The notes under the pieces are model-generated. The model had not been told where the DNA came from, did not search any database, and was given only the letters and a program-made list of their open reading frames with translations. Below, one piece after another: positions 1-64,000 of a stretch of 64,000 nt of DNA. The stretch's first letter is position 1. Each line of letters opens with the position of its first letter. Source of the DNA: an uncultured delta proteobacterium (GTDB lineage: Bacteria > Myxococcota > UBA727 > VGSZ01); the NCBI GenBank assembly GCA_963775425.1, contig CAVZJB010000007.1:64001-128000 (forward strand), read 5' to 3'. The translations under genes were made by a program, and so were the position numbers.

Positions 1-576
1 CGCCTCCTCGACGCCGCCGAGTCGCTCCTCGAGGAGCTGCCCTGGGACGCCATCACCGTGGCGGCGCTGGTGGCGCGCGCGAAGTCGTCGGTGGGCGCCT
101 TCTACGCGCGCTTCCCCGACAAGGACTCGCTCTTGCAACATCTGCACGCGCGACGCTCCAACGAGGCGGTGCAGACCGCGGACCAGGCGCTCGCGCGCGA
201 CCGGTGGCAGGGCGTGTCGCTCGAGCAACTGGTGCGCTCGTTGGTGGCGTTCACCGCGCGCGACTACATCGAGCACGCGGGCTTCCACCGCGAGATCGTG
301 CGGCGCAACAGCGTGGACCCGCGCTTCCGCGAGCGCTCCGCGCAGGTGGGCGCCCACACCTGTCGCCTGGTGGCGAGCCTGCTCGAGGACCGCCGCGCCG
401 ACATCCAGGTGAACGACACCATGCGCGCGGCGGACATGGTCCACCGCATCCTGTTTTCCGTCCTCGACCAGCGCACGCAATTCTTCGACTGTTCCCCCGG
501 CGTGCACACGCTGACGCCCGACGAGCTGGTCGACGAGATCGTGCGCGCCTGTCTCGGGTACCTCGGAGCGCGATGA
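1..576 (+). CDS. TetR/AcrR family transcriptional regulator (5' end outside window)
   Basis: Frame is open from base 1: RLLDAAESLLEELPWDAITVAALVARAKSSVGAFYARFPDKDSLL is a TetR HTH; its stop overlaps the next ATG (ATGA at 573-576). Confidence 0.88.
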   Translation, partial: RLLDAAESLLEELPWDAITVAALVARAKSSVGAFYARFPDKDSLLQHLHARRSNEAVQTADQALARDRWQGVSLEQLVRSLVAFTARDYIEHAGFHREIVRRNSVDPRFRERSAQVGAHTCRLVASLLEDRRADIQVNDTMRAADMVHRILFSVLDQRTQFFDCSPGVHTLTPDELVDEIVRACLGYLGAR

Positions 577-1676
577 CCGGTGCGCCCCGCCTCGCCCTCG
601 TCGTCGTCGTCGTCGTGGTCGCCGCGGCGTGCGCATCCGACGTGGCGCGACCGGCGGCGACCGTGAAGCCCATCGTCGCTGCGTTCGGCGACGACGCGGG
701 GCGCGGCAACCTCCTCGGCGTGCAGCCGTGGCTGACGCCGCTCGACTACGCCACCCCCGGGCGCCTCGACCACAAGCTGCGCGGCCTGCTCGACGAGGCC
801 AAGGCGCGAGGGCTCCTCGGCCCGCGGACGGTGGTGGTCTTCCCCGAGTACATGGGCGCGTGGCTCGTCGGCGTCGACGAAGGCCGCGGCGTGCTCGAGG
901 CGGCGCACATCGCGAGCGCCATGCGCTCCCTCGCCGCCGCCCACCCGATCGACTTCGCCGCCGCCGCGCTCGGCGCGCCCGCGCACGACGCCATGGCGTA
1001 CGCCGCGTTCGCCGTGAAGGCCAGGCGGATGGCCCAGGTGCACGAGCAGATCTTCTCGGCCATCGCCCGCGACTACGAGGTCACCGTCGCCGGCGCGAGC
1101 ACGCTGCTGCCGGGCGCCGTCGTCGAGGGCGGACACATCGCCGTCACCCCGGGCGCGCCCCTGCAAAACGTCGCGTTCCTGTTTCACCCCGACGGCACCG
1201 TCGATCCGCAGGTGGCGCGCAAGGCGTTCCCCACCGCCGACGAGCGGCCCTTCGTCGCCGCCGCCGCCGTCGGCGACCTGCCCGTCTACGACACGCCCGC
1301 CGGCGCGCTCGGCGTCGTCATCTGCGCGGACTCGTGGTTCCCGCAGACCTACGACGTGCTCCACGACAAGGGCGCCGCGCTCATCGCCGTGCCCGTGTTC
1401 ATCGACGGCGACTGGGACCTGCCGTGGAAGGGCTACTCCGGGCAGCCGGCGCCCCACGACGTCGACGCGCACGACGTCGGCGCGCTCACGGAGCGAGAAG
1501 CGTGGGCGAAGTACGCGCTGCCCGGCCGCGCCAACGTCGACAAGGCGCTGCTGGTGCCCCTGCGCGGGGCGCTGTGGGACCTGCGCGACAGCGGGCGCCC
1601 CCTCGTCGTGAACGGCGCCGCCCGCGACGCCGGGCCCGAGGCGGACGGCCCGCTCCTCGTGAGCTTGTGGCTTTGA
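573..1676 (+). CDS. Carbon-nitrogen hydrolase (nitrilase superfamily) lipoprotein
   Basis: Signal peptide ending VVAAAC; Glu-Lys-Cys triad motifs VVFPEY, ARKAF, VICADSW. Confidence 0.8.
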   Translation: MTGAPRLALVVVVVVVAAACASDVARPAATVKPIVAAFGDDAGRGNLLGVQPWLTPLDYATPGRLDHKLRGLLDEAKARGLLGPRTVVVFPEYMGAWLVGVDEGRGVLEAAHIASAMRSLAAAHPIDFAAAALGAPAHDAMAYAAFAVKARRMAQVHEQIFSAIARDYEVTVAGASTLLPGAVVEGGHIAVTPGAPLQNVAFLFHPDGTVDPQVARKAFPTADERPFVAAAAVGDLPVYDTPAGALGVVICADSWFPQTYDVLHDKGAALIAVPVFIDGDWDLPWKGYSGQPAPHDVDAHDVGALTEREAWAKYALPGRANVDKALLVPLRGALWDLRDSGRPLVVNGAARDAGPEADGPLLVSLWL

Positions 1677-1707
1677 GGAATTTACGAGAGCGGAGTAGAG
1701 GGCGCGC

Positions 1708-2601
1708 ATGATCAAAAACGCCCTGGCCGCCACCGCGGCCGCCGCCGCGCTCTTCGCCTGCACCCCGAAAGAGGCCGACGCCAAGAAGCCCGACACGAAA
1801 GCCACGCCGGAGACGCCCACGGCAAACGGTGACATCCCCGCGCCGCCCGACGTCGCCGCGCCCCCGGCGGACGCCGAGAAGAGCCCGAGCGGCCTCGCCT
1901 CCAAGGTGCTCGTGAAGGGCACCGGCACCGAGCACCCGGAGGCGCAGGACACCGTCGAGGTGAACTACACCGGCTGGACCAAGGACGGGCACATGTTCGA
2001 CTCCTCGGTGAAGCGCCACCACACCATCAAGTTCCCGCTCAACCGGGTGATCAAGGGCTGGACCGAGGGCGTGCAGCTCATGGTCACGGGCGAGAAGCGC
2101 CGGTTCTGGATCCCCGCGGACCTCGCCTACGGCGACACCCCGCGCCGCCCGGGGGCGCCCTCGGGCCAGCTCACCTTCGACGTCGAGCTCGTGAGCATCG
2201 AGAAGGCGCCCAAGCCCCTGCCGGTGCCGTCCACGCCGCCCGACGTCGCCGCCGTCCCCAAGGACGCCAAGACCACCCCGAGCGGCCTCGCCTACAAGGT
2301 GCTCGAGAAGGGCACGGGCTCGGTGCACCCCACGCCCGCCGACACCGTCGAGGTGCATTACGCGGGCTGGACCACCGACGGCCACATGTTCGACAACTCC
2401 TACTCGCGCGGGCAGACCACCAAGTTCCCGCTGCTCGGCGTCATCAAGGGCTGGACCGAGGGTGTGCAGCTCATGACCGTCGGCGAGAAGATGCGCTTCT
2501 GGATCCCGGCAAACCTGGCCTACGGCGACAACCCGCGGCCGGGTGCGCCCAAGGGGATGCTGGTGTTCGACATCCAGCTCGTGAGCATCCAGGGCAAATA
2601 G
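1708..2601 (+). CDS. Tandem two-domain FKBP-type peptidyl-prolyl isomerase, lipoprotein
   Basis: Lipobox LFAC; two copies of V.V.Y.GWT.DG.MFD.S...VIKGWTEG.QLM..GEK.RFWIP..LAYG. Confidence 0.95.
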   Translation: MIKNALAATAAAAALFACTPKEADAKKPDTKATPETPTANGDIPAPPDVAAPPADAEKSPSGLASKVLVKGTGTEHPEAQDTVEVNYTGWTKDGHMFDSSVKRHHTIKFPLNRVIKGWTEGVQLMVTGEKRRFWIPADLAYGDTPRRPGAPSGQLTFDVELVSIEKAPKPLPVPSTPPDVAAVPKDAKTTPSGLAYKVLEKGTGSVHPTPADTVEVHYAGWTTDGHMFDNSYSRGQTTKFPLLGVIKGWTEGVQLMTVGEKMRFWIPANLAYGDNPRPGAPKGMLVFDIQLVSIQGK

Positions 2602-2605
2602 GCTC

Positions 2606-3061
2606 TCAGGGCGTCTCGAGCGTCGTCCTCAGGCTGGCGACGTCGATGCGGATGTCCACGGCCCGCGCGGCGGCGTCGCAGGTGGCGCCGCTGTGGACGA
2701 CGACCTCGGCGGCGCCGGCGTCGGGGACGATGGAGACGTTCACCGACGTCGACACGGCGAGGCCCGCGCCGTCGAACTGCCGACCGGTGACGGTGCCGCC
2801 GTCGGCGACGAACTCGTCCGCGAGGCCGACGCCGGTCTCGGCGAACGTGTTGAGCGACAGCGTGAGCGTGAGCGTGCCCCCGCCGCTGTCGCTGGTGAAC
2901 GCCGAGAGCCACAGGTTGATGTCGTCGGCCGGCGCGCAGGCCTGCGGCGGGAACGCGACCAGGTTCGCGGAGGTGATGGGGCAGCCCACCATGCTGACGC
3001 TGACCGCGCCGGCGCCGATGACGAGGAGGGGCTTTCCGTGACGGGGGCGGCGCCGTGCCAT
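2606..3061 (-). CDS. Putative lipoprotein of unknown function
   Basis: Basic N-terminus MARRRPRHGK, hydrophobic stretch, then SMVG-C and ITSANLVAFPP; beta-rich mature part. Confidence 0.6.
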   Translation of the reverse strand: MARRRPRHGKPLLVIGAGAVSVSMVGCPITSANLVAFPPQACAPADDINLWLSAFTSDSGGGTLTLTLSLNTFAETGVGLADEFVADGGTVTGRQFDGAGLAVSTSVNVSIVPDAGAAEVVVHSGATCDAAARAVDIRIDVASLRTTLETP

Positions 3062-3081
3062 GTCGCGTATCTTGCCCCACG

Positions 3082-4413
3082 GTGACCCACTCGCAAAGCG
3101 CCGCGGATCCACCGAGCGTCGACGGCGGCGCGCGCGGGCTCTCCCCGGGGATCGCGCTCGCCGCGCTCCGCGTCTTGCTCGCGGCGGCCGTGCTCCTCTC
3201 CGCCGACGTGTGGCGCGCGCCGCTGACCGTGCCGGCCCCGGGCGCGCCGGCGACGGCGCCCGCGCTCTTCGGTGCGCCGTGGCTGTGGCTGCCGCGCAGC
3301 GCGGGCGTCGTGCACGCCCTCGTCGCCGTCGTCGTCGTGAGCGCGGCGCTGGTGCTCGCGGGGGCGGCGACGCGCGCGTCGTCGACGGTGCTGACGCTGT
3401 CGTTGACGGTGCTCCTCGGCCTCGTGCAGTTGCAGGGCACGCCCGTCCACGTGCACCACCTCGCGTGGATGGCGGCGCTCGTGGCGGCGGGCGGCGCGGG
3501 CGGCTCCTTCTCGGTGGACGCGCTCGTGCGGCGGTGGCGCGGCGGCGACACGGGGCTGCGCGGGGCGCGCGCGGGGCGGGACGCCGGCGCGGCGATCGCC
3601 CTGCGCGCCGCGGCGTTGGTGCTCGCGCTCGTGTACTTCTTTCCCGGGCTGCACAAGCTCGTCGACGCGGGCTCGCCGTTTTTCGACGGGGCGTCGCTTC
3701 AGCGCCTGATCCGCTTGAAGGCGCTCGAGGCCGGCGGCGACGTCCCCTTCGGCCTCGACGCGCACCCCGCGCTCCTCGTCGCCGGCGGCGCCGTCGTCAT
3801 CGGCGTGGAGCTGTCGATGCCGCTCCTGGCGTGCCTGCGTCCGTGGACGGCGGGCGTGGCCGCGCTCGTTCTCCACGCGGTGTTCGCGGTCGGCTTCCAT
3901 ATGCCCTTCGGCGTGCTCGCGATCTTCGCGCCGGTGTTCTTCCTCGACGAGGCCGCGCGCCGCGCGTCCGCCGGCGCCCGCCACGGCGTCGCCGATCGCG
4001 GCGGCCTCTCCGCGGCGCCGCGCGCCGGTCTCGCGGTGGCAGGCGTGGTGCTCACGGGCGTCGTCGTCGCCGGCGCGCTCGGCGAGATGCGCGGGTATCC
4101 GTTCGCCTGCTACCCCACGTTCGCCGTGCCCGTGCCCCACGCCGTGCCCGACCTGCGCGTCTTCGTGGGCGCGCAAGCGAGCGCGCTTCCGTACGGCGTC
4201 CTCGCGCCCGAAGACGTGCGCACCGCCGTCGTCGCCGCCGCCCGCCGCGTGCGCACCGCCGGCGACGCCCGCCGCTTCCTCGCGTGGCGCATGCGCGATC
4301 CGCGCTTCGCCGCGGCCGTCGCCGGCGCCCGCGCGCGCGTCGTCCTCTTCGACGTCAACCTCGACGACATGCGCCGGTACAACGAGCGGACCGTCTCCGT
4401 CGACGTCCCGTGA
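3082..4413 (+). CDS. HTTM-like multi-pass membrane protein
   Basis: Several TM helices, YFFPGLHKL motif, YPF..YPTF near the C-terminus; GTG start 8 nt after TATCTT. Confidence 0.55.
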   Translation: MTHSQSAADPPSVDGGARGLSPGIALAALRVLLAAAVLLSADVWRAPLTVPAPGAPATAPALFGAPWLWLPRSAGVVHALVAVVVVSAALVLAGAATRASSTVLTLSLTVLLGLVQLQGTPVHVHHLAWMAALVAAGGAGGSFSVDALVRRWRGGDTGLRGARAGRDAGAAIALRAAALVLALVYFFPGLHKLVDAGSPFFDGASLQRLIRLKALEAGGDVPFGLDAHPALLVAGGAVVIGVELSMPLLACLRPWTAGVAALVLHAVFAVGFHMPFGVLAIFAPVFFLDEAARRASAGARHGVADRGGLSAAPRAGLAVAGVVLTGVVVAGALGEMRGYPFACYPTFAVPVPHAVPDLRVFVGAQASALPYGVLAPEDVRTAVVAAARRVRTAGDARRFLAWRMRDPRFAAAVAGARARVVLFDVNLDDMRRYNERTVSVDVP

Positions 4414-4444
4414 ACGCTTGCCGCTCGACGTCGCGCGGCGAGCG

Positions 4445-5233
4445 TCACAGGGAGATGCCGCGCTCGGCCAGGGGGCGGCGGACGCGCTCCTCGAGAGACC
4501 GCTTGGCGAGCGACAGGTACGGGGCGTCGCCGATCCAGCCGAGGCCGTTGGAGGGCAGGGAGCCGCGGGCGGCGATCGGCCGCCAGAGCTTTCTGAGCTC
4601 ACCCACGGCGTGCGCCGCCACCGCCGACAGGTGCGCGCGATCGGCGTCGTCGAGGAACGGCGCGGCCCAGTCGAGGAACGTCCACCCGACCACCCCGTGG
4701 GCCGCCTCGTCGCGCACGATGCGCCCGAGCACCGCGCGCGCGAGCGGGTAGCGCGCGTCCTGCCAGGCGGCGTGCAGGAGCGGGATCGAGAGGGCCTCAC
4801 CGACGCAGAAGGTGCGCACCACCAGCTCCGCCGCGCGCAACAACGGCGGCAAGGACGGCGACGGATCGATGACCAGGTCCTCGACGGTGTGCGTGAGCTC
4901 CACGGCCCCGCCGAGCGCCATCGCCATGCGCGCCGCCAGCTCCACGTGCGCCATCTCGTCGACGGGGAAGCGCGCGAAGATGGCCGTGAGGTCCACCGGC
5001 GCCTTGCACTCGAACAACGCCCGCAGCGTCGCCGTGCACTGCGCCCCCGTCCGATGCTCCTGAAACGCCGCCAGCGTCCACTGCATGCGCGCCTCGGCGA
5101 CGACGTCGGCGGGCAGCCCTGCGTCCGCCAGCGAGCCCCAGGGCATGCTCTCGATGTCGGGGCGCGCGGCGCGCCAGCGGCGCTCGGTGGCCCCGCCCCA
5201 AAGCTCGAGCTCGAAGACCTCGGGGTCGCTCAT
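4445..5233 (-). CDS. Ferritin-like (diiron four-helix bundle) domain protein
   Basis: Paired DExxH motifs (DEMAHVE, DEAAHG) with upstream Glu (FQEHRT, VGEAL). Confidence 0.8.
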   Translation of the reverse strand: MSDPEVFELELWGGATERRWRAARPDIESMPWGSLADAGLPADVVAEARMQWTLAAFQEHRTGAQCTATLRALFECKAPVDLTAIFARFPVDEMAHVELAARMAMALGGAVELTHTVEDLVIDPSPSLPPLLRAAELVVRTFCVGEALSIPLLHAAWQDARYPLARAVLGRIVRDEAAHGVVGWTFLDWAAPFLDDADRAHLSAVAAHAVGELRKLWRPIAARGSLPSNGLGWIGDAPYLSLAKRSLEERVRRPLAERGISL

Positions 5234-5289
5234 GGCGCGGGGCTCACGGCGCGGGGCTCACGGCGCGGGGCTCACGGCGCGGCGCTCAC
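5234..5289. repeat. Four tandem copies of a 14-bp unit GGCGCGGGGCTCAC (fourth copy GGCGCGGCGCTCAC)
   Basis: Read directly; units at 5234, 5248, 5262 and 5276 fill the whole gap between rseP and the ferritin-like gene. Confidence 0.95.
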
Positions 5290-7100
5290 GGCGAAAAGAG
5301 CCCGAGCACGTCGTTGGTGAGGGCGACCACCATCAGGATGCCGATGAGGACGAGCCCCACGAGCACCGCCTTGCGGCGGGTCTCGCCGCTGATCTTCTTG
5401 CGCGTGACGAGCTCGATGACGAAGAACATCAGGTGCCCGCCGTCGAGGACGGGGATCGGGATCATGTTCATCACGGCGAGGTTCACGCTGATGAGCCCCA
5501 TGATCGACACGTAGCTCGCGGCGCCGAGCTCCGCCGCCTGGCCCGAGAGCTTGGCGATGCCGATGGGCCCGGAGAGCGCCTGCAGGCCCACGCCGCCGGT
5601 GACCAGCATCGCGAAGCCGCGGAAGACGTCGAGCACGAGGTCACCGGTCTGGTCCACCGCGCGCCGCGCGGCCTCGACGGGGGACACCGTGCGCTCGACC
5701 ATGGGGCCGTCGCCCATCGACGAGGACAGCGCCACGCCGAACACCTTGAGCCCGCCCATCTGGCGCTGCGGCGCGGGCAACATGCGGAACGCGAGCACGC
5801 GCGCGCCGCCGGCGCCGGTGACGCCCACGACGTGGATGCCGTCAGGGTCCGCGTTGAGCGGCGCCTGGAGGTCCTGGGGCGTGACCAGCTTCTTGCCGTC
5901 GACGGCGACGATGCGGTCGCCGGCCACGAGGCCCTTCTCCGCGGCCACCGTGCGCGGCTCCACGTGGGCGACGAGGCCGTCGACCGGGGACAGGCCGAAG
6001 CGGCGGGCGGCGTCGGCCTGCGCGGCGCGCGTGGACGCGAGCGTCTGCGCCACGCGGCCGCTCACCGGGTCCGTCGACAGCTCGTCGCCGGTGACGCCGA
6101 AGCGATCGACCGCGATCTCGACGGGGGCCGCCTCCTCCGCCGTGAGCGTCACCGTGCGCGGCTTGCCGTCGGGGGCCGCAGCCGCGGGGGCCACGGCGTC
6201 GTCGTCCTCGTGCTCGCCGTCGTGCGCGCCGTCGTCGGCGCCGGCCGCGGGCGCCGCCCCACCGGCCTTGCCGGCGGCCGCGCCGTCGTGCACGACCTCG
6301 ACGGTGGCCGTGCCCGCGGCCGCGGCCGCGTCGAGGGCCGCCATCAGCTCGTCCTTGCTCTGAACGGGCGTGCCGTCGACGGCGGTGACGCGGTCGCGGT
6401 CGCGAATGCCCGCGGCGGCCGCGGGGCTGTCAGGCTCCACGAGGACGGTGGGCAGCTCGACGCCGGCGAGGATGCCGAGGCGGCCGACGGTGCGCTTGCG
6501 GTCGAAGATTGTGGGATCGCGCGCGGCCCGCGGCGTGACCTCGAGATCGAAGGTCTTGCCGGCGCGCTCCACCGTGAGGCGCAGGGGCACGCCGGGGCGC
6601 GGCTCGACGAAGGCCTGCAGGTCCGAAAACAGCGTCACCGGCGTGCCGCCCACCGCGACGATGCGGTCGCCGGAGCGCAGACCGCCCTGGGCCGCGGGCT
6701 CGCCGTCGATCACCGTGCCCGCCACCGCCGCCGGCACGGTCTCGTGCCCCACGTTGAGGCCGAACAGCAGCGCCACCGGCAGCAGGATGTTCGCGAGCGG
6801 CCCCGCCACCGCGATGGCCGACTTCTTGAGGAACGGCTGGCCCAGGAAGGAGCGGTGCAGCTCCTCGGGAGGAATTTCCTCCTCGATGTCGTCGCCGTAC
6901 ATCTTCACGTAGCCGCCGAGCGGCAGCGCGGAGATGCGGTACTCGGTCTCGCCGCGCCGGAAGCCGACGAGCCGTGGGCCGAAGCCGATGCTGAAGGTCA
7001 GCACGCGGACGCCGCAGGCCTTGGCGACGAAAAAATGCCCCGCCTCGTGGACGGTGATCAAGATGCCGAGGAGCGCCACGAAGGCGACGACTGTCAACAC
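5286..7100 (-). CDS. rseP: RIP metalloprotease RseP (M50 family, PDZ domains)
   Basis: HEAGH zinc motif, FSIGFGP, LPLGGYVKM, three PDZ-like GDR(I/V).AV repeats, NMIPIPVLDGGH; start GTG 7100 (alternative ATG 7124). Confidence 0.93.
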   Translation of the reverse strand: MLTVVAFVALLGILITVHEAGHFFVAKACGVRVLTFSIGFGPRLVGFRRGETEYRISALPLGGYVKMYGDDIEEEIPPEELHRSFLGQPFLKKSAIAVAGPLANILLPVALLFGLNVGHETVPAAVAGTVIDGEPAAQGGLRSGDRIVAVGGTPVTLFSDLQAFVEPRPGVPLRLTVERAGKTFDLEVTPRAARDPTIFDRKRTVGRLGILAGVELPTVLVEPDSPAAAAGIRDRDRVTAVDGTPVQSKDELMAALDAAAAAGTATVEVVHDGAAAGKAGGAAPAAGADDGAHDGEHEDDDAVAPAAAAPDGKPRTVTLTAEEAAPVEIAVDRFGVTGDELSTDPVSGRVAQTLASTRAAQADAARRFGLSPVDGLVAHVEPRTVAAEKGLVAGDRIVAVDGKKLVTPQDLQAPLNADPDGIHVVGVTGAGGARVLAFRMLPAPQRQMGGLKVFGVALSSSMGDGPMVERTVSPVEAARRAVDQTGDLVLDVFRGFAMLVTGGVGLQALSGPIGIAKLSGQAAELGAASYVSIMGLISVNLAVMNMIPIPVLDGGHLMFFVIELVTRKKISGETRRKAVLVGLVLIGILMVVALTNDVLGLFSP

Positions 7101-7107
7101 GCGGAAA

Positions 7108-7116
7108 GCATATCCT
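7108..7116. promoter_or_regulatory. Overlapping divergent -10 elements (TATCCT on +, TATGCT on -)
   Basis: AGCATATCCT lies 6-7 nt before both the ATG at 7123 (+) and the GTG at 7100 (-); there is no room for a Shine-Dalgarno. Confidence 0.55.
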
Positions 7117-7122
7117 CTCGCC

Positions 7123-7689
7123 ATGGCGTCGCCGTCACTTTCGACCTCCCTTTCGTGCGCGATCGCCGTCGTCGCGCTCGCCTCCGGCTGCAAGCCCGAC
7201 GTGCTCTCGGCCACCTCGGTCGAGGGAGGCGAGGGGTGGGTACGCGCGCACGTGCCCAAGGGCGACGGCTGGCACTGCGCCGCGCACGACGCCGACAAGG
7301 AGACGTTCCAGTTCCGCGGCGTCAAGTGTCAGTACGACGCCGGCGTCGTCATGACCGCCAAGCTCTACGACGTCGACACCGGCGACGCGCGCACGGCGCA
7401 GCTCTTCTGCATCCAGGACTGGAGGCAGGCGTACGCCGCAGTGTTCAAAGACGTGATGACGTACACCCACGACGTCGTCGACTGGCACGGCGTGCCCGCG
7501 TGCAAGGTCGTGATCGACGGCGCGTCGACCAAGGGTCCCTGGCACCTGTTCGAGATCCACGCGCCGAACGGGCGGCGCATGCTGCAGCTCACGGTGATGG
7601 GATCGCTGCCGGTGGTGGACAAGGAGCAAAAGGTCGTCGACGCGTGGCTCGACAATCTGCACTACGACCTGCGCCTGCCGGGGCAGTGA
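7123..7689 (+). CDS. Hypothetical lipoprotein
   Basis: Lipobox LASG-C; typical codon usage. Confidence 0.7.
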   Translation: MASPSLSTSLSCAIAVVALASGCKPDVLSATSVEGGEGWVRAHVPKGDGWHCAAHDADKETFQFRGVKCQYDAGVVMTAKLYDVDTGDARTAQLFCIQDWRQAYAAVFKDVMTYTHDVVDWHGVPACKVVIDGASTKGPWHLFEIHAPNGRRMLQLTVMGSLPVVDKEQKVVDAWLDNLHYDLRLPGQ

Positions 7690-7698
7690 CGGCGCGCC

Positions 7699-7875
7699 TC
7701 AGCCCTTCTTCGGGGCCTTGTTCTTCGCCGCCTCCGCGTCGGGGGCCTCGACGTTGGCCTCGGCGTCGGGATCCTCGGCCTCGGCCCGCTTCAACAGCTC
7801 GGCGAGCTCGTCCTTCGACATCCGCTGCGTCGCCGCCGCTTGCTTGAGCGGCGGGGCCTTCTTCTTGTCCGTCAT
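7699..7875 (-). CDS. Small charged protein, 58 aa (absent from ORF track)
   Basis: MTDKKKAPPLKQAAATQRMSKDELAELLKRAEAEDPDAEANVEAPDAEAAKNKAPKKG; G/C-ending codons; TACAGT 6 nt upstream. Confidence 0.65.
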   Translation of the reverse strand: MTDKKKAPPLKQAAATQRMSKDELAELLKRAEAEDPDAEANVEAPDAEAAKNKAPKKG

Positions 7876-7887
7876 GAGCTCACTGTA

Positions 7888-8631
7888 TCAGGTGTGCGCG
7901 GGGGCGAGGCGGCCGTCCTTGACGACGAAGTCTTCGGCGACGGCGGGCGCGAGCGGCTTGGTGGCGTCGATGGCCACGCCGAGGCGCTGCATGGCGGCCG
8001 CGGTGTGACGCAGGACGCGCGCGGAGCGGGACTCGTCGCACACCATCGCCTGCAGCTTCTGAGACACCCCGTCGTGCAGCGACGCGATCTTCGGCCACAT
8101 GCGCTCGAAGGCGTCGATGCACGAGCACTGGACGTCGTCACCGTGGTCGTCGAGGTACGGGAGCACGGCCTCGGCGGCGCGCGGGTCGTTGTCCATGGAG
8201 ATGCAGAAGACGAGCTCGGCCTTGCCCTGCGTGGTGCGGTAGTCCTCGGGGGAGCGCGCCTTGAGCGCCTCGACGAGGTCGAGGATGTACGTGTCGTGGT
8301 CCACCAGGCGCTGCAGCGCCTTGGCCGCGAACGCGATGGCGTTCTCCTTCTTGAGGAACATCTTGAGCGCCATGCGCGCCGGCTCCCCGCGCTGCACGAG
8401 CTCGTCCACGAGCCACTTCTTCTCCTCCTCGTCCCAGTGCGGCGACTGCGCGACGACGGCGAACCGGGTGAGCGCGCCCTGGATGGCCTCGGGGGTGCCC
8501 CAGCCGAGCAGGCGCTCCATGGCCTCGCGGCGGTATTCGGGCTGCGCGTAGCGCTCCTTCACCTTCACAACGAGCTTTTCGATGTTCTTCTGCGTCGGCT
8601 TGTCGCCACCAAAGATGCTGAGAAGGCCCAT
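7888..8631 (-). CDS. HEAT-repeat (alpha-solenoid) protein
   Basis: MGLLSIFGG start; repeated helical motifs (RREAMERL, LPYLDDHGDDVQ). Confidence 0.7.
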   Translation of the reverse strand: MGLLSIFGGDKPTQKNIEKLVVKVKERYAQPEYRREAMERLLGWGTPEAIQGALTRFAVVAQSPHWDEEEKKWLVDELVQRGEPARMALKMFLKKENAIAFAAKALQRLVDHDTYILDLVEALKARSPEDYRTTQGKAELVFCISMDNDPRAAEAVLPYLDDHGDDVQCSCIDAFERMWPKIASLHDGVSQKLQAMVCDESRSARVLRHTAAAMQRLGVAIDATKPLAPAVAEDFVVKDGRLAPAHT

Positions 8632-8720
8632 GGAGGCTGCATACGCACCGCCGGGGCCGCTGGCTAGGGGGCACGATGCTCCCCTTGACGTCGACGTCGG
8701 CGCACGCGACATGCCGCAGC

Positions 8721-9737
8721 ATGAGCGAGTCTCCTCGATCCGCCGACGACATCCAGGCCCTGTCCGAGAAGATCAAGACGGAGAGCGCCTTCGTCGACGC
8801 TGTGCTGCGCGAAGTGCAGAAGGTCATCGTCGGGCAGCGCGCCATGGTGGAGCGGGTCCTCGTCGGCTTGCTCACCGGTGGCCACGTGCTCCTCGAGGGC
8901 GTCCCCGGCCTGGCCAAGACCCTCACGCTCACCACGCTCGCCAAAGCGCTGCACCTCTCCTTCGGGCGCGTGCAGTTCACGCCCGACCTCCTCCCCGGCG
9001 ACCTCACCGGCACGTCCATCTGGGATCCGGAGAAGCGCGCCTTCGAGCCGCGCAAGGGCCCCATCTTCGCCAACCTGCTGCTCGCCGACGAGGTGAACCG
9101 CGCCCCGGCCAAGGTGCAGAGCGCCCTCCTCGAGGCCATGCAGGAAAAGCGCGTCACCATCGGCACCACCACGTTCGACCTGCCGTCCCCGTTCTTCGCC
9201 ATGGCCACGCAGAACCCGGTGGAGCAGGAGGGGACCTATCCGCTGCCCGAAGCCCAGGTCGATCGCTTCATGCTCAAGGTCGTCGTCGGGTTCCCCACGC
9301 GCGCCGAGGAGCGGCAGATCATGGACCGCATGACGGAGGGCCACGAGGCGGTCGCCGAGAACATCGTCGGCCCTGAAGAGCTCGAGCGTGCGTCGGCGTG
9401 CGTCAAGCAGATCTACGTCGACGACAAGATCAAGCGCTACATCGTCGACCTCGTGTTCGCCACGCGCGAGCCCAAGGAGGTGAGCGGCGGCAAGCTCAAG
9501 GACCTCGAGCCGCTCATCGCCTACGGCGCCTCTCCGCGCGCGTCCATCGCGCTCAACATGGCGGCGCGCGCCCACGCGTTCCTGTCCCATCGGGCCTTCG
9601 TCACACCCGACGACGTCAAGGCCATCGGCCTCGACGTCCTGCGCCACCGCGTGCACCTCACGTTCGAAGCCGAGGCCCAGGAGATCAAGGCCGACGACGT
9701 CGTGCGTCGCGTGTTCGAAGCCGTCCCCGTCCCGTAG
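8721..9737 (+). CDS. moxR: MoxR-family AAA+ ATPase
   Basis: HVLLEGVPGLAKT Walker A, RVQFTPDLLP, LLADEVNRAPAKVQSALLEAMQE, ATQNPVEQEGTYPLPEAQVDRF. Confidence 0.96.
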   Translation: MSESPRSADDIQALSEKIKTESAFVDAVLREVQKVIVGQRAMVERVLVGLLTGGHVLLEGVPGLAKTLTLTTLAKALHLSFGRVQFTPDLLPGDLTGTSIWDPEKRAFEPRKGPIFANLLLADEVNRAPAKVQSALLEAMQEKRVTIGTTTFDLPSPFFAMATQNPVEQEGTYPLPEAQVDRFMLKVVVGFPTRAEERQIMDRMTEGHEAVAENIVGPEELERASACVKQIYVDDKIKRYIVDLVFATREPKEVSGGKLKDLEPLIAYGASPRASIALNMAARAHAFLSHRAFVTPDDVKAIGLDVLRHRVHLTFEAEAQEIKADDVVRRVFEAVPVP

Positions 9738-9780
9738 GGGCTGGCGGGACACCGCAACGGTCGTCACGCCGCAGGGCTCG

Positions 9781-10087
9781 TCAGTTCGCGAGCACCTCGC
9801 TGGCGAGCTCGTTGCCGAGCGCCGCCTCCTCGGGCGCCACCACGCCCATCTCGCGGCCGAGCGCGTCGAACGCGACCAGGCCGCCGGTCTTCGTGCGCTG
9901 CGCGGAGCCGACCTTCTTCCCGTCGACGACGATGTCCACGCGATCGTCGCCGTGCGGCACGAGGACGAAGCGCTCGAGGTCGCGGGTGACCGTGACGGTG
10001 CTAGAGCTTCCGCGTGAGCACGAACGAGCCCATGCAGCCCGACACCATCACCATCGCCAGCGACACGGCGATCACTCGCTTTTTCAT
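9781..10087 (-). pseudogene. DUF3332-like lipoprotein interrupted by an apparent internal deletion/frameshift
   Basis: GGAGG SD, then MKKRVIAVSLAMVMVSGCMGSFVLTRKL and TAG (10003-10001); a shifted frame from 10002 reads STVTVTRDLERFVLVP...EVLAN* with strong codon bias. Confidence 0.7.
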
Positions 10088-10136
10088 GCAGCCTCCGCCC
10101 CCAGTCTCCCCCACCCGCGGCGCGCGCGGGAGCGCA

Positions 10137-12176
10137 TCAGCGCGCCTGGTGCCCGCGCTGCCCGCGCCGGGGGTCGGCCGTCGTCGTCGCCGGGGGCGGC
10201 GGCAGGGCGGCGAGGACGGCGGCGTGGACCGAGACGAGGTCGGGCGAGCGCTTCTTGCCGTGCTCGAGGAAGCGCAGGTGCTCGTTTCGCCGGTGCACCG
10301 CGAGCTTGGTGACGTCGGCGCGCCCGAGCGGCAGCGTGAGCGCCTTGTGCATCTCGGCGGCCGCGCCGCCGGGATCGCCGGCGACGACGTGCGACTCCGC
10401 GAGCCCCAGGTGCGCCCAAGGCGAGCGCGGTTGGAGCTCCTCCGCGAGCGCCAGCGCGCGCGCCGCCCCGTGGGCGTCGCCGGCCGCGCGGCGCCGGTCC
10501 GCGAGGTGGCGCAGGTCCTCGACGAAGTCCGGGTGCGCCGGCAGCCCAGAGAGCGGCTTGAGGAGGCGCTCGGCGGCGGCGACGTCGCCGGGGACCGCCT
10601 CGGGTCGCAGGTCGCGCAGCGCCTCCGGCGTCTTCTTCCACGCCGCGTCGAGGCGCGCGGCGAGCTTGTTCAGCGCCGGCGGCAGCGGATGCGCGCAGCG
10701 CGCCTTGGCGCAGGCGTCGACGTAGGCGTGGAAGAACGCCGCGGGGCTGTCGTGCGCGAGCGCGCGGACGCCGGCGGCGCCGCGGGCGGCCTCGAGGACG
10801 CGCGCCATCTCCGCGCCCACGCGGATGCTCACCCGCCCGAAGGCCGGGTGGTACGCGTCGCGCAACGCCTCGCGCGCCTCGAAGGGCAGGCGCGTGCGCG
10901 CGAACAGCGCCGGCAGCGCGGCGAAGGCGCGCGTGACCGCGGCGGGCGGCGCCGAAGCGTCGTCGTGGACGAGGCCGTAGCTCATGATCCGGCTCATGCC
11001 GTCGAACGCCACCGCGTCGTACGGGTCCGCGGCGTACAGGTCGCGAAAGGGCGCGCCGTCGTCGACGAGGAGCTCGGCCACGCTCGACGAGATGCGCGTG
11101 AGCAGCGGCGCGGAGCCCTGGAGGTTCGTCAGAAGGACGACGATCAGATCGTCGTCGGGGAGCATGAACAACAGCGACGATGTCCCCGGCTGGCCCCCCG
11201 CGTGCGCCACCACCCTGCGCCCGTGCAGCGGATAGACGGCGAAGCCCATGCCGTAGTCGGCCTGCCGCCCGTCCCGCGTCACCACCGGCGTGGTCATGCG
11301 CGCGAACACCTCCTTGTCGACGAGCGTGCCGGCGAGCAGCGCGTGCGCGTAGCGCAGGAGGTCGTCGACGTCGGCGCGCATGCCGCCGCTGGCGAAGCGG
11401 CTCGAGATGTCGAGCGGCTCGGCGGGCACGATGCGGCCACCGGCGAGGCGGTAGCCGGCGGCGACATCGTCGTCCTTCAGGTGGAGGGCCTCGAGCCCGG
11501 TGCGCGTCATGCCGAGCGGGCCGAGCACGTGCTCTTCGAGATACGTCCCGAAGGGGACGCCCGAGGCCTCCTCCACCGCCGCGCCGAGCAGGTTGTAGCC
11601 GAAGCTCGAGTACAAGAACCTCTGCCCGGGCGGCGCCGCCAGCGGCCGCTTGGCGAACAGCGCGATGGACTGCGCGGTGTCGAGCGGCGTCGTCGTCATC
11701 GCGTCGTGCATGCTGCGGTAGTGCGCGACGCCCCCCGTGTGCGAGAGGAGCTCCTTCACCGTGACGGGTCCGCTCTTGTCGGGGTACGCGGGCACGTAGC
11801 GCTGGATCTCCGCGCCGAGGTCGATCTTGTTGTCCGCCGCGAGCTGCATGACGGAGACGGCCGTGAAGGTCTTGGTGATGGAGGCGATGCGATACGACGT
11901 GCGCGCCGTCGCCTCCCTGGCCGCCGCCGCGCCGCGCAGCCCCCGCGACGGCAACACGGCGTCGCCGCGCGCCGCGTGCCAGACCGCGCCGTGGAAGAGC
12001 ACCGCCGCCGACACCCCCGCCACCGGCTCTCCCGCGAGCGCGTGGTCGACGACGGCGTCGAGCATCGCCGCGGTCTTGTCCGGCAGCGCCGGCGCCGACG
12101 CCGGCGACCAGGGCGCGTCCTTCGCGGCCGTCGCGGGCGCGGCGGCGAGGGCGAGGGTGAGGGCGAAGGCGAGCAC
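10137..12176 (-). CDS. Secreted serine hydrolase (beta-lactamase class C/PBP-like) with C-terminal TPR region
   Basis: Signal peptide; ASITKTF (SxxK), LLSHTGG, FLYSSFGY, HAGG; TPR-like C-terminus. Confidence 0.85.
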   Translation of the reverse strand: MLAFALTLALAAAPATAAKDAPWSPASAPALPDKTAAMLDAVVDHALAGEPVAGVSAAVLFHGAVWHAARGDAVLPSRGLRGAAAAREATARTSYRIASITKTFTAVSVMQLAADNKIDLGAEIQRYVPAYPDKSGPVTVKELLSHTGGVAHYRSMHDAMTTTPLDTAQSIALFAKRPLAAPPGQRFLYSSFGYNLLGAAVEEASGVPFGTYLEEHVLGPLGMTRTGLEALHLKDDDVAAGYRLAGGRIVPAEPLDISSRFASGGMRADVDDLLRYAHALLAGTLVDKEVFARMTTPVVTRDGRQADYGMGFAVYPLHGRRVVAHAGGQPGTSSLLFMLPDDDLIVVLLTNLQGSAPLLTRISSSVAELLVDDGAPFRDLYAADPYDAVAFDGMSRIMSYGLVHDDASAPPAAVTRAFAALPALFARTRLPFEAREALRDAYHPAFGRVSIRVGAEMARVLEAARGAAGVRALAHDSPAAFFHAYVDACAKARCAHPLPPALNKLAARLDAAWKKTPEALRDLRPEAVPGDVAAAERLLKPLSGLPAHPDFVEDLRHLADRRRAAGDAHGAARALALAEELQPRSPWAHLGLAESHVVAGDPGGAAAEMHKALTLPLGRADVTKLAVHRRNEHLRFLEHGKKRSPDLVSVHAAVLAALPPPPATTTADPRRGQRGHQAR

Positions 12177-12181
12177 GGCGG

Positions 12182-13624
12182 TCAGATCCCGTCGCCCATG
12201 GCCGCGCCCGCGGACGCGAGCGACGTCGGCGGCGGCGGCGCAGCGGCAGCAGCGACGGGCGCAGCGGCGGGAACAGGCGCAGCGGCGGGCTCGACGTCGG
12301 CGAGGGCGCCGGGCGGGTGCGGCGGCGGAGAAGACGCGTAGCCGTCGAGGACGGCGTCGGCGATGATCTGGCCGAGCATGTCGAGGCCGCGGCCGCGCGG
12401 GTGCGCGAAGTCGTCGTGGAGCGCGCCGACGTCGTACAGCCGCTTGAGCGAGCCGTTCCCGCCCATCGCCGCGAACAGATCGAAGAACGCGCAGCCCTCC
12501 TCGTGGGCGACGCGGCGCTCGATGTCGATGACGTCGTCGAGCTGCGGGCGCGTGCGGAAGGGATCGGGCACGTCGGCGCCGGCCGCGCCGACCACCTCCT
12601 CGATGGGCCCCACCACGAGGCACGCGGCGCCGGTGGCGGCCTGCACGCGGTGCACGAGCGCGCGCAGGTCGCGCTCGACGGTCTTGGTGGTGTAGCGCCG
12701 CCAGGCGAGCCGCTTGGTCTCGTTGCCGCCGATCATCAACACGACGAGCGCGGGGCGTCGCTCGCGGAGCTGCGCCGAGAAGGTCTCCTCGTCGGTGGAC
12801 AGCCACAGCCGCGCGTCCGCCGAGGGCACGCCGAGCGCGTCCAGGACGACGCCGCCGCTGTTGCGCTCGAGGGTGACGCCCTGCACCACGGCGCCGGCGG
12901 CGGCGGCGCGCAGCTCGAGGACGTCGGCGCCGCGGTCGAGGGTGAAGCGGCTGATGCGCGGCCCGTCGTAGCCGCGGCCCTTGAGCTTCACCCAGGGGCC
13001 GTGGTCGAGGCGCCACGACAAAGGCGCGCCGCCCTCCTTCTCGAGCCAGAACACCTCGGCCTTGCGCTCGCCGCGCAAGCGGAAACGGCTGACGGCGGCG
13101 CCCTCGCTGACGTGCTGCACGCCGGTGGCGCCGAGCGGCGCGACGACCGGACCCTCGGCGCAGTTCTCCGCGCGCCAGCCCCAGGCGCTGCGCGCGGTGC
13201 GGCCGCGCGGGCCGTACTCGGCCATGCGATCGGCGAGGATGAGCCCGCGCCCGGCGTCATCGAAGCGCTCGACGAGGCGCTCGCGGACGACGTCGGTGAT
13301 GCCGTCGGAGGCGATGAGCGAGTTGCCGATCACGGCGATCTCGGTGCGCGCCCCGCGCGACGCCGTGGCGTCGAGCGACGCGTAGAAGGGCTCGAGCACC
13401 GTGCGCGCGCAGGTGCAGCGACCCTTCATCACCGGCCTCACGCACGGGTCCTCCACGCGGCCGCCCGGCGCGCGCACCACGCGCATGAAGCGATGGAGCA
13501 CGTCGGCCTCGTGCGACCCGAGCCGCGCGGCGCGGTCGAGGTACGCCGGCCGCGCCGGGCACATCCCGCGATCCGCCGGGGCAGCGGCGGCGACGACGAC
13601 GGTGAGGAGCACCGGGGCGAGCAC
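12182..13624 (-). CDS. Secreted SGNH/GDSL hydrolase (polysaccharide or peptidoglycan O-acetyl transferase/esterase-like)
   Basis: VIGNSL (block I), MIGGNE (block III), DFAHP (DxxH). Confidence 0.72.
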   Translation of the reverse strand: MLAPVLLTVVVAAAAPADRGMCPARPAYLDRAARLGSHEADVLHRFMRVVRAPGGRVEDPCVRPVMKGRCTCARTVLEPFYASLDATASRGARTEIAVIGNSLIASDGITDVVRERLVERFDDAGRGLILADRMAEYGPRGRTARSAWGWRAENCAEGPVVAPLGATGVQHVSEGAAVSRFRLRGERKAEVFWLEKEGGAPLSWRLDHGPWVKLKGRGYDGPRISRFTLDRGADVLELRAAAAGAVVQGVTLERNSGGVVLDALGVPSADARLWLSTDEETFSAQLRERRPALVVLMIGGNETKRLAWRRYTTKTVERDLRALVHRVQAATGAACLVVGPIEEVVGAAGADVPDPFRTRPQLDDVIDIERRVAHEEGCAFFDLFAAMGGNGSLKRLYDVGALHDDFAHPRGRGLDMLGQIIADAVLDGYASSPPPHPPGALADVEPAAAPVPAAAPVAAAAAPPPPTSLASAGAAMGDGI

Positions 13625-13752
13625 GGCGCCGATCGTCAGATCACGAATGCCCGCGCCGCCCGTTTGTGCCCGGCCGCGCGTTCGGGCCGGGGCCTGCGCT
13701 GCGCATCGCGCGGAGCGGGGCCGGCGCGCCGACGAGAAGGAGGCGCCGACGC

Positions 13753-14139
13753 TCAGCTCGCGGCGTGGGCGACGAGCTCGTCGAGGCTGACGAACGCGAG
13801 CGTGGCCTCGTGCGTCGCCGTCAGGATGACCGCGGGCGCCTTGCCGGCGTCGAGGGCCTCCTTCCAGCGGGGCGCGCACAGGCACCAGCGGTCACCCGGC
13901 TTCAGTCCGGCGAAGCCGTAGTGCGGCGCCGGCGTCGACAGATCGTTGCCGACGCTCTTCGAGTACGCGAGGAACTCGGCGCTCACCTGCACGCACACGG
14001 TGTGCACGCCGCGGTCCTGGGGCCCGGTCTCGCAGCAGCCGGTCCGGAAGAAGCCCGTGCGCGGCTCGAGCGAGCAGGTCTGGAGCACGCCGCCGAGGAC
14101 ATTTCTGGGGCCGGCGCCGCCCTGTGCATCGTCGAACAT
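13753..14139 (-). CDS. DUF2237 family protein
   Basis: NVLGG.LQ.CS..P.TGFFR.GCC.TGP.D.G.H.VC, GLKPGDRWCLCA.RW; GAGGAG SD. Confidence 0.92.
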   Translation of the reverse strand: MFDDAQGGAGPRNVLGGVLQTCSLEPRTGFFRTGCCETGPQDRGVHTVCVQVSAEFLAYSKSVGNDLSTPAPHYGFAGLKPGDRWCLCAPRWKEALDAGKAPAVILTATHEATLAFVSLDELVAHAAS

Positions 14140-14150
14140 CGTGTCGCTCC

Positions 14151-15485
14151 TCAGCGCCCGAGCGCTTCGTCGCAGGGGGTGCCGAGCGGCTCCTGGTACA
14201 GGTGCCATCGGCCGTAGGCGTCGGACGCCGCGTCGTAGATGTCGACGGCCTTGAGCGGGAGCGCGGCCCCGCCGGGCGGCGTCCACGAGGCCTGCTTGCC
14301 GTCGGAGGTCTCCTTGAACGACAGGCGCCCCGCGCGGGTCATGAACACCTGGGCGTCGCGCTCGAGGATGACGTCGTCGACCTTGGCGTACGCGAAGGTG
14401 CCGGGCCTCCCGGCGAACAGCCGGAAGTCGCGGTTGTCCTCGGGGACGAGGGCGCGGTCGACGACGAAGTAGGTGCCGTCGTCGGTGCGCGCCACGGCGA
14501 ACAGCGTGCGCTGCCAGCGGTGCTCGAAGAAGGACGCGCCCTTGGGCAGCTTGGTGGGCTTCAACGCGATCTTGTCGTCGCCGCACTGCAGCCAGAAATT
14601 GCCGTCCTTCATGTCGAACGCCGCCTGCCAGCGCGCCTTGGCCCGCGGGTCCCAAAAGACGACGTCGAAGCTCTTGTCGCCCTCGCGCCCGCCGCCGGTC
14701 ACGCGCTGCGCGTAGAGCCGGGTCGGGTCCTTGCGCGCCGCGAAGAAGGGGGCGAAGCCGTCGGCGGGCTTGTCGTCGTACGCGATGAACAAGCCCTTCC
14801 CGTCGGTGAGCCCGCGCAGCTTCGCCGCGTCGACCTTCATGGGGACGTCCTTGATCGACGAGGGCGCGCGCGTCTTGAGCGCGGCGACGGCGGCGTCGGG
14901 CGCGACCGCCGCCGGCGCCTTGGCGCCCGCCGTCGCGGCGCCGTTCGACGCGGCGCCCGTGGTCGCGCCCGTCGCAGCGGCGACGGCGCCGGGCGCGCGC
15001 GGAGCGGAGAGCTCGGCGACCATCGCCGGCAGCACGTCGAGGACGTCGTCGATGGAGCCGTGCTTGAGGCGGCGGTCGGCGAGGTGCGAGGCGCCGGTCT
15101 TCACGTCGACGGAGCGCAGGCCGACGAGGTAGCTGCGGCCGACCTTGGCGAGCGTGCCGGTGACGAGCGCGTCGACGCCGAGCGCCTCGCCGATCTGCGC
15201 CATGCAGGCGTCGTCGGCGCAGCCGGCGAGCTGCTTTTGCGCCTCGAGATCGAGCAGCGCCTTGAGCTGCTGCTGCGTCACCACCTCGACGCCGGTCTTG
15301 GCGAGCGCGCCCGCCACCGCCTCCGTCAGCGCCGCGGCCACGCGCTTGCTGACGCCGGCGCCGTCGTGAAAGGGCAAGACGCCGACCTTGTCGACGGGCG
15401 CGGCGGCGGCCGCGGAGGCGACGACGAGGAGAGCGCCGAGGACGGCCGCGGGCGCCACGAGCGAGGGAGAGCGGAGGGAGCGCAT
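14151..15485 (-). CDS. Secreted protein with N-terminal CsgG/DUF2380-like domain and unknown C-terminal domain
   Basis: Signal peptide; VGVLPF...LAGCADDACMAQIGEALGVDALVTG; TATGCT 8 nt before the ATG. Confidence 0.65.
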   Translation of the reverse strand: MRSLRSPSLVAPAAVLGALLVVASAAAAAPVDKVGVLPFHDGAGVSKRVAAALTEAVAGALAKTGVEVVTQQQLKALLDLEAQKQLAGCADDACMAQIGEALGVDALVTGTLAKVGRSYLVGLRSVDVKTGASHLADRRLKHGSIDDVLDVLPAMVAELSAPRAPGAVAAATGATTGAASNGAATAGAKAPAAVAPDAAVAALKTRAPSSIKDVPMKVDAAKLRGLTDGKGLFIAYDDKPADGFAPFFAARKDPTRLYAQRVTGGGREGDKSFDVVFWDPRAKARWQAAFDMKDGNFWLQCGDDKIALKPTKLPKGASFFEHRWQRTLFAVARTDDGTYFVVDRALVPEDNRDFRLFAGRPGTFAYAKVDDVILERDAQVFMTRAGRLSFKETSDGKQASWTPPGGAALPLKAVDIYDAASDAYGRWHLYQEPLGTPCDEALGR

Positions 15486-15631
15486 GGGCGCGGAGCATAC
15501 AGCGCCCCACCGTTCGGCGAGGTCACGGCGGACCCGGCGCGCCGTGCCCGGAGGTCGCGGGCGACCCGGGGCCGGCCGGGTCCTTCGCCGCGCGGGTGCG
15601 TCCGGACGCGGAGCGTGCGCCGCGGGCCGGC

Positions 15632-15647
15632 GGGCACGGGCCGTGCT
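15632..15647 (+). promoter_or_regulatory. Possible sigma54 -24/-12 promoter
   Basis: GGGCACGggccGTGCT (GG-N10-GC) about 24 nt upstream of the receiver gene. Confidence 0.4.
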
Positions 15648-15670
15648 TCCTTCCACCACGGAGGGGCCCC

Positions 15671-16135
15671 ATGAACACGCAAGCGCTGCACGTCTTGATC
15701 GTCGACGATGACATCCACGCCGCCCGCCTGCTCGGGAGGATCGTCGAGCGCGAAGGCCACAAGGTGACGTTGCTGTTCGACCCCACCGACGCCATCCGCC
15801 TCGTGCGCAAGCTCGCCATCGACGTCATCATCGCCGACGAGCGCATGCCCGGCATCACGGGCGCGGACATCCTCGCGACGCTCGCGCGCCTGGAGCCGCA
15901 CACCTTCCGCGTGCTCACGAGCTGCAACCTCGACGTCAACGGCGTCATCGACCGCGTCAACCGCGCGCGCATCGACTACCTCTTGAAGAAGCCGTTCCGC
16001 ATCGCCGACGTCTGCGATCTGCTCCGCACCGCGACCAACGAGTGGCGCCCGATGGAGCGGAGCGTGCCTTCGTACCTGTTCGGCTCGCCGTCGCTGAAGC
16101 GCGACAGCACGGGCGCCATCCTCCTCCCCGCCTGA
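15671..16135 (+). CDS. Single-domain response regulator (receiver)
   Basis: VLIVDDD, phosphoacceptor in IIADERMPG, LKKPF; GGAGG SD. Confidence 0.9.
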   Translation: MNTQALHVLIVDDDIHAARLLGRIVEREGHKVTLLFDPTDAIRLVRKLAIDVIIADERMPGITGADILATLARLEPHTFRVLTSCNLDVNGVIDRVNRARIDYLLKKPFRIADVCDLLRTATNEWRPMERSVPSYLFGSPSLKRDSTGAILLPA

Positions 16136-16142
16136 GGGACCC

Positions 16143-16538
16143 ATGCTCGCCTCGCACGGACCGCGCGTCCTCGTCATCGACAGCGACCCGGGTCGCGCGC
16201 GCGAGCTCGGCGTGTTCCTGCGCCTGAGCGGCTGCGAGGTCGCCCACGCCGCCGACGTCGTGCAGGGCGCGGAGCTCTTCGCGCGCGCCGACGTCGCCGT
16301 CCTCGACGACGACGCGTTCGGTCGCGCCGGCACCTCCCTGTTTTCCCGCCTCGGTCGCGTGGCGCCCGGCGTGTTCCGCTGCGTCGCCTGCCGCTGGTCG
16401 CGCTTCGCCGACGTGCGCGGCTGCGCCGACTACGTGCTCGCCAAGCCGTACACGAGCGCGGTGCTCGCCGACGCCCTCGTCGCCTCGCGAAGCCTCCGCC
16501 GCGCCGCGCCCGAGCACGGCGCGGACGCCGCGACCTGA
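16143..16538 (+). CDS. Divergent receiver-domain protein
   Basis: VLVIDSD, AVLDDD, ADYVLAKPY. Confidence 0.7.
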   Translation: MLASHGPRVLVIDSDPGRARELGVFLRLSGCEVAHAADVVQGAELFARADVAVLDDDAFGRAGTSLFSRLGRVAPGVFRCVACRWSRFADVRGCADYVLAKPYTSAVLADALVASRSLRRAAPEHGADAAT

Positions 16539-16643
16539 GGCGCGACGAACGCGCGACCGCCCCGCCGTCGTCACGCTGCACAACGCAGGGCGTTTTGCCC
16601 ACCTTGCGCCGGCGAGCGCGATTTGCGATTGCCGTCGTCAACC

Positions 16644-17609
16644 GTGACACCCGATGAAGAGCTGCGGGCGCTGCTCAAACGCGTGCGCCAGATCGAGCTG
16701 AAGACGCGCAAGGCCGTCAACGCGGCGGGCCAGGGTGCGTACCACTCGCGGTTCAAAGGGCGCGGCATGGCGTTTTCCGAGAGCCGCGCCTACGTCCCCG
16801 GCGACGACCCGCGCCACATCGACTGGAACGCCACGGCGCGCCGCCAGGACCCGCGCGCGGGGCACACGGGGTCGGAGCTGTTCGTGAAGCAGTTCGTCGA
16901 GGAGCGCGAGCTCACGGTGCTGCTCGCGGTGGACCTCTCGGGCTCCATGAGCACGGGCTCGCGCGCGCGCACCAAGCGGCAGATCGCGGCGGAGGCGGCG
17001 GCGCTCCTCGCGTTCTCGGCGCTGCGCAACAACGACAAGGTCGGCCTGGTCGCGTTCACCGATCGCATCGAGCTCCTCGTGCGCCCCAAGAAGGGCCGCG
17101 GACACGTGCTGCGCCTGCTGCGGGAGATCCTCGCGGCGCGCCCCAAAGGCAAGGGCACGAACCTCGTCGCCGCCGTGGAGACCGTGACGCACCTCTCCAA
17201 GCAGCGCGCCATCGTCGCCCTGGTGAGCGACATGCTCCTCGGCGGTGGACAAACCGCCCCGCCGCGCCCGGCCGCTCCCGGGTCGCCGCTCGGACCGCTC
17301 GAGCGCCCGCTCAAGGTGCTGGCGCGGCGGCACGACCTCATCGTCGTCGAGGTCGAAGATCCGCTCGAGGGCGCCCTGCCCGACGCCGGCCTCATCAGCG
17401 TCCACGACCCGGAGACCGGCAAGCGCGTCCTCCTCGACAGCGGCGACGCCCGGGTGCGCAAGACGTACCAGGAGCGCGCCGCCGCCGAGCGGGCGCGCAC
17501 GCGGGGCGCTTTGGAGCGCCTCGGCGTGGATCGCGTGACCGTGACGGATCGGGAATCCGCCGCGGCGCTGGTTCGTTTCCTGCGACGCCGCGCAAGGAAG
17601 GCCGCGTGA
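16644..17609 (+). CDS. DUF58 vWA-like protein (MoxR partner)
   Basis: YHSRFKGRGM.FSE.R.Y.PGDD.R.IDWN, VKQFVEERE, DLSGS. Confidence 0.93.
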   Translation: MTPDEELRALLKRVRQIELKTRKAVNAAGQGAYHSRFKGRGMAFSESRAYVPGDDPRHIDWNATARRQDPRAGHTGSELFVKQFVEERELTVLLAVDLSGSMSTGSRARTKRQIAAEAAALLAFSALRNNDKVGLVAFTDRIELLVRPKKGRGHVLRLLREILAARPKGKGTNLVAAVETVTHLSKQRAIVALVSDMLLGGGQTAPPRPAAPGSPLGPLERPLKVLARRHDLIVVEVEDPLEGALPDAGLISVHDPETGKRVLLDSGDARVRKTYQERAAAERARTRGALERLGVDRVTVTDRESAAALVRFLRRRARKAA

Positions 17610-18775
17610 TTCTCGCCGCCGTCGTCACCCTGCTCGCCACCGCCCCCGGCCCCGCGCCGGTCGCCGACACCGCCGCGCCGCCGACGGCCGAAGCGCAAAG
17701 CGACGCGGGCGTCGCCGAGGAGGCGCTGCCGCCGCCCATCCCGCCGCGCGAGCTCGACGACGCCGACGCGGGCGTCGCCGACGCGACAGCCCCCGACGGG
17801 GGGCCCGCGAGCATCCCCGGGCTCGTCTTGAACGCGACCATCGAGCCCGCGCTGGTGCCGTTCGGCGCCCCGTTCGAGCTCGTGGTCACCATCACCCGCG
17901 ACCGCGGCCTGCAGCTCGCGTTGCCCGGCGCCATCCCCGACGTCGACAGCGCGCCCAGGACCGGCGACCCGGTGCGCACCGTCCAGGATCTCCCCGCCGC
18001 GGCGGACGCCGGCCCCGGCGGCGCGCGCGTCAAGGAGACCATCAAGATCCCCTTCCTCGCGCTCGACACCAAGGACGTGAAGACGCCGGCGTTCACGCTC
18101 ACCGGCAAGGACGGCGCCGCCGTCGACGTCCCCGCGCTCGACGTGCGCGTCGACATGCCCAAGGACACCATGCCGAACCCCGCGGGGCCCGACGCCGGGC
18201 CGCCCCCGCCGGGCACGGTGGTCCTCGAGCCAAACGCCCCCGCCATCGCCTACGCCGTGCCCGACGCGCGGCCCTTCGTGGTGCTCGGCGCGTTCGCCGG
18301 CGCGGGGCTGTTGTTCTTCCTGGTGCGCTTGTTCGCGCGACGCCGCAAGGCGACGGCGCCGGCCACCCCGGCGGTGCCGCCGCCGCCGCCGCGGCCGGCG
18401 CACGAGGTGGCGCTCGAGCGGCTCGAGGCGCTCCTCGCGAGCGGGCTGTTGCAGCGCGGAGAGACCGCGGAGTTCGTCGAGCGCCTGATGGACGAGGTGC
18501 TGCGCGACTACATCTCCGCGCGCTTCCAGATGACCGCGGGCACCCGCACCACGCGCGAGCTGGTGAAGGACCTCCTCGGCGTCGCCGTGCTCGGCCTCGA
18601 CGTCAGCCTGGTCGAGAGCCTCCTCGCCGACGCAGACCTCGTGAAGTTCGCCAAGGCGTCCATCCCCTCCGAGCGCGCGCACGCCATGGCCACCCGCGTG
18701 CGCGCGCTCATCGACGCCACCAAGCTCGTCCCCGGCGACCGCGCCGCGCGCGCCGCGGGCGGAGGTGCCTCGTGA
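17606..18775 (+). CDS. Bat-operon membrane protein (BatD-like Ig domain, TM helix, DUF4381-like tail)
   Basis: Signal peptide, one TM helix, P.HEVAL.RL and ADLVKFAK motifs; sits between DUF58 and batA. Confidence 0.75.
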   Translation: MILAAVVTLLATAPGPAPVADTAAPPTAEAQSDAGVAEEALPPPIPPRELDDADAGVADATAPDGGPASIPGLVLNATIEPALVPFGAPFELVVTITRDRGLQLALPGAIPDVDSAPRTGDPVRTVQDLPAAADAGPGGARVKETIKIPFLALDTKDVKTPAFTLTGKDGAAVDVPALDVRVDMPKDTMPNPAGPDAGPPPPGTVVLEPNAPAIAYAVPDARPFVVLGAFAGAGLLFFLVRLFARRRKATAPATPAVPPPPPRPAHEVALERLEALLASGLLQRGETAEFVERLMDEVLRDYISARFQMTAGTRTTRELVKDLLGVAVLGLDVSLVESLLADADLVKFAKASIPSERAHAMATRVRALIDATKLVPGDRAARAAGGGAS

Positions 18776-19839
18776 CGGCCGCCGAGCTGTTCGGGGGGAT
18801 CGTCGCCGCCGTGCGCGCGCTGCACGAGTCCGGCGTCCACGACCTCCAGCTCGGCATGCCCTGGCTGCTGTTGTTGCTCATCCCCGTCGCCGGCGCCGTC
18901 GCCGCCATCGCCGTCGTCGGCTCGCCGCTGCCGACGCTGTCGTTCGCCCGCGGCGAGCAGGCGGCCAGGCTCCCGCGCGGCCGCGGGCACACCGCGCGCG
19001 TCGCGGCGTTCGTCTGCATCGCGGCGTCGGCGGTGCTCGGCGCCGTCGGCCTCGCGCAGCCGGAGGTGCTCGGCGAGCCCGAGCCGGGCACCACCGAGGG
19101 CATCGACATCGTCGTCGCCCTCGACGTCTCCGGCTCCATGCGCGCCGCAGACTTTCGCCCCAAGGACCGCCTGCACGTCGCCAAGAAGGTCATCGAGGAG
19201 CACCTGCTCACGCGCAAGCGCGACCGCGTGGGGCTCGTCGTCTTCGCCGGCGAAGCGTTCACGCAGGCGCCGCTCACGCATGACAAGGCGCTCCTCGGCG
19301 AGATCCTCGAGGGCGTTCGCACCGGCGTCATCACTGATGGCACCGCCATCGGCGACGGCCTCGCCACGTCCCTCAACCGGCTGAAGGACAGCAAGGCCAA
19401 GACGCGCGCCATCATCCTGCTCACCGACGGCGACAACAACGCGGGCTTCATCGCGCCCGAGAGCGCCACCGACCTCGCCGTCGACCTCGGGGTGAAGGTG
19501 TTCCCCATCCTCGTCGGGCGCGGCGGCAAGGTCCCCTTCCCCGACGGCACCGACATCTTCGGCGCCCCGCGCTTCGTCACCGTCGAGATGCCGGTGAACC
19601 CCACGCTGCTGAAGACCATCGCCACCCGCACCGGCGGTTCGTACTTCAACGCCACCGACGCCGAGAGCCTCAAGACGAGCTTCTCCAAGATCCTCGACAG
19701 CCTCGACCGCTCGCTGCTCGAGGGCCAAAAGCCCGTGCGCCGCCCCATCCCGCTCACCCCGCTGTTGCTCCTTCCTGCCGCGCTGCTGTTGGCGGCGGGG
19801 CTCACCCTCGCGTTCACGCGCGCATCGACGGTGCCCTGA
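18772..19839 (+). CDS. batA: BatA vWA domain protein
   Basis: GIDIVVALDVSGSM (MIDAS), DRVGLVVFAGEAFTQAPLT, GTAIGDGL, ILLTDGDNN. Confidence 0.9.
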   Translation: MTAAELFGGIVAAVRALHESGVHDLQLGMPWLLLLLIPVAGAVAAIAVVGSPLPTLSFARGEQAARLPRGRGHTARVAAFVCIAASAVLGAVGLAQPEVLGEPEPGTTEGIDIVVALDVSGSMRAADFRPKDRLHVAKKVIEEHLLTRKRDRVGLVVFAGEAFTQAPLTHDKALLGEILEGVRTGVITDGTAIGDGLATSLNRLKDSKAKTRAIILLTDGDNNAGFIAPESATDLAVDLGVKVFPILVGRGGKVPFPDGTDIFGAPRFVTVEMPVNPTLLKTIATRTGGSYFNATDAESLKTSFSKILDSLDRSLLEGQKPVRRPIPLTPLLLLPAALLLAAGLTLAFTRASTVP

Positions 19840-20885
19840 TGCGCTTCACCTCGCCCCTCCTCCTGGCGCTGCTCGGCCTCGTGCCCGTGCTGCTCCTGTT
19901 GTGGCTGCGCGACGAGCGCTCGCGCACGCGACGCCTCGCCGTCCTCGTCGACGCGGGGCTGCTGCCCGCGCTGTCGGCGGGCGCGTCGGACGCGCGGCGC
20001 GGGTGGCGGCGGGGCCTGGCCGTCGGCGCGCTGGCGCTTTTCGTGGTGGCGGCGGCGGGCCCCGAGGTGGGCGGGAAGACGGTGCTCCTCCCGCAGCGCG
20101 GCCTCGACGTGCTCTTCGTCATCGACGTGTCGCGCTCGATGCGCGCGCGCGACGTGCTCCCCGATCGCCTCGAGCGCGCCAAGGCCGAGATCGGCGCGGT
20201 GCTGCCGCGGCTGTCCGACCACCGCGTGGGCATCGTCGCGTTCGCGGGCACCGCGTTCGTGCAGTGCCCGCTCACGTCGGACACCGAGGCCGTGCGCCTG
20301 TTCTTGAACGACCTCACGCCCGACACCGTCCCCCAGGGCGGCACGGCGCTGTCGGCGGGCCTCGAGGTGGCGCTCAACGCCATCCGCGCCGAGGACGAGG
20401 GCCAGGGCGCCGAGGGGCCGGCCAAGAACAAGAGCGCCGGCCGGGTGATCGTCGTCGTCACGGACGGCGAAGATCACGAGGGCAAGCTCGATGACGTGAA
20501 TAAGGAGCTCAAGGAGAGCGGCGCCACCGTGGTGCTCATCGGCGTCGGCTCCACGCTCGGCGAGCCCATCCCAGTCGTCGACGATCACGGCAAGGTGAGC
20601 GGCTACGTGAAGGACCGTCGCGGCCAGACCGTGATGACGCGCATGTCGCCCGAGGTGTTGAGCCAGGTGGCGCAGCAGGTGGGCGGCGTCTTCGTCGACG
20701 GCACGAGCCAGCCTGACATGGGCCTGCGCGAGGTCGAGTCGCGCATCGCCGGCCTCGAGAAGCGCGACTTCGAGAGCCGCGCGCAGACGGAGTGGGACGA
20801 CCGCACCGCCATCCCCCTCGGCGTCGCGTTGCTGCTGCTCGTCGTCGCGCTCGTGATCCCCGAGCGCGCGGGAGGTGCCCCGTGA
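19839..20885 (+). CDS. batB: BatB vWA domain protein
   Basis: IDVSRSM.A.DV.PDRL.RAK, VQCPLT.D, VTDGEDHEG. Confidence 0.9.
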   Translation: MRFTSPLLLALLGLVPVLLLLWLRDERSRTRRLAVLVDAGLLPALSAGASDARRGWRRGLAVGALALFVVAAAGPEVGGKTVLLPQRGLDVLFVIDVSRSMRARDVLPDRLERAKAEIGAVLPRLSDHRVGIVAFAGTAFVQCPLTSDTEAVRLFLNDLTPDTVPQGGTALSAGLEVALNAIRAEDEGQGAEGPAKNKSAGRVIVVVTDGEDHEGKLDDVNKELKESGATVVLIGVGSTLGEPIPVVDDHGKVSGYVKDRRGQTVMTRMSPEVLSQVAQQVGGVFVDGTSQPDMGLREVESRIAGLEKRDFESRAQTEWDDRTAIPLGVALLLLVVALVIPERAGGAP

Positions 20886-21856
20886 TCGCCCTCGCCCTGT
20901 TCGTCGCCGCGGCCACGACGTCGTCGCCGGTGGGCGCCGCCCCAAAGCTCCTGCAGCGGGCGGAGCCGTCCCTCGAGGAGGGCGCGCGGCTCCTGTCCCA
21001 CGGCGACTTCGACGGCGCGCTCGAGCACTTCCGGCGCGCGCAGGCCAAGTCGCCCGACGAGCGCGCGGTGGTCGAGTACGACGTCGGCGCCGCACAGCTC
21101 GCGCGCGTGATGCAGCAGGCGCGGGCAGCGGCCAAGGAGGCGGCAGCCAAGCAGGCGGCGCAGAGCGCGGGCCCCTCGCCCGCGGGTGCGCCGGCGGCCG
21201 GGCCGGCGCCGGGCGCTCCCGCGGCGCAGGGCGGACCGCAGATCGACAAGTCCGCGCTCGACGACGCCAAGGCGTCCTTCGAGCGCGCCTTCGGGCTCGC
21301 CCACGACGCGCACCTCAAGTCCGAGGCCGCCCTCGCCGCCGGCAACGCCGCCGCCAACGCCCAGGACCTCGACGACGCCATCGCCCACTACAGAAAAGCG
21401 CTCGTGGCCGACCCGAACAACGAGCGCGCCAGGAAGAACCTCCTGCGCGTCCTCGAGGCCAAGCGCGCCCAACCGCCGCCGCCCCCCAAGAAGGGCGGCG
21501 ACGACGACAAGAAGAACGACAAGAACAACGACGACAAGAACAACGACAAGAAGGACCAAAGCGGCGACGACAAGAAGGACCAGCAGCAGGGCGACAAGGA
21601 CAAACAGCAGAAGGACCAGGACAAGCAGGGCGACAAGGACAAGCAGCAGCAGGGTGACAAGGACAAGGACAAGGACAAGGACAAGGACAAGGACAAGCAG
21701 CAGCAGCAGCAGCAGCAGCAGGGCGACAAGAAGAAGCAGAAGAAGGAGGAGGCCAGGCGCCTGCTCGACGCGCTGCGCGCCCGCGAGCGCCCGATGACGC
21801 CGCTCGAGATGCGCGGCAGGCAGAAGCAGCCGCCCAGGGCCGGGAAGGACTGGTGA
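20882..21856 (+). CDS. batC: BatC-like TPR protein with K/D/Q-rich linker
   Basis: TPR motifs (AIAHYRKALVADPNNERARKN), low-complexity linker, A.RLLDAL...E and C-terminal KDW. Confidence 0.85.
   Translation: MIALALFVAAATTSSPVGAAPKLLQRAEPSLEEGARLLSHGDFDGALEHFRRAQAKSPDERAVVEYDVGAAQLARVMQQARAAAKEAAAKQAAQSAGPSPAGAPAAGPAPGAPAAQGGPQIDKSALDDAKASFERAFGLAHDAHLKSEAALAAGNAAANAQDLDDAIAHYRKALVADPNNERARKNLLRVLEAKRAQPPPPPKKGGDDDKKNDKNNDDKNNDKKDQSGDDKKDQQQGDKDKQQKDQDKQGDKDKQQQGDKDKDKDKDKDKDKQQQQQQQQGDKKKQKKEEARRLLDALRARERPMTPLEMRGRQKQPPRAGKDW
21480..21745 (+). repeat. Coding low-complexity repeats (GACAAG)n and (CAG)n in batC
   Basis: Read directly; encode DKDKDK and poly-Q. Confidence 0.85.
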
Positions 21857-23685
21857 TGCCGCTGCGTCCGAAGCGCGCCCCGCGACGCCGCGCCGCGCGG
21901 AGCACGCGGCACCTCGGCGCCGTGGGCCTCGTGGCCGCCGCCCTGCTCGTGGCGGGCGCGGCGGCTGCCGACGACGCCCCCATCAGCCTGCGCTACGACG
22001 TCAACGCCAAGGAGATCGCGCAAGGCGAGACCTTCCAGCTCGACGTGGTGCTCACGGTGCACTCCCAGCAGCCCGTGGAGGAGGTGGCGCTGCCCGACAT
22101 CCCGCGCGGGCTCACCGTCGTGCAGGAGCGGCGCGCGTCGTCGACGCAGATCGGCAACGTCAACGGCCACCGCAGCATCACCGTCGAGCAGCGCTACCTG
22201 TACCTGTTGCGCGGCGACGAGGCCGGCACCTTCAAGATCCCCGAGGCCACCGCGCGCCTCGGGCGCTTCGTCGCGCACGCCCCCGCGCTCACGGTGAAGG
22301 TCGTGGCGGATCCGTCGTCGTCGGCGGCAGCGCCGCCGGGGGTGCCCGAGCCCGCCGGCGCGCTGCCGGGCGCGCGCTTCGGCAGGAGGCCGCCGGCGTC
22401 GTTCCTCGAGGTCACGCTCGACCGCGACAGCGCCGTCGTCGGCCAGCAGGTCACCGCCACCACCGAGGTCTACTCCCAGCGGCCCCTCGGCGAGTTTCCG
22501 CGGCTCGCGCCGCTCAAGCCGCCGGGCTTCTTCTGCACGCCGCTCCTCGGCGACGATCGACCAAACCCCTCGCAAAAGAGCGTCGCCGGCCACCTCTACT
22601 ACGTCTACCTCGTCAACATGGACGCGCTGTTCCCCGTGAAGGCGGGCGACGTGACCATCCCCGCGCAGACCGTGGACCTGCAGCCCGCGGGCTCGTTCTT
22701 CTCACGGCCGCGCGGGGTTCGCGTGAAGTCGGCGGCCGTGACCCTGCACGTGAGCGCGCTCCCCGGAGCGGACATGCCCGCCGGCTTCCCCGCGGGGAAC
22801 GTGGGCATCTGGCAGCTCACCTCGACGGTGCGGCCGTCGTCGGCGTCGCTCGATCAACCGGTGACGCTCACCATCGTCGCCAACGGCACCGGCAGCCTCG
22901 AGCAACTGCAGCTCCCCACCTGGGACGCGGCCGACGCCGAGGCCGCGGGTGCCCGCGTCTTTCCGTCGACGACGAAGATCGATCGGCGCCAGACCTCGGC
23001 GGACGAGCCCGAGCTCGGGGGGCGCGTGGTCATCGAGATGCTGGTGCAGCCGGAGAAGGTCGGCCAACTGCACATCCCCGCGTTCACGCTCTCGTTCTTC
23101 GACCCGTTTGCGCGCGCGTACAAGACGTCGAGCACCAGGCCCATCGTGGTCCCGGTGCGCGCGGCGCGCAGCGCGTCGTCGTCGTCGGCGTCGCCGGCGC
23201 CGGGATCGCGGCAGACCATCGCCAAGGGGGCGCGGCCCTTGCGCGGGCACGTCTCGGCACAGACGCGGCCGGGCGAGGCGCCGGTGGCGGCCGGGGGCGC
23301 AGCGTTCGTCGCCGGTCTCGGCGTGCTCGCGGCGCGCGCGCGGCAGCGCAAGAAGGGCGCGTCGCTCGAGGGCAAGCGCGCGAGCAAGCGGCGCGATCGG
23401 CAGCGCGCCCTCGACGACGCCAAGGCGCGCGGCGACCTCGCGGGCCTCGAGCGCATCCTCCTCGAGGCCGTGGCCGACCGCTGCGGCGCCGAGGCCAAGT
23501 CGCGCGCTACCGGCGACCTCGCCGCGTTCCTCGCCGAGCGCGGCCTCGAGCGCGCCGCCGCGGACGACGTCGTCCGCTTCATCCGCGACGTCGAGGCGGC
23601 GCGCTACTCCCCGGGCGGCTCGAGCGAGCGCGCGCGCCTCGCCGACGTCTGCGTCGCGCTCATCGCGCGCGTGGAGGCCGCATGA
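21856..23685 (+). CDS. batD: BatD family protein
   Basis: Signal peptide, three Ig-like repeats (GETFQL, VGQQVT, DQPVTL), YKT, TM helix, ARYSP. Confidence 0.85.
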   Translation: MPLRPKRAPRRRAARSTRHLGAVGLVAAALLVAGAAAADDAPISLRYDVNAKEIAQGETFQLDVVLTVHSQQPVEEVALPDIPRGLTVVQERRASSTQIGNVNGHRSITVEQRYLYLLRGDEAGTFKIPEATARLGRFVAHAPALTVKVVADPSSSAAAPPGVPEPAGALPGARFGRRPPASFLEVTLDRDSAVVGQQVTATTEVYSQRPLGEFPRLAPLKPPGFFCTPLLGDDRPNPSQKSVAGHLYYVYLVNMDALFPVKAGDVTIPAQTVDLQPAGSFFSRPRGVRVKSAAVTLHVSALPGADMPAGFPAGNVGIWQLTSTVRPSSASLDQPVTLTIVANGTGSLEQLQLPTWDAADAEAAGARVFPSTTKIDRRQTSADEPELGGRVVIEMLVQPEKVGQLHIPAFTLSFFDPFARAYKTSSTRPIVVPVRAARSASSSSASPAPGSRQTIAKGARPLRGHVSAQTRPGEAPVAAGGAAFVAGLGVLAARARQRKKGASLEGKRASKRRDRQRALDDAKARGDLAGLERILLEAVADRCGAEAKSRATGDLAAFLAERGLERAAADDVVRFIRDVEAARYSPGGSSERARLADVCVALIARVEAA

Positions 23686-24461
23686 GCGCGACGCGCCTTC
23701 GCGGAGGACGAGCCCCCGCGCCTCGACAGGCAGCGGCGCTCGCGGCGCTCGTCGTCGTCGTCGTCGCGGGCGCGGCCCAGGCGGCGAGCGACGCGCGGCT
23801 GTCGCAGGCGGAGGGGTTGGCGAAGAAGCAGGAGACCGGCGCCGCCGCCGACATCTACCGCGGCCTCGTCAAGGACGGCGTCGACGGCCCGGGCATCCGC
23901 TACAACCTCGGCACGCTGTGTCTCGAGCAGGGCGACATCGGCGAGGCGGTGCTGCACCTGCTCACCGCCCGGCGCATGGCGCCCGGCGACGGCGACGTGC
24001 GCCACAACCTCTCGGTGGCGCTGGACGCGCGGGTGGACCGCCTCGCCGGCGAGGCCCCCGCCGACCCCGTGCGCGCCGTGGGCGCGCGGGTGCCGCCGCT
24101 CGCCGCGCGGCTCGCGCTCGCGGTGCCGTTGTTCCTCCTCGGCGCGCTCCTCGCCGCGCTCGCGTTCGTCGACCGCGGGCGCGCCGCCGTCCGCGCCGCC
24201 TGCGCCGCGGTCTTCGCCCTCGCGATCGTCGGCGGCGCCGTCTACCTCTGCCGCAGGTCCGTCGAGGGCACGCGCGAAGCCGTGGTGTTGAAGGAGGCCC
24301 CCGCCCTGCGCGAGCCCGACGACGCGGCCGCGGTCAGCTTCACCGCGCACCCCGGCCTGTACGGCGACGTCGTCGAGGACGGCGGCCCCTTCGTGCGCAT
24401 CCGCTTCGAAAACGGGCTCGAGGCGTGGATGAAGTCCGAGGACCTCGGCTTCGTGGACTGA
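23682..24461 (+). CDS. batE: BatE-like TPR/SH3b protein
   Basis: YNLG TPR, D.DVRHNL, two TM helices, SH3b-like end (VRIRFENGLEAWM). Confidence 0.82.
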   Translation: MSATRLRGGRAPAPRQAAALAALVVVVVAGAAQAASDARLSQAEGLAKKQETGAAADIYRGLVKDGVDGPGIRYNLGTLCLEQGDIGEAVLHLLTARRMAPGDGDVRHNLSVALDARVDRLAGEAPADPVRAVGARVPPLAARLALAVPLFLLGALLAALAFVDRGRAAVRAACAAVFALAIVGGAVYLCRRSVEGTREAVVLKEAPALREPDDAAAVSFTAHPGLYGDVVEDGGPFVRIRFENGLEAWMKSEDLGFVD

Positions 24462-24546
24462 CGCCGGTCATCGCCGCACACGCCGGACGCGCCGCGCCCG
24501 ACGACGCGCCCGACGACACGTCCGAGGCGCCGGACGAGCCGGCGCC

Positions 24547-25278
24547 CTACTTGGGGACGGCCTTGAGCATGGCCTTGCCGTCCTTCAAGACCACCTTGAA
24601 GTCGACGTTCTGGCACTTGTGCTTGGCCTTGATGGCGGGGATCTGCTTTTCGATCTGCTTGCGCAGGCCGTCCATGGTGAGGCTCGAGGACTCGCCGGTG
24701 CGGCGCTTGGCCTGCATGTAGACGTCGTAGAGCTGCTTGAGGTGTTGATCGGTCATGTTGCCGCCCGCGCGCGCCGCCGCGGCGGGCGCCGGGCGCGACG
24801 CGCGCTCGCTGGCCGGGCGCTCGGTGACGGGGCGCTGCGGCGGCTGCGACGTGATCAGGCCCTCGTCGGAGAAGGAGCCCACGTCGACGTCGAGGCCTTC
24901 GATGGCGGCGGGACGGTTTCCCACCTGGGTGTCCGTGGCCGCCGCCTGCTTCTCGTTCTTCTTTTTCTGCGCGACCTTGAACTTGTCCCGCTTGTAGGTG
25001 CCGTCCTCGATCTGCTTGAGCGTGCGCGCCCACATCCGGTCCATGGACACGAAGCGCGCGAAGAGCTGGCTGAAGCGGAACTTGTCGACCGTGTTCCAGG
25101 TCTTGACCTCCTCTTCGCGCAGGCGCCGCATCTCCGCGCCGAGCTGCATCTGGTTGCTCGTGGGCGGCATGCGCTGCTCGGGGGACCCGACGAAGTACAG
25201 GTCGAAGCGACGGCGAAGCTCATCGAGCTTCTTCTCGATCTCATCGAGCCGCTCGCGTTGTCCGCCCCGGTACGCCAT
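24547..25278 (-). CDS. MXAN_5187 C-terminal domain-containing protein
   Basis: LYDVYMQAKRRTGE...KHKCQNVDFKVVLKDGKAMLKAVPK; N-terminal DLYF.G.E..PP motif. Confidence 0.8.
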   Translation of the reverse strand: MAYRGGQRERLDEIEKKLDELRRRFDLYFVGSPEQRMPPTSNQMQLGAEMRRLREEEVKTWNTVDKFRFSQLFARFVSMDRMWARTLKQIEDGTYKRDKFKVAQKKKNEKQAAATDTQVGNRPAAIEGLDVDVGSFSDEGLITSQPPQRPVTERPASERASRPAPAAAARAGGNMTDQHLKQLYDVYMQAKRRTGESSSLTMDGLRKQIEKQIPAIKAKHKCQNVDFKVVLKDGKAMLKAVPK

Positions 25279-26648
25279 CAGTGGGATTCTACCTTGTCCT
25301 CGCCGTCGGCGATGCGTTTGAGACGCTCCCGCTCCCGCGTCAAGAACGCGTCACCCCCGGAGAGCTCGTCAGCGCGGCCCTCCGCGGCGAGCTTCTGCAG
25401 GAGCGCCAGCCCCTCGGCGGCGTCGCCGTTGTCCGAGAGCGCCACCGCGAGCGTGTGAACCATGTTGGCGTCCTTGCCGCCGGACTCGGCCACGGCGGCG
25501 CGGGCCAGGGCGAGGGCCGTGACGGGATCGCGCACCTCGGGGTCGGGCGCCTTCGCCTTGATCCAGGCGCAGTCGTTCTTCACCTCGGGCGACGACCGCG
25601 TGCCCACCTCGGCGAGCGCGGCGTCGCACAACGCGTTGGCCGTCTTGAGGTCGGACCACGGCAGCTCCTCGTCGTCACCGCCGTACAGGGACAGCAGCAG
25701 CGTGGCGTGCTCGATGGCGTGCTCCATGTCGTCGTCGTGCAGGCGCAGGAGGCCCTCGTGGATGAGGCGCTTGCCCTCGACGTCGTCGCCGGTCTCGCTC
25801 TTGATGCGGCCGAGCAGGAAGAAGGTGGCCGGGTCGTCGGGGGCGAGGCGGGCGGCGGCGGCGGCGTGCTTCTTGGCCTCGTCCACGCGCTTGTGCAGGA
25901 GCGCCTCGAGCCCGGCCACCGCCTGGTAGCGCGGCGACAGCAGCGGCCGGCCGGCATAGAGCACCACCACCGCGAACAGGACGCCCGACGCCGCGAGCAC
26001 CACGGTGCCGAAGAGCTTCTCCCGCGGGCCCACGGCGACGTCGGCGCCGTCGTCGCCGAGGAAGCTGCGGTCGCCGGCGGACAGGCCGTAGCCGAGGAGG
26101 AAGCCGAACACGAGCCCGCCCACGTGGGCGGTGTTGTCGATGAACGGCACCAGGAAGCCGAGCGCGAACGTGGCGCCCACGAACGGCAGCAGCGCCCCGA
26201 TGAGCAGCCGGCCGAGGCTCTTGTGGCGCACGATCAAGGCGAGCGCGAGGAGCGCCCCGGTGATGCCGAAGATGGCCCCCGACGCGCCCGCCGTCGGCGT
26301 GGAGGCGAGCGCGACGCTGACGGCGAAGCCGAACACGCCGGTGGCGGCGTAGATGAGCAGGAGCCGCGCGGCGCCCACCATCTGCTCGAGGGCGCGCCCG
26401 ACCTGCAGGAGCACCCACATGTTGAGCGCGAGGTGCCACACGCCGAGGTGCACGAAGCACGCGGTGAGCAGGCGCCAGATCTCGCCGTTCCATACGCGCC
26501 CCGGGTCGACGCCGCCGGCGGCGGTGAGGTCGGCGAGGCCTGCGCGCCACGGGGACACCCCCGCGAGGATCATCGCGAGGAAAACGGACACGTTGAGCCC
26601 GAGCAGGGCCCAGGTCGCCGTGGTCTTCTTGTCGTCCTCGTCCGCCAA
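25278..26648 (-). CDS. Rhomboid family intramembrane serine protease with C-terminal TPR domain
   Basis: WRLLTACFVH, HLALN, GASGAIFG (catalytic Ser), AHVGG (His); TTG start after AAGGA. Confidence 0.9.
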   Translation of the reverse strand: MADEDDKKTTATWALLGLNVSVFLAMILAGVSPWRAGLADLTAAGGVDPGRVWNGEIWRLLTACFVHLGVWHLALNMWVLLQVGRALEQMVGAARLLLIYAATGVFGFAVSVALASTPTAGASGAIFGITGALLALALIVRHKSLGRLLIGALLPFVGATFALGFLVPFIDNTAHVGGLVFGFLLGYGLSAGDRSFLGDDGADVAVGPREKLFGTVVLAASGVLFAVVVLYAGRPLLSPRYQAVAGLEALLHKRVDEAKKHAAAAARLAPDDPATFFLLGRIKSETGDDVEGKRLIHEGLLRLHDDDMEHAIEHATLLLSLYGGDDEELPWSDLKTANALCDAALAEVGTRSSPEVKNDCAWIKAKAPDPEVRDPVTALALARAAVAESGGKDANMVHTLAVALSDNGDAAEGLALLQKLAAEGRADELSGGDAFLTRERERLKRIADGEDKVESH

Positions 26649-26715
26649 GAGTGCCTGTCCTTGTTGCCGGTGGCCGGCGCGAGCGCGACCAACCCCGAGG
26701 TTATAGTCTCGTCCG

Positions 26716-28872
26716 GTGCCGTGCGCGCACGCGATCCTCGCCGTTGTCGCCGTCGTCGCAGCCGCGGGCGCCAAAGACGCGCCCGCGGGCGCGTTGGAGG
26801 GGGACTTCCTCGAGGTCGACGGCGTCATCTACGAGGTCCACGGCGGCAAGCTCTACACCCTGGACGACCCCGCCCTCGAGGACCCGCGCCTCACCGTCAC
26901 CGTCACCGGCTCCAACGTCCAAAAGACGCGGGAGAAGCGTGTGCTTCGCCCCGACATCATCACCAGCACCGACATCGCGGAGAGCGGGGCGCACACGCTC
27001 GGCGACGTCCTCGCGACGCAGCCCGGGATCCAGGTGAACCCGAGCTTCGGCCTCGGGCAGGACGTGCAGCTCGACGGCCTCGACAGCCGGCAGGTGCTGG
27101 TCCTCGTCGACGGGCGCCCGGTGAAGGGCCGCGTGGACAGCCACGTCGACGTCTCGCGCATCCCCGTCGACGCCTCGTCCATCGAGCGCATCGAGATCGT
27201 GCGCGGGCCGGGCAGCGCGCTGTACGGCAGCGAGGCCATCGGCGGCGTCATCAACATCGTCACCAAGAAGCCGTCGCAGGCGCTCGGGGGCGAGGTCGAC
27301 GTCGGCGGCCAGGTGGTGCAGGGGGAGCTGTGGACCACGCTCGGCCTCCACGGCCGAGGCGGCGCGGGGCCGGTGGCGCTGCGCCTCGACCTCACCGGGC
27401 AGAACCTCCCCGGCATCGACCGCGCGGGCGTCGTCGACGTCACCGACGCGTCCGGCGGCGTCACCGGGCAGCGCGTGGTGATGCGTCCGGACGGCAAGGC
27501 CGACCTGCCCGACCGCCGCCAGCTCGGCCTGCACGGCGAAGCCGCCGCCGCGCTCTTCGACGACGTGTCGTTCCGCGCGCAGGTGGACGGCTCGTCGTCG
27601 CAGTCGGTGGCGCGCACCACCGGGGCGGCGGCGTTTTCGGAGCGCGCGCGCGACGACGAGTGGAGCGCGTCCGCCGCCGTGGGCACCGGCGTCGGCGACG
27701 CCGACGTCACGCTCGACCTGCGCCTGGATCGCTTCCGCCACGTCTTCGACAAGCTGCCGAGCGGCGGCTCCCTCGCCCCGCCCGGCTTCTGCGCCGACGG
27801 CGGCTTCTTCTTCGACGTCCCCTGTCCCGCCAAGCCCGTGCTCAACACCGACGCCGTCGAGGACGAGGCGCGCCTCGAGCTCAAGGCGACGTCCCCCCTG
27901 CTCGCCGACGTGCTCGCAGGCTCCGCGGGCGCCGTCCTCACCCGGGAGCAGGACGCGCGGGTGAACGGCAAGGGCGAGGACACGCTCCCCGGCGGCGGCG
28001 AGCGCGACGTCGCCTCCGTGTACGCGGAGCTGTCATGGACGCCGCTGCCGTGGCTGACGGTGGTGCCGGGCGCCCGCGCCGACGCGTTCTTGCCCGCGGC
28101 CGCCGACGAAAACGCCGCCTTTTCTCCCAAGCTCGCGGCCAAGGCGGACGTGGGTGGCGGGTTCTCGGTGCGCGCGAGCTACGGCCACGGCTTTCGCCTG
28201 CCGAGCTACGAGGAGCGGCTCTTGCGCTTTGATCACAGCGAGCTCGGCTACGTGGTGCTCGGGAACCCCGACCTGTCGCCCGAGGAGAGCAACGGCTTCC
28301 GCGGCGGCGGCGCCTGGGAGGTGGACGGCGCGTCGCTCTCGCTGGAGGGGTACCTGAACCTCGTCGACGGCCTCATCGACTTCGACGACACCGGCGACAC
28401 CGAAAACGACGTGCCCGTGTTCACCTACGTGAACCGCGCGCACGCATACACCTCGGGCGTCGACGTGCGCGCGTCCTTGGGGCCGTGGCTCGGCTTCTCC
28501 CTCGACGGCGGCTACCAGTACCTGCTGAACGCCGTCGACGCGTCAGGCTGCCCGGACGCGAACCCGTACTTCTGCGGCGACGCCGCCCGCTCGCTGCCGC
28601 TTCGACCCGCGCACTCGGCGAACGCCACCCTGCGCTGGCGCCTGCGGTCGACGGGCACGGTGCTGTTCACCCGCGTCGACGGCGTCTCGGAGCGGCCCAT
28701 CGACGCCGTGACCACGGCGCCCGGCTACGCGCAGCTCTCGGCGGGCGTGCGCCAGACGCTCGGCCCCCTCGAGCTCATGGTCTCCGCGGACGACGTCTTC
28801 GACGCGTACGACCCGCGCCTCGGCCCCAAGCCCGGCCGCTCCGTCTCGTTCCTGTTGAGCCTCGCGCGCTGA
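26716..28872 (+). CDS. TonB-dependent receptor
   Basis: Plug motifs VLVLVDG, IERIEIVRGPGSALYGSEAIGGVINIVTK; GFRLPS, GNPDLSPEES, terminal GRSVSFLLSL; TATAGT 8 nt upstream. Confidence 0.93.
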   Translation: MPCAHAILAVVAVVAAAGAKDAPAGALEGDFLEVDGVIYEVHGGKLYTLDDPALEDPRLTVTVTGSNVQKTREKRVLRPDIITSTDIAESGAHTLGDVLATQPGIQVNPSFGLGQDVQLDGLDSRQVLVLVDGRPVKGRVDSHVDVSRIPVDASSIERIEIVRGPGSALYGSEAIGGVINIVTKKPSQALGGEVDVGGQVVQGELWTTLGLHGRGGAGPVALRLDLTGQNLPGIDRAGVVDVTDASGGVTGQRVVMRPDGKADLPDRRQLGLHGEAAAALFDDVSFRAQVDGSSSQSVARTTGAAAFSERARDDEWSASAAVGTGVGDADVTLDLRLDRFRHVFDKLPSGGSLAPPGFCADGGFFFDVPCPAKPVLNTDAVEDEARLELKATSPLLADVLAGSAGAVLTREQDARVNGKGEDTLPGGGERDVASVYAELSWTPLPWLTVVPGARADAFLPAAADENAAFSPKLAAKADVGGGFSVRASYGHGFRLPSYEERLLRFDHSELGYVVLGNPDLSPEESNGFRGGGAWEVDGASLSLEGYLNLVDGLIDFDDTGDTENDVPVFTYVNRAHAYTSGVDVRASLGPWLGFSLDGGYQYLLNAVDASGCPDANPYFCGDAARSLPLRPAHSANATLRWRLRSTGTVLFTRVDGVSERPIDAVTTAPGYAQLSAGVRQTLGPLELMVSADDVFDAYDPRLGPKPGRSVSFLLSLAR

Positions 28873-28896
28873 CGGATCGGCGACCGGAGCGCTGGG

Positions 28897-30006
28897 TCAG
28901 ACGCCGAGGGCCTTCACGCGATCGGCGACCTTGCGGGTCAGCTCGGCGGGGAGCGTGTCGACGGCCTGCAGGAGGGCGTCGTCGAGGAGGGCCTGCAGCG
29001 CCTTGATCATGGCGCCGCAGCCGCCCGTGATGAATTGCGCGTGCTGCAGCGTGCTCTCCTCGTCGAGCGGCTCCTTCAACGACAGCGCCGACAGCGCCTC
29101 CTCGAAGGACGGCGGCGGCGCGTCGAGGTACTCGCGCACCTGGTCGCCGACGCCGAAGCCGCCCTCGTCCAGGGCGGCCATGACGAGGTTCACGGCGGTG
29201 CACAGGCGCTTGACCATGAGCTCCTCTTCGCCGCGGGAGGCGCGGGTGGAGAGGAAGCCGCGCTCGACCAGCGTGAGCAGGGCGCGCGCGCCGTCGATGC
29301 GGCCGAGGTTGGCCTTGTGGACGAGCTCCCGGCCGGTGAGCTGCTTGTTGCGCGCGCTGGCGACGAGCTGGAGCACGGCGAGGGCTTGCTCGTCGAGCCC
29401 CTGCCCCGACGGTGCCGGCGTGACGACCTCGTAGGGGCGGTCGAGCGAGCCGAGCTTGCGCATGAGATCGCGGTGCTCGCGCACGCGCACGATGGCCCCG
29501 TCGACGAGCTGGCGGGTGGCCACGCCGAAGTGCAGCGGGTTTTTGTGGAACTGGTCCGCGCGGAACACGGCGTGGCCGGTCTCCTCCACGCAGGCGCCCT
29601 CGAACACCTGGATGGCCTGGTCGACGAGGGCGCGGCGCAAAGAGGCCGGCTCGATGAAGCCGAGCTCGATGAGCGCGCGGCCGAGCATCTTGCCCTCCTT
29701 CACCTGCTCCGACGCGATCAGCACCTGGTCGGCGCTGAGGCGACCCGAGCGCCAAAGGACCTCGCCGAGGCGGTCCGGCGTGTGCGTGGACATGGAGCCG
29801 GTGTACTCGCCGGTCTCGAAGAACAGCGTGCGCGTCCCGCCGCCGTCGACGACGTCGAGGCGGCCGGTGCGTTTGGCCGCGATGAGCATGCCGACAATCT
29901 CGGCGACGCTGGCGACCTCGAGGTCGCAGACGAGCCACGGAGGGCTGTCCTCGGCCGCCTGCACACGCAGGCCGGGGGCCTCGGCCACGGTCGGCATGTC
30001 GGTCAC
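28897..30006 (-). CDS. DUF4388 domain protein
   Basis: KRTGRL.V...RTLFF..G...S...DRLGEVL.R.G; GGAGG SD before the GTG. Confidence 0.8.
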   Translation of the reverse strand: MTDMPTVAEAPGLRVQAAEDSPPWLVCDLEVASVAEIVGMLIAAKRTGRLDVVDGGGTRTLFFETGEYTGSMSTHTPDRLGEVLWRSGRLSADQVLIASEQVKEGKMLGRALIELGFIEPASLRRALVDQAIQVFEGACVEETGHAVFRADQFHKNPLHFGVATRQLVDGAIVRVREHRDLMRKLGSLDRPYEVVTPAPSGQGLDEQALAVLQLVASARNKQLTGRELVHKANLGRIDGARALLTLVERGFLSTRASRGEEELMVKRLCTAVNLVMAALDEGGFGVGDQVREYLDAPPPSFEEALSALSLKEPLDEESTLQHAQFITGGCGAMIKALQALLDDALLQAVDTLPAELTRKVADRVKALGV

Positions 30007-30059
30007 GACGCTCCCTCCAAGGGCACGCCCATCATACAAGAGTGTGGTAGGGAGGGCGC

Positions 30060-31232
30060 ATGGCCACGCGGAAGAAAGCAAACGAGACACAGAAGCCCGC
30101 GAAAGCGGTTCACCGCAAACCGACGGACGACGCCAAGGACAAGGCGACCATCGACGCCATCACGGCGACGGCGGAGGGCATCCGAGAGTCCATCAACCGC
30201 AAGCGCAAGCCCGAGCTCAAGATGCCGGTGCGCGCGCTGTCCAACGTCAAGTACGACCCCAAGAAGGGCTTCTTCGAGATCGGCAAGGACAGGAAGGTCC
30301 GCACCCTCACGGTGTCCACCGTGAAGACCTTCGCCCAGACGCTGAAGCTGATGGCGCTGTCGCAGGAGCTCGTGAAGAGCAACGATCACGCCACGAAGCG
30401 TGACGCGTACTACCAGTCCAAGAACTGGGGCGACGCCCGCTTCGACGAGCAGAGCGAGAGCGACACGGTGATGGACGACATCGAGGCCCTGTTCTCGACG
30501 TCCGGGGTGTCGCGCGAGCAGCTCCGCTTCATCCCCGACCAGCACGGCGGCGCCGTCGCCGGGGAGCTCATCATCGTCGACAGGAACCCCGACGGCACCG
30601 CGGTCGAGATCGACTGCACGCGACAGGGCTCCGGGGCGTGGAGCGTCCCGTCGTCGGTGGAGCACCTGCGCTTCCGTTCGAAGGCGAAGTTCGTCCTCGC
30701 CATCGAGACCACCGGTATGTTCAGCCGGCTCAACGAGCACCAATACTGGGCCACCGGCAACTGCATCCTCGTCGCCATGGGCGGCGTGCCCACGCGGGCC
30801 TGCCGCCGGTTCGTGCGCATGCTCGGCGACCAGCTCAACATCCCCGTCTACGCGTTCACCGACTGCGACCCCTACGGCTTCGCCAACATCTACCGCACCC
30901 TCAAGGTCGGCTCGGGCAACGCTGCGCACATCAACCAGTTCTTCTGTGTCCCGGGCGTGCACTACCTGGGGTTGACGCCGCAGGACATCATCGACTTCGA
31001 CCTCGACAAGGCCACGCACCCGCTCGCCGAGATCGACGTGAAGCGCGCGTTCGACGCGCTCAAGAACGATCCGTTCTTCCAAAACAGCAAGGCGTGGCGG
31101 GGCGCGCTCGACCTCTTGATGAAGATGCAGAAGCGCGCGGAGCAACAGGCGCTGTCGTTGCACGGCCTCAACTTCGTCATCGACGAGTACCTGCCAGCCA
31201 AGCTGAAGGACCCGTCGAAGTTCCTGCCGTGA
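30060..31232 (+). CDS. top6A: DNA topoisomerase VI subunit A (Spo11-like)
   Basis: TKRDAYY winged-helix catalytic Tyr motif, F.EQ.ESD, TOPRIM LAIETTGMF and FTDCDPYG, KRAEQQAL, YLPAKL. Confidence 0.93.
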   Translation: MATRKKANETQKPAKAVHRKPTDDAKDKATIDAITATAEGIRESINRKRKPELKMPVRALSNVKYDPKKGFFEIGKDRKVRTLTVSTVKTFAQTLKLMALSQELVKSNDHATKRDAYYQSKNWGDARFDEQSESDTVMDDIEALFSTSGVSREQLRFIPDQHGGAVAGELIIVDRNPDGTAVEIDCTRQGSGAWSVPSSVEHLRFRSKAKFVLAIETTGMFSRLNEHQYWATGNCILVAMGGVPTRACRRFVRMLGDQLNIPVYAFTDCDPYGFANIYRTLKVGSGNAAHINQFFCVPGVHYLGLTPQDIIDFDLDKATHPLAEIDVKRAFDALKNDPFFQNSKAWRGALDLLMKMQKRAEQQALSLHGLNFVIDEYLPAKLKDPSKFLP

Positions 31233-32650
31233 CATCGCCACGCGGCCGCGCCCTCCGGTCGCAGCTCCGCGCGCGCGTCGCCGCGACCACGTTCGTCGTC
31301 GCGCTGCTCACGTCGGGCACGCTGACCGCGCTGTTCGCGTTCGACGCGTACCAGGCCCGGATCGCCCGGCTGCGCGCCGAGGGGAGGCGCGTGGCCTTCT
31401 CGGCGGTCACGCTCTACGACGTGCTGCGCCTGACGGGCTCCGAAGCCGACAAGGCCACGCTGCAGGCGTTCCTCAGCGCGGCGGTGCGCGGGACGTCGAG
31501 CGAAGAGGAGCTCGCGTACGCCGTCGTCCTCGACGACAAGGGCGCCGTGGTCGCGCAGGCCACGTCGTCGCGCAACCCGAGCCCGCAGGGGGCGGCGCCG
31601 GCGCCGGGCGCGCCCTGCCCGGACGGAACGCTCTGCATCAACGCCGGCGTCGTCGGGCGCGACACCGCGGGCAAGTCGCCGGACGCGGCCGCGGGCCGGG
31701 TGCTCGTCGGGCTGTCGACGGCGCCGGCCATGGCGGCGCTCAAGCGCACCACCGCCGTCGCCGGCGGCCTGTCTGCCCTGGTGGCGCTCTTGTTCTCCGG
31801 CGCGCTCTTGTCGGTGGTGAGCCGCCGCGTGGTCCGGCCCATCGCGCGCGTGGTCGAGGGCATGCAGGCCGTGCGCGCGGGCAAGCTCGAGGGTGTCGCG
31901 CCGGTGGTCGGCGCCGACGAAGGCGCCGAGCTGGTCGACGGGTTCAACGAGATGGTCGTGGCGCTCGCGAGCAAGCAGGCCACGCTCGAGCGCCACGTCG
32001 GCAAGCGCATGACGTCCGACATCTCCGCGGGCGACGCCGGCCGGCGCCTGCGCGTCACCGCGCTGCACTTCGACATCGAGGGCTTCGGCGCGCGCGTGAG
32101 CCGCGACCCGCCCGAGACCGTGGTGCAGTTGCTACACGAGGTCATGGGCGCCTGCGTCGCCATCGTCGAGGAGCATGACGGCCACGTGTCGCGCTTGATG
32201 GGCGACACCTTGCTCGCCGTGTGGGGGCTGCCGAAGCCGGCCGAGGACGACGCGCTGCGCGCGGTGCGCGCGGCGTTCGCCATGATGGAGCGTTGCCGCG
32301 CCGTCTCCGATGAGCGGCGCACGCGCGACGAGGAGGCGTTCACCGTCGGCATCGGCATGGCCACCGGCGACGCCGTCGTCGCCACCATCGGCAGCGCCGC
32401 GCGGGCGGAGAGCGTCGTGGTCGGCGAGCCGGTGGCGCTGGCGCAGCGGGCGCAGGAGGAGGCCAAGGCCACCGGCTTCGGGCTGCTCGTCTCGGCCGAG
32501 ACCTACGGCGCCGTGCGCACCGCGTTCGAGGGCGCAGCCACGCCGCCGATGCTCTTGCGCGGCTTCGGCGTGCCGCTGTCGTTGTTCCGCGTGCGCCCGC
32601 GCGCCCCGAGCGGACCGCCGGGGCCGCTGTCGCCGCCGGCGGTCACGTGA
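31229..32650 (+). CDS. Membrane HAMP + class III adenylate/guanylate cyclase-like protein (degenerate active site)
   Basis: Two TM helices, HAMP (DEGAELVDGFNEM), FDIEGF, MGD, GIGMATG, GEPVALAQR; GTGA overlap with top6A. Confidence 0.85.
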   Translation: MTSPRGRALRSQLRARVAATTFVVALLTSGTLTALFAFDAYQARIARLRAEGRRVAFSAVTLYDVLRLTGSEADKATLQAFLSAAVRGTSSEEELAYAVVLDDKGAVVAQATSSRNPSPQGAAPAPGAPCPDGTLCINAGVVGRDTAGKSPDAAAGRVLVGLSTAPAMAALKRTTAVAGGLSALVALLFSGALLSVVSRRVVRPIARVVEGMQAVRAGKLEGVAPVVGADEGAELVDGFNEMVVALASKQATLERHVGKRMTSDISAGDAGRRLRVTALHFDIEGFGARVSRDPPETVVQLLHEVMGACVAIVEEHDGHVSRLMGDTLLAVWGLPKPAEDDALRAVRAAFAMMERCRAVSDERRTRDEEAFTVGIGMATGDAVVATIGSAARAESVVVGEPVALAQRAQEEAKATGFGLLVSAETYGAVRTAFEGAATPPMLLRGFGVPLSLFRVRPRAPSGPPGPLSPPAVT

Positions 32651-33324
32651 CGACGTCGTTCGTGCGCGAGACCCGCTTCGGGATCCTCGCCGCCGTGCCC
32701 GTCGAGCGCGCGCCCAGGGACGCGCTGTTGTCGGCGCTTCATCCGGACGAGGCGGCGTTGGCGTCGACGTGGGGCGAGCCTCGCGTGCGCACCTTCGCCG
32801 CCGGACGGCGCGCGCTGCGGGAGGCGCTGGGGGCCCTGGCGTCGCCCGCCGCCGCGCGCGTGCTCGCGGGAGACACGGCGATCCTGCGCGACGACCGCGG
32901 CGCGCCAATCCTGCCGGCCGGCGTGCGCGCCTCCGTCAGCCACAAGGACGACATCGCCGTCGCCCTTGCGTGCAGCGGTGACGGTTTCTTCCTCGGCGTC
33001 GACGTCGAGACGTTGCCGGGCCCGAGGGAGGACGTCGCGCGACACGTGCTCACACCCGCCGAGCGCGCGGAGCTCGCCCCCCTCACCGCAGAGGAGCGCA
33101 GGCGCGCGTTGGTGCTGCGCTTTTCGCTCAAGGAGGCCCTCTACAAGGCGCTCAATCCGTACGTCCGGCGCTACGTCGGCTTCCTCGAGGTGGAGGTGCG
33201 TCCCTCCGTCGACGACGCCGTCTTCACGCTCGCCCTCAAAGACGGCGAGGGCCCGTTTTCCACCGAGGCCATCCACCTCGCGGTGGAGGGGGCGTTCATC
33301 ACGGCCGTTCGCGTCTCGCAGTAA
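32647..33324 (+). CDS. 4'-phosphopantetheinyl transferase (EntD/Sfp-like)
   Basis: F.AGR.ALR.AL, SVSHK, LGVDVE, FSLKEALYKA. Confidence 0.9.
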   Translation: MTTSFVRETRFGILAAVPVERAPRDALLSALHPDEAALASTWGEPRVRTFAAGRRALREALGALASPAAARVLAGDTAILRDDRGAPILPAGVRASVSHKDDIAVALACSGDGFFLGVDVETLPGPREDVARHVLTPAERAELAPLTAEERRRALVLRFSLKEALYKALNPYVRRYVGFLEVEVRPSVDDAVFTLALKDGEGPFSTEAIHLAVEGAFITAVRVSQ

Positions 33325-33333
33325 GCTCGAGGC

Positions 33334-34608
33334 GTGCCCAAGGAGCCGGGCGACCGCATCGGACGTTACGTGATCGACCGCCGCATCGGCGCGGGCGGGA
33401 TGGCCGAGGCTTATCGTGCGCACCAGGAGGGACCCGCCGGCTTCATGAAGCCCGTGGTCATCAAGGTCCTTCACCCCTGGCGCGCCACCGACGAAAAGAG
33501 CGTCGCGCAGTTCATGCGCGAGGCGCGCGTCGGCGCTCGGCTCAACCACACCAACGTCGTGCAGATCTTTGACGTGGGCGAAGAAGACGGTGAGCCGTTC
33601 ATCGCGATGGAATTCGTCGACGGGCTCACGCTCTTGCAGGCCACCAAGCGCTGTTGGGCCCTCGGCGACGGCATCGACGTCGACGTCGCCGTGCGCATCA
33701 TCGCCGCGGCCGCGTTGGGCCTCCACCACGCGCACTCGCTGAAGGACGAAGGCGGAACAGCCGTGGGGCTCGTGCACCGCGACATGAGCCCGGACAACAT
33801 CATGATCGCGCGCGACGGCACGGTGAAGCTGCTCGACTTCGGCGTCGCCAAGGTGTCCGGCGCCGACGCCACCCGCGGCGCCGACGTGAAGGGCAAGGTG
33901 CCGTATATGTCGCCCGAGCAGGTGAGCGCCGCCGACGTGGACCAGCGCGCCGACCTCTGGGGCCTCGGCGTCACGCTCTACTGGTGCCTCGCCGGCCGCC
34001 GCCCGTTCGCGGGCGTCAACGAGCTCGGTGTCATGCGCGCGATCATGGAAGACGCGCCGCCGCCGCTGCGCGCGCAGAACCCCGCGGTGTCGCCGGCGCT
34101 CGACGACGTCGTCATGGCGTGCCTCGAGCGCGACCGCGAAAAGCGCATCGGCTCCGCCGCCGAGCTCGCGGAGCGCTTGAGTGACCTGGTGCTGCCTACG
34201 CGCACGAACCCTGTGGCGCCGTTCATCGCCAGGCTGCTGACGTTCGACGACGACCCGCCCGAGCGGAAGCGCGCCACCGGCGGCTACCCGGCCGTGAAGC
34301 TGGAGCCCGACCAGACCGTGGTCCGGACGGCGCCGTCGCTGCCGCCGGCCGAGAGCGAAGCGCCCACCACGGGCTCCGGCGTGTTCGTCGCCCGCACGGT
34401 CGAGGACGGTCCCCTCGACGCCCCGAGCAGCGTCGTCGTCGCGCTGCCGGGCGTCGACCCCGACATCACCGAAGCCGACGTCTCCGCCACGATGCTCGCC
34501 ACGGTGCCCGCGCTGCGCCGGCGCCGCGCCGCCACCGCCGCCGCCGCCCTCGGCGCCGCGCTGATCGTCGTCGTCGTCGTCGTCGCGCTCGCGCTCGCCC
34601 TGCGCTGA
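33334..34608 (+). CDS. Hanks-type Ser/Thr protein kinase with C-terminal TM helix
   Basis: IGAGGMA, VVIK, HRDMSPDN, DFG, YMSPEQ. Confidence 0.95.
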   Translation: MPKEPGDRIGRYVIDRRIGAGGMAEAYRAHQEGPAGFMKPVVIKVLHPWRATDEKSVAQFMREARVGARLNHTNVVQIFDVGEEDGEPFIAMEFVDGLTLLQATKRCWALGDGIDVDVAVRIIAAAALGLHHAHSLKDEGGTAVGLVHRDMSPDNIMIARDGTVKLLDFGVAKVSGADATRGADVKGKVPYMSPEQVSAADVDQRADLWGLGVTLYWCLAGRRPFAGVNELGVMRAIMEDAPPPLRAQNPAVSPALDDVVMACLERDREKRIGSAAELAERLSDLVLPTRTNPVAPFIARLLTFDDDPPERKRATGGYPAVKLEPDQTVVRTAPSLPPAESEAPTTGSGVFVARTVEDGPLDAPSSVVVALPGVDPDITEADVSATMLATVPALRRRRAATAAAALGAALIVVVVVVALALALR

Positions 34609-34609
34609 C

Positions 34610-34627
34610 GCGGGGGACGAGCCCCGC
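34610..34627. terminator. Short GC hairpin between convergent operons
   Basis: GCGGGG-gacgag-CCCCGC between the stops at 34608 (+) and 34629 (-); no U-tract. Confidence 0.3.
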
Positions 34628-34628
34628 C

Positions 34629-35657
34629 CTACGGGGAAACGGCGATCACAATCTTGCCCGCGTGCGCGCCCGCGGCGAGGTGCTCGAAGGCCGCCCGCGC
34701 GTCGTCGAAGGCGAAGACGCGGTCGATGATCGGGCGCACGCCTCCTTCCGAGAGCGCGCGGGCGCAGGCGACGAAGCCGTCGCGGTTGCCGACGAAGACG
34801 CCCTGCAGCCGGATGTTCTGCATGAGCACCGGGACCACGCTCACGTTGTCGGCGGCGCCGGCGAGCACGCCGATGACGAGGACGGTGCCGCCGACGGCGG
34901 TGGACTTGATGGAGCGCGAGAGCGTGCCGGCGCCGCCCACCTCGACGACGACGTCGGCGCCGTCGGGCCAGCGCGCGCGCACCTGCTTTTCCCAGTCGCC
35001 GTGCGCGCGGCGGTCGATGACGTCGTCGGCGAGGCCGCCGAGGGCCGCGCCGTCGGCGAAGCGCTCGGGCTTGGCCGTGACCACCGCCGTGCGCGCGCCG
35101 GCGCGCTTGGCGAGCTGCAGCGCGAACGTCGACACGCCGCCGCTGCCGAGCGCGAGCACGCGCTGCCCCGGCTGAACGCGCGCGTGCTCGACGAGGCCGC
35201 TCCACGCGGTGAGCGCCGCGCACGGCAGCGTGCTCGCCTCCTCGAAGCTCCAGCCCTCGGGGATGGGGGCGAGGCCGCTCTCCGGGAGGACGACGTGCGT
35301 CGCGAGCGTGCCCGGGAGCGGGCCGCCGAGCGTGTGCTTGATGCGCGCGCGCGACGGCGGCCCGCCGAGCCAGCCCTGCGCGAACATCGTGGCCACGCGC
35401 GCGCCGACGGCGCTGACGGCGGGGTCGCTGCAGCCGGCGCCGGCGGCGACGACCTCGCCGGCGCCGTCGGAGCACGGCACGAGCGGCAAGGGCTGCTTCG
35501 GGTTGTATTGCCCGCGCACCATCATCAGGTCGCGGTAGTTCAAGCTCACCGCGCGCACACGCACGAGCACGTGGCCCGGCGGCGGCGTGAGCTCGTCGAC
35601 GTCGACGCGCGCGAGGTTGTCGAGGCCGAACGCTCCTTGCACCTGCCACGCCTTCAT
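34629..35657 (-). CDS. NAD(P)-dependent MDR-family oxidoreductase (zinc-type alcohol dehydrogenase-like)
   Basis: AVSLNYRD, PCSDGAGEV, LPCAALTAW, LGSGGVS, GKIVI. Confidence 0.92.
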   Translation of the reverse strand: MKAWQVQGAFGLDNLARVDVDELTPPPGHVLVRVRAVSLNYRDLMMVRGQYNPKQPLPLVPCSDGAGEVVAAGAGCSDPAVSAVGARVATMFAQGWLGGPPSRARIKHTLGGPLPGTLATHVVLPESGLAPIPEGWSFEEASTLPCAALTAWSGLVEHARVQPGQRVLALGSGGVSTFALQLAKRAGARTAVVTAKPERFADGAALGGLADDVIDRRAHGDWEKQVRARWPDGADVVVEVGGAGTLSRSIKSTAVGGTVLVIGVLAGAADNVSVVPVLMQNIRLQGVFVGNRDGFVACARALSEGGVRPIIDRVFAFDDARAAFEHLAAGAHAGKIVIAVSP

Positions 35658-36181
35658 CACGCTCCGCTGTCTACGTCCCCGGCATCCCCGGCGTCCACGT
35701 CGGCGACGCCGGCGTCGACGGGAGCGCGCGCTTTGTTCCGCAGGCGCTCGCCCTTCTTCAGGTTGCGCCAGAAGACCATCGTGGTCTCGTCGACGCCGCC
35801 GCGGGCCTCGACCGCGCGCAGCACGCTGACGCCGTCGGCGCAGTACGCCTTGGCGCGCTCGCGGGCGGCGCGCTCGTGCACCTTCAACGGGACACGCGGC
35901 TCGGTGGCGGTGGTGGTGACGTCGGCGAGGCGCACCACGCCTCCCGGCACCGGGCCCTCCACCACCTCGGCCTTCACGCGCGCCTCGCACACGCCGCTCG
36001 GTGCGCGATCGGTGTGAACGAGGACGCGCGGCTTCACGACCCGCTCCGGAGCCGTGACACACGCGCTCGCGATGACCAGGGCCGCGAGCGGCGCCGCGCC
36101 GAGGGTGCGTGCCGCGCCGTGGCGACCGCCGCGCGATGCGCGGCCCTGGCAGGGTGCGCGCCCCGCGACGGCCGGGGTCAT
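35657..36181 (-). CDS. Hypothetical lipoprotein
   Basis: LVIASA-C lipobox; TGATG overlaps with top6B upstream and the MDR gene downstream. Confidence 0.6.
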   Translation of the reverse strand: MTPAVAGRAPCQGRASRGGRHGAARTLGAAPLAALVIASACVTAPERVVKPRVLVHTDRAPSGVCEARVKAEVVEGPVPGGVVRLADVTTTATEPRVPLKVHERAARERAKAYCADGVSVLRAVEARGGVDETTMVFWRNLKKGERLRNKARAPVDAGVADVDAGDAGDVDSGA

Positions 36182-38208
36182 CAGGCGCTCTTCTTGTGCT
36201 GCTGCGGCGCCGGCGGCGGCTTCGACTTCTTCCTCGCCGGCTTCCTTTTGTCCTCGGTGCGCGACTTCTCGAGGACGAGCTTCAGGTTCTCCACGGCCTC
36301 CACGGTCTGCTGCTTGTCGAGGCCGAGGATGTCGCGGAGCGCCTCGCCGATGGGGTCGAGGTAGCGGGTGATGTAGTCGCGCTTCTTCTGCTCTTCGGCC
36401 AGGTTCTTGCGGCGGCGCAGGAAGCGTTGCAGGCGGCGGCCCGCCTCCATCACCGCGAGGCGCATCTCCTTGAGCACCTCCGGGTAGTGCGCGATGGCCT
36501 CCTTGGACTCGCTCGTGTACGGCACCCACGCCGACGCGATGTGGATGAGGATGACCATCGGGCCCGTCGGCAGCGCGCCCTTCGCCTGCTGCACCTCGTA
36601 CGAGCGCCACGGCGCGCTCACCACCGCCTTGAACATCGCGCACCCGCTCGCCTGGTAGAGCAGCGGGACGCGGTTGGCGAAGCGGAACACCTTGGCGAGC
36701 TCGTCGCCGGGCAGCGTCTTGGAGTAGAGGATGCCGCACTCGACCTGGAACGGGTTGCCTCGATAGATGGCGGGCGGCCGCGTGACCGCGGTGACGAACA
36801 TGCTCTCGCCGAGGGCGATGACCTTGCCGCCGTCCTCGTCGTTTTGGATGCGCGCCTTGGCCGGCGCCGCCTGGCCATCGCCCGCCTCGCCGTCGCCCGC
36901 CTCGCCGTCGGCGGACGCGCCGTCGCCCGCCTGGCCGTCGGCGGACGCACCGTTCGCCGGCGCCGGCAGCGACGACGGCACCGCGCGCGCGAACGGGAGC
37001 TGGGGCAACGCTTCGCCCTTCTTGCGCTTGCCCGCCGCCTTGGCCGCGGTGGGCGGCGCAGGCGCAGGCGCGGGCTCCTCCTCGTCGGGGGCGACGGCGA
37101 CGGCCGGCTTTTGCTTGCCGAGGGTGAGGACCTCCTCGTCCTCCTCCTTGAGGTTGCCGATGTCGCCGTAGAGCGCGTAGAGCCCCTTGATCAACGCCTC
37201 CTCGCCGATGGGCGACAGGCAGTTGGTGGGCGGAGCCATCAGCTTCTGTTCCTGGATGGCGTTGAAGATCGACTCGCCCTCGGCGCGCGAGAGCTTGCCG
37301 CACTCGGCGTTCGGCGAGATCTTCGCGCGAGCGAGGATCTCGCCGGCGACGGCGGGCGTGACGCGCGAGAAGCTCGTGGTGAGGAACGCCTGCACCTTCT
37401 GCTTGCCGGCGTCGGCGAGCATGCGCTGGAGCGTGCCGAGCTCCACGCCGTGCGGGTGCGGGTTGATCTCCACCGGCTCCTTGGGCAGCTCGTCGATGAC
37501 GCGCACGAGGTCGAGCGTGTCCGTGCTCAGCGGGGGAGCGCCGCGCTCGAGCTGCGTCTTGCTCGCGAGCTTGTGCGTGCGGAAGAGGATGCGCGCGTGC
37601 GGGTTGGCCAGCGACGTCTGCTTCAGGTACGCCTCGATGCCGTGGCGGCCACCCTTCATCTGCGCCGCCATCAGAAGCTCGATGGAGGTGCCCGACGGCT
37701 TCTCCCGCCACCAGTCGCTCTCGGAGATCGCCTCGGACTCGACCTTGGGCTGGTTCTTCGCGGTGTCGATGAAGAGGTGGATGTGGTGCGGCTTGCCGCC
37801 CCGCATCTTGCTGATGATGTTGGCGGGCTCACCGGTGGTCATCTGGGCGTACATGACGGCGGCGGAGATGCCGATGCCCTGCTGACCGCGCGACTGCTTG
37901 AGACGGTGGAACTTGGAGCCGTACAAGAGCTTGGCGAAGATCTTCCCCATCTCGCTCTTGGGGATGCCCGGCCCGTTGTCCTCGATGCGCACCTTGTAGC
38001 GGCCCTCGCCGACCTCGGTGAGCTCGACGACGATCTCGGGCAGGATGCGCGCCTCCTCACACGCGTCGAGCGCGTTGTCCACCGCCTCGCGCACCGCCGT
38101 GAGGAGCGCCTTCTGCGGCGAATCGAAGCCGAGGAGGTGGCGGTTCTTCGAGAAGAACTCGCTCACCGCGATTTCGCGTTGGCGCGGCTGCTTTTCGGCG
38201 CTGGTCAT
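36181..38208 (-). CDS. top6B: DNA topoisomerase VI subunit B
   Basis: SEFF.KNRHLLGFDS, GHKL EAVDNALDACEEA, DNGPGI, LLYGSKFH, QSRGQQGIGIS, PHPHGVELG, RFANRVPLLY, VPYTSESKEAIA. Confidence 0.95.
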   Translation of the reverse strand: MTSAEKQPRQREIAVSEFFSKNRHLLGFDSPQKALLTAVREAVDNALDACEEARILPEIVVELTEVGEGRYKVRIEDNGPGIPKSEMGKIFAKLLYGSKFHRLKQSRGQQGIGISAAVMYAQMTTGEPANIISKMRGGKPHHIHLFIDTAKNQPKVESEAISESDWWREKPSGTSIELLMAAQMKGGRHGIEAYLKQTSLANPHARILFRTHKLASKTQLERGAPPLSTDTLDLVRVIDELPKEPVEINPHPHGVELGTLQRMLADAGKQKVQAFLTTSFSRVTPAVAGEILARAKISPNAECGKLSRAEGESIFNAIQEQKLMAPPTNCLSPIGEEALIKGLYALYGDIGNLKEEDEEVLTLGKQKPAVAVAPDEEEPAPAPAPPTAAKAAGKRKKGEALPQLPFARAVPSSLPAPANGASADGQAGDGASADGEAGDGEAGDGQAAPAKARIQNDEDGGKVIALGESMFVTAVTRPPAIYRGNPFQVECGILYSKTLPGDELAKVFRFANRVPLLYQASGCAMFKAVVSAPWRSYEVQQAKGALPTGPMVILIHIASAWVPYTSESKEAIAHYPEVLKEMRLAVMEAGRRLQRFLRRRKNLAEEQKKRDYITRYLDPIGEALRDILGLDKQQTVEAVENLKLVLEKSRTEDKRKPARKKSKPPPAPQQHKKSA

Positions 38209-38215
38209 GCGCGTC

Positions 38216-38245
38216 GACATAGCGACACCGGTGATCGTCTGTCAA
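38216..38245 (-). promoter_or_regulatory. sigma70-type promoter of top6B
   Basis: TTGACA (38245-38240, includes the upstream stop codon), 18 nt, TATGTC (38221-38216), then 7 nt to ATG 38208. Confidence 0.55.
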
Positions 38246-38991
38246 CGCGCGCCGTGCCTTCCCTCTCCCGCGGCGAAGCGCTCCGCCCCTCGCTTCGCTT
38301 CGTCGAGCACGCGCATCCCGAGCGCGATCTCGTTGTGCATGGCGTCGTCGACGTCGAAGCTCTCGTGCGCGCTCTTGCGATCGCTCTTCATGCACGCCTG
38401 CGGGAACCGCGCGATCTCGCGCGCGAGCTCTTCCGCCGCGGCCCGCGCCTGCCCCCGCGGCACCACGCGGTTGGCGAGCCCGATGGCGAGCGCCTCCTGC
38501 GCGGCGACGGCGCGCCCGGTGAGGATGAGGTCGAGCGCGCGAGAGAGACCGATGAGCCGCGGCAGGCGCACGGTGCCGCCGTCGATGAGCGGCACGCCGA
38601 AGCGCCGGCAAAACACGCCGAGCACGGCGTCTTCCTCGACGACGCGGAGGTCGCACCAACACGCGAGCTCGAGGCCGCCGGCCACCGCGTAGCCGGCGAC
38701 GGCGGCGACGACGGGCTTTTGCAGGCGCATGCGCGTGGGGCCCATGGGTCCGTCGCCGTCGAGGGCGACGCGGTTGCCGGCTCCCGCGGCGAACGCCTTG
38801 AGGTCCGCCCCCGCGCAGAAGGTGCCGCCGTCGCCGAAGAGCACGGCGACCTTGGCGGTCTCGTCGGCGTCGAAGCAGCGGAAGGCGTCGGCGAGCGCCA
38901 GCGCGGTGGGCCCGTCGACGGCGTTCTTCACCTCGGGGCGCGACAGGATCACCGTCCAGATCTCGCCGCTCTTGTCGATGCGCACCGCCAC
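38242..38991 (-). CDS. Enoyl-CoA hydratase/crotonase family protein
   Basis: FCAGADLK, KPVVAAVAGYAVAGGLELA, RRFGVPLIDGGTVRLPRLIG. Confidence 0.93.
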   Translation of the reverse strand: MAVRIDKSGEIWTVILSRPEVKNAVDGPTALALADAFRCFDADETAKVAVLFGDGGTFCAGADLKAFAAGAGNRVALDGDGPMGPTRMRLQKPVVAAVAGYAVAGGLELACWCDLRVVEEDAVLGVFCRRFGVPLIDGGTVRLPRLIGLSRALDLILTGRAVAAQEALAIGLANRVVPRGQARAAAEELAREIARFPQACMKSDRKSAHESFDVDDAMHNEIALGMRVLDEAKRGAERFAAGEGRHGAR

Positions 38992-39086
38992 GGGTCACCT
39001 CCGCGGCGGCGACGTTGCTTGCGGCCGCCGCCCTCGTCAACCGCGCACGCGGCGCGGAGGCGGAGCGCGCCGGCGCGACCGAACGA

Positions 39087-39683
39087 CTACGGCACGGTGA
39101 AGAAGAGGTCGCCGCTCTCGTCGCTCTCGGCGTCGAGGAGCGCGCCCTGCAGCGTCGCGGTGGCGGCGCCGCTGACGTTGATCTCGAAGGGGCCGCCCGC
39201 GCGCCCGTCGTAATTCACGGCCCAGGCCGTGTACGTGCCGGACTCGAGGCTGCCGTTGAAGAAGATGTTCTCCACGTGCGTGCCGGGGCCGCAGGAGAAG
39301 ATGCACTGGTCGACGTCGAGGAGCCCGCCGCCGGCCTCGGGGTTGCCGTAGTAGATCTCCTCGCCCTGCGGCGTCAGCACGTGCAGGTCGTAGTCCGCGT
39401 CGACCTCGAAGGTCAGCGTGACCTGAAGCACACCGATACCGACGCAGGTCCCGGCTTCGCACTCGGCGCCGGCGCCGCAGTCGTCGTCGGTGCTGCAGTC
39501 GTCGCCGGACGTGGTGGGCGGCGGCGGCTCCGGCGCCGCGGGCGGATCCGGCTCGGGGTCGGGCGCCGGATCCGGCGGCGGATCGGGGACGGAGACCAGG
39601 ACGTCGTCCGCGCACCCGGCGACGGCGGCCGCGGCTCCGAGGGCGATGACGAGGAAGGAGACGGCGCGGACCGGGTGGCGCAT
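39087..39683 (-). CDS. Lipoprotein with Pro-rich linker, Cys-rich module and YfaP/DUF2135-like domain
   Basis: VAG-C lipobox; LQVTLTF...DYDLHV..P.GEEIYY...LDVD...ENIF. Confidence 0.75.
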   Translation of the reverse strand: MRHPVRAVSFLVIALGAAAAVAGCADDVLVSVPDPPPDPAPDPEPDPPAAPEPPPPTTSGDDCSTDDDCGAGAECEAGTCVGIGVLQVTLTFEVDADYDLHVLTPQGEEIYYGNPEAGGGLLDVDQCIFSCGPGTHVENIFFNGSLESGTYTAWAVNYDGRAGGPFEINVSGAATATLQGALLDAESDESGDLFFTVP

Positions 39684-39788
39684 GCAGGGATTGTCGGCGC
39701 CGCCGCGGATGTCGGCTCCGGTCGTTCGGCGGACCGAGGCATCGGTCACACGGCGGGGGCGCGACCGTCCGCGCCCCCGCCGCGCGCG

Positions 39789-40292
39789 CTACTCGCCCTC
39801 TCCCTCGCCCTCTCCCTCGCCCTCGCCTTCGCCTTCACCCTCGCCTTCGCCTTCGCCGGCGGAGGGCGCACAGCTCTGGCCCGCGGGCGCGATGCCGTCG
39901 GCGCAGTCGCAATTCTGGTCGATGCCGTCGCCCTCGGGGTCGTCGGCGCCGGGGTGGATGGAGGCGTCGTCGTCGTTGCAGTCGGGGTTGGGCGCGAGGT
40001 TGTTGACGTCGTCGCAGGCCTCGACGCTGCCGTCCGCGGCCTTGCGGGTGGCGGTGAAGAAGCCGTCGCCGTCGCCGTCGACGGTGTCCGTGCACGGCGG
40101 CAACGGGGGCAGCCCGTAGCAGGCCATGAGCGTGACGGCGAAGGCGCTCCCCCCCGCGAGCATCGTCGCGATCCGGGTCACCCTCTTGAGGGCGCCTGCG
40201 GGCGGCGACGACGACGACGGGCAGCTCGGACAGCTCTGGCTCGACGACGGGATGAAGCCGCCGCACCTCGGGCAGCTCGACAACGAAGGCAT
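39789..40292 (-). CDS. Zn-ribbon / CYG-motif lipoprotein with putative metal-binding (MopE-like) repeat and (GE)n tail; candidate radical SAM substrate
   Basis: AAGGAG SD; CPRC...CPSC, hydrophobic stretch, LMA-CYGLPP, DGDGDGF...DCNDDDASIHPGA..DGIDQNCD, (GE)10. Confidence 0.8.
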   Translation of the reverse strand: MPSLSSCPRCGGFIPSSSQSCPSCPSSSSPPAGALKRVTRIATMLAGGSAFAVTLMACYGLPPLPPCTDTVDGDGDGFFTATRKAADGSVEACDDVNNLAPNPDCNDDDASIHPGADDPEGDGIDQNCDCADGIAPAGQSCAPSAGEGEGEGEGEGEGEGEGEGEGE

Positions 40293-40336
40293 ATCTCTTC
40301 TCCTTGGATGAGCGCTCGCGCGCTGCCCCCGCCGAC

Positions 40337-40351
40337 TCAAGGCACGTGCCA
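40337..40351 (-). promoter_or_regulatory. sigma54-like promoter for the CYG lipoprotein gene
   Basis: TGGCACG-tgcc-TTGA versus consensus TGGCACG-N4-TTGC, 45 nt before the ATG. Confidence 0.55.
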
Positions 40352-40521
40352 CCTGCGCCTCACGGTCCACGCGCCGGCGTTCCCCGTCGGCGGCCTCGCG
40401 GAAAGTTGAGACGCGGCCGCCGCGCGCGACGCGGGTGTCGTGCGTGGGCGCACGCGAGGCCCGGCGCGCCTCGACGGGGGGCCGGCGCGCCGCCTGGCAT
40501 GCGCCGTGAAGAAACGACGGC

Positions 40522-41763
40522 ATGGTCAAACGCCGCCTCGAGGTTTTGCCCGACGAGCACTTCCCCGCGTACGTCGTCTGGGAGCTGACGCTGCGCTGTG
40601 ATCAGGGCTGCGCGCACTGCGGCTCCCGCGCCGGCGCGCGACGCCCCGACGAGCTCACCACCGACGAGGCGCTGCGCGTCGTCGACGAGCTGAAGGACAT
40701 GGGTGCGCAGGAGGTCGTGGTCATCGGCGGCGAGGCGTACCTGCACGAGGGCTTCCTCGACATCGTCCGCGCCCTCGCGCGCGCGGGCATCCGCCCGATG
40801 ATGACCACGGGCGGCCGCGGCGTCACGGCGGCGCTCGCGAAGCAGATGAAAGAGGCGGGCCTCATCGGCGTGTCCGTCTCCGTCGACGGCTTGCGCGAAC
40901 AGCACGACGCCATCCGCCGCGCCGCCGGCAGCTTCGATTCCGCCATGACCGCGCTCGATCACCTCGCCGCCGCCGGCATCCGCATCGCCGCCAACACCAA
41001 CGTCAACCGCAAGAACGCTCCCGTCCTCGAGGAGCTCTTCGTCCTGCTGCGCGACAAGGGCGTGCGCGCGTGGCAGGTCCAGATCACCGCGCCGCTCGGG
41101 CGCGCGGCCGACCGCCCGCAGATGCTGCTTCAGCCCTACGACCTCCTCGACGTCGTCCCGCGCGTCGCGGCGCTCAAGCGGCGCGCGTTCGCGAGCGGCA
41201 TGCTGCTCATGCCCGGCAACAACCTCGGCTACTTCGGCGTGCACGAGGCCGCGCTGCGCTCACCGCGGCAGGGCGGGCGCGACCACTGGCGCGGCTGCCA
41301 GGCGGGCAAGCTCGTCATGGGCATCGAGAGCGACGGCGCGGTGAAGGGCTGCCCCTCGCTGCAGCCCGCGTACATCGGCGGCAACGTGAGGCGGCGCGCG
41401 CTCCGCGACATCTGGGACGGCGCACCCGAGCTCGCATTCACGCGGCGCCGCGGCGTCGAGGACCTCTGGGGCTTCTGTCGCAGTTGCGACTTCGCCGACA
41501 CCTGCCTCGGCGGCTGCTCCTTCACCGCCCACGCCGTCTTCGGCCGCGCCGGAAACAACCCCTACTGCCACCACCGCGCCTCGATGTTCGCGAGGGAGGG
41601 GAAGCGCGAGCGCCTCGTGCCCGCGGCCGCGGCGCCGGGGACGCCCTTCGATCACGGCCTGTTCGACGTCGTCGTCGAGGACGCCGGCGCCCCCGAGCCC
41701 GTGGCCCACGCCGACCTCGTGGCCATCACACGGGCGCCGCGCAAGCGCCCCCGCGCCGCATGA
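40522..41763 (+). CDS. Radical SAM/SPASM peptide/protein maturase, splicease (PlpX)-like
   Basis: VWELTLRCDQGCAHCGSRAG (CxxxCxxC), GNNLGYFG, SPASM CQAG...G.VKGCPSL...CRSCDFADTCLGGC...NNPYCHHR. Confidence 0.88.
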   Translation: MVKRRLEVLPDEHFPAYVVWELTLRCDQGCAHCGSRAGARRPDELTTDEALRVVDELKDMGAQEVVVIGGEAYLHEGFLDIVRALARAGIRPMMTTGGRGVTAALAKQMKEAGLIGVSVSVDGLREQHDAIRRAAGSFDSAMTALDHLAAAGIRIAANTNVNRKNAPVLEELFVLLRDKGVRAWQVQITAPLGRAADRPQMLLQPYDLLDVVPRVAALKRRAFASGMLLMPGNNLGYFGVHEAALRSPRQGGRDHWRGCQAGKLVMGIESDGAVKGCPSLQPAYIGGNVRRRALRDIWDGAPELAFTRRRGVEDLWGFCRSCDFADTCLGGCSFTAHAVFGRAGNNPYCHHRASMFAREGKRERLVPAAAAPGTPFDHGLFDVVVEDAGAPEPVAHADLVAITRAPRKRPRAA

Positions 41764-41772
41764 TGGCGACGA

Positions 41773-42507
41773 TCAGACCTTCAGCGAGAACGGCGTGAAG
41801 TTGGTGTCGCGGTCGTAATAGTCCTCGTGCTCCGCCTTCTTGAAGAACGCGACGATGCGATAGGTGAGCGGCGTGGCCACCGCCTCCCAGCCGACCTTGA
41901 CGCAGTAGTTGGCGATCATCACCTTCACGAGGAGCGAGTTGGGCATCCAGCTCTCACCGTAGAAGGCGAGGGGATAGAAGATGCAGGTGTCGACGGCCTC
42001 GCCCGCGATGGTGGAGCCGATGGTGCGCGTCCACAGCCAGCGGCCGCTCGTGAGCACCTTCATCTTGGCGAGCACGAAGGAGTTGGCGAACTCGCCGCAG
42101 AAGTAGCCGATGAGCGACGCGAGCGCGACGCGCCACGTGGAGCCGAAGGCCCACTCGATCATCGCCTGGTCCTTGAACTCCGCCGCCGGCGGCAGGTGCA
42201 CGACGACGAAGCTCTGGAGCGAGGCGAACGCGAGCGCCGCGAAGCCCGCCCACACCACGCGGCGCGAGCGCGCGTAGCCGTAGACCTCGGTGAGGATGTC
42301 GCCGAACAGGTAGCTGATGGGGAAGAACAGGTTGCCGGCGCCGAACGCGACCAGCCCGATCACCGGGAGATCCACCTGCGCGATCTTGCGGACGCCGATG
42401 AGGTTCGAGCACAGCAACACGCAGACGAACGCGCCGAGCACGAGGTCGTAGTACTTGTACTGACGACGCGCGGGCAGCGCGGGTTCCGGCGGCGGCGGGG
42501 TCGGCAT
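41773..42507 (-). CDS. yhhQ: Queuosine precursor transporter (YhhQ/VUT family)
   Basis: FPISYLFGDILTEVYGY, WLWTRTIGST..GE.VDT, terminal DTNFTPFSL. Confidence 0.92.
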   Translation of the reverse strand: MPTPPPPEPALPARRQYKYYDLVLGAFVCVLLCSNLIGVRKIAQVDLPVIGLVAFGAGNLFFPISYLFGDILTEVYGYARSRRVVWAGFAALAFASLQSFVVVHLPPAAEFKDQAMIEWAFGSTWRVALASLIGYFCGEFANSFVLAKMKVLTSGRWLWTRTIGSTIAGEAVDTCIFYPLAFYGESWMPNSLLVKVMIANYCVKVGWEAVATPLTYRIVAFFKKAEHEDYYDRDTNFTPFSLKV

Positions 42508-42604
42508 CACCGCTCGTGTATCACCACGCCGTCAGGAATTCCGCCTCCGCGAGCGGATGGGACCCCGGTTTCATGGCCCCCCCGGCCGGAGCATACTGCG
42601 GCGC

Positions 42605-43132
42605 ATGAGCCTTCCTTCCGTCTTCAACTTCAAGCAGTGGATCGACGAGCACCGGCACCTGTTGAAGCCCCCGGTGGGGAACTACGAGGTGTACCCGAAC
42701 CACGAGTTCATCATCATGGTCGTCGGCGGACCCAACTCGCGCACCGACTACCACGTGGACCCCGCGGAGGAGTTCTTCTACATGGTCGAGGGCGACATGA
42801 CCTTGCGCGTCGTCGACGAGGGCAAGATCAAGGACATCGAGATCAAGCAGGGCGAGATCTTCCTGTTGCCCGCGAACGTGCCGCACTCGCCGCAGCGACG
42901 CGCGAACACGGTGGGGCTCGTCGTCGAGCGCGCACGCAAGTCCCTCGAGATCGACATGTTCCAGTGGTACTGCGAGAAGTGCTCGAGCAAGCTGTACGAA
43001 GAACGGCTTCAGCTCACGGACATCGTCAAGCAGCTCCCGCCCGTCTTCGAGCGCTACGAGTCCAAGCTGGACAACCGCACCTGCCGCGACTGCGGCTGGG
43101 TGATGCCCCCGAGGGCGGAAGCCGCCACCTGA
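42605..43132 (+). CDS. nbaC: 3-hydroxyanthranilate 3,4-dioxygenase
   Basis: LKPPVGN, VGGPNSRTDYH...EEFFY, PHSPQR, rubredoxin-like CEKC/CRDC. Confidence 0.95.
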   Translation: MSLPSVFNFKQWIDEHRHLLKPPVGNYEVYPNHEFIIMVVGGPNSRTDYHVDPAEEFFYMVEGDMTLRVVDEGKIKDIEIKQGEIFLLPANVPHSPQRRANTVGLVVERARKSLEIDMFQWYCEKCSSKLYEERLQLTDIVKQLPPVFERYESKLDNRTCRDCGWVMPPRAEAAT

Positions 43133-43136
43133 GCCG

Positions 43137-44976
43137 ATGACCGAGGCGCCACCTGAGCCGGCCGACGGCTCGCGAGCGTTCACCGCCGCGCTGCTCGTCA
43201 ACGCCGTGATGCTGGCCGCGGTCGTGTGGGCGTGGGGCACGCCCATCGGCAACGACATCCCGCAGCACCTGTTCGCGGCGTTCGCGCGCAACCACTTCGA
43301 CGACCCCGCCCTCGGCTACGCGCGCTTCCTGACGCCGAACACGCCGGTGACGTCGCTGGCGGCGGTGTGGCTGTTGCGCGCCTTCGAGGTCCCCTTCGGG
43401 CCCTGGGGCGCCGCCCGCGCCGTCGCCGTCGTCCTGTGCGAGGGCTTCGCGCTCTCGTTCGCGCTTGTCGTCGTCGCGCTCGCACCGCGCCGCCGCGTCG
43501 TCGGCCTCCTCGGCTTCCCCCTGTCGCTGCAGCACGCGCTCTGGCTCGGCCTGTGGTCGTACGTCGCCGGCACCGCGCTCGCCTTGTGCGCGCTCGCCTG
43601 CGTGCTCGTCGTCACGCGCGCCCCGGCGCCGGCGCCTCGGCGCTCCGCCCTCGGGTGGGCGACCGCGTCCGCCCTCCTGTTCGCTTCCGCCCTCGCGCAC
43701 CCGCTGCCCGCCGCGGCCGCCGGCGTCGTCGCCGCCGCCGTCACGCTCGCACGCGCGACGAGGAGGGACGCGCCCCGCGCGCTGGCGCTCCTCGTCGTCG
43801 TCGGCGCGCCGGCGGCGGCGGTGGCGGCAGCGGCGGCGCTCGGCTTCTCGTCCGGGGGACGCGGCGGCGGCCTCTTCTGGGAGCCTGCGTGGCGCCGCAT
43901 CCTGCTCGTCGAGGACACCTTCCAGTCGGGCCCCGCGTGGCGGCCCGTGTTCGCGCTGCTCCTGGCCGGCGCCGGCGTCGCCTTCGCGCTCGTGCGCGCG
44001 CGAAGCAGACGGGCAGCCGCGGAGACCGCGCTGGCCGCCTGCGCGCTCGGCGGCGTCGTGCTGTCCATGGCGCTGCCGCGAGACGCCTTCGGCTGGCAGT
44101 TCGCGGGCGGCCGCCTCCTGCCCGTCGCCACGGCGTGCGCGCTCGTGCTCGTCGCCGTCGAGCGCGTCGGCGTGCGCGTGCGCCGCGCTCTGCTCGCCAC
44201 CGGCGCGCTCTATGCGCTGTGCTCGTACGCGTTCGCCGCCCGCTTCCACGACGACGTGCGCCGCGCGGAGTCGCCTTTGTTCGCCCAGGTGGACGCGCTT
44301 CACCCGATGCCGCGCACGTACGGCGAGGCCGTGCTCGAATCCGCCCGGCGCGGCCCCTCACGCGTGGCCCGTGCCCGGGTTCGACCCCGACCTCCACGCG
44401 GGGGCGCTCGCGGCCATCCGCACGGGCGGCGCGCCGCTGTACGGCCACGTGACGTCGCGCGCGCTCCACCACCTGCTGCTCACTCCGGAGGAGGCCGCGC
44501 TGCAGGCGCCGGGCGCCGCCTGGCGGGCGGCGGTCTCCGCGCAGACAGGCCAGGCGCGTCACGACGACCTGCGCCGCATGCTCGCGCAGCTCACCGCGGC
44601 GGACGGGCTCGTGCTCCTCGGCACCGACGACGACGTGCGCACCGCCGTCGAGGCAGGCTTCGACCGCGACGTCGCGGGCGGCCCGTTGTTCATCGGCCAC
44701 TTCCGCGGCTGCGCGGGGCGCGTCCGCGTCGAGGGCGCGCGCGGGACGTTCTCCGTCGAGGTGGGGCTGTGGCCGTCGCGGCACCCCAATCAGCGCCTCG
44801 TCCTCACCGCCGGAGACGACGGCGTCGCCGAGGCGCGCGTCGATCGCATCGCCTGCGGCGCCGTCTGGTTGCGCGGCCCCCGCCCGTGCGCGGGTGCGCC
44901 GCCCGGGATCCCCGCACGCGCGGACTTCGAACGCGACGGCGACAACACCGTCACGTGCCGACTCGCGCCGCCGTGA
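43137..44976 (+). pseudogene. Multi-TM GT-C-like membrane protein with a +1 frameshift near 44338 (or a sequencing error)
   Basis: DIPQH motif and about 12 TM helices up to YGEAVL; sensible protein continues in the 43465..44976 frame (PPGAAPHAWPVPGFDP...CRLAPP*). Confidence 0.6.
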
Positions 44977-45067
44977 GCGAGTCCGGCTTCGAGCGCTCGG
45001 TCGCGTCGACGCAACCTCCCTTGCGCCGACCGGCCGACGGGGCATCTCTCGTGCAGGGGATCGCTTC

Positions 45068-47362
45068 ATGCAACTCGTCGTCACCCGGGCCCTGGCCGTC
45101 GGCGCCGCCGTCACCGCCATGGCGGTGAGCGTCGTCGTGCTCACCGGCTACGCCGTCGACGGAGCGGCCCTCACGCAAGGGCAAGCCGGCCTGCCGGCGA
45201 TGGCCCCCGGGAGCGCGGTCGCGGCCGCCTTGGCCGCCGTCGCCGTCGTCGTGGCGGCCACGGCGCGTGGGTCGGCGGCGCGCTGGGCGGTGCGAGCGTT
45301 GGCGTTGTTCGTCGTCGCGTCCGGGCTCGCGGCGATCGTCGAATACATCACTGACGCGGAGCTCGGCGTCGAGCTTTTCCTCTCGGGCGGCCTCGGCAAC
45401 CGCCGCCCGACCCTCCCGTCGGCGCTCGGCCTCACGCTCGTCGGCGCCGCCCTCGGCGTCATCGACGTCAAGCGTCCGGCGGCTCGCGTCCACCCCGCCG
45501 AGGCTTGCGCGCTGCTCGTCCTGCTGTTCACGTCGGTCGCGCTCGGCGCGTACATCTACGCCGGCGCCGCCCGCGAGGAGCTCGTGTTCCAACCGAGCCT
45601 GACGATGTCCTTGCCGAGCGCGGCGGCGCTCGCGCTCCTCGGCGTCGGCGTCCTCGCGGCGCGCCCCGAGCGCGGCTTCGCGGGGCTCGTCACCAGCAGG
45701 CTCATCGGGGGCCACGCCGCGCGCCGGCTCACCCTCGCCGCGCTCGCGGTGCCCGCGACCGCGATGATCGTCGCCGCGGGAGAGCGCGCAGGCCTGTGGA
45801 GCGAGCCGGCCACCGCTTCGCTCATCGCCACGTCGGCCTTCTCCATCACGGTGTTCCTCGTCTTCAACACGGCCTCGGTGTTGAATCGCATCGACCTCGA
45901 TCGCCGCCGCGGGGAGGACGAGCTGCGCCGCTCGCGCGAGGCGCTGCGCGTGAGCGAGGAGCGCACGCGTCGCTTGTTCGAGGACGCCGCCGAGCCCATC
46001 GTCGTCAGCGACAGCGCGGGCGTCATCAGCGAGGTGAACCAGGCCACGGTGGAGATCCTCGAGGTCCCTCGCGAGCAGATCATCGGGAAGCGCGCGACGG
46101 ACTTCGTGCCCTCGGCACAGGCGAGCGCCATCGAGGCGATGGTCGCGCGGCTGCGCAGCGGCGCCACCAACGTCGACGAGTGGGTCCTGCAGCGCAGCGA
46201 CGGCGCCCACGTGCTCGAGGTCCGCAGCGCACGGCTCTCCGACGGGCGGTGGGAGTCCTTCGCCCACGACGTCACGGAGCAGCGGCGCGCGGCGGCGGAG
46301 GTGGCGCGGTCGCGGGCTTGGCTGTCGGCGGTCCTCGATCAGATGCCGGAGGCCGCGGTCATCTACCGGCGCGACGGGGGCGCCGAAGTCGTCGAGGTGA
46401 ACAACGCCGCGCTGTGCTTCGCCTCCGACGCCGCGCAGCGGTCGACGGACACGGCGAAGGCGGAGGCGCTGCGCACGATTTTCGAGGTGCTGCGGCCGTC
46501 GGGCGAGCCGCTCGCGCTCGAGGAGCTCCCGATCATGCGCGCGCTCTCGGGTGATGCGGCGCTCGGTGACGAGCTGTTGATCGTGGCCGCGGACGGCTCG
46601 CGCTACCCGGTGCTCGCGAGCGCTTCCGCCGTGCGCGACGGCGACGGCGAGGTGCTCGGCGCCGTCGCCCTGTATCGCGACATCACGCCGCTCAAGGAGA
46701 TCGAGCGGCTGCGGGAGGAGTGGACGTCGGTGGTGGCGCACGATCTCCGTCAGCCCATCAGCGTCCTGCAATTGTCGACTTCGGCGCTCGAGCACCAGGA
46801 CCTCGACGACGCCGGCCGGCGGTGCCTGGAGCGCCTGCGCGCCTCCACCCGCAGCCTGCGTCGCATGATCGACGACCTCCTCGACGCTTCACGCATCGAG
46901 GCCAAGCGCATGACCCTTCAACCCGCCGAGCACGACGTCGCCGCGATGGTGCGGGAGATCGTCGAGCGGCAAGCGGAGCTCACCCAGGGGCACGCCGTTT
47001 TGGTGAGCACCTCCGACGGCGTGGGCGCCGCGCACGTCGACGCCGGACGCATGGAGCAGGTCCTCGCAAACCTCCTGTCGAACGCGGTGAAGTACGGCGA
47101 CGCCGGCGCGGACATCGAGGTCGTCGTCTCCGGAGACGCCGACAGCGTCACGTTCGCCGTCACCAACCGCGGACCGCCCATTCCCGACGACGAGATGCAG
47201 CACCTCTTCGAGCGCTTCAATCGGCTCCACCCCGCGGAGCACACCGGCGTCGGCATCGGGCTCTACGTCGTGAAGGGCCTCGTCGAGGCACATGGTGGAA
47301 GGGTCTCGGCGGAGAGCGCCGACGGGCGCACCACCTTCCGCTTCACGCTTCCGCGAGCGTGA
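45068..47362 (+). CDS. Membrane PAS-domain sensor histidine kinase
   Basis: About seven TM helices, two PAS domains, H-box VAHDLRQP, N-box NLLSNAVKY, G-box GVGIGL. Confidence 0.93.
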   Translation: MQLVVTRALAVGAAVTAMAVSVVVLTGYAVDGAALTQGQAGLPAMAPGSAVAAALAAVAVVVAATARGSAARWAVRALALFVVASGLAAIVEYITDAELGVELFLSGGLGNRRPTLPSALGLTLVGAALGVIDVKRPAARVHPAEACALLVLLFTSVALGAYIYAGAAREELVFQPSLTMSLPSAAALALLGVGVLAARPERGFAGLVTSRLIGGHAARRLTLAALAVPATAMIVAAGERAGLWSEPATASLIATSAFSITVFLVFNTASVLNRIDLDRRRGEDELRRSREALRVSEERTRRLFEDAAEPIVVSDSAGVISEVNQATVEILEVPREQIIGKRATDFVPSAQASAIEAMVARLRSGATNVDEWVLQRSDGAHVLEVRSARLSDGRWESFAHDVTEQRRAAAEVARSRAWLSAVLDQMPEAAVIYRRDGGAEVVEVNNAALCFASDAAQRSTDTAKAEALRTIFEVLRPSGEPLALEELPIMRALSGDAALGDELLIVAADGSRYPVLASASAVRDGDGEVLGAVALYRDITPLKEIERLREEWTSVVAHDLRQPISVLQLSTSALEHQDLDDAGRRCLERLRASTRSLRRMIDDLLDASRIEAKRMTLQPAEHDVAAMVREIVERQAELTQGHAVLVSTSDGVGAAHVDAGRMEQVLANLLSNAVKYGDAGADIEVVVSGDADSVTFAVTNRGPPIPDDEMQHLFERFNRLHPAEHTGVGIGLYVVKGLVEAHGGRVSAESADGRTTFRFTLPRA

Positions 47363-47849
47363 AGCGCATGTTCTTGAAGTCCTTCACGACGCCGGGGAAG
47401 CGGAGCACCTGGTTGTGCATGGCGACGTAGACGCCGGGCTCGACGAGCTGCACGGCGAGGAGCGCCTCGGTGAGGTTCTGCACGGCGTCGGTGTTCCGCA
47501 GCTCGTAGGGGCGCATGGCGCCGGTGAGCACGATGGGCACGCGCGGGACGCCGAGCCGCTCCACGATGCGCTCGCCCGTGTACTGCAGGCGGTCGGTGCC
47601 GTGCGTGACGACGAGCCCGTCGTGGTTTTCGGCGTACAGGCCCGCCACCTCGGCGATGCGGTCGTGCTCGACGTCCGTCATCTGCTGCGAGTCCATGTTC
47701 ATCACGGGGACGCGCTCGATGACGACGCCGCGCAGGATGAGGGACGCGAGCATGATGTCGAGCACCGTGCTCTGGTTGGTGATGGTGCCGTCGCTCTCGT
47801 TGTAGGTCTTCTCGATGGTGCCGCCCGTCGAGAGAAGCGCGATCTTCAT
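47343..47849 (-). CDS. Short single-domain L-asparaginase
   Basis: STGGTIEK, VTHGTD, LTGAMRP; 168 aa with no C-terminal domain. Confidence 0.88.
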   Translation of the reverse strand: MKIALLSTGGTIEKTYNESDGTITNQSTVLDIMLASLILRGVVIERVPVMNMDSQQMTDVEHDRIAEVAGLYAENHDGLVVTHGTDRLQYTGERIVERLGVPRVPIVLTGAMRPYELRNTDAVQNLTEALLAVQLVEPGVYVAMHNQVLRFPGVVKDFKNMRFTLAEA

Positions 47850-47919
47850 GGGGTGGACGCCCTCGGACGCCGACGCTGCCGGCCGTTTGAGCGGCGCGCA
47901 ATCGGGATACTCTCGTCCG

Positions 47920-48840
47920 GTGACCTCCCTGCCCGAGCTGCTCCGCGACGCCCGCGCGCGCTTCGCCCCCGAATACGAGGGGGGCCTCACCAACCACCTG
48001 CCCATGTGCCTGGTGGCGCTCCACCGCCTCGGCGCCCCCGAGGACCGCCTCGCTGCGTTCGCGGCCGCCTATGGCGCGCGCCTCGCGCCGGCGGCCCCCT
48101 GGCCGCGGGCGCTCGCGTTCGCCCATGAGGTGGGCGCCGAGGGCATCGACGGCGCGCTGCGCCGACACCTGCGGTCCCTCCTGCCGGGGCTGGCCGGCGC
48201 CGCGTTCCACGGCGTCATCCGCGTCGCATACGGCGCGCTGGCCAAGGACGACGACGAGGTGGCCACCGGCCTCGCGTACCTCGAGGACAACGCGTTGGTG
48301 CTCGAGGAGGGCTCAGGCCCGGCGGGGAGGGAGAGCGACGTCGGCGCGCTCGCGGAGCGACTGCGGGGCATCCCGAAGCCCGCGGGGCGCACCATCACGG
48401 AGCGCCTGAACGTCGTCGCCGCCGACCCGCGCTTTCAAGAGGCCGTGGGCGAGCTCGCCGTCGACAAGAGCACCCTGAGCCAGGTCTCCGGCCTCGGCGC
48501 GCGCTGGTATCTGAGCGCCGACGACTTCGCCTCGCTCCACGTGCTCACCGGCGCGCACGCCGTGCGCCTCCTGCGCCCCTGGACCCAAGACGAGCGCGCC
48601 GCCGACCGCGCGCTGGCGGTGGCGGCGCTCGCGTGCTTCGTCGTGTCCGGCTGCCCTCCCCGCGTCGACGCCCGCGGCCTGGCGCACGCAGACGACAAGG
48701 AGATCAAGGCGCGCGCGACGGCGTCCGACGACGACCACCTCGCCAAGCTGGCGCTCTCCTGCCTCGACGAGGAGGCCGCGTGCGACGACCGCATCTATCG
48801 CATCGTCGCCACCCGGGCCGCGCGCCGCGGCAACGCCTGA
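47920..48840 (+). CDS. Questin oxidase family (DUF4243) protein
   Basis: TNHLPM.L.AL..LGA, AAFHGVIR.AYG, DF..LH.LTG.HA, DDH..KL. Confidence 0.75.
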   Translation: MTSLPELLRDARARFAPEYEGGLTNHLPMCLVALHRLGAPEDRLAAFAAAYGARLAPAAPWPRALAFAHEVGAEGIDGALRRHLRSLLPGLAGAAFHGVIRVAYGALAKDDDEVATGLAYLEDNALVLEEGSGPAGRESDVGALAERLRGIPKPAGRTITERLNVVAADPRFQEAVGELAVDKSTLSQVSGLGARWYLSADDFASLHVLTGAHAVRLLRPWTQDERAADRALAVAALACFVVSGCPPRVDARGLAHADDKEIKARATASDDDHLAKLALSCLDEEAACDDRIYRIVATRAARRGNA

Positions 48841-48846
48841 GGCGAT

Positions 48847-49257
48847 TCAGTCGGGGAGCCAGTGCGGGCCCTCGCCTTCGTGCACCAGCTCCATGGCCAG
48901 CGTGTACATGACGACGCCGATCAAGGTGAAGAGCGCCTGCTGGATGCTCAACGGCCCGATGAAGATCATCTGTGCGGCGACCCACAGGACCAGGCATCCG
49001 CCGGCGAGCGCCGACAGCGTCGTCGCCAGGTGCATGTGCTTCACCATCTCCCACGCGGCCGCCAACTGCAGCACGCCGAGAGCGGAGAGGACCACGCCCG
49101 GCCACAGGAAGGTCTTGAAGACGCCTCCCATCGCAGCGACGTCGAGGCGCAAGAGGCTCCCGTCGGTGCGGACGAGGAGCGCGATGCCGCCCAGCAGGGC
49201 GAGGGTGCCCACGAGCAGCTCGAGGGCGACGAGGGTTCGGCGGATGATCGTGTGCAT
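48847..49257 (-). CDS. Four-TM membrane protein (paralog of 49373..49885)
   Basis: LELLVG.LA..GGIAL..., C-terminal HEGEGPHW. Confidence 0.75.
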   Translation of the reverse strand: MHTIIRRTLVALELLVGTLALLGGIALLVRTDGSLLRLDVAAMGGVFKTFLWPGVVLSALGVLQLAAAWEMVKHMHLATTLSALAGGCLVLWVAAQMIFIGPLSIQQALFTLIGVVMYTLAMELVHEGEGPHWLPD

Positions 49258-49372
49258 GGCGACACGACAATCCACGTGTCGTGCCACCGCCTCTCCCGCG
49301 CTTTGTCGCAGACCGCCGCGATCGCGCCGTGCGGCGGGGGGCGCTTTTGCCCAACTCCGCGGGGAAAAACGC

Positions 49373-49885
49373 TCATGCGCGCCGGCGGCCAAAGAGCTGC
49401 AGGACGCGGAAGCTGTCGGAGCGGCGGTACGCGGGTGGCATGTCGCGGGCGTTCTTCAGGTCCAAATCCTCGAAGCCCTCCTCCATGCCAAGGTGCGGGC
49501 CCTCCCCCTCCCGCCACAGCTCGGTGGCCAGGTAGAACACCACCGTCCCGATGGCGAAGAACATGGGCTGCGTCCAGTTGTCGAAGCCCTCCACCGCCAC
49601 CTGCACCGAGATCCACAAGACCAGCGCGCCGGCGGCGACGGCGGACAAGACGTGGTCCCACATGAAGCGCCGCCACGTCATGAGCGCGGCCGCCAGGTTC
49701 AACAGACCCATGGCTACGAGGCTGATGCCCGGCACGAGGAAGCTCTCGAACACCTGGTGCAGCATGGAGACGTCGAAGCCGAGCACGGTGCCGTTCGGTC
49801 GCGCGATCAGCGCGACGCCGCCGGCGACGGCGAGCACGCCGACGATGAGCTCGAGAACGATGATGATGCGCCTCGCCGTGAGCAT
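49373..49885 (-). CDS. Four-TM membrane protein (paralog of 48847..49257)
   Basis: LELIVGVLAVAGGVAL..., REGEGPHL; GGAGG SD. Confidence 0.75.
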   Translation of the reverse strand: MLTARRIIIVLELIVGVLAVAGGVALIARPNGTVLGFDVSMLHQVFESFLVPGISLVAMGLLNLAAALMTWRRFMWDHVLSAVAAGALVLWISVQVAVEGFDNWTQPMFFAIGTVVFYLATELWREGEGPHLGMEEGFEDLDLKNARDMPPAYRRSDSFRVLQLFGRRRA

Positions 49886-49908
49886 GGGACCTCCACCGCC
49901 CACGACCC

Positions 49909-49924
49909 TGCTTCGCGCGTGCCA
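49909..49924 (-). promoter_or_regulatory. sigma54-like promoter
   Basis: TGGCACG-cgcg-AAGCA (GG-N10-GC) 24 nt before ATG 49885. Confidence 0.5.
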
Positions 49925-49961
49925 GCGTCGTTCGTTCCGCCGCGAATGTCGCCACGCCGGC

Positions 49962-50735
49962 TCAGCCGGAGGCGCCGGTGTAGCTCTTCAGCGAGAAGCG
50001 CCAGAACGCGCGGCCGGCGACGAGCATGAGCGCGGCGAGCGCGACGCCGCCGACGAAGAACGCGGGGCGGCCGCGGCCGAGGAGCACCTCGGCGGGGACC
50101 GTGGTGAGGAACGCGACGGGGACCACGAAGGTGAACACGAAGCGGTACGCCGCGGGGTACGCGGCCATGGGGAAGCGGCCGGCGTCGAGGAGCCCGCGCA
50201 GCACCTCGGTGGCGTTGTAGATCTTCACGAACCAGATGCTGGTGGTGGCCACCATGAACCACAGCCCGTACAGGATGAGCACGCCGGCCACGAGCGGCAC
50301 CGCCGTGAGCATCACGTCGACGAGGTGCGCGTGGCTGCGGACGGCGCCGATGGCGACGATGGCGACGCCGAACAGCACGTCGGGGAGCCCCCAGGGGGAC
50401 AACACGCGCACGCTCACCTGAAGCTGCGCGTCCACGGGCTTGAGCAGCACGAAGTCGAGCGTGCCCTCCTCCACGTGGGCCACGATGCGCGACAGGTTGG
50501 GTGACAAGATCGTGGCGACGAGGCCGGTGAACAGGGTGAAGAGCCCGAGCACCACGAGCCCCTGCTCGAAGGTCCAGCCGGGGAAGCCGCCGCCGCCGCG
50601 GTAGAAGAGGGTGAGGGAGAAGACGCTGCCGCCGATGTTGCCGAGGCTCGACAGTCCGGCGACGACGAAGTTGCCCCGGTACTCGAGCTCGGCGTCGAGG
50701 GAGGCCTTCCAGAAGGTGAGCACCACCTTGAGCAT
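49962..50735 (-). CDS. ABC-2 family permease (DUF990 type)
   Basis: LEYRGNF, G.LDF.LLKP.D.Q, FVVPVAF..TVPA. Confidence 0.9.
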   Translation of the reverse strand: MLKVVLTFWKASLDAELEYRGNFVVAGLSSLGNIGGSVFSLTLFYRGGGGFPGWTFEQGLVVLGLFTLFTGLVATILSPNLSRIVAHVEEGTLDFVLLKPVDAQLQVSVRVLSPWGLPDVLFGVAIVAIGAVRSHAHLVDVMLTAVPLVAGVLILYGLWFMVATTSIWFVKIYNATEVLRGLLDAGRFPMAAYPAAYRFVFTFVVPVAFLTTVPAEVLLGRGRPAFFVGGVALAALMLVAGRAFWRFSLKSYTGASG

Positions 50736-51514
50736 CAGGCGCCTTGCGCCGAGAAGCGCTTGAGCCCGCGCACCCAGACGATGCGATTGACGACGAAGAT
50801 CGCGATGAACCAGGCCCCGCACACGAGCGCGGCGCGGGGGATGTCGATGTCGGCGCCGCCGACCACGAGGCGCGCGGGGACCCAGATGAGGTAGGGGAAC
50901 GGCGTGAGCATCACGATGTCCTTCACGGCCGGCGGAAAGACGTCGAGGGGCGCCACGGCGCCCGAGAGGAACATGTAGACGATGAACATGAGGCTCTCGA
51001 CGTTGCTGGCGCGCTCCGTCCAGAAGCTCAAGAGCGCGAGCGTGTACTGCAGCATGAAGCGCAGCGCGAACGCGACGACGCAGAAGGCGCCGGCGATGAG
51101 CGCGCTCTTGTACCCGGGCACGAAGAACGCCGGCGGGTAGATGACGAAGAAGCCCACCACGATGAGCGCGGAGAACGGCAGGCGCGCGAGGCGCTCGCTG
51201 ACGTGGCTGGCGACGTAGCGCCAGGCGGGGTCGATGGGTGTCAGCAGGTAGTGCGCGAGCCGGCCTCGCTGCATGTCCTCCTCGACCTGCCAGATGACCC
51301 ACACCACCGTGAGCTGGCGGACGACGAAGACGGCGAGGAAGTAGCGCACGACGTCGAGCGGCTGCACGCTGAAGGAGCCGCGCGAGGTGGCCTCGTACCA
51401 GGCGCCCATGAGGATGAACGACAGCGAGTTGGCCAGCGCCCACAGGATGAGCTCGGCCCGGAACTCCACCATCATGGCGTAATAGACGCTGAGGATGACG
51501 CGCACGCGGTGCAT
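50735..51514 (-). CDS. ABC-2 family permease (DUF990 type)
   Basis: EFRAEL, G.LA.YLL.P, FLSGA..PL.VFP, TPFPY. Confidence 0.9.
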   Translation of the reverse strand: MHRVRVILSVYYAMMVEFRAELILWALANSLSFILMGAWYEATSRGSFSVQPLDVVRYFLAVFVVRQLTVVWVIWQVEEDMQRGRLAHYLLTPIDPAWRYVASHVSERLARLPFSALIVVGFFVIYPPAFFVPGYKSALIAGAFCVVAFALRFMLQYTLALLSFWTERASNVESLMFIVYMFLSGAVAPLDVFPPAVKDIVMLTPFPYLIWVPARLVVGGADIDIPRAALVCGAWFIAIFVVNRIVWVRGLKRFSAQGA

Positions 51515-52548
51515 CACGTCGCTCCCTTGAGCACCCGCCCGATGACCTCTTCGATGGGCGGGTCCTGGACCGCGAAGTCGACGACGTCGAGCTCGGCGAG
51601 CACGCGGTTCACGGTGGACACGAGCGCGTCCGGCTCGACCGCGATGCGGGCGGTGTGGCCGTCCTGCGCGAGCACCTCGCCGTAGGACGCGAGCTTGGCG
51701 GCGTCCGCGGGCGTGCGCATCTGGACGCGCACCTCGCGGCGCGGGGCGAGGCGGTGCAAGAGCGCGTCGAGGCCGCCGTCGTGCAACAGCGTGCCCTCGT
51801 GGATGACGAGGACGCGCGGGCAGAGGGCGACGATGTCCGCCATGTAATGGCTGGTCATCAGGATGGTGGCGCCTTTGGTCTCGTTGTAGCGGCGGAGGAA
51901 CGAGCGCACCGCCACCTGGGCGTTGATGTCGAGGCCGAGCGTGGGCTCATCGAGGAAGAGCACCTTGGGCTCGTGCAGCAGCGCGGCGAGCAGCTCGGCC
52001 TTCATGCGCTCGCCGAGGGAGAGCTTGCGCACGGGCTGGGTGAGCTTGCCCTCGAGCTCGAGCATCTCCGACAGCTCGGCCACGCGCGCCTTGGCGTCCG
52101 CGTCGGAGATGCCGTAGATGGCCGCGTTCATGCGAAGCGTGTCGGCGGCCGGCAGGTCCCACATGAGCTGCTGCTTGTTGCCCATCACGAGCGTGATGTT
52201 CTTCAAGAACGCCCGCTCGCGCCGAAACGGGGTGTGCCCGTCGACGACGGCGCTGCCGCCCGTGGGGTGCAGCAGGCCCGTGAGCATCTTGAGCGTGGTG
52301 GTCTTGCCCGCGCCGTTGGCGCCGAGGAAGCCGACGACCTCGCCGGGCGCGATGCGGAAGGAGACCCCCTTCACGGCCTCGATGGTCCGGTAGCGCCGCG
52401 CCACGAGGTGCCGCAGCGTGCCGGTGAAGCCGGGCTCCTTCTGCGCGACGCGAAAGCTCTTCTCGAGGTGATCGGCGACGACGATCGCCTCCCGCGCCTC
52501 CCGCGCCTCGCCCGCGCCCGCGCCCGCGCCCGCGCCGGTGTCCGTCAT
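51514..52548 (-). CDS. ABC transporter ATP-binding protein
   Basis: GANGAGKTT, LSLGERMK, LFLDEPTLGLD, TSH. Confidence 0.95.
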   Translation of the reverse strand: MTDTGAGAGAGAGEAREAREAIVVADHLEKSFRVAQKEPGFTGTLRHLVARRYRTIEAVKGVSFRIAPGEVVGFLGANGAGKTTTLKMLTGLLHPTGGSAVVDGHTPFRRERAFLKNITLVMGNKQQLMWDLPAADTLRMNAAIYGISDADAKARVAELSEMLELEGKLTQPVRKLSLGERMKAELLAALLHEPKVLFLDEPTLGLDINAQVAVRSFLRRYNETKGATILMTSHYMADIVALCPRVLVIHEGTLLHDGGLDALLHRLAPRREVRVQMRTPADAAKLASYGEVLAQDGHTARIAVEPDALVSTVNRVLAELDVVDFAVQDPPIEEVIGRVLKGAT

Positions 52549-52684
52549 GCGGCGGACGCTGCCGCGTTGCCGTGTGCATGTCGAGCGGCGGCGCGCTAAC
52601 GTCGACGGCACGATGCGGTCGCGCGCGGACCCGCCCCTCCTGCACCGGCCCCCTGCGGCGGATGGCGTATGCGCCGCCGGCCCC

Positions 52685-53929
52685 ATGCTCGCCGTCTTCA
52701 CCGTGCTCACCGTCGTGGCCCTCGCGCCGGGCGCGTGCGACTGCGGCGCGCCCGTCGACGGGCCGCCGCCGCCCATCGGGGCCGGCACGCCCATCGGCCC
52801 GCCCGACGCCGGCGACATCTACGAGGTCGACGCGGGCCCCAAGGTCTGCGACGAGGACGCCTTCGAGGACAACGACGCCCGCGCCGACGCCGCGCCCGTG
52901 ACGGGCGCCGACCCCGTGGAGGGCCGCTGCTGCGGCGGCGACGACGACTGGTTCTCCGTCGAGAGCCACCCCGGCTGCGACGTCGACGCGCGCATGTCGG
53001 AGGGGGACGGCGGCGACGTCGACCTCCTGCTGTTCGACCCCGACGGGCAGCTCGTCGGCTCCTCGGGCACCGCGGCCGGCGACGAGGCCATCCACGTGCC
53101 GACACAGACGGACGGCGCGTACGCGCTGCGCCTGCGCTGCGGCAGCCGCGACGACGTCGCCTATCAGCTCACGCTCACCTCCACCTGCGCCGCGGACCTG
53201 GTCTGTCCCGCCGACGATCCCCTCGAGGACAACGACAGCGCCGCGCAGCCCGCCGGCCTCGACGAGGGCGTGACCACGCAGGGCATCCTGTGCGGCCCCG
53301 ACGAGGACTGGTTCCAGAGCCCGGTGTCCCTCGGCTGCATCGCCGACGCCCGCCTCGACTTCAGCGACGCCCAGGGCGACATCGACCTCGAGCTGTACGC
53401 CGGAGACGGCGTCACGCGCATCGCGACCTCGAACGGCACCGGCGACGAGGAGCGCCTGCTGAAGGTGGTCACCCAGGGTGGCATGCGCTACCGCGCGTTC
53501 CTGTTCAACGCGGCCGCCGACGAACAGAACACCTACCGCTTCATCGTGAAGCAGATCTGCTCGGGCGAGCTCGCCTGCCCGAGCGATGATCCCTTCGAGC
53601 CCAACGACGCCCGCGCCGACGCCGTGGCATTGTTCGCCGCGGACGACGAGGCCGTCGGCGTCATCTGCAACAACGACGACTTCTACAGCCTCGCCCCGCA
53701 GTCGGGTTGCACGGTGCACGCCACGCTGTCCCTGGTGTCGGCCGAGGGCGACCTCGACCTCGAGCTGCAGAAGGCGGACGGCAGCCGCATCGACATCTCG
53801 CAAGGCACGGGCGACACCGAGAGCATCGACTTCACCTCGCCCGACGGCGCCCGCGTGGTGTTGCGCGTGCTCGGCTTCAACGCCGCCAGCAACCACTACC
53901 GGCTGCACGTGTCGCAGGACTGCCCGTGA
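52685..53929 (+). CDS. Secreted/lipoprotein with three pre-peptidase C-terminal (PPC)-like repeats
   Basis: GACDCG lipobox-like; three repeats of D.(F/L)E.ND...A...G..C...D.D(W/F)...D.DL.L. Confidence 0.78.
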   Translation: MLAVFTVLTVVALAPGACDCGAPVDGPPPPIGAGTPIGPPDAGDIYEVDAGPKVCDEDAFEDNDARADAAPVTGADPVEGRCCGGDDDWFSVESHPGCDVDARMSEGDGGDVDLLLFDPDGQLVGSSGTAAGDEAIHVPTQTDGAYALRLRCGSRDDVAYQLTLTSTCAADLVCPADDPLEDNDSAAQPAGLDEGVTTQGILCGPDEDWFQSPVSLGCIADARLDFSDAQGDIDLELYAGDGVTRIATSNGTGDEERLLKVVTQGGMRYRAFLFNAAADEQNTYRFIVKQICSGELACPSDDPFEPNDARADAVALFAADDEAVGVICNNDDFYSLAPQSGCTVHATLSLVSAEGDLDLELQKADGSRIDISQGTGDTESIDFTSPDGARVVLRVLGFNAASNHYRLHVSQDCP

Positions 53930-54792
53930 CGACGCCACCGCCCGTCGACGGCGTCGACAGCGTCGACGCTGTCCGCCGCGCCGCCGCCGCCATCGCTGCG
54001 GCCAAGGGGCTGCTCGTCACCGCCGGCGCCGGCATGGGCGTCGACTCCGGCCTCCCCGACTTCCGCGGCGACGCCGGCTTCTGGCGCGCGTACCCGCCGT
54101 ACGAAAAGCTCGGCCTCGCCTTCGAGGACCTCGCCAACCCGCGCTGGTTCAAGGACGACCCGGCCCTCGCGTGGGGCTTTTACGGCCACCGCCTGAACCT
54201 CTACCGGCGGACCGCGCCGCACGCGGGCTTCGCCGTCCTGCGGGACCTCGGCGCGCGCATGGAGCGGGGCGCGTTCGTGTTCACGTCCAACGTCGACGGC
54301 CAGTTCCACAAGGCGGGCTTTTCGCGCGTGTGCGAGGTGCACGGCGCCATCGAGACGTTCCAGTGCACGAGGCGGGGCTGCCGCGGGCTGTGGGACGCGC
54401 CGCCCGGGGACATCGACGTCGACGAGGCCACGCTGCGCGCGCGCGCGCCGCTGCCGAAGTGCCCGCGCTGCGGCGCGCTCGCGCGGCCGAACATCCTGAT
54501 GTTCGACGACTGGGGCTTCGACGAGACGCGCAGCGCAGCGCAGCAGGAGGCGCTGGCGGCGTGGCTCGAGCGCGCGCCGGAGCTGGTGATCGTCGAGTGC
54601 GGCGCGGGCACGGCGCTGCCGACGGTGCGCCGCTTCGGCGAGCAGCTCGTGAAGGCGGGCGCCGTGCTCGTGCGCATCAACGTCCGCGAGGCGGAGCCCG
54701 CGCCCCACGTCGAGCAGACGCGCCAGATCGGCCTCCCGCTCGGCGCGCGCGCGGCGCTCGAGCGGATCGCCGCGCACCTCGCCGCACCTTGA
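53926..54792 (+). CDS. Sir2-family NAD-dependent deacylase
   Basis: TAGAGMGVDSGLPDFRG, TSNVDGQF, HG, Zn-binding Cys pairs, RPNILMF, ECGAG, RIN. Confidence 0.92.
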   Translation: MTTPPPVDGVDSVDAVRRAAAAIAAAKGLLVTAGAGMGVDSGLPDFRGDAGFWRAYPPYEKLGLAFEDLANPRWFKDDPALAWGFYGHRLNLYRRTAPHAGFAVLRDLGARMERGAFVFTSNVDGQFHKAGFSRVCEVHGAIETFQCTRRGCRGLWDAPPGDIDVDEATLRARAPLPKCPRCGALARPNILMFDDWGFDETRSAAQQEALAAWLERAPELVIVECGAGTALPTVRRFGEQLVKAGAVLVRINVREAEPAPHVEQTRQIGLPLGARAALERIAAHLAAP

Positions 54793-54851
54793 CGCACCTC
54801 TCCCGGTCGGCGGGCCGAGGCGCGCCGCCTGTTGACGGGTAGAATGACGTG

Positions 54852-55535
54852 ATGGTTGCGGATCCGGCGGCGATCGCACTCGAGCTCGCGGAGGCGCGGG
54901 CGGCGCACGCCAGCCTCGCGAAGCAGGTGACGAGCCGCATGCGCGAGCTCGACGAGCAGTGGCGTCAAGCCAAGCCCGCCGATCGCCTGCTCGCCGTGCA
55001 GCGGCTCCTGCAGACGGGGGCGCTGTCGCAGGCGCACACGGAGCTGCTCGAGGCGAAGAACGAGCGCGTCCGCACGTTGATGGGCCGGGCGCGCACGGAT
55101 CGAAAGAAGCTCGATCAGCTCCAAAGAGAGGGAGCGGTCACGCACGAGCTGCAGCACAACCTGTTTCGCCTCGAGCTCGACGCGCAGCGCGCGGAGCAGG
55201 ACCGCGACGAGGCCATCGACCAGTGCGACCTGCGCGGCCCGCTCTACTTCTGCGGCGAGACCTTCGTGCGCAACGCGCCGTTCGCCGCGGGGCAGCTCCC
55301 GCTCAAGGAGATGGCGGCCAAGCTGCAGGGCCTGGAGCAGCAGATCGGCGACCTCGAGAAGCTCGATCGCAAGGGCGTCCGCTTCACCAAGACGCTCCCC
55401 GACGGACGCGAGGCCACGCTCATCCGCATGCTGCCCGCGCTCACGCAGGAGGGCGAGCCCGCCCTCGACAGCGTCACCGACGACGAGCTCCCGCCGCCGG
55501 CGCCGGGCTTCGACGACCCCACCACCGTCGGCTGA
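54852..55535 (+). CDS. Coiled-coil hypothetical protein
   Basis: Heptad-rich sequence, typical codon usage, TAGAAT 6 nt upstream. Confidence 0.65.
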   Translation: MVADPAAIALELAEARAAHASLAKQVTSRMRELDEQWRQAKPADRLLAVQRLLQTGALSQAHTELLEAKNERVRTLMGRARTDRKKLDQLQREGAVTHELQHNLFRLELDAQRAEQDRDEAIDQCDLRGPLYFCGETFVRNAPFAAGQLPLKEMAAKLQGLEQQIGDLEKLDRKGVRFTKTLPDGREATLIRMLPALTQEGEPALDSVTDDELPPPAPGFDDPTTVG

Positions 55536-55563
55536 CCCTCGTCGTGCTCGGGACCGCCCGTGG

Positions 55564-56697
55564 TCACAGCGTCTCGAGGAACGCCGCGAGGGCCGCGCGC
55601 GCCGGGTCCTCGTCCTCGTCCCACCAGCTCAATTCGACGCCCGCGCCGTCGTCGAGGCGGCGCACCACGGTGGCCGCGGCGACGAGCCGCCCGCGGCCGG
55701 GCAGCGCGAAGGCGAGCTCGAGGACGGCGCCGGGCGGCGGCGGCGTGCGCCCGTCGGCGAACGACAGGAACGCGCCGCCGAGGCTGAGGTTGCGCGTGAC
55801 GCCGTGGGCCGTCGCGCGCCCGCCGCCCCACGCCACCTCGACGGGGACCTCGGCGTCCTTGCGCGGGTGCTTGCGCTCCGCGTGGTACGGCGGCTGAAGC
55901 TCGTCGACGACGGCGACCGGCTCGCCGCTCGGCCGGGTCATCTCGAAGAGCTGCCGCGCCTGCGGCGCGAGGAAGCCGTCGAAGCCGCGGTGGCGCTCGG
56001 CGATCTCGAAGTAGGCGTACGGCATGGTGCGCACCGAGCCGTCGTCGAGGATCACCGGGCACAGCGCCGCGTGCGTGGCGGTCTGCCGCAGGTCCCCGCC
56101 CGGCGCGCCCTCGATGTCCCGCTTCATCGGCACGCCGGCCTGCAGGAGCTTGAGCTGCCACAGCTCCACGTCGTCGACGGCGGCGGTGAAGTGGTTGACC
56201 TTCCGACCGAACGCCAGCAGCCACGCGCCGTACTGCGAGCTCTTCGCCAGCAGATCGACCCTGGCGCCGGAGACCGCGCGCGGGGCGCAGAACCACGCCG
56301 CGAGCGCGTCGATGTCGTCGGGGGCGGGCTCGACGACGGCGGCGTCGGCGAGCGCGCGGCGCGCGTCCTGCGGCAGGTGCTCGCTCAAAAGCTCGCTGAT
56401 GAACACGCGCGGAAAACCGTCGCGCTTGAGATACACGGCGCGCAGGTGGACGTCGGCGAAGTCGTAGCTGCCGCCGAGGGACCAGCCTTGCCGCTCGAAC
56501 ACCGTGGCGAAGCCGGCGATGCCCGGGCCCGGCGCCGCCAGCGTGCGCAGCGCGATGTGGTCGTTGTGCACCGGGCCTTCGTGCAGCCGGGCGAAGCGCG
56601 CGGCCCACGGGACGTCGACGACGTAGCGCGCCCACAGCCGATCGAGCAGCGGGTGGCTCGGCAGCGGCGCCGGCGCCGCACGCGCGAAGATGCTCAC
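55564..56697 (-). CDS. DUF1338 (HglS-like 2-oxoadipate dioxygenase/decarboxylase) fused to a C-terminal PilZ domain
   Basis: NDHIALRT, VNHFT, LRQTA, YFEIAER, GF...QA..LFEMT, then in frame ERKHPR and NLSLGG; GGAGGGAGG SD. Confidence 0.82.
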   Translation of the reverse strand: MSIFARAAPAPLPSHPLLDRLWARYVVDVPWAARFARLHEGPVHNDHIALRTLAAPGPGIAGFATVFERQGWSLGGSYDFADVHLRAVYLKRDGFPRVFISELLSEHLPQDARRALADAAVVEPAPDDIDALAAWFCAPRAVSGARVDLLAKSSQYGAWLLAFGRKVNHFTAAVDDVELWQLKLLQAGVPMKRDIEGAPGGDLRQTATHAALCPVILDDGSVRTMPYAYFEIAERHRGFDGFLAPQARQLFEMTRPSGEPVAVVDELQPPYHAERKHPRKDAEVPVEVAWGGGRATAHGVTRNLSLGGAFLSFADGRTPPPPGAVLELAFALPGRGRLVAAATVVRRLDDGAGVELSWWDEDEDPARAALAAFLETL

Positions 56698-56794
56698 CTT
56701 CGCCCTCCCTCCCGGGGCGCGCACCCGGTCACGGCGGCGCACCGCAGTGCGCCTGCCACGGCGGGACACAGGCCCCCGCGGCGCGCGTGGCGTC

Positions 56795-58336
56795 TCACGC
56801 GTGCTCCTCGTCGACGTCGAATTGCACGCCTTGGGCGAGCGGCAGCGCGTCGGAGTAGTTCACGGTGCACGTCTGCCGGCGCATGTAGCTCTTCCACGCA
56901 TCGCTGCCCGCCTCGCGCCCGCCGCCGGTCTCCTTCTCGCCGCCGAACGCGCCGCCAATCTCGGCGCCCGACGTTCCGACGTTGACGTTGGCGATGCCGC
57001 AGTCGCTGCCCGCCGCCGACAAGAAGCGCTCCGCGTCCTTCATGCTCGCCGTGAAGATGGACGAGGAGAGCCCCTGCGGCACCTCGTTGTTCACGGCCAC
57101 CGCCTCCTCGAGCGACGACACCTCGATGACGTGGAGGATGGGCGCGAACACCTCCTCCTTCACGAGCGCCATGTCGCGCCGCGAGCGCACGAGCGCCGGC
57201 TCCACGTACGCGCCGCCGAGCGCGCGGCCGCCGAAGAGCACCTCGGCTCCCTCGGCCTTCGCCCGCTCGAGCGCGCGCATCATCATGGCGACGGCGTCCT
57301 CGTCGACGAGCGGGCCCATGAGCACGCCGTCCTCGAGCGGGTGGCCCACCTTCACCTGCGCGTACGCCTTGGACAGCCGCGCCGTCAGCGCCGCGGCGAC
57401 GTCCTTGTGCGCGAGCACGCGGCGCGTGGAGGTGCAGCGCTGCCCCGTGGTGCCGACGGCGCCGAAGGTGATGGCGCGGGTGGCGAGGGCGAGGTCGGCG
57501 TCGGGCATGACGACGACGGCGTTGTTGCCGCCGAGCTCGAGGAGCACGCGGCCGAAGCGCGCGTGCACGCGCTCCTGCACCGCGCGCCCCATGCGCGTGC
57601 TGCCCGTGGCCGACACGAGCGGGAAGCGGGCGTCGTCGGTGAGGGCGCGGCCGACGACGTCGTCGGCGCCGGCGACGAAGGCGAACGCGTCGGGCACGCC
57701 GAAGCGCGCGAGCACCGGCTGCGCGATGTTCATGCAGGCCGCGGCGGTGAGCGGCGCCTTCAACGAAGGCTTCCACAACACCGGGTCGCCGCACGCGAGC
57801 GCGACGAGCGCGTTCCACGACCACACCGCCGCGGGGAAGTTGAACGCGGTGATCACGCCGACGGGCCCGAGCGGGTGCCACTGCTCGAGCAGCCGGTGGC
57901 CGGGGCGCTCCGAGGGCAGCGTGCGCCCGCCCACCATGCGCGACAGGCCGCAGGCGTAGTCGGCGAGATCGACGACCTCCTGCACCTCGCCCTGCCCCTC
58001 GCTCTTGATCTTGCCGGTCTCGAGGGAGATGAGCGCGCCGAGCGGCTCCTTCTTGTCGCGGAAGGCGTCGCCGAGGGTCCGGCAGATCTCTCCGCGGCGC
58101 GGCGCAGGCATCTCTCTCAGCGTCGCGAACGCCGCCGCGGTGCGCGACGCCACCGCGTCGTAGTCCTCGCGCGTGGCGAGCCTCACGCGCGCGAGCACCT
58201 CGCCGGTGGCGGAGGTGCGCTTGTCGATGACGGCTCCGTGCGTGGGGAGCGAGGCGCCGTTGACGACGTCGGCGCCCGCGTCCACGAGGCCGAGCGCGGC
58301 GAGGACGTCCCGGGGGGTGGGCGAAGCGAGTGTCAT
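56795..58336 (-). CDS. amaB: ALDH7-family aldehyde dehydrogenase (alpha-aminoadipate semialdehyde / piperideine-6-carboxylate dehydrogenase)
   Basis: TAFNFP.AVW.WN, LELGGNN, GTTGQRCT, TSGAEIGGAFGGEKETGGGRE.GSDAWK.YMRRQT, LPLAQG. Confidence 0.9.
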   Translation of the reverse strand: MTLASPTPRDVLAALGLVDAGADVVNGASLPTHGAVIDKRTSATGEVLARVRLATREDYDAVASRTAAAFATLREMPAPRRGEICRTLGDAFRDKKEPLGALISLETGKIKSEGQGEVQEVVDLADYACGLSRMVGGRTLPSERPGHRLLEQWHPLGPVGVITAFNFPAAVWSWNALVALACGDPVLWKPSLKAPLTAAACMNIAQPVLARFGVPDAFAFVAGADDVVGRALTDDARFPLVSATGSTRMGRAVQERVHARFGRVLLELGGNNAVVVMPDADLALATRAITFGAVGTTGQRCTSTRRVLAHKDVAAALTARLSKAYAQVKVGHPLEDGVLMGPLVDEDAVAMMMRALERAKAEGAEVLFGGRALGGAYVEPALVRSRRDMALVKEEVFAPILHVIEVSSLEEAVAVNNEVPQGLSSSIFTASMKDAERFLSAAGSDCGIANVNVGTSGAEIGGAFGGEKETGGGREAGSDAWKSYMRRQTCTVNYSDALPLAQGVQFDVDEEHA

Positions 58337-58391
58337 GTCGGCGCGAGGCTACAGTGGGCCGGCCGGTCACGCCATGGTATCCACGACGTCG

Positions 58392-59348
58392 ATGAGCGAA
58401 TCCGGGCACGGCATCGGCCACATCATCCAGAGCCTCGCGGTGAACGTCGTCATCGCGCTCGCCAAGTTCGGCGCCGCCTTCTTCACGGGCTCGGGCGCGA
58501 TGCTGGCGGAGGCCATCCACTCCTTCGCCGACTGCGGCAACCAGGTGCTGCTCCTCGTCGGCGTGAAGCAGGCCAAGAAGCCTCCCGACGCCAAGCACCC
58601 GCTCGGCTACGGCAGGAGCGTCTACTTCTGGTCCTTCATGGTGGCGCTCCTGTTGTTCACGGGCGGCGGCGTGTTCTCCATCTACGAGGGCGCGCACAAG
58701 CTGCGCCACCCGGAGCCCGTCGATCACATCGGCTGGGCCATCGCCATCCTCGCGTTCTCGCTCTGCCTCGAGGGCTGGTCGACCTGGGGCAACATCAAGG
58801 ACATGAACAAGCGCCGGGGCAGCGTGGGCTTCCTTCGCTACCTGCAGGACACCAAGGACAGCGACCTCATCGTCGTGTTCGGGGAGAACGCCGCCGCGGT
58901 GCTCGGGTTGTTCTTCGCGCTCGCCGCGGTGGGCGCCTACGAGATCACCAAGGAGCAGCGCGCCGACGCGCTCGGCTCCCTCGCCGTCGGCGTCGTGCTC
59001 GTCGCCGTGGCCATCTTCCTGGCGAGCAAGGTGAAGTCGCTGCTCGTCGGTGAGAGCGCCGATCCGGAGATCGGCCAGGCCGCGCAGGACCTCGCCATCG
59101 AGGACCCGCGCATCGAGACCGTCATCAACTGCATCACCATGCAGCAGGGCCCGGGCGAGGTGCTCGTCGCGGTGAAGATCAAGTGCGAGCCCAACCTTAC
59201 GGCTCGCGACGTCAGCGCGCTGATCAACGACTTCGAGGCGCGCCTGCGTTCGCGGCGCCCCGAGTGCAAGTGGGTGTACGTCGAGCCCGATCTGCAGGAG
59301 TGGAAGGAGCGGGTGCCGCCGGGCTCCGCGACGGCCGCCACGGGGTGA
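58392..59348 (+). CDS. Cation diffusion facilitator family transporter
   Basis: AMLAEAIHSFAD.GNQ, HPLGYGR, LLVGESA, YVEPD. Confidence 0.92.
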   Translation: MSESGHGIGHIIQSLAVNVVIALAKFGAAFFTGSGAMLAEAIHSFADCGNQVLLLVGVKQAKKPPDAKHPLGYGRSVYFWSFMVALLLFTGGGVFSIYEGAHKLRHPEPVDHIGWAIAILAFSLCLEGWSTWGNIKDMNKRRGSVGFLRYLQDTKDSDLIVVFGENAAAVLGLFFALAAVGAYEITKEQRADALGSLAVGVVLVAVAIFLASKVKSLLVGESADPEIGQAAQDLAIEDPRIETVINCITMQQGPGEVLVAVKIKCEPNLTARDVSALINDFEARLRSRRPECKWVYVEPDLQEWKERVPPGSATAATG

Positions 59349-59395
59349 GCGCCCGCGGCGCGCCTGTGAGCAGCGCGCCGCGGGTCAGCCGCGGC

Positions 59396-59785
59396 TCACC
59401 AGCCGTGCTTCTTGGCCGGCTTGCCGGCGCCGGCGCCACCGCCGCCCCCACCACCGCTGCCGTCGCCGGCGCCCATGGCGCCCGCGCCTGCGGCCGCGCC
59501 TGCGCCTCCTGCGGCGGCCGCGGCGGCGTCCGCGCCGGCGGCGGCGGCGGCACCGGCGGCACCGGCGGCAGCGCCGGCAGCGTCACCGGCGGCGCCGGCG
59601 GCGTCCTTCGCGGCGTCGGCGGCCTTGGCGGCGGCGTCGCCGGCCTTGGCGGCGGCGTCGCCGGCGGCCTTGGCGGCGTCGTCCGCGGCCTTCATGGCGT
59701 CGCCGGTGTCGGCGGTCTTCTTGTCGTCAGGGCAGCCGACCGCGAAGAGGGTCAGAGCGGACACGGCGAGAGCGAGGCGAAGCAT
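59396..59785 (-). CDS. Small Ala/Gly-rich lipoprotein
   Basis: AVG-C lipobox; AGDAAAK repeats; basic end KPAKKHGW; GGAGGA SD. Confidence 0.7.
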   Translation of the reverse strand: MLRLALAVSALTLFAVGCPDDKKTADTGDAMKAADDAAKAAGDAAAKAGDAAAKAADAAKDAAGAAGDAAGAAAGAAGAAAAAGADAAAAAAGGAGAAAGAGAMGAGDGSGGGGGGGAGAGKPAKKHGW

Positions 59786-59834
59786 GCAGTCCTCCGTTCG
59801 GGGGAGTTTTTCCCCGGGGGCGGCCGAGTGTATT

Positions 59835-59852
59835 GCCGGATCCGGATCCGGC
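59835..59852. promoter_or_regulatory. Perfect 18-bp palindrome in a divergent promoter region
   Basis: GCCGGATCCGGATCCGGC equals its own reverse complement. Confidence 0.45.
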
Positions 59853-59877
59853 GCAAAATTGCCCCACCCCCCCGCGG

Positions 59878-61905
<2,028 letters not shown>

Positions 61906-61983
61906 CGCCGCCCGCGTCGTCGTCGTCGCCCGCGCGGGCCGCCGACCTCGCGCGCGTCCGCCGCATGCTACTGTCGTGTCTGC

Positions 61984-62835
61984 ATGACGACGATGCGACC
62001 CGCCGCACGCCGACTCCGGTGGATGCTCGCCGCCGGCGGGCTCGCCGGGTGCGCGCCGTCCCCCGAGCCGTCCTCCGAGCCGTCCTCCGAGGCGTCCGAG
62101 CCGGGGGCGCTGCCGGTGCTCGACGCGACGCCGGACGCGCCTGCCCCGTCTTGCGGCCCTTCCGTCGCCGGGGAGGCCGAAGACATCGGCACGCGCTGCG
62201 CCGGCAGCGCGCTCGACGAGCCCCTGTACGCGCTGCCCGTCGGAGACATTCATGCCGTCGGCGCCGGGCTTCCGGAGGGCACGGCGCTCGTCCCCGGGGC
62301 CGACGGCGTCGTCAGGCTCACGGGCACGGTGCCTCCGAGCGACAAGTTCCTCGACGCGTCCTTCGACGTCCGCGTGGACGCCGTCGCCGACGGCTGCGTC
62401 GAGAGCGCCGTCTTCTCCGTCGGCTTCGTCATCGACCCGTGCGACGGCGGCGACGGCAGTTGCGGCCCCTTCGCGCGCGCCGTCCCCGTCGGCGGTTTCT
62501 GCCTGCCGGATCACATCGACGCGGATACGCCGTTTGCCGTGGCCACCATCGCGGACGCCTGCCTCAGCTCCACCGCCACCGAGGTGCGCCCCGCGCTCTG
62601 CGACGTCCGGGTCCAGGGCCGCCACGTCACCGTCGACGGCGACGCCTGCGTCCGCGCGCGCAACGTCGATGCGTTCACGCAGGACTGCGGCGGCGGCGAC
62701 GGCGCGCCGTGCGAGGTGCCCGCGCTCCCCGCGGGCACCTACGACTTCGAGGCGGACGGCCGCGTGCTGCCCGTCACGGTCCCGTCGTCGACCACGGGCG
62801 GCGCGCGGTGCCTGTTCTGGGACGGACACCCGTGA
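61984..62835 (+). CDS. Cys-rich lipoprotein
   Basis: LAG-C lipobox, PSSE repeats, many Cys. Confidence 0.7.
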   Translation: MTTMRPAARRLRWMLAAGGLAGCAPSPEPSSEPSSEASEPGALPVLDATPDAPAPSCGPSVAGEAEDIGTRCAGSALDEPLYALPVGDIHAVGAGLPEGTALVPGADGVVRLTGTVPPSDKFLDASFDVRVDAVADGCVESAVFSVGFVIDPCDGGDGSCGPFARAVPVGGFCLPDHIDADTPFAVATIADACLSSTATEVRPALCDVRVQGRHVTVDGDACVRARNVDAFTQDCGGGDGAPCEVPALPAGTYDFEADGRVLPVTVPSSTTGGARCLFWDGHP

Positions 62836-64000
62836 GCACCGATCCCAAGAACCTCGTCGGCGTCACGCTGTCCGGGCGCTACAAGATCGAGCGCCCCATC
62901 GGCGAGGGCGGCATGGGCGCCGTCTTCGAGGCCACGCAGCTCTCGCTCGGGCGCCACATCGCCATCAAGGTCGTCAAGCCCGGCGACGGCGCCGACGGCG
63001 TCGTCCCCGACGAGAGCATCAAGCGCTTCGAGCGCGAGACCGAGGCCATCGCCAAGCTCGCGCACCCCAACATCGTCCAGGTCCTCGACGCCGGACGCGC
63101 CGACGACGGCACCACCTACCTGGCCATGGAGCTCCTCGAGGGCGAGAACGTGCGCCAGCTCGTGCGCCGCGAGCGCGCCGTCCCCACGCCGCGCGCGCTC
63201 GCCATCCTCGAGGACGTCGCCAGCGCCCTGGTCGCCGCCCACGGCGCGGGCGTCATCCACCGGGACCTCAAGGGCGAAAACGTCATGCTCGTCCGCGCCG
63301 CGGGCAAGGAGGAGACCGCCAAGGTCCTCGACTTCGGCGTCGCGAAGGTGACGTCGCAGACCGAGGCGCCGCCCGTCACCGGCTCCGGCTTCGTCGCGGG
63401 AACGCCCGGCTGCATCGCGCCCGAACAGATGCTCGGCAAGAGCGACGACCCGAGAAGCGACCTCTACTCCGTCGGCGTGCTCGCGTTCGAGATGCTCGCG
63501 GGCCGCGCCCCGTTCGTCGCGGGCTCCACCATGGAGCTCATGCTCAAGCACCTCTCCGAGCCCGCGCCCTCGGTGGCCGCCGTCGCGCGCCAGAGCGGCT
63601 TCTCGGTGCCCGCGCCCGTCGACGCGCTCGTCGCCTCGCTGCTCGAGAAGGATCCCGAGCGCCGGCCCCGCGACGCCCGCGCGTTCCTCGACGTCGTGCG
63701 CGGGCTCCGCGACGCCGACCGCGCCACCATCGCCGACGTCCCCATCGGCGGGCTCCCCACGCCCGGCGGCTTCCCCGGCCTGCCCACGCCGGAGCAGCAG
63801 ATGACGGTCGGCTCGCGGGTCGTCGCCACGGTGGAGCCGCCGACGGCGCCGGCGCATCCGGCCCCGCCGACGTCGCCGGCGTCGTCGACGTCGCCGACGA
63901 CGTCGATGCCGTCGGTGACGGCCGCTTGCGCGCCGCAGTTGAAGCGGGGGCGGCCGCTGCTGCGGCTCGCGCTCACGGTGGCCGCCGCCTTCGCTGCCTT
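62832..64000 (+). CDS. Hanks-type Ser/Thr protein kinase (3' end outside window; not in ORF track)
   Basis: GTG overlaps the upstream stop; RYKIERPIGEGGMGAVF, IAIK, HRDLKGEN, DFG, APEQ, SDLYS. Confidence 0.93.
   Translation, partial: MSTDPKNLVGVTLSGRYKIERPIGEGGMGAVFEATQLSLGRHIAIKVVKPGDGADGVVPDESIKRFERETEAIAKLAHPNIVQVLDAGRADDGTTYLAMELLEGENVRQLVRRERAVPTPRALAILEDVASALVAAHGAGVIHRDLKGENVMLVRAAGKEETAKVLDFGVAKVTSQTEAPPVTGSGFVAGTPGCIAPEQMLGKSDDPRSDLYSVGVLAFEMLAGRAPFVAGSTMELMLKHLSEPAPSVAAVARQSGFSVPAPVDALVASLLEKDPERRPRDARAFLDVVRGLRDADRATIADVPIGGLPTPGGFPGLPTPEQQMTVGSRVVATVEPPTAPAHPAPPTSPASSTSPTTSMPSVTAACAPQLKRGRPLLRLALTVAAAFAA

Follow-up and report, generated by a model that had tools for sequence, protein, structure and literature searches.

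A radical SAM (rSAM) enzyme with a SPASM domain and a small zinc-ribbon protein encoded beside it form a gene pair that is conserved in many myxobacteria. Among the explanations that we weighed, the best, and in our estimation a probable one, is that the pair constitutes a splicease system of two genes, with a pre-prolipoprotein as its substrate. The pair was studied in a stretch of DNA from an uncultured member of the Myxococcota (64,000 nucleotides in full, here called the window). A reading of this DNA made from the letters alone (the sequence-only reading) had described the rSAM gene, a divergent gene for a 167-residue protein and a Cys-Tyr-Gly (CYG) sequence in that protein. All were found where it had placed them. 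The parts of the locus, and a paralogue elsewhere in the same genome, are these:

40522..41763, plus strand: rSAM/SPASM enzyme gene (413 aa, open reading frame)
40293..40521, no strand: intergenic region (229 bp) between the divergent rSAM and precursor genes; holds the Shine-Dalgarno sequence of the precursor
39789..40292, minus strand: precursor gene (167 aa, open reading frame), the proposed substrate; conserved rSAM neighbour in relatives
40221..40274, minus strand: four-Cys zinc ribbon, C7-x2-C10...C21-x2-C24; proposed recognition leader, cytoplasmic side
40122..40172, minus strand: hydrophobic h-region, residues 41-57; 17 uncharged residues after K36/R37/R40, ending in a lipobox-like L-M-A
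40113..40121, minus strand: C58-Y59-G60, XYG splice motif with X the putative lipobox Cys, LPP next; invariant in alignments A1 and A2
39906..39983, minus strand: MopE-type putative metal-binding motif, residues 104-129 (PF11617, 25.9 bits; gathering score 27)
39792..39851, minus strand: C-terminal tail (GE)10, from the translation
39087..39749: 220-aa gene downstream of the precursor gene, with a lipobox-like VAGC
5585-6955 of locus L026, on contig C17 of the same genome (G000): paralogous rSAM, with the gene of a repeat-bearing neighbour upstream

The precursor's ATG at 40292 is preceded by a Shine-Dalgarno sequence (AAGGAG, 40300-40305), and this start codon is consistent with the aligned orthologues. 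A plus-strand precursor between the rSAM gene and the 167-aa gene was also considered and rejected, as only an off-frame ORF of 94 aa was found there. Neither between the two genes nor next to them is there another conserved gene, and a separate Y gene (encoding a PqqD-like RRE) is absent. The sequence-only reading had likewise seen no PlpY/RRE gene, and such an arrangement agrees with published binary systems (PMC11414181). The other genes near the pair in the window are unrelated housekeeping genes. That a YfaP-like lipoprotein gene follows the precursor gene held true only as far as the lipobox-like VAGC of the 220-aa protein: its likeness to YfaP is a weak lead (DUF2135 on Atlas neighbours scoring 0.78-0.82), and it has no match in Pfam or NCBIfam. 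With no homologue in the flanks of related loci, this gene was rejected as a member of the system.

To which family does the enzyme belong? Pfam recognizes its Radical_SAM (PF04055, 81.3 bits) and SPASM (PF13186, 30.6 bits) domains, and only about 15 residues lie ahead of the rSAM core. Two splicease-type NCBIfam models, TIGR04103 (439.7 bits), under which PlpX presumably belongs, and TIGR03913 (392.7 bits), score more than 230 bits above all other families, with both values below the curated equivalog cut-offs (725 and 591.75 bits, respectively). Its orthologues score 420-448 bits on TIGR04103 and 392-407 bits on TIGR03913. The best SPASM family outside these models is TIGR04133, at 157 bits versus a cut-off of 425; the enzyme is not a member of this family, one of three that had been suggested for checking. 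AhbD (155.7 bits), NirJ (120.3 bits) and PqqE (99.5 bits) score lower. In the PDB, SkfB comes nearest (64.9 bits), followed by PqqE (56.4 bits). In 28 aligned orthologues, the cluster motif CX3CX2C (C26, C30, C33) and seven Cys residues of the SPASM region (C259, C277, C319, C322, C328, C332, C349) are invariant. The same is true of the two motifs that had been singled out in the enzyme, VWE.TL.C...C.HCGSRAG and GNN.GY. The view of the protein as splicease-like, grouping with TIGR04103 and TIGR03913 and not with AhbD, NirJ or PqqE, is thus upheld for an enzyme that falls under both cut-offs. Judged by its sequence, it is a separate subfamily within the splicease clade, with a predicted chemistry.

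The same genome contains a paralogue of the enzyme (47% identical) that has the same VWE..C...C.HCGSRAG and GNN.GY motifs and reaches 685.2 bits on TIGR04103. The gene just upstream of it encodes three [IV]RP[ML]YGL repeats, whose core is that of the PlpA splice tag PIRPLYGLPI (PMC10533398 Table 1). Unlike the 167-aa precursor, this neighbour looks cytoplasmic, having neither a zinc ribbon nor a signal peptide. In the Myxococcota set, the zinc-ribbon precursor occurred in none of the 24 genomes having only the paralogue clade.

The 167-aa precursor belongs to no NCBIfam family, has no Nif11 or NHLP leader, and in Pfam yields the sub-threshold MopE motif only. Its identification as an anti-sigma factor (zf-HC2) was rejected, there being no such Pfam match and no sigma-factor gene nearby. 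When Pfam was run on 33 of 80 precursors, the MopE motif was above threshold in 13 of the 33; zinc-ribbon matches in relatives were sub-threshold only. The tails of the precursors contain 15% Asp and extracellular-type MopE or DUF4215 motifs, and two relatives (L014 and L015) likewise have GE tails. These C-terminal tails are unrelated to each other, while the residues of the N-terminal motifs are conserved: C7, C10, C21, C24, T54, M56, A57, C58, Y59 and G60 are invariant, the zinc-ribbon Cys residues and CYG in both A1 and A2, although inside the 80 loci taken from the DNA-pattern scan the invariance of the motif is by construction. The earlier claim depended on homologues keeping CYG, and they do.

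The precursor family surfaced only through a DNA-pattern scan and a profile search; a word-indexed protein search with residues 1-66 gave two relatives among 78 candidates. The pattern [SA][VLI]TLMACYG matched 102 stretches in 185,579 species (one genome each), and 94 of these encode precursor relatives. The profile search returned 1413 proteins at E <= 1e-3. From the best 150 of the 1413, we dropped 37 (35 long multi-zinc-ribbon proteins and two ribbon-only matches); the remaining 113 of this best 150 carry xxxxCYG, in the form of TLMACYG (104), TMMACYG (4), TLAACYG (4) or TLRACYG (1). The TLMACYG motif exceeds chance.

How faithfully do enzyme and precursor accompany one another? In 401 Myxococcota genomes, 73 have both an rSAM orthologue and the precursor, three have the rSAM only, one has the precursor only (a doubtful match), and 324 have neither; these counts overstate independence, because the sampled genomes are related to one another. 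Co-occurrence of the zinc-ribbon/signal/ACYG protein with this rSAM across Myxococcota, which the sequence-only reading had proposed as a check, is hence nearly one to one. Loci found via the rSAM alone tell the same story: 77 of 83 have an XYG-bearing precursor as a neighbour (the regular expression used for these neighbours demanded a Cys), in two orientations, the divergent one recurring for 32 of 82 precursor neighbours. The six other loci comprise two cut by a contig end, two with the precursor elsewhere in the genome and two degenerate copies. In the first search, which covered 61 relatives, nine of ten rSAM-orthologue loci from other genomes had a zinc-ribbon/TLMACYG neighbour, and the tenth meets a contig end. 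Cultivable organisms that harbor the pair include Sorangium cellulosum So ce56, Corallococcus, Archangium and Cystobacter.

A structural model of the enzyme-precursor complex scored 0.95 in all three runs, versus 0.00 for the best of three controls; in the calibration of the tool, the 0.95 mark is attained by 58 of the 80 solved complexes and by 2 of the 110 mismatched pairs. Our job departs from this calibration in using alignments that we made ourselves, together with riding ligands. The runs share at least 92% of their contacts, and the precursor's pLDDT is 71-73. The precursor's interface in the model consists of residues 48-66, which include CYG and are threaded into the enzyme, and residues 2-23, which hold the zinc ribbon. 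This placement of both elements on the enzyme favors the idea that the zinc ribbon may be the recognition leader. We found no comparable solved complex in the PDB.

The X of the splice motif had been equated with the Cys of a lipobox. Of the 82 precursors, 63 have Cys as X, and the quartet before the Tyr is LMAC in 45, LSAC in 14 and LAAC in three of the 82. In 19 of the 82, X is L, V, I, A or P, and the XYG lies 3-16 residues past a Cys that ends the hydrophobic stretch (LAAC, AVGC, VSSC and LTGC are examples). Other forms at the lipobox position in relatives are VVAC and, with N, F or Y at -1, VSNC, TSFC and TSYC. The Cys residues after the stretch-ending Cys are even in number in 76 of 77, 62 of 63 and 19 of 19 proteins, a parity consistent with lipidation of the odd Cys. 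Twelve of 77 precursors have no Cys after it at all; in view of this finding and of the parity, we rejected an intramolecular disulfide as the general role of the conserved Cys. Two members of the family are named “Lipoprotein” in UniRef. The genome has LspA (84.3 bits, over the cut-off) and a match to Lgt just under its cut-off (110.6 versus 118.9 bits). The equation of X with a lipobox Cys is thus supported by a Cys that stays at the end of the stretch when XYG shifts, by the LSAC and LAAC variants and by the even count of later Cys residues. We lean toward lipidation of Cys58 and cleavage by LspA as its predicted fate.

The hydrophobic stretch could, however, be an uncleaved signal anchor. 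The pair and the splicing would then be the same, and the precursor would be a bitopic membrane protein with an unlipidated Cys58, a cytoplasmic zinc ribbon and, where the helix ends on the outside, a ketoamide. An N-terminal zinc ribbon followed by a single helix is a common layout of membrane proteins, and the stretch in the window grows to about 21 residues (I41-L61) if CYGL is counted, enough for such an anchor. Further, the window's LMAC departs from typical lipoproteins: the strict lipobox [LVI][ASTVI][GAS]C does not allow Met at -2, the Cys at residue 58 is past the usual ~15-35 (because of the zinc-ribbon extension), and some variants have a poor residue at -1. Yet the stretch is no longer than 14 residues in 10 of 80 relatives (median 17, range 9-24), and the placement and parity of the Cys residues, the LSAC and LAAC variants and the UniRef names also oppose an anchor. 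We therefore regard it as unlikely.

Less probable still is that the pair is real and the radical reaction is something other than tyramine excision, for instance the formation of a Cys-Tyr cross-link or of a thioether from Cys to the backbone, as known from other SPASM maturases. SPASM enzymes that make thioethers, such as sactipeptide and ranthipeptide maturases, usually do so with Cys; here, X is Cys in most precursors, and the enzyme, under both splicease equivalog cut-offs, stands in its own clade. But YG is kept in the 19 precursors whose X is another residue, with the Cys up to 16 residues off, and the splicease-type models are the nearest by the margin given above. The paralogue in the same genome also adjoins PlpA-like RP[ML]YGL repeats, and a YG followed by L/A/M-P agrees with printed splice tags (PMC10533398). 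Finally, the adjacency might be incidental, the rSAM working in another pathway (as a cofactor or haem-type SPASM enzyme) and the small protein being an ordinary surface protein with a MopE motif. The unrelated housekeeping genes that make up the remaining neighbours in the window would suit such an explanation, which we nevertheless consider highly improbable: it is opposed by the near one-to-one co-occurrence in the 401 genomes, by the neighbours in two orientations at rSAM-seeded loci, by AhbD, NirJ and PqqE scores that do not exceed 155.7 bits, and by the complex model with its controls.

According to the splicease reading that we prefer, the 167-aa protein would be made with an extended signal peptide, in which the four-Cys zinc ribbon is followed by positive charges and by a hydrophobic stretch of 17 residues with L-M-A-C at its end. 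While the protein is still in the cytoplasm, the rSAM/SPASM enzyme would bind the zinc ribbon and the TLMACYGLPP segment and act on Tyr59. Judging from its homology to PlpX-type spliceases, the enzyme would cut out a tyramine equivalent (C8H9NO, 135.06 Da) and join the carbonyl of Cys58 to that of the former Tyr; we deem this excision chemistry likely. A loss of 135.06 Da is the splicing signature given in PMC11626197. After export, Lgt would lipidate Cys58, and LspA would cut between A57 and C58. This cut would remove the zinc-ribbon/signal leader, and we propose that the signal peptide thus doubles as a RiPP leader. Once mature, the product would be a lipoprotein of the surface or periplasm with a lipidated ketoamide residue at the N-terminus of an acidic, Cys-rich, metal-binding tail, and it may act as a membrane-tethered electrophile or protease inhibitor, or as a covalent anchor. 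We tentatively suggest the designation lipoprotein-type spliceotide for a possible class in which the leader is a zinc-ribbon-extended lipoprotein signal peptide that recruits the splicease and LspA is the leader peptidase. Taken as a whole, the interpretation in the sequence-only reading is supported, and each of its proposed checks that the analysis covered went in its favor.

Does such a system resemble those already described? Like the type I spliceases PlpXY and PcpXY of cyanobacteria, which have Nif11-type precursors, it features an rSAM/SPASM enzyme at an XYG, with TIGR04103 as the best HMM, and the CYGLPP of the window resembles the PlpA splice tag PIRPLYGLPI in having L-P after YG (PMC10533398). 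In contrast to PlpXY/PcpXY, the present system lacks both a Y/RRE protein and a Nif11 leader, the rSAM is under the equivalog cut-off, X is Cys instead of Met or Leu, and the precursor is a predicted exported protein with a zinc ribbon and a signal peptide. The RhaX/RhaA, RcsX/RcsA and RasX/RasA systems of Rheinheimera, as described in PMC11414181 and PMC11626197, are binary (type II), lack a Y protein, have a leader that contacts the enzyme, and yield ketoamide peptides that inhibit Ser/Cys proteases. The present pair shares the two components and the absence of a Y protein. Its proposed leader is a zinc ribbon plus signal peptide, however, whereas that of Rheinheimera is an alpha-helix, and its splice site is at the predicted signal-peptide cleavage point, whereas Rheinheimera makes small, soluble peptides that contain a disulfide.

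An rSAM/SPASM enzyme together with a predicted lipoprotein is also found in the TIGR04133/TIGR04134 system of Bacteroidota, a candidate splicease family according to the sequence-only reading. The present pair differs in its TIGR04133 score and in a precursor without a TIGR04134 match (the best match to that model in its own genome is 20 bits versus a cut-off of 39.8). The precursor resembles classical Lgt/LspA lipoproteins in that a positively charged n-region leads into a hydrophobic stretch (9-24 residues), small residues stand ahead of an invariant Cys, and the acidic, Cys-rich body, predicted to be exported, has one Cys without a partner. Unlike them, it has a zinc ribbon of 30-40 residues ahead of the signal and a dominant Met at -2, and the splicease would take out the residue that follows the Cys while the protein awaits export. 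In our literature search, we came upon neither a zinc-ribbon nor a lipoprotein precursor described for a splicease; the systems predicted in a 2022 survey (Scott et al., Chem 8:2659), 939 in number according to PMC10533398, may already include this type.

Within the family, the pair is defined and widespread in cultivable hosts, the cellular location of the product is predictable, and a protein, not a free peptide, serves as the substrate. To our knowledge, spliceases are the sole known route to ribosomal alpha-keto-beta-amino acids. According to the cited passages of PMC9811515 and PMC8868522, their native product and natural role are not yet known. Protein engineering could likewise draw on the zinc-ribbon leader and on the conserved tag, which is short. 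If the splice site is indeed a lipidated Cys, backbone editing by an rSAM enzyme would be tied to lipoprotein biogenesis: a signal peptide would serve as a RiPP leader, and bacterial lipoproteins would gain a new N-terminal chemistry. A protease-reactive electrophile would then sit at the membrane surface of a widespread set of Myxococcota (73 of the 401 genomes sampled), where, as a ketoamide tethered to the membrane, it could protect the envelope of these protease-secreting predators or act as a covalent anchor.

The locus lies in sequence of ~72% GC and centers on two divergent genes, 229 bp apart, that encode a radical-SAM/SPASM enzyme (here, the rSAM) and its proposed substrate, a zinc-ribbon protein (the precursor). 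All of the features that a sequence-only reading had reported (the rSAM/SPASM gene, the divergent 167-aa gene, the ribbon, CYG, the metal-binding repeat and the GE tail) are present.

Features of the locus (window coordinates; ribbon, hydrophobic stretch and GE tail as read from the sequence)
40522..41763 (+): rSAM gene, 413 aa; Pfam Radical_SAM 81.3 bits, SPASM 30.6 bits
39789..40292 (-): precursor gene, 167 aa
C7-x2-C10 ... C21-x2-C24 (-): four-Cys zinc ribbon of the precursor
K36, R37, R40 (-): positive residues between ribbon and hydrophobic stretch
17 uncharged residues with T-L-M-A at the end (-): hydrophobic stretch of the precursor
40121..40113 (-): CYG motif, C58-Y59-G60, with L-P-P directly after
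Residues 104-129 (-): MopE-type motif of the precursor; Pfam 25.9 bits vs. threshold 27
Last element (-): GE tail of the precursor, ten GE repeats
39087..39749 (-): downstream gene, 220 aa; predicted lipoprotein with lipobox-like VAGC

The precursor's ATG at 40292 is preceded by a strong AAGGAG (40300-40305), and this start agrees with aligned orthologues. The 220-aa downstream protein consists of a linker rich in Pro and Asp, a Cys-rich knot and a domain at the C-terminus with I-Y-Y-G-N-P; neither Pfam nor NCBIfam gave a match over the cut-off, and its likeness to DUF2135 (YfaP-type) is a weak lead. Because a search of the flanks of related loci turned up no homologue of it, we left this gene out of the system. 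Just 3' of the rSAM (41773-43132) are genes for a queuosine-precursor transporter in convergent orientation (Vut_1, 166.7 bits) and, beyond it, a 3-hydroxyanthranilate 3,4-dioxygenase (256.8 bits), both unrelated to the pair. Further away, 36181-38220 (-) encodes a 679-aa Top6B-like protein with GHKL ATPase and topoisomerase VI B transducer domains (169.1 bits), interrupted by an Ala/Gly/Asp/Pro-rich low-complexity insert, in this myxobacterial genome.

To which family does the enzyme belong? Its affinity for the splicease-type families held up against NCBIfam: TIGR04103 (nif11-class peptide rSAM maturase 3; 439.7 bits vs. a curated cut-off of 725) and TIGR03913 (GDL-motif peptide-associated maturase; 392.7 vs. 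591.75) scored far above AhbD (155.7 bits), NirJ (120.3) and PqqE (99.5), with TIGR04133 at 157 bits, likewise under its curated membership cut-off. Orthologues showed the same pattern, with 420-448 bits on TIGR04103 and 392-407 on TIGR03913; those scored came from Sorangium, a relative with a small genome and a MAG labelled Leptospiraceae. The motifs VWE..L.C...C.HCGSRA and GNN.GY, which the sequence-only reading had named for spliceases of the PlpX type, are invariant among 28 aligned orthologues, as are the CX3CX2C cysteines and seven SPASM-region cysteines. The window's own genome also encodes a paralogue (47% identical; 685.2 bits on TIGR04103) at a canonical-looking second splicease locus (L026 on contig C17, 5585-6955 (-), locus-internal coordinates). 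The gene directly upstream on the same strand (~6983-8350 (-)) encodes three [IV]RP[ML]YGL repeats separated by ~60-residue units; the PlpA splice tag PIRPLYGLPI (Table 1 of PMC10533398) has this same core, which ties the rSAM clade to tyramine spliceases. The PDB holds no splicease structure, the nearest solved relatives being SkfB (64.9 bits) and PqqE (56.4 bits).

We examined the pairing from the enzyme's side. Among 61 relatives, the rSAM was present in 13 genomes, with 10 orthologue loci in other genomes at 56-71% identity. A zinc-ribbon neighbor with TLMACYG (TMMACYG in one case) was found at 9 of these 10 loci; the tenth (L021) is cut off by a contig end. The neighbor was divergent at six loci and on the same strand, directly upstream, in three small genomes, and the C-terminal parts of the nine proteins are mutually unrelated. 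A search of 401 Myxococcota genomes at 1e-60 matched 100 genomes and resolved an orthologue group (56-71% identity, at least 467 bits for full-length matches), a paralogue group (43-50%, ~338-430 bits) and a third, more distant group (37-41%, ~225-263 bits). All places in the orthologue group were taken for neighbor analysis. Scanning with an HMM built on the first 66 positions of the precursor gave a match beside the rSAM at 34/36 and then 46/49 loci; at one (L133) the alignment was spurious, yet a genuine member lies within the same ORF. An HMM-independent regular expression requiring zinc ribbon, hydrophobic stretch, Cys and YG found 82 precursor ORFs at 77/83 rSAM-seeded loci, on the opposite strand to the rSAM in 32 and on the same strand in 50. 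Two negative loci (L021, L144) are cut by contig ends, two belong to genomes with a member elsewhere (G342, G208), and two have degenerate precursors. Of the latter, L168 (G345; 3707-4195 (-)) has a deletion that takes out the TLMACYG core, and L180 (G247; 3691-4164 (-)) reads LLSAC-SG, with Tyr replaced, and adjoins the lowest-scoring orthologue rSAM (425 bits, blastp). Several genomes (e.g., G196, G214, G227, G235, G239, G247, G252, G255, G330, G331 and G394) carry two orthologue-clade rSAMs, both of them accompanied by a separate precursor; some of these genomes combine a precursor with Cys (LMAC or LSAC) as X of the XYG motif and one in which Cys and XYG lie apart.

At the genome level, membership of the orthologue group was set solely on rSAM identity (71 genomes by full-length and 5 by truncated matches), and the group was crossed with a precursor-profile search of the same genomes. 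The co-occurrence across Myxococcota that the sequence-only reading had put forward as a check was evident: 73/401 genomes had both, 3 the rSAM only, 1 the precursor only and 324 neither, counts that are descriptive and carry no statistical test because the genomes are interrelated. Of the rSAM-only genomes, G131 is 75% complete with its locus at a contig end, G260 showed a variant neighbor on inspection, and G307 has just a partial rSAM at the edge of a contig; in the precursor-only genome (G073), the profile matched in the zinc-ribbon part alone, inside a 399-aa ORF. The profile found no precursor in the 24 genomes having only paralogue-type or more distant rSAMs.

The converse search started from the motif. 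Scanning [SA][VLI]TLMACYG over 185,579 species, each represented by a single genome, yielded 102 matching stretches, 94 of which encode a precursor relative; 80 loci were kept. In this set, motif invariance holds by construction; the zinc ribbon was present in 80/80 and an rSAM lay within the fetched 4-kb flanks of 66/80. Contig ends truncate five of the other 14 (L043, L047, L051, L065, L095), and several of the 14 duplicate, within a MAG, a precursor that does adjoin an rSAM. Going by record labels, the hosts are nearly all Myxococcota: Polyangium, Sorangium (including So ce56), Archangium, Cystobacter, Corallococcus, Citreicoccus, Vitiosangium, Nannocystis, Haliangium, Labilithrix, Byssovorax and Kofleriaceae. 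Two loci labelled otherwise, in a Leptospiraceae MAG (L091) and a Pseudomonadota MAG (L066), have the same pair, which could reflect transfer or mislabelling; the L091 sequence is low-GC and Lys-rich. A profile search of 1.84 billion representatives returned 1413 proteins at E <= 1e-3 (406 at E <= 1e-10). From the best 150 of the 1413, 37 were dropped (35 long multi-zinc-ribbon proteins and 2 ribbon-only matches), and the remaining 113 all read xxxxCYG. Database names for the precursors are "hypothetical protein", "putative metal-binding motif-containing protein" and "Zinc ribbon domain-containing protein", with two UniRef entries called "Lipoprotein"; the enzymes are solely "radical SAM/SPASM domain-containing protein".

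A structural model supports binding of the precursor by the rSAM. We modelled the enzyme (28-row alignment) with precursor residues 1-70 (33-row alignment), SAM and three 4Fe-4S clusters. The complex scored 0.95 in 3/3 runs, against 0.00 for the highest of three controls; the 0.95 mark was reached by 58/80 solved complexes and 2/110 mismatched pairs in calibration, from whose conditions the custom alignments and accompanying ligands depart. Runs shared at least 92% of contacts, with partner pLDDT of 71-73. No comparable complex was found among solved structures, and the score is therefore unlikely to reflect structures memorized by the predictor. The modelled interface comprises precursor residues 48-66 (including C58, Y59 and G60) and zinc-ribbon residues 2-23, and enzyme residues 1-11, 16-21, 66-68, 93-95, 115-118, 154-160, 182-187, 226-234 and parts of the SPASM region, the first-listed of which flank the cluster motif. 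Such contact agrees with the binary spliceases, which, according to PMC11414181, have no Y protein and recognize an element within the leader.

Is Cys58 a lipobox cysteine? The quartet ending in Cys was LMAC in 45/82 precursors, LSAC in 14/82 and LAAC in 3/82; the last two are canonical lipoboxes. In 19/82, one of L, V, I, A and P stands as X, and a Cys 3-16 residues ahead of XYG still closes the hydrophobic stretch (...SLAAC-QPVYGAPC, ...AVGC-TISALYGAPC, ...VSSC-GTPMALYGVPC, ...LTGC-TLPIAAYGLPPC). The regular expression itself demanded a Cys and the HMM did not; on inspection, none of the HMM-detected neighbors lacked it. Upstream of the rSAM in G359 (L123 611-1480 (+)), two tandem zinc-ribbon precursors have signals that end in LVVAC and LAIAC. 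Their XYG sites (LYG, AYG, PYG) lie farther downstream and number two or three per protein, with three in the LVVAC one; this is a natural separation of the putative lipobox from the predicted splice sites.

Beyond this Cys, the cysteine count is even in 76/77 complete motif-seeded proteins and, in the rSAM-seeded set, in 62/63 with X = Cys and 19/19 with Cys and XYG separated, the lone exception being the same protein in both sets; 12/77 tails have no other Cys. The signal-end Cys is therefore the unpaired one, a pattern that fits lipidation and speaks against disulfide bonding as its usual role. Median length of the hydrophobic stretch is 17 residues; in 10/80 proteins it is <=14, short for a stable membrane helix. 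The tails (15% Asp, 15% Gly, 10% Pro, 6.6% Cys; MopE motifs in 13/33 and DUF4215 in 3/33 tested) are typical of exported myxobacterial proteins in composition and motifs. The genome encodes LspA (84.3 bits vs. a cut-off of 73.95) and a likely Lgt (110.6 bits, slightly under 118.9). Against a lipobox, however, M at -2 falls outside the strict pattern, the Cys lies as far in as position 58, the -1 residue is N, F or Y in some variants, and the stretch reaches helix length once CYG and the next residue are counted. On balance, we regard lipidation of Cys58 as somewhat the better-favored outcome.

We propose a precursor type in which a zinc-ribbon leader is fused to a signal peptide and the predicted splice site lies at or just after the lipobox Cys. 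We found no description of it in the splicease/spliceotide literature; a survey (Scott et al. 2022, Chem 8:2659) that, according to PMC10533398, predicted 939 systems could already list this one. A pre-prolipoprotein would be made with its signal peptide visibly extended by the ribbon, and the cytoplasmic rSAM would dock, as in the model, onto the ribbon and TLMACYGLPP. Family affinity and the XYG motif suggest that tyramine would then be excised at CYG (the published signature, per PMC11626197, is a 135.06 Da loss); the pair would work like binary splicease systems. Sec export, lipidation by Lgt and cleavage by LspA at A57|C58 would follow, giving a lipoprotein whose first residue would be a lipidated ketoamide, ahead of an acidic metal-binding tail. 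Because spliceotide ketoamides inhibit serine and cysteine proteases (PMC11626197), it is plausible, by analogy, that the product would serve as a membrane-tethered inhibitor or covalent anchor.
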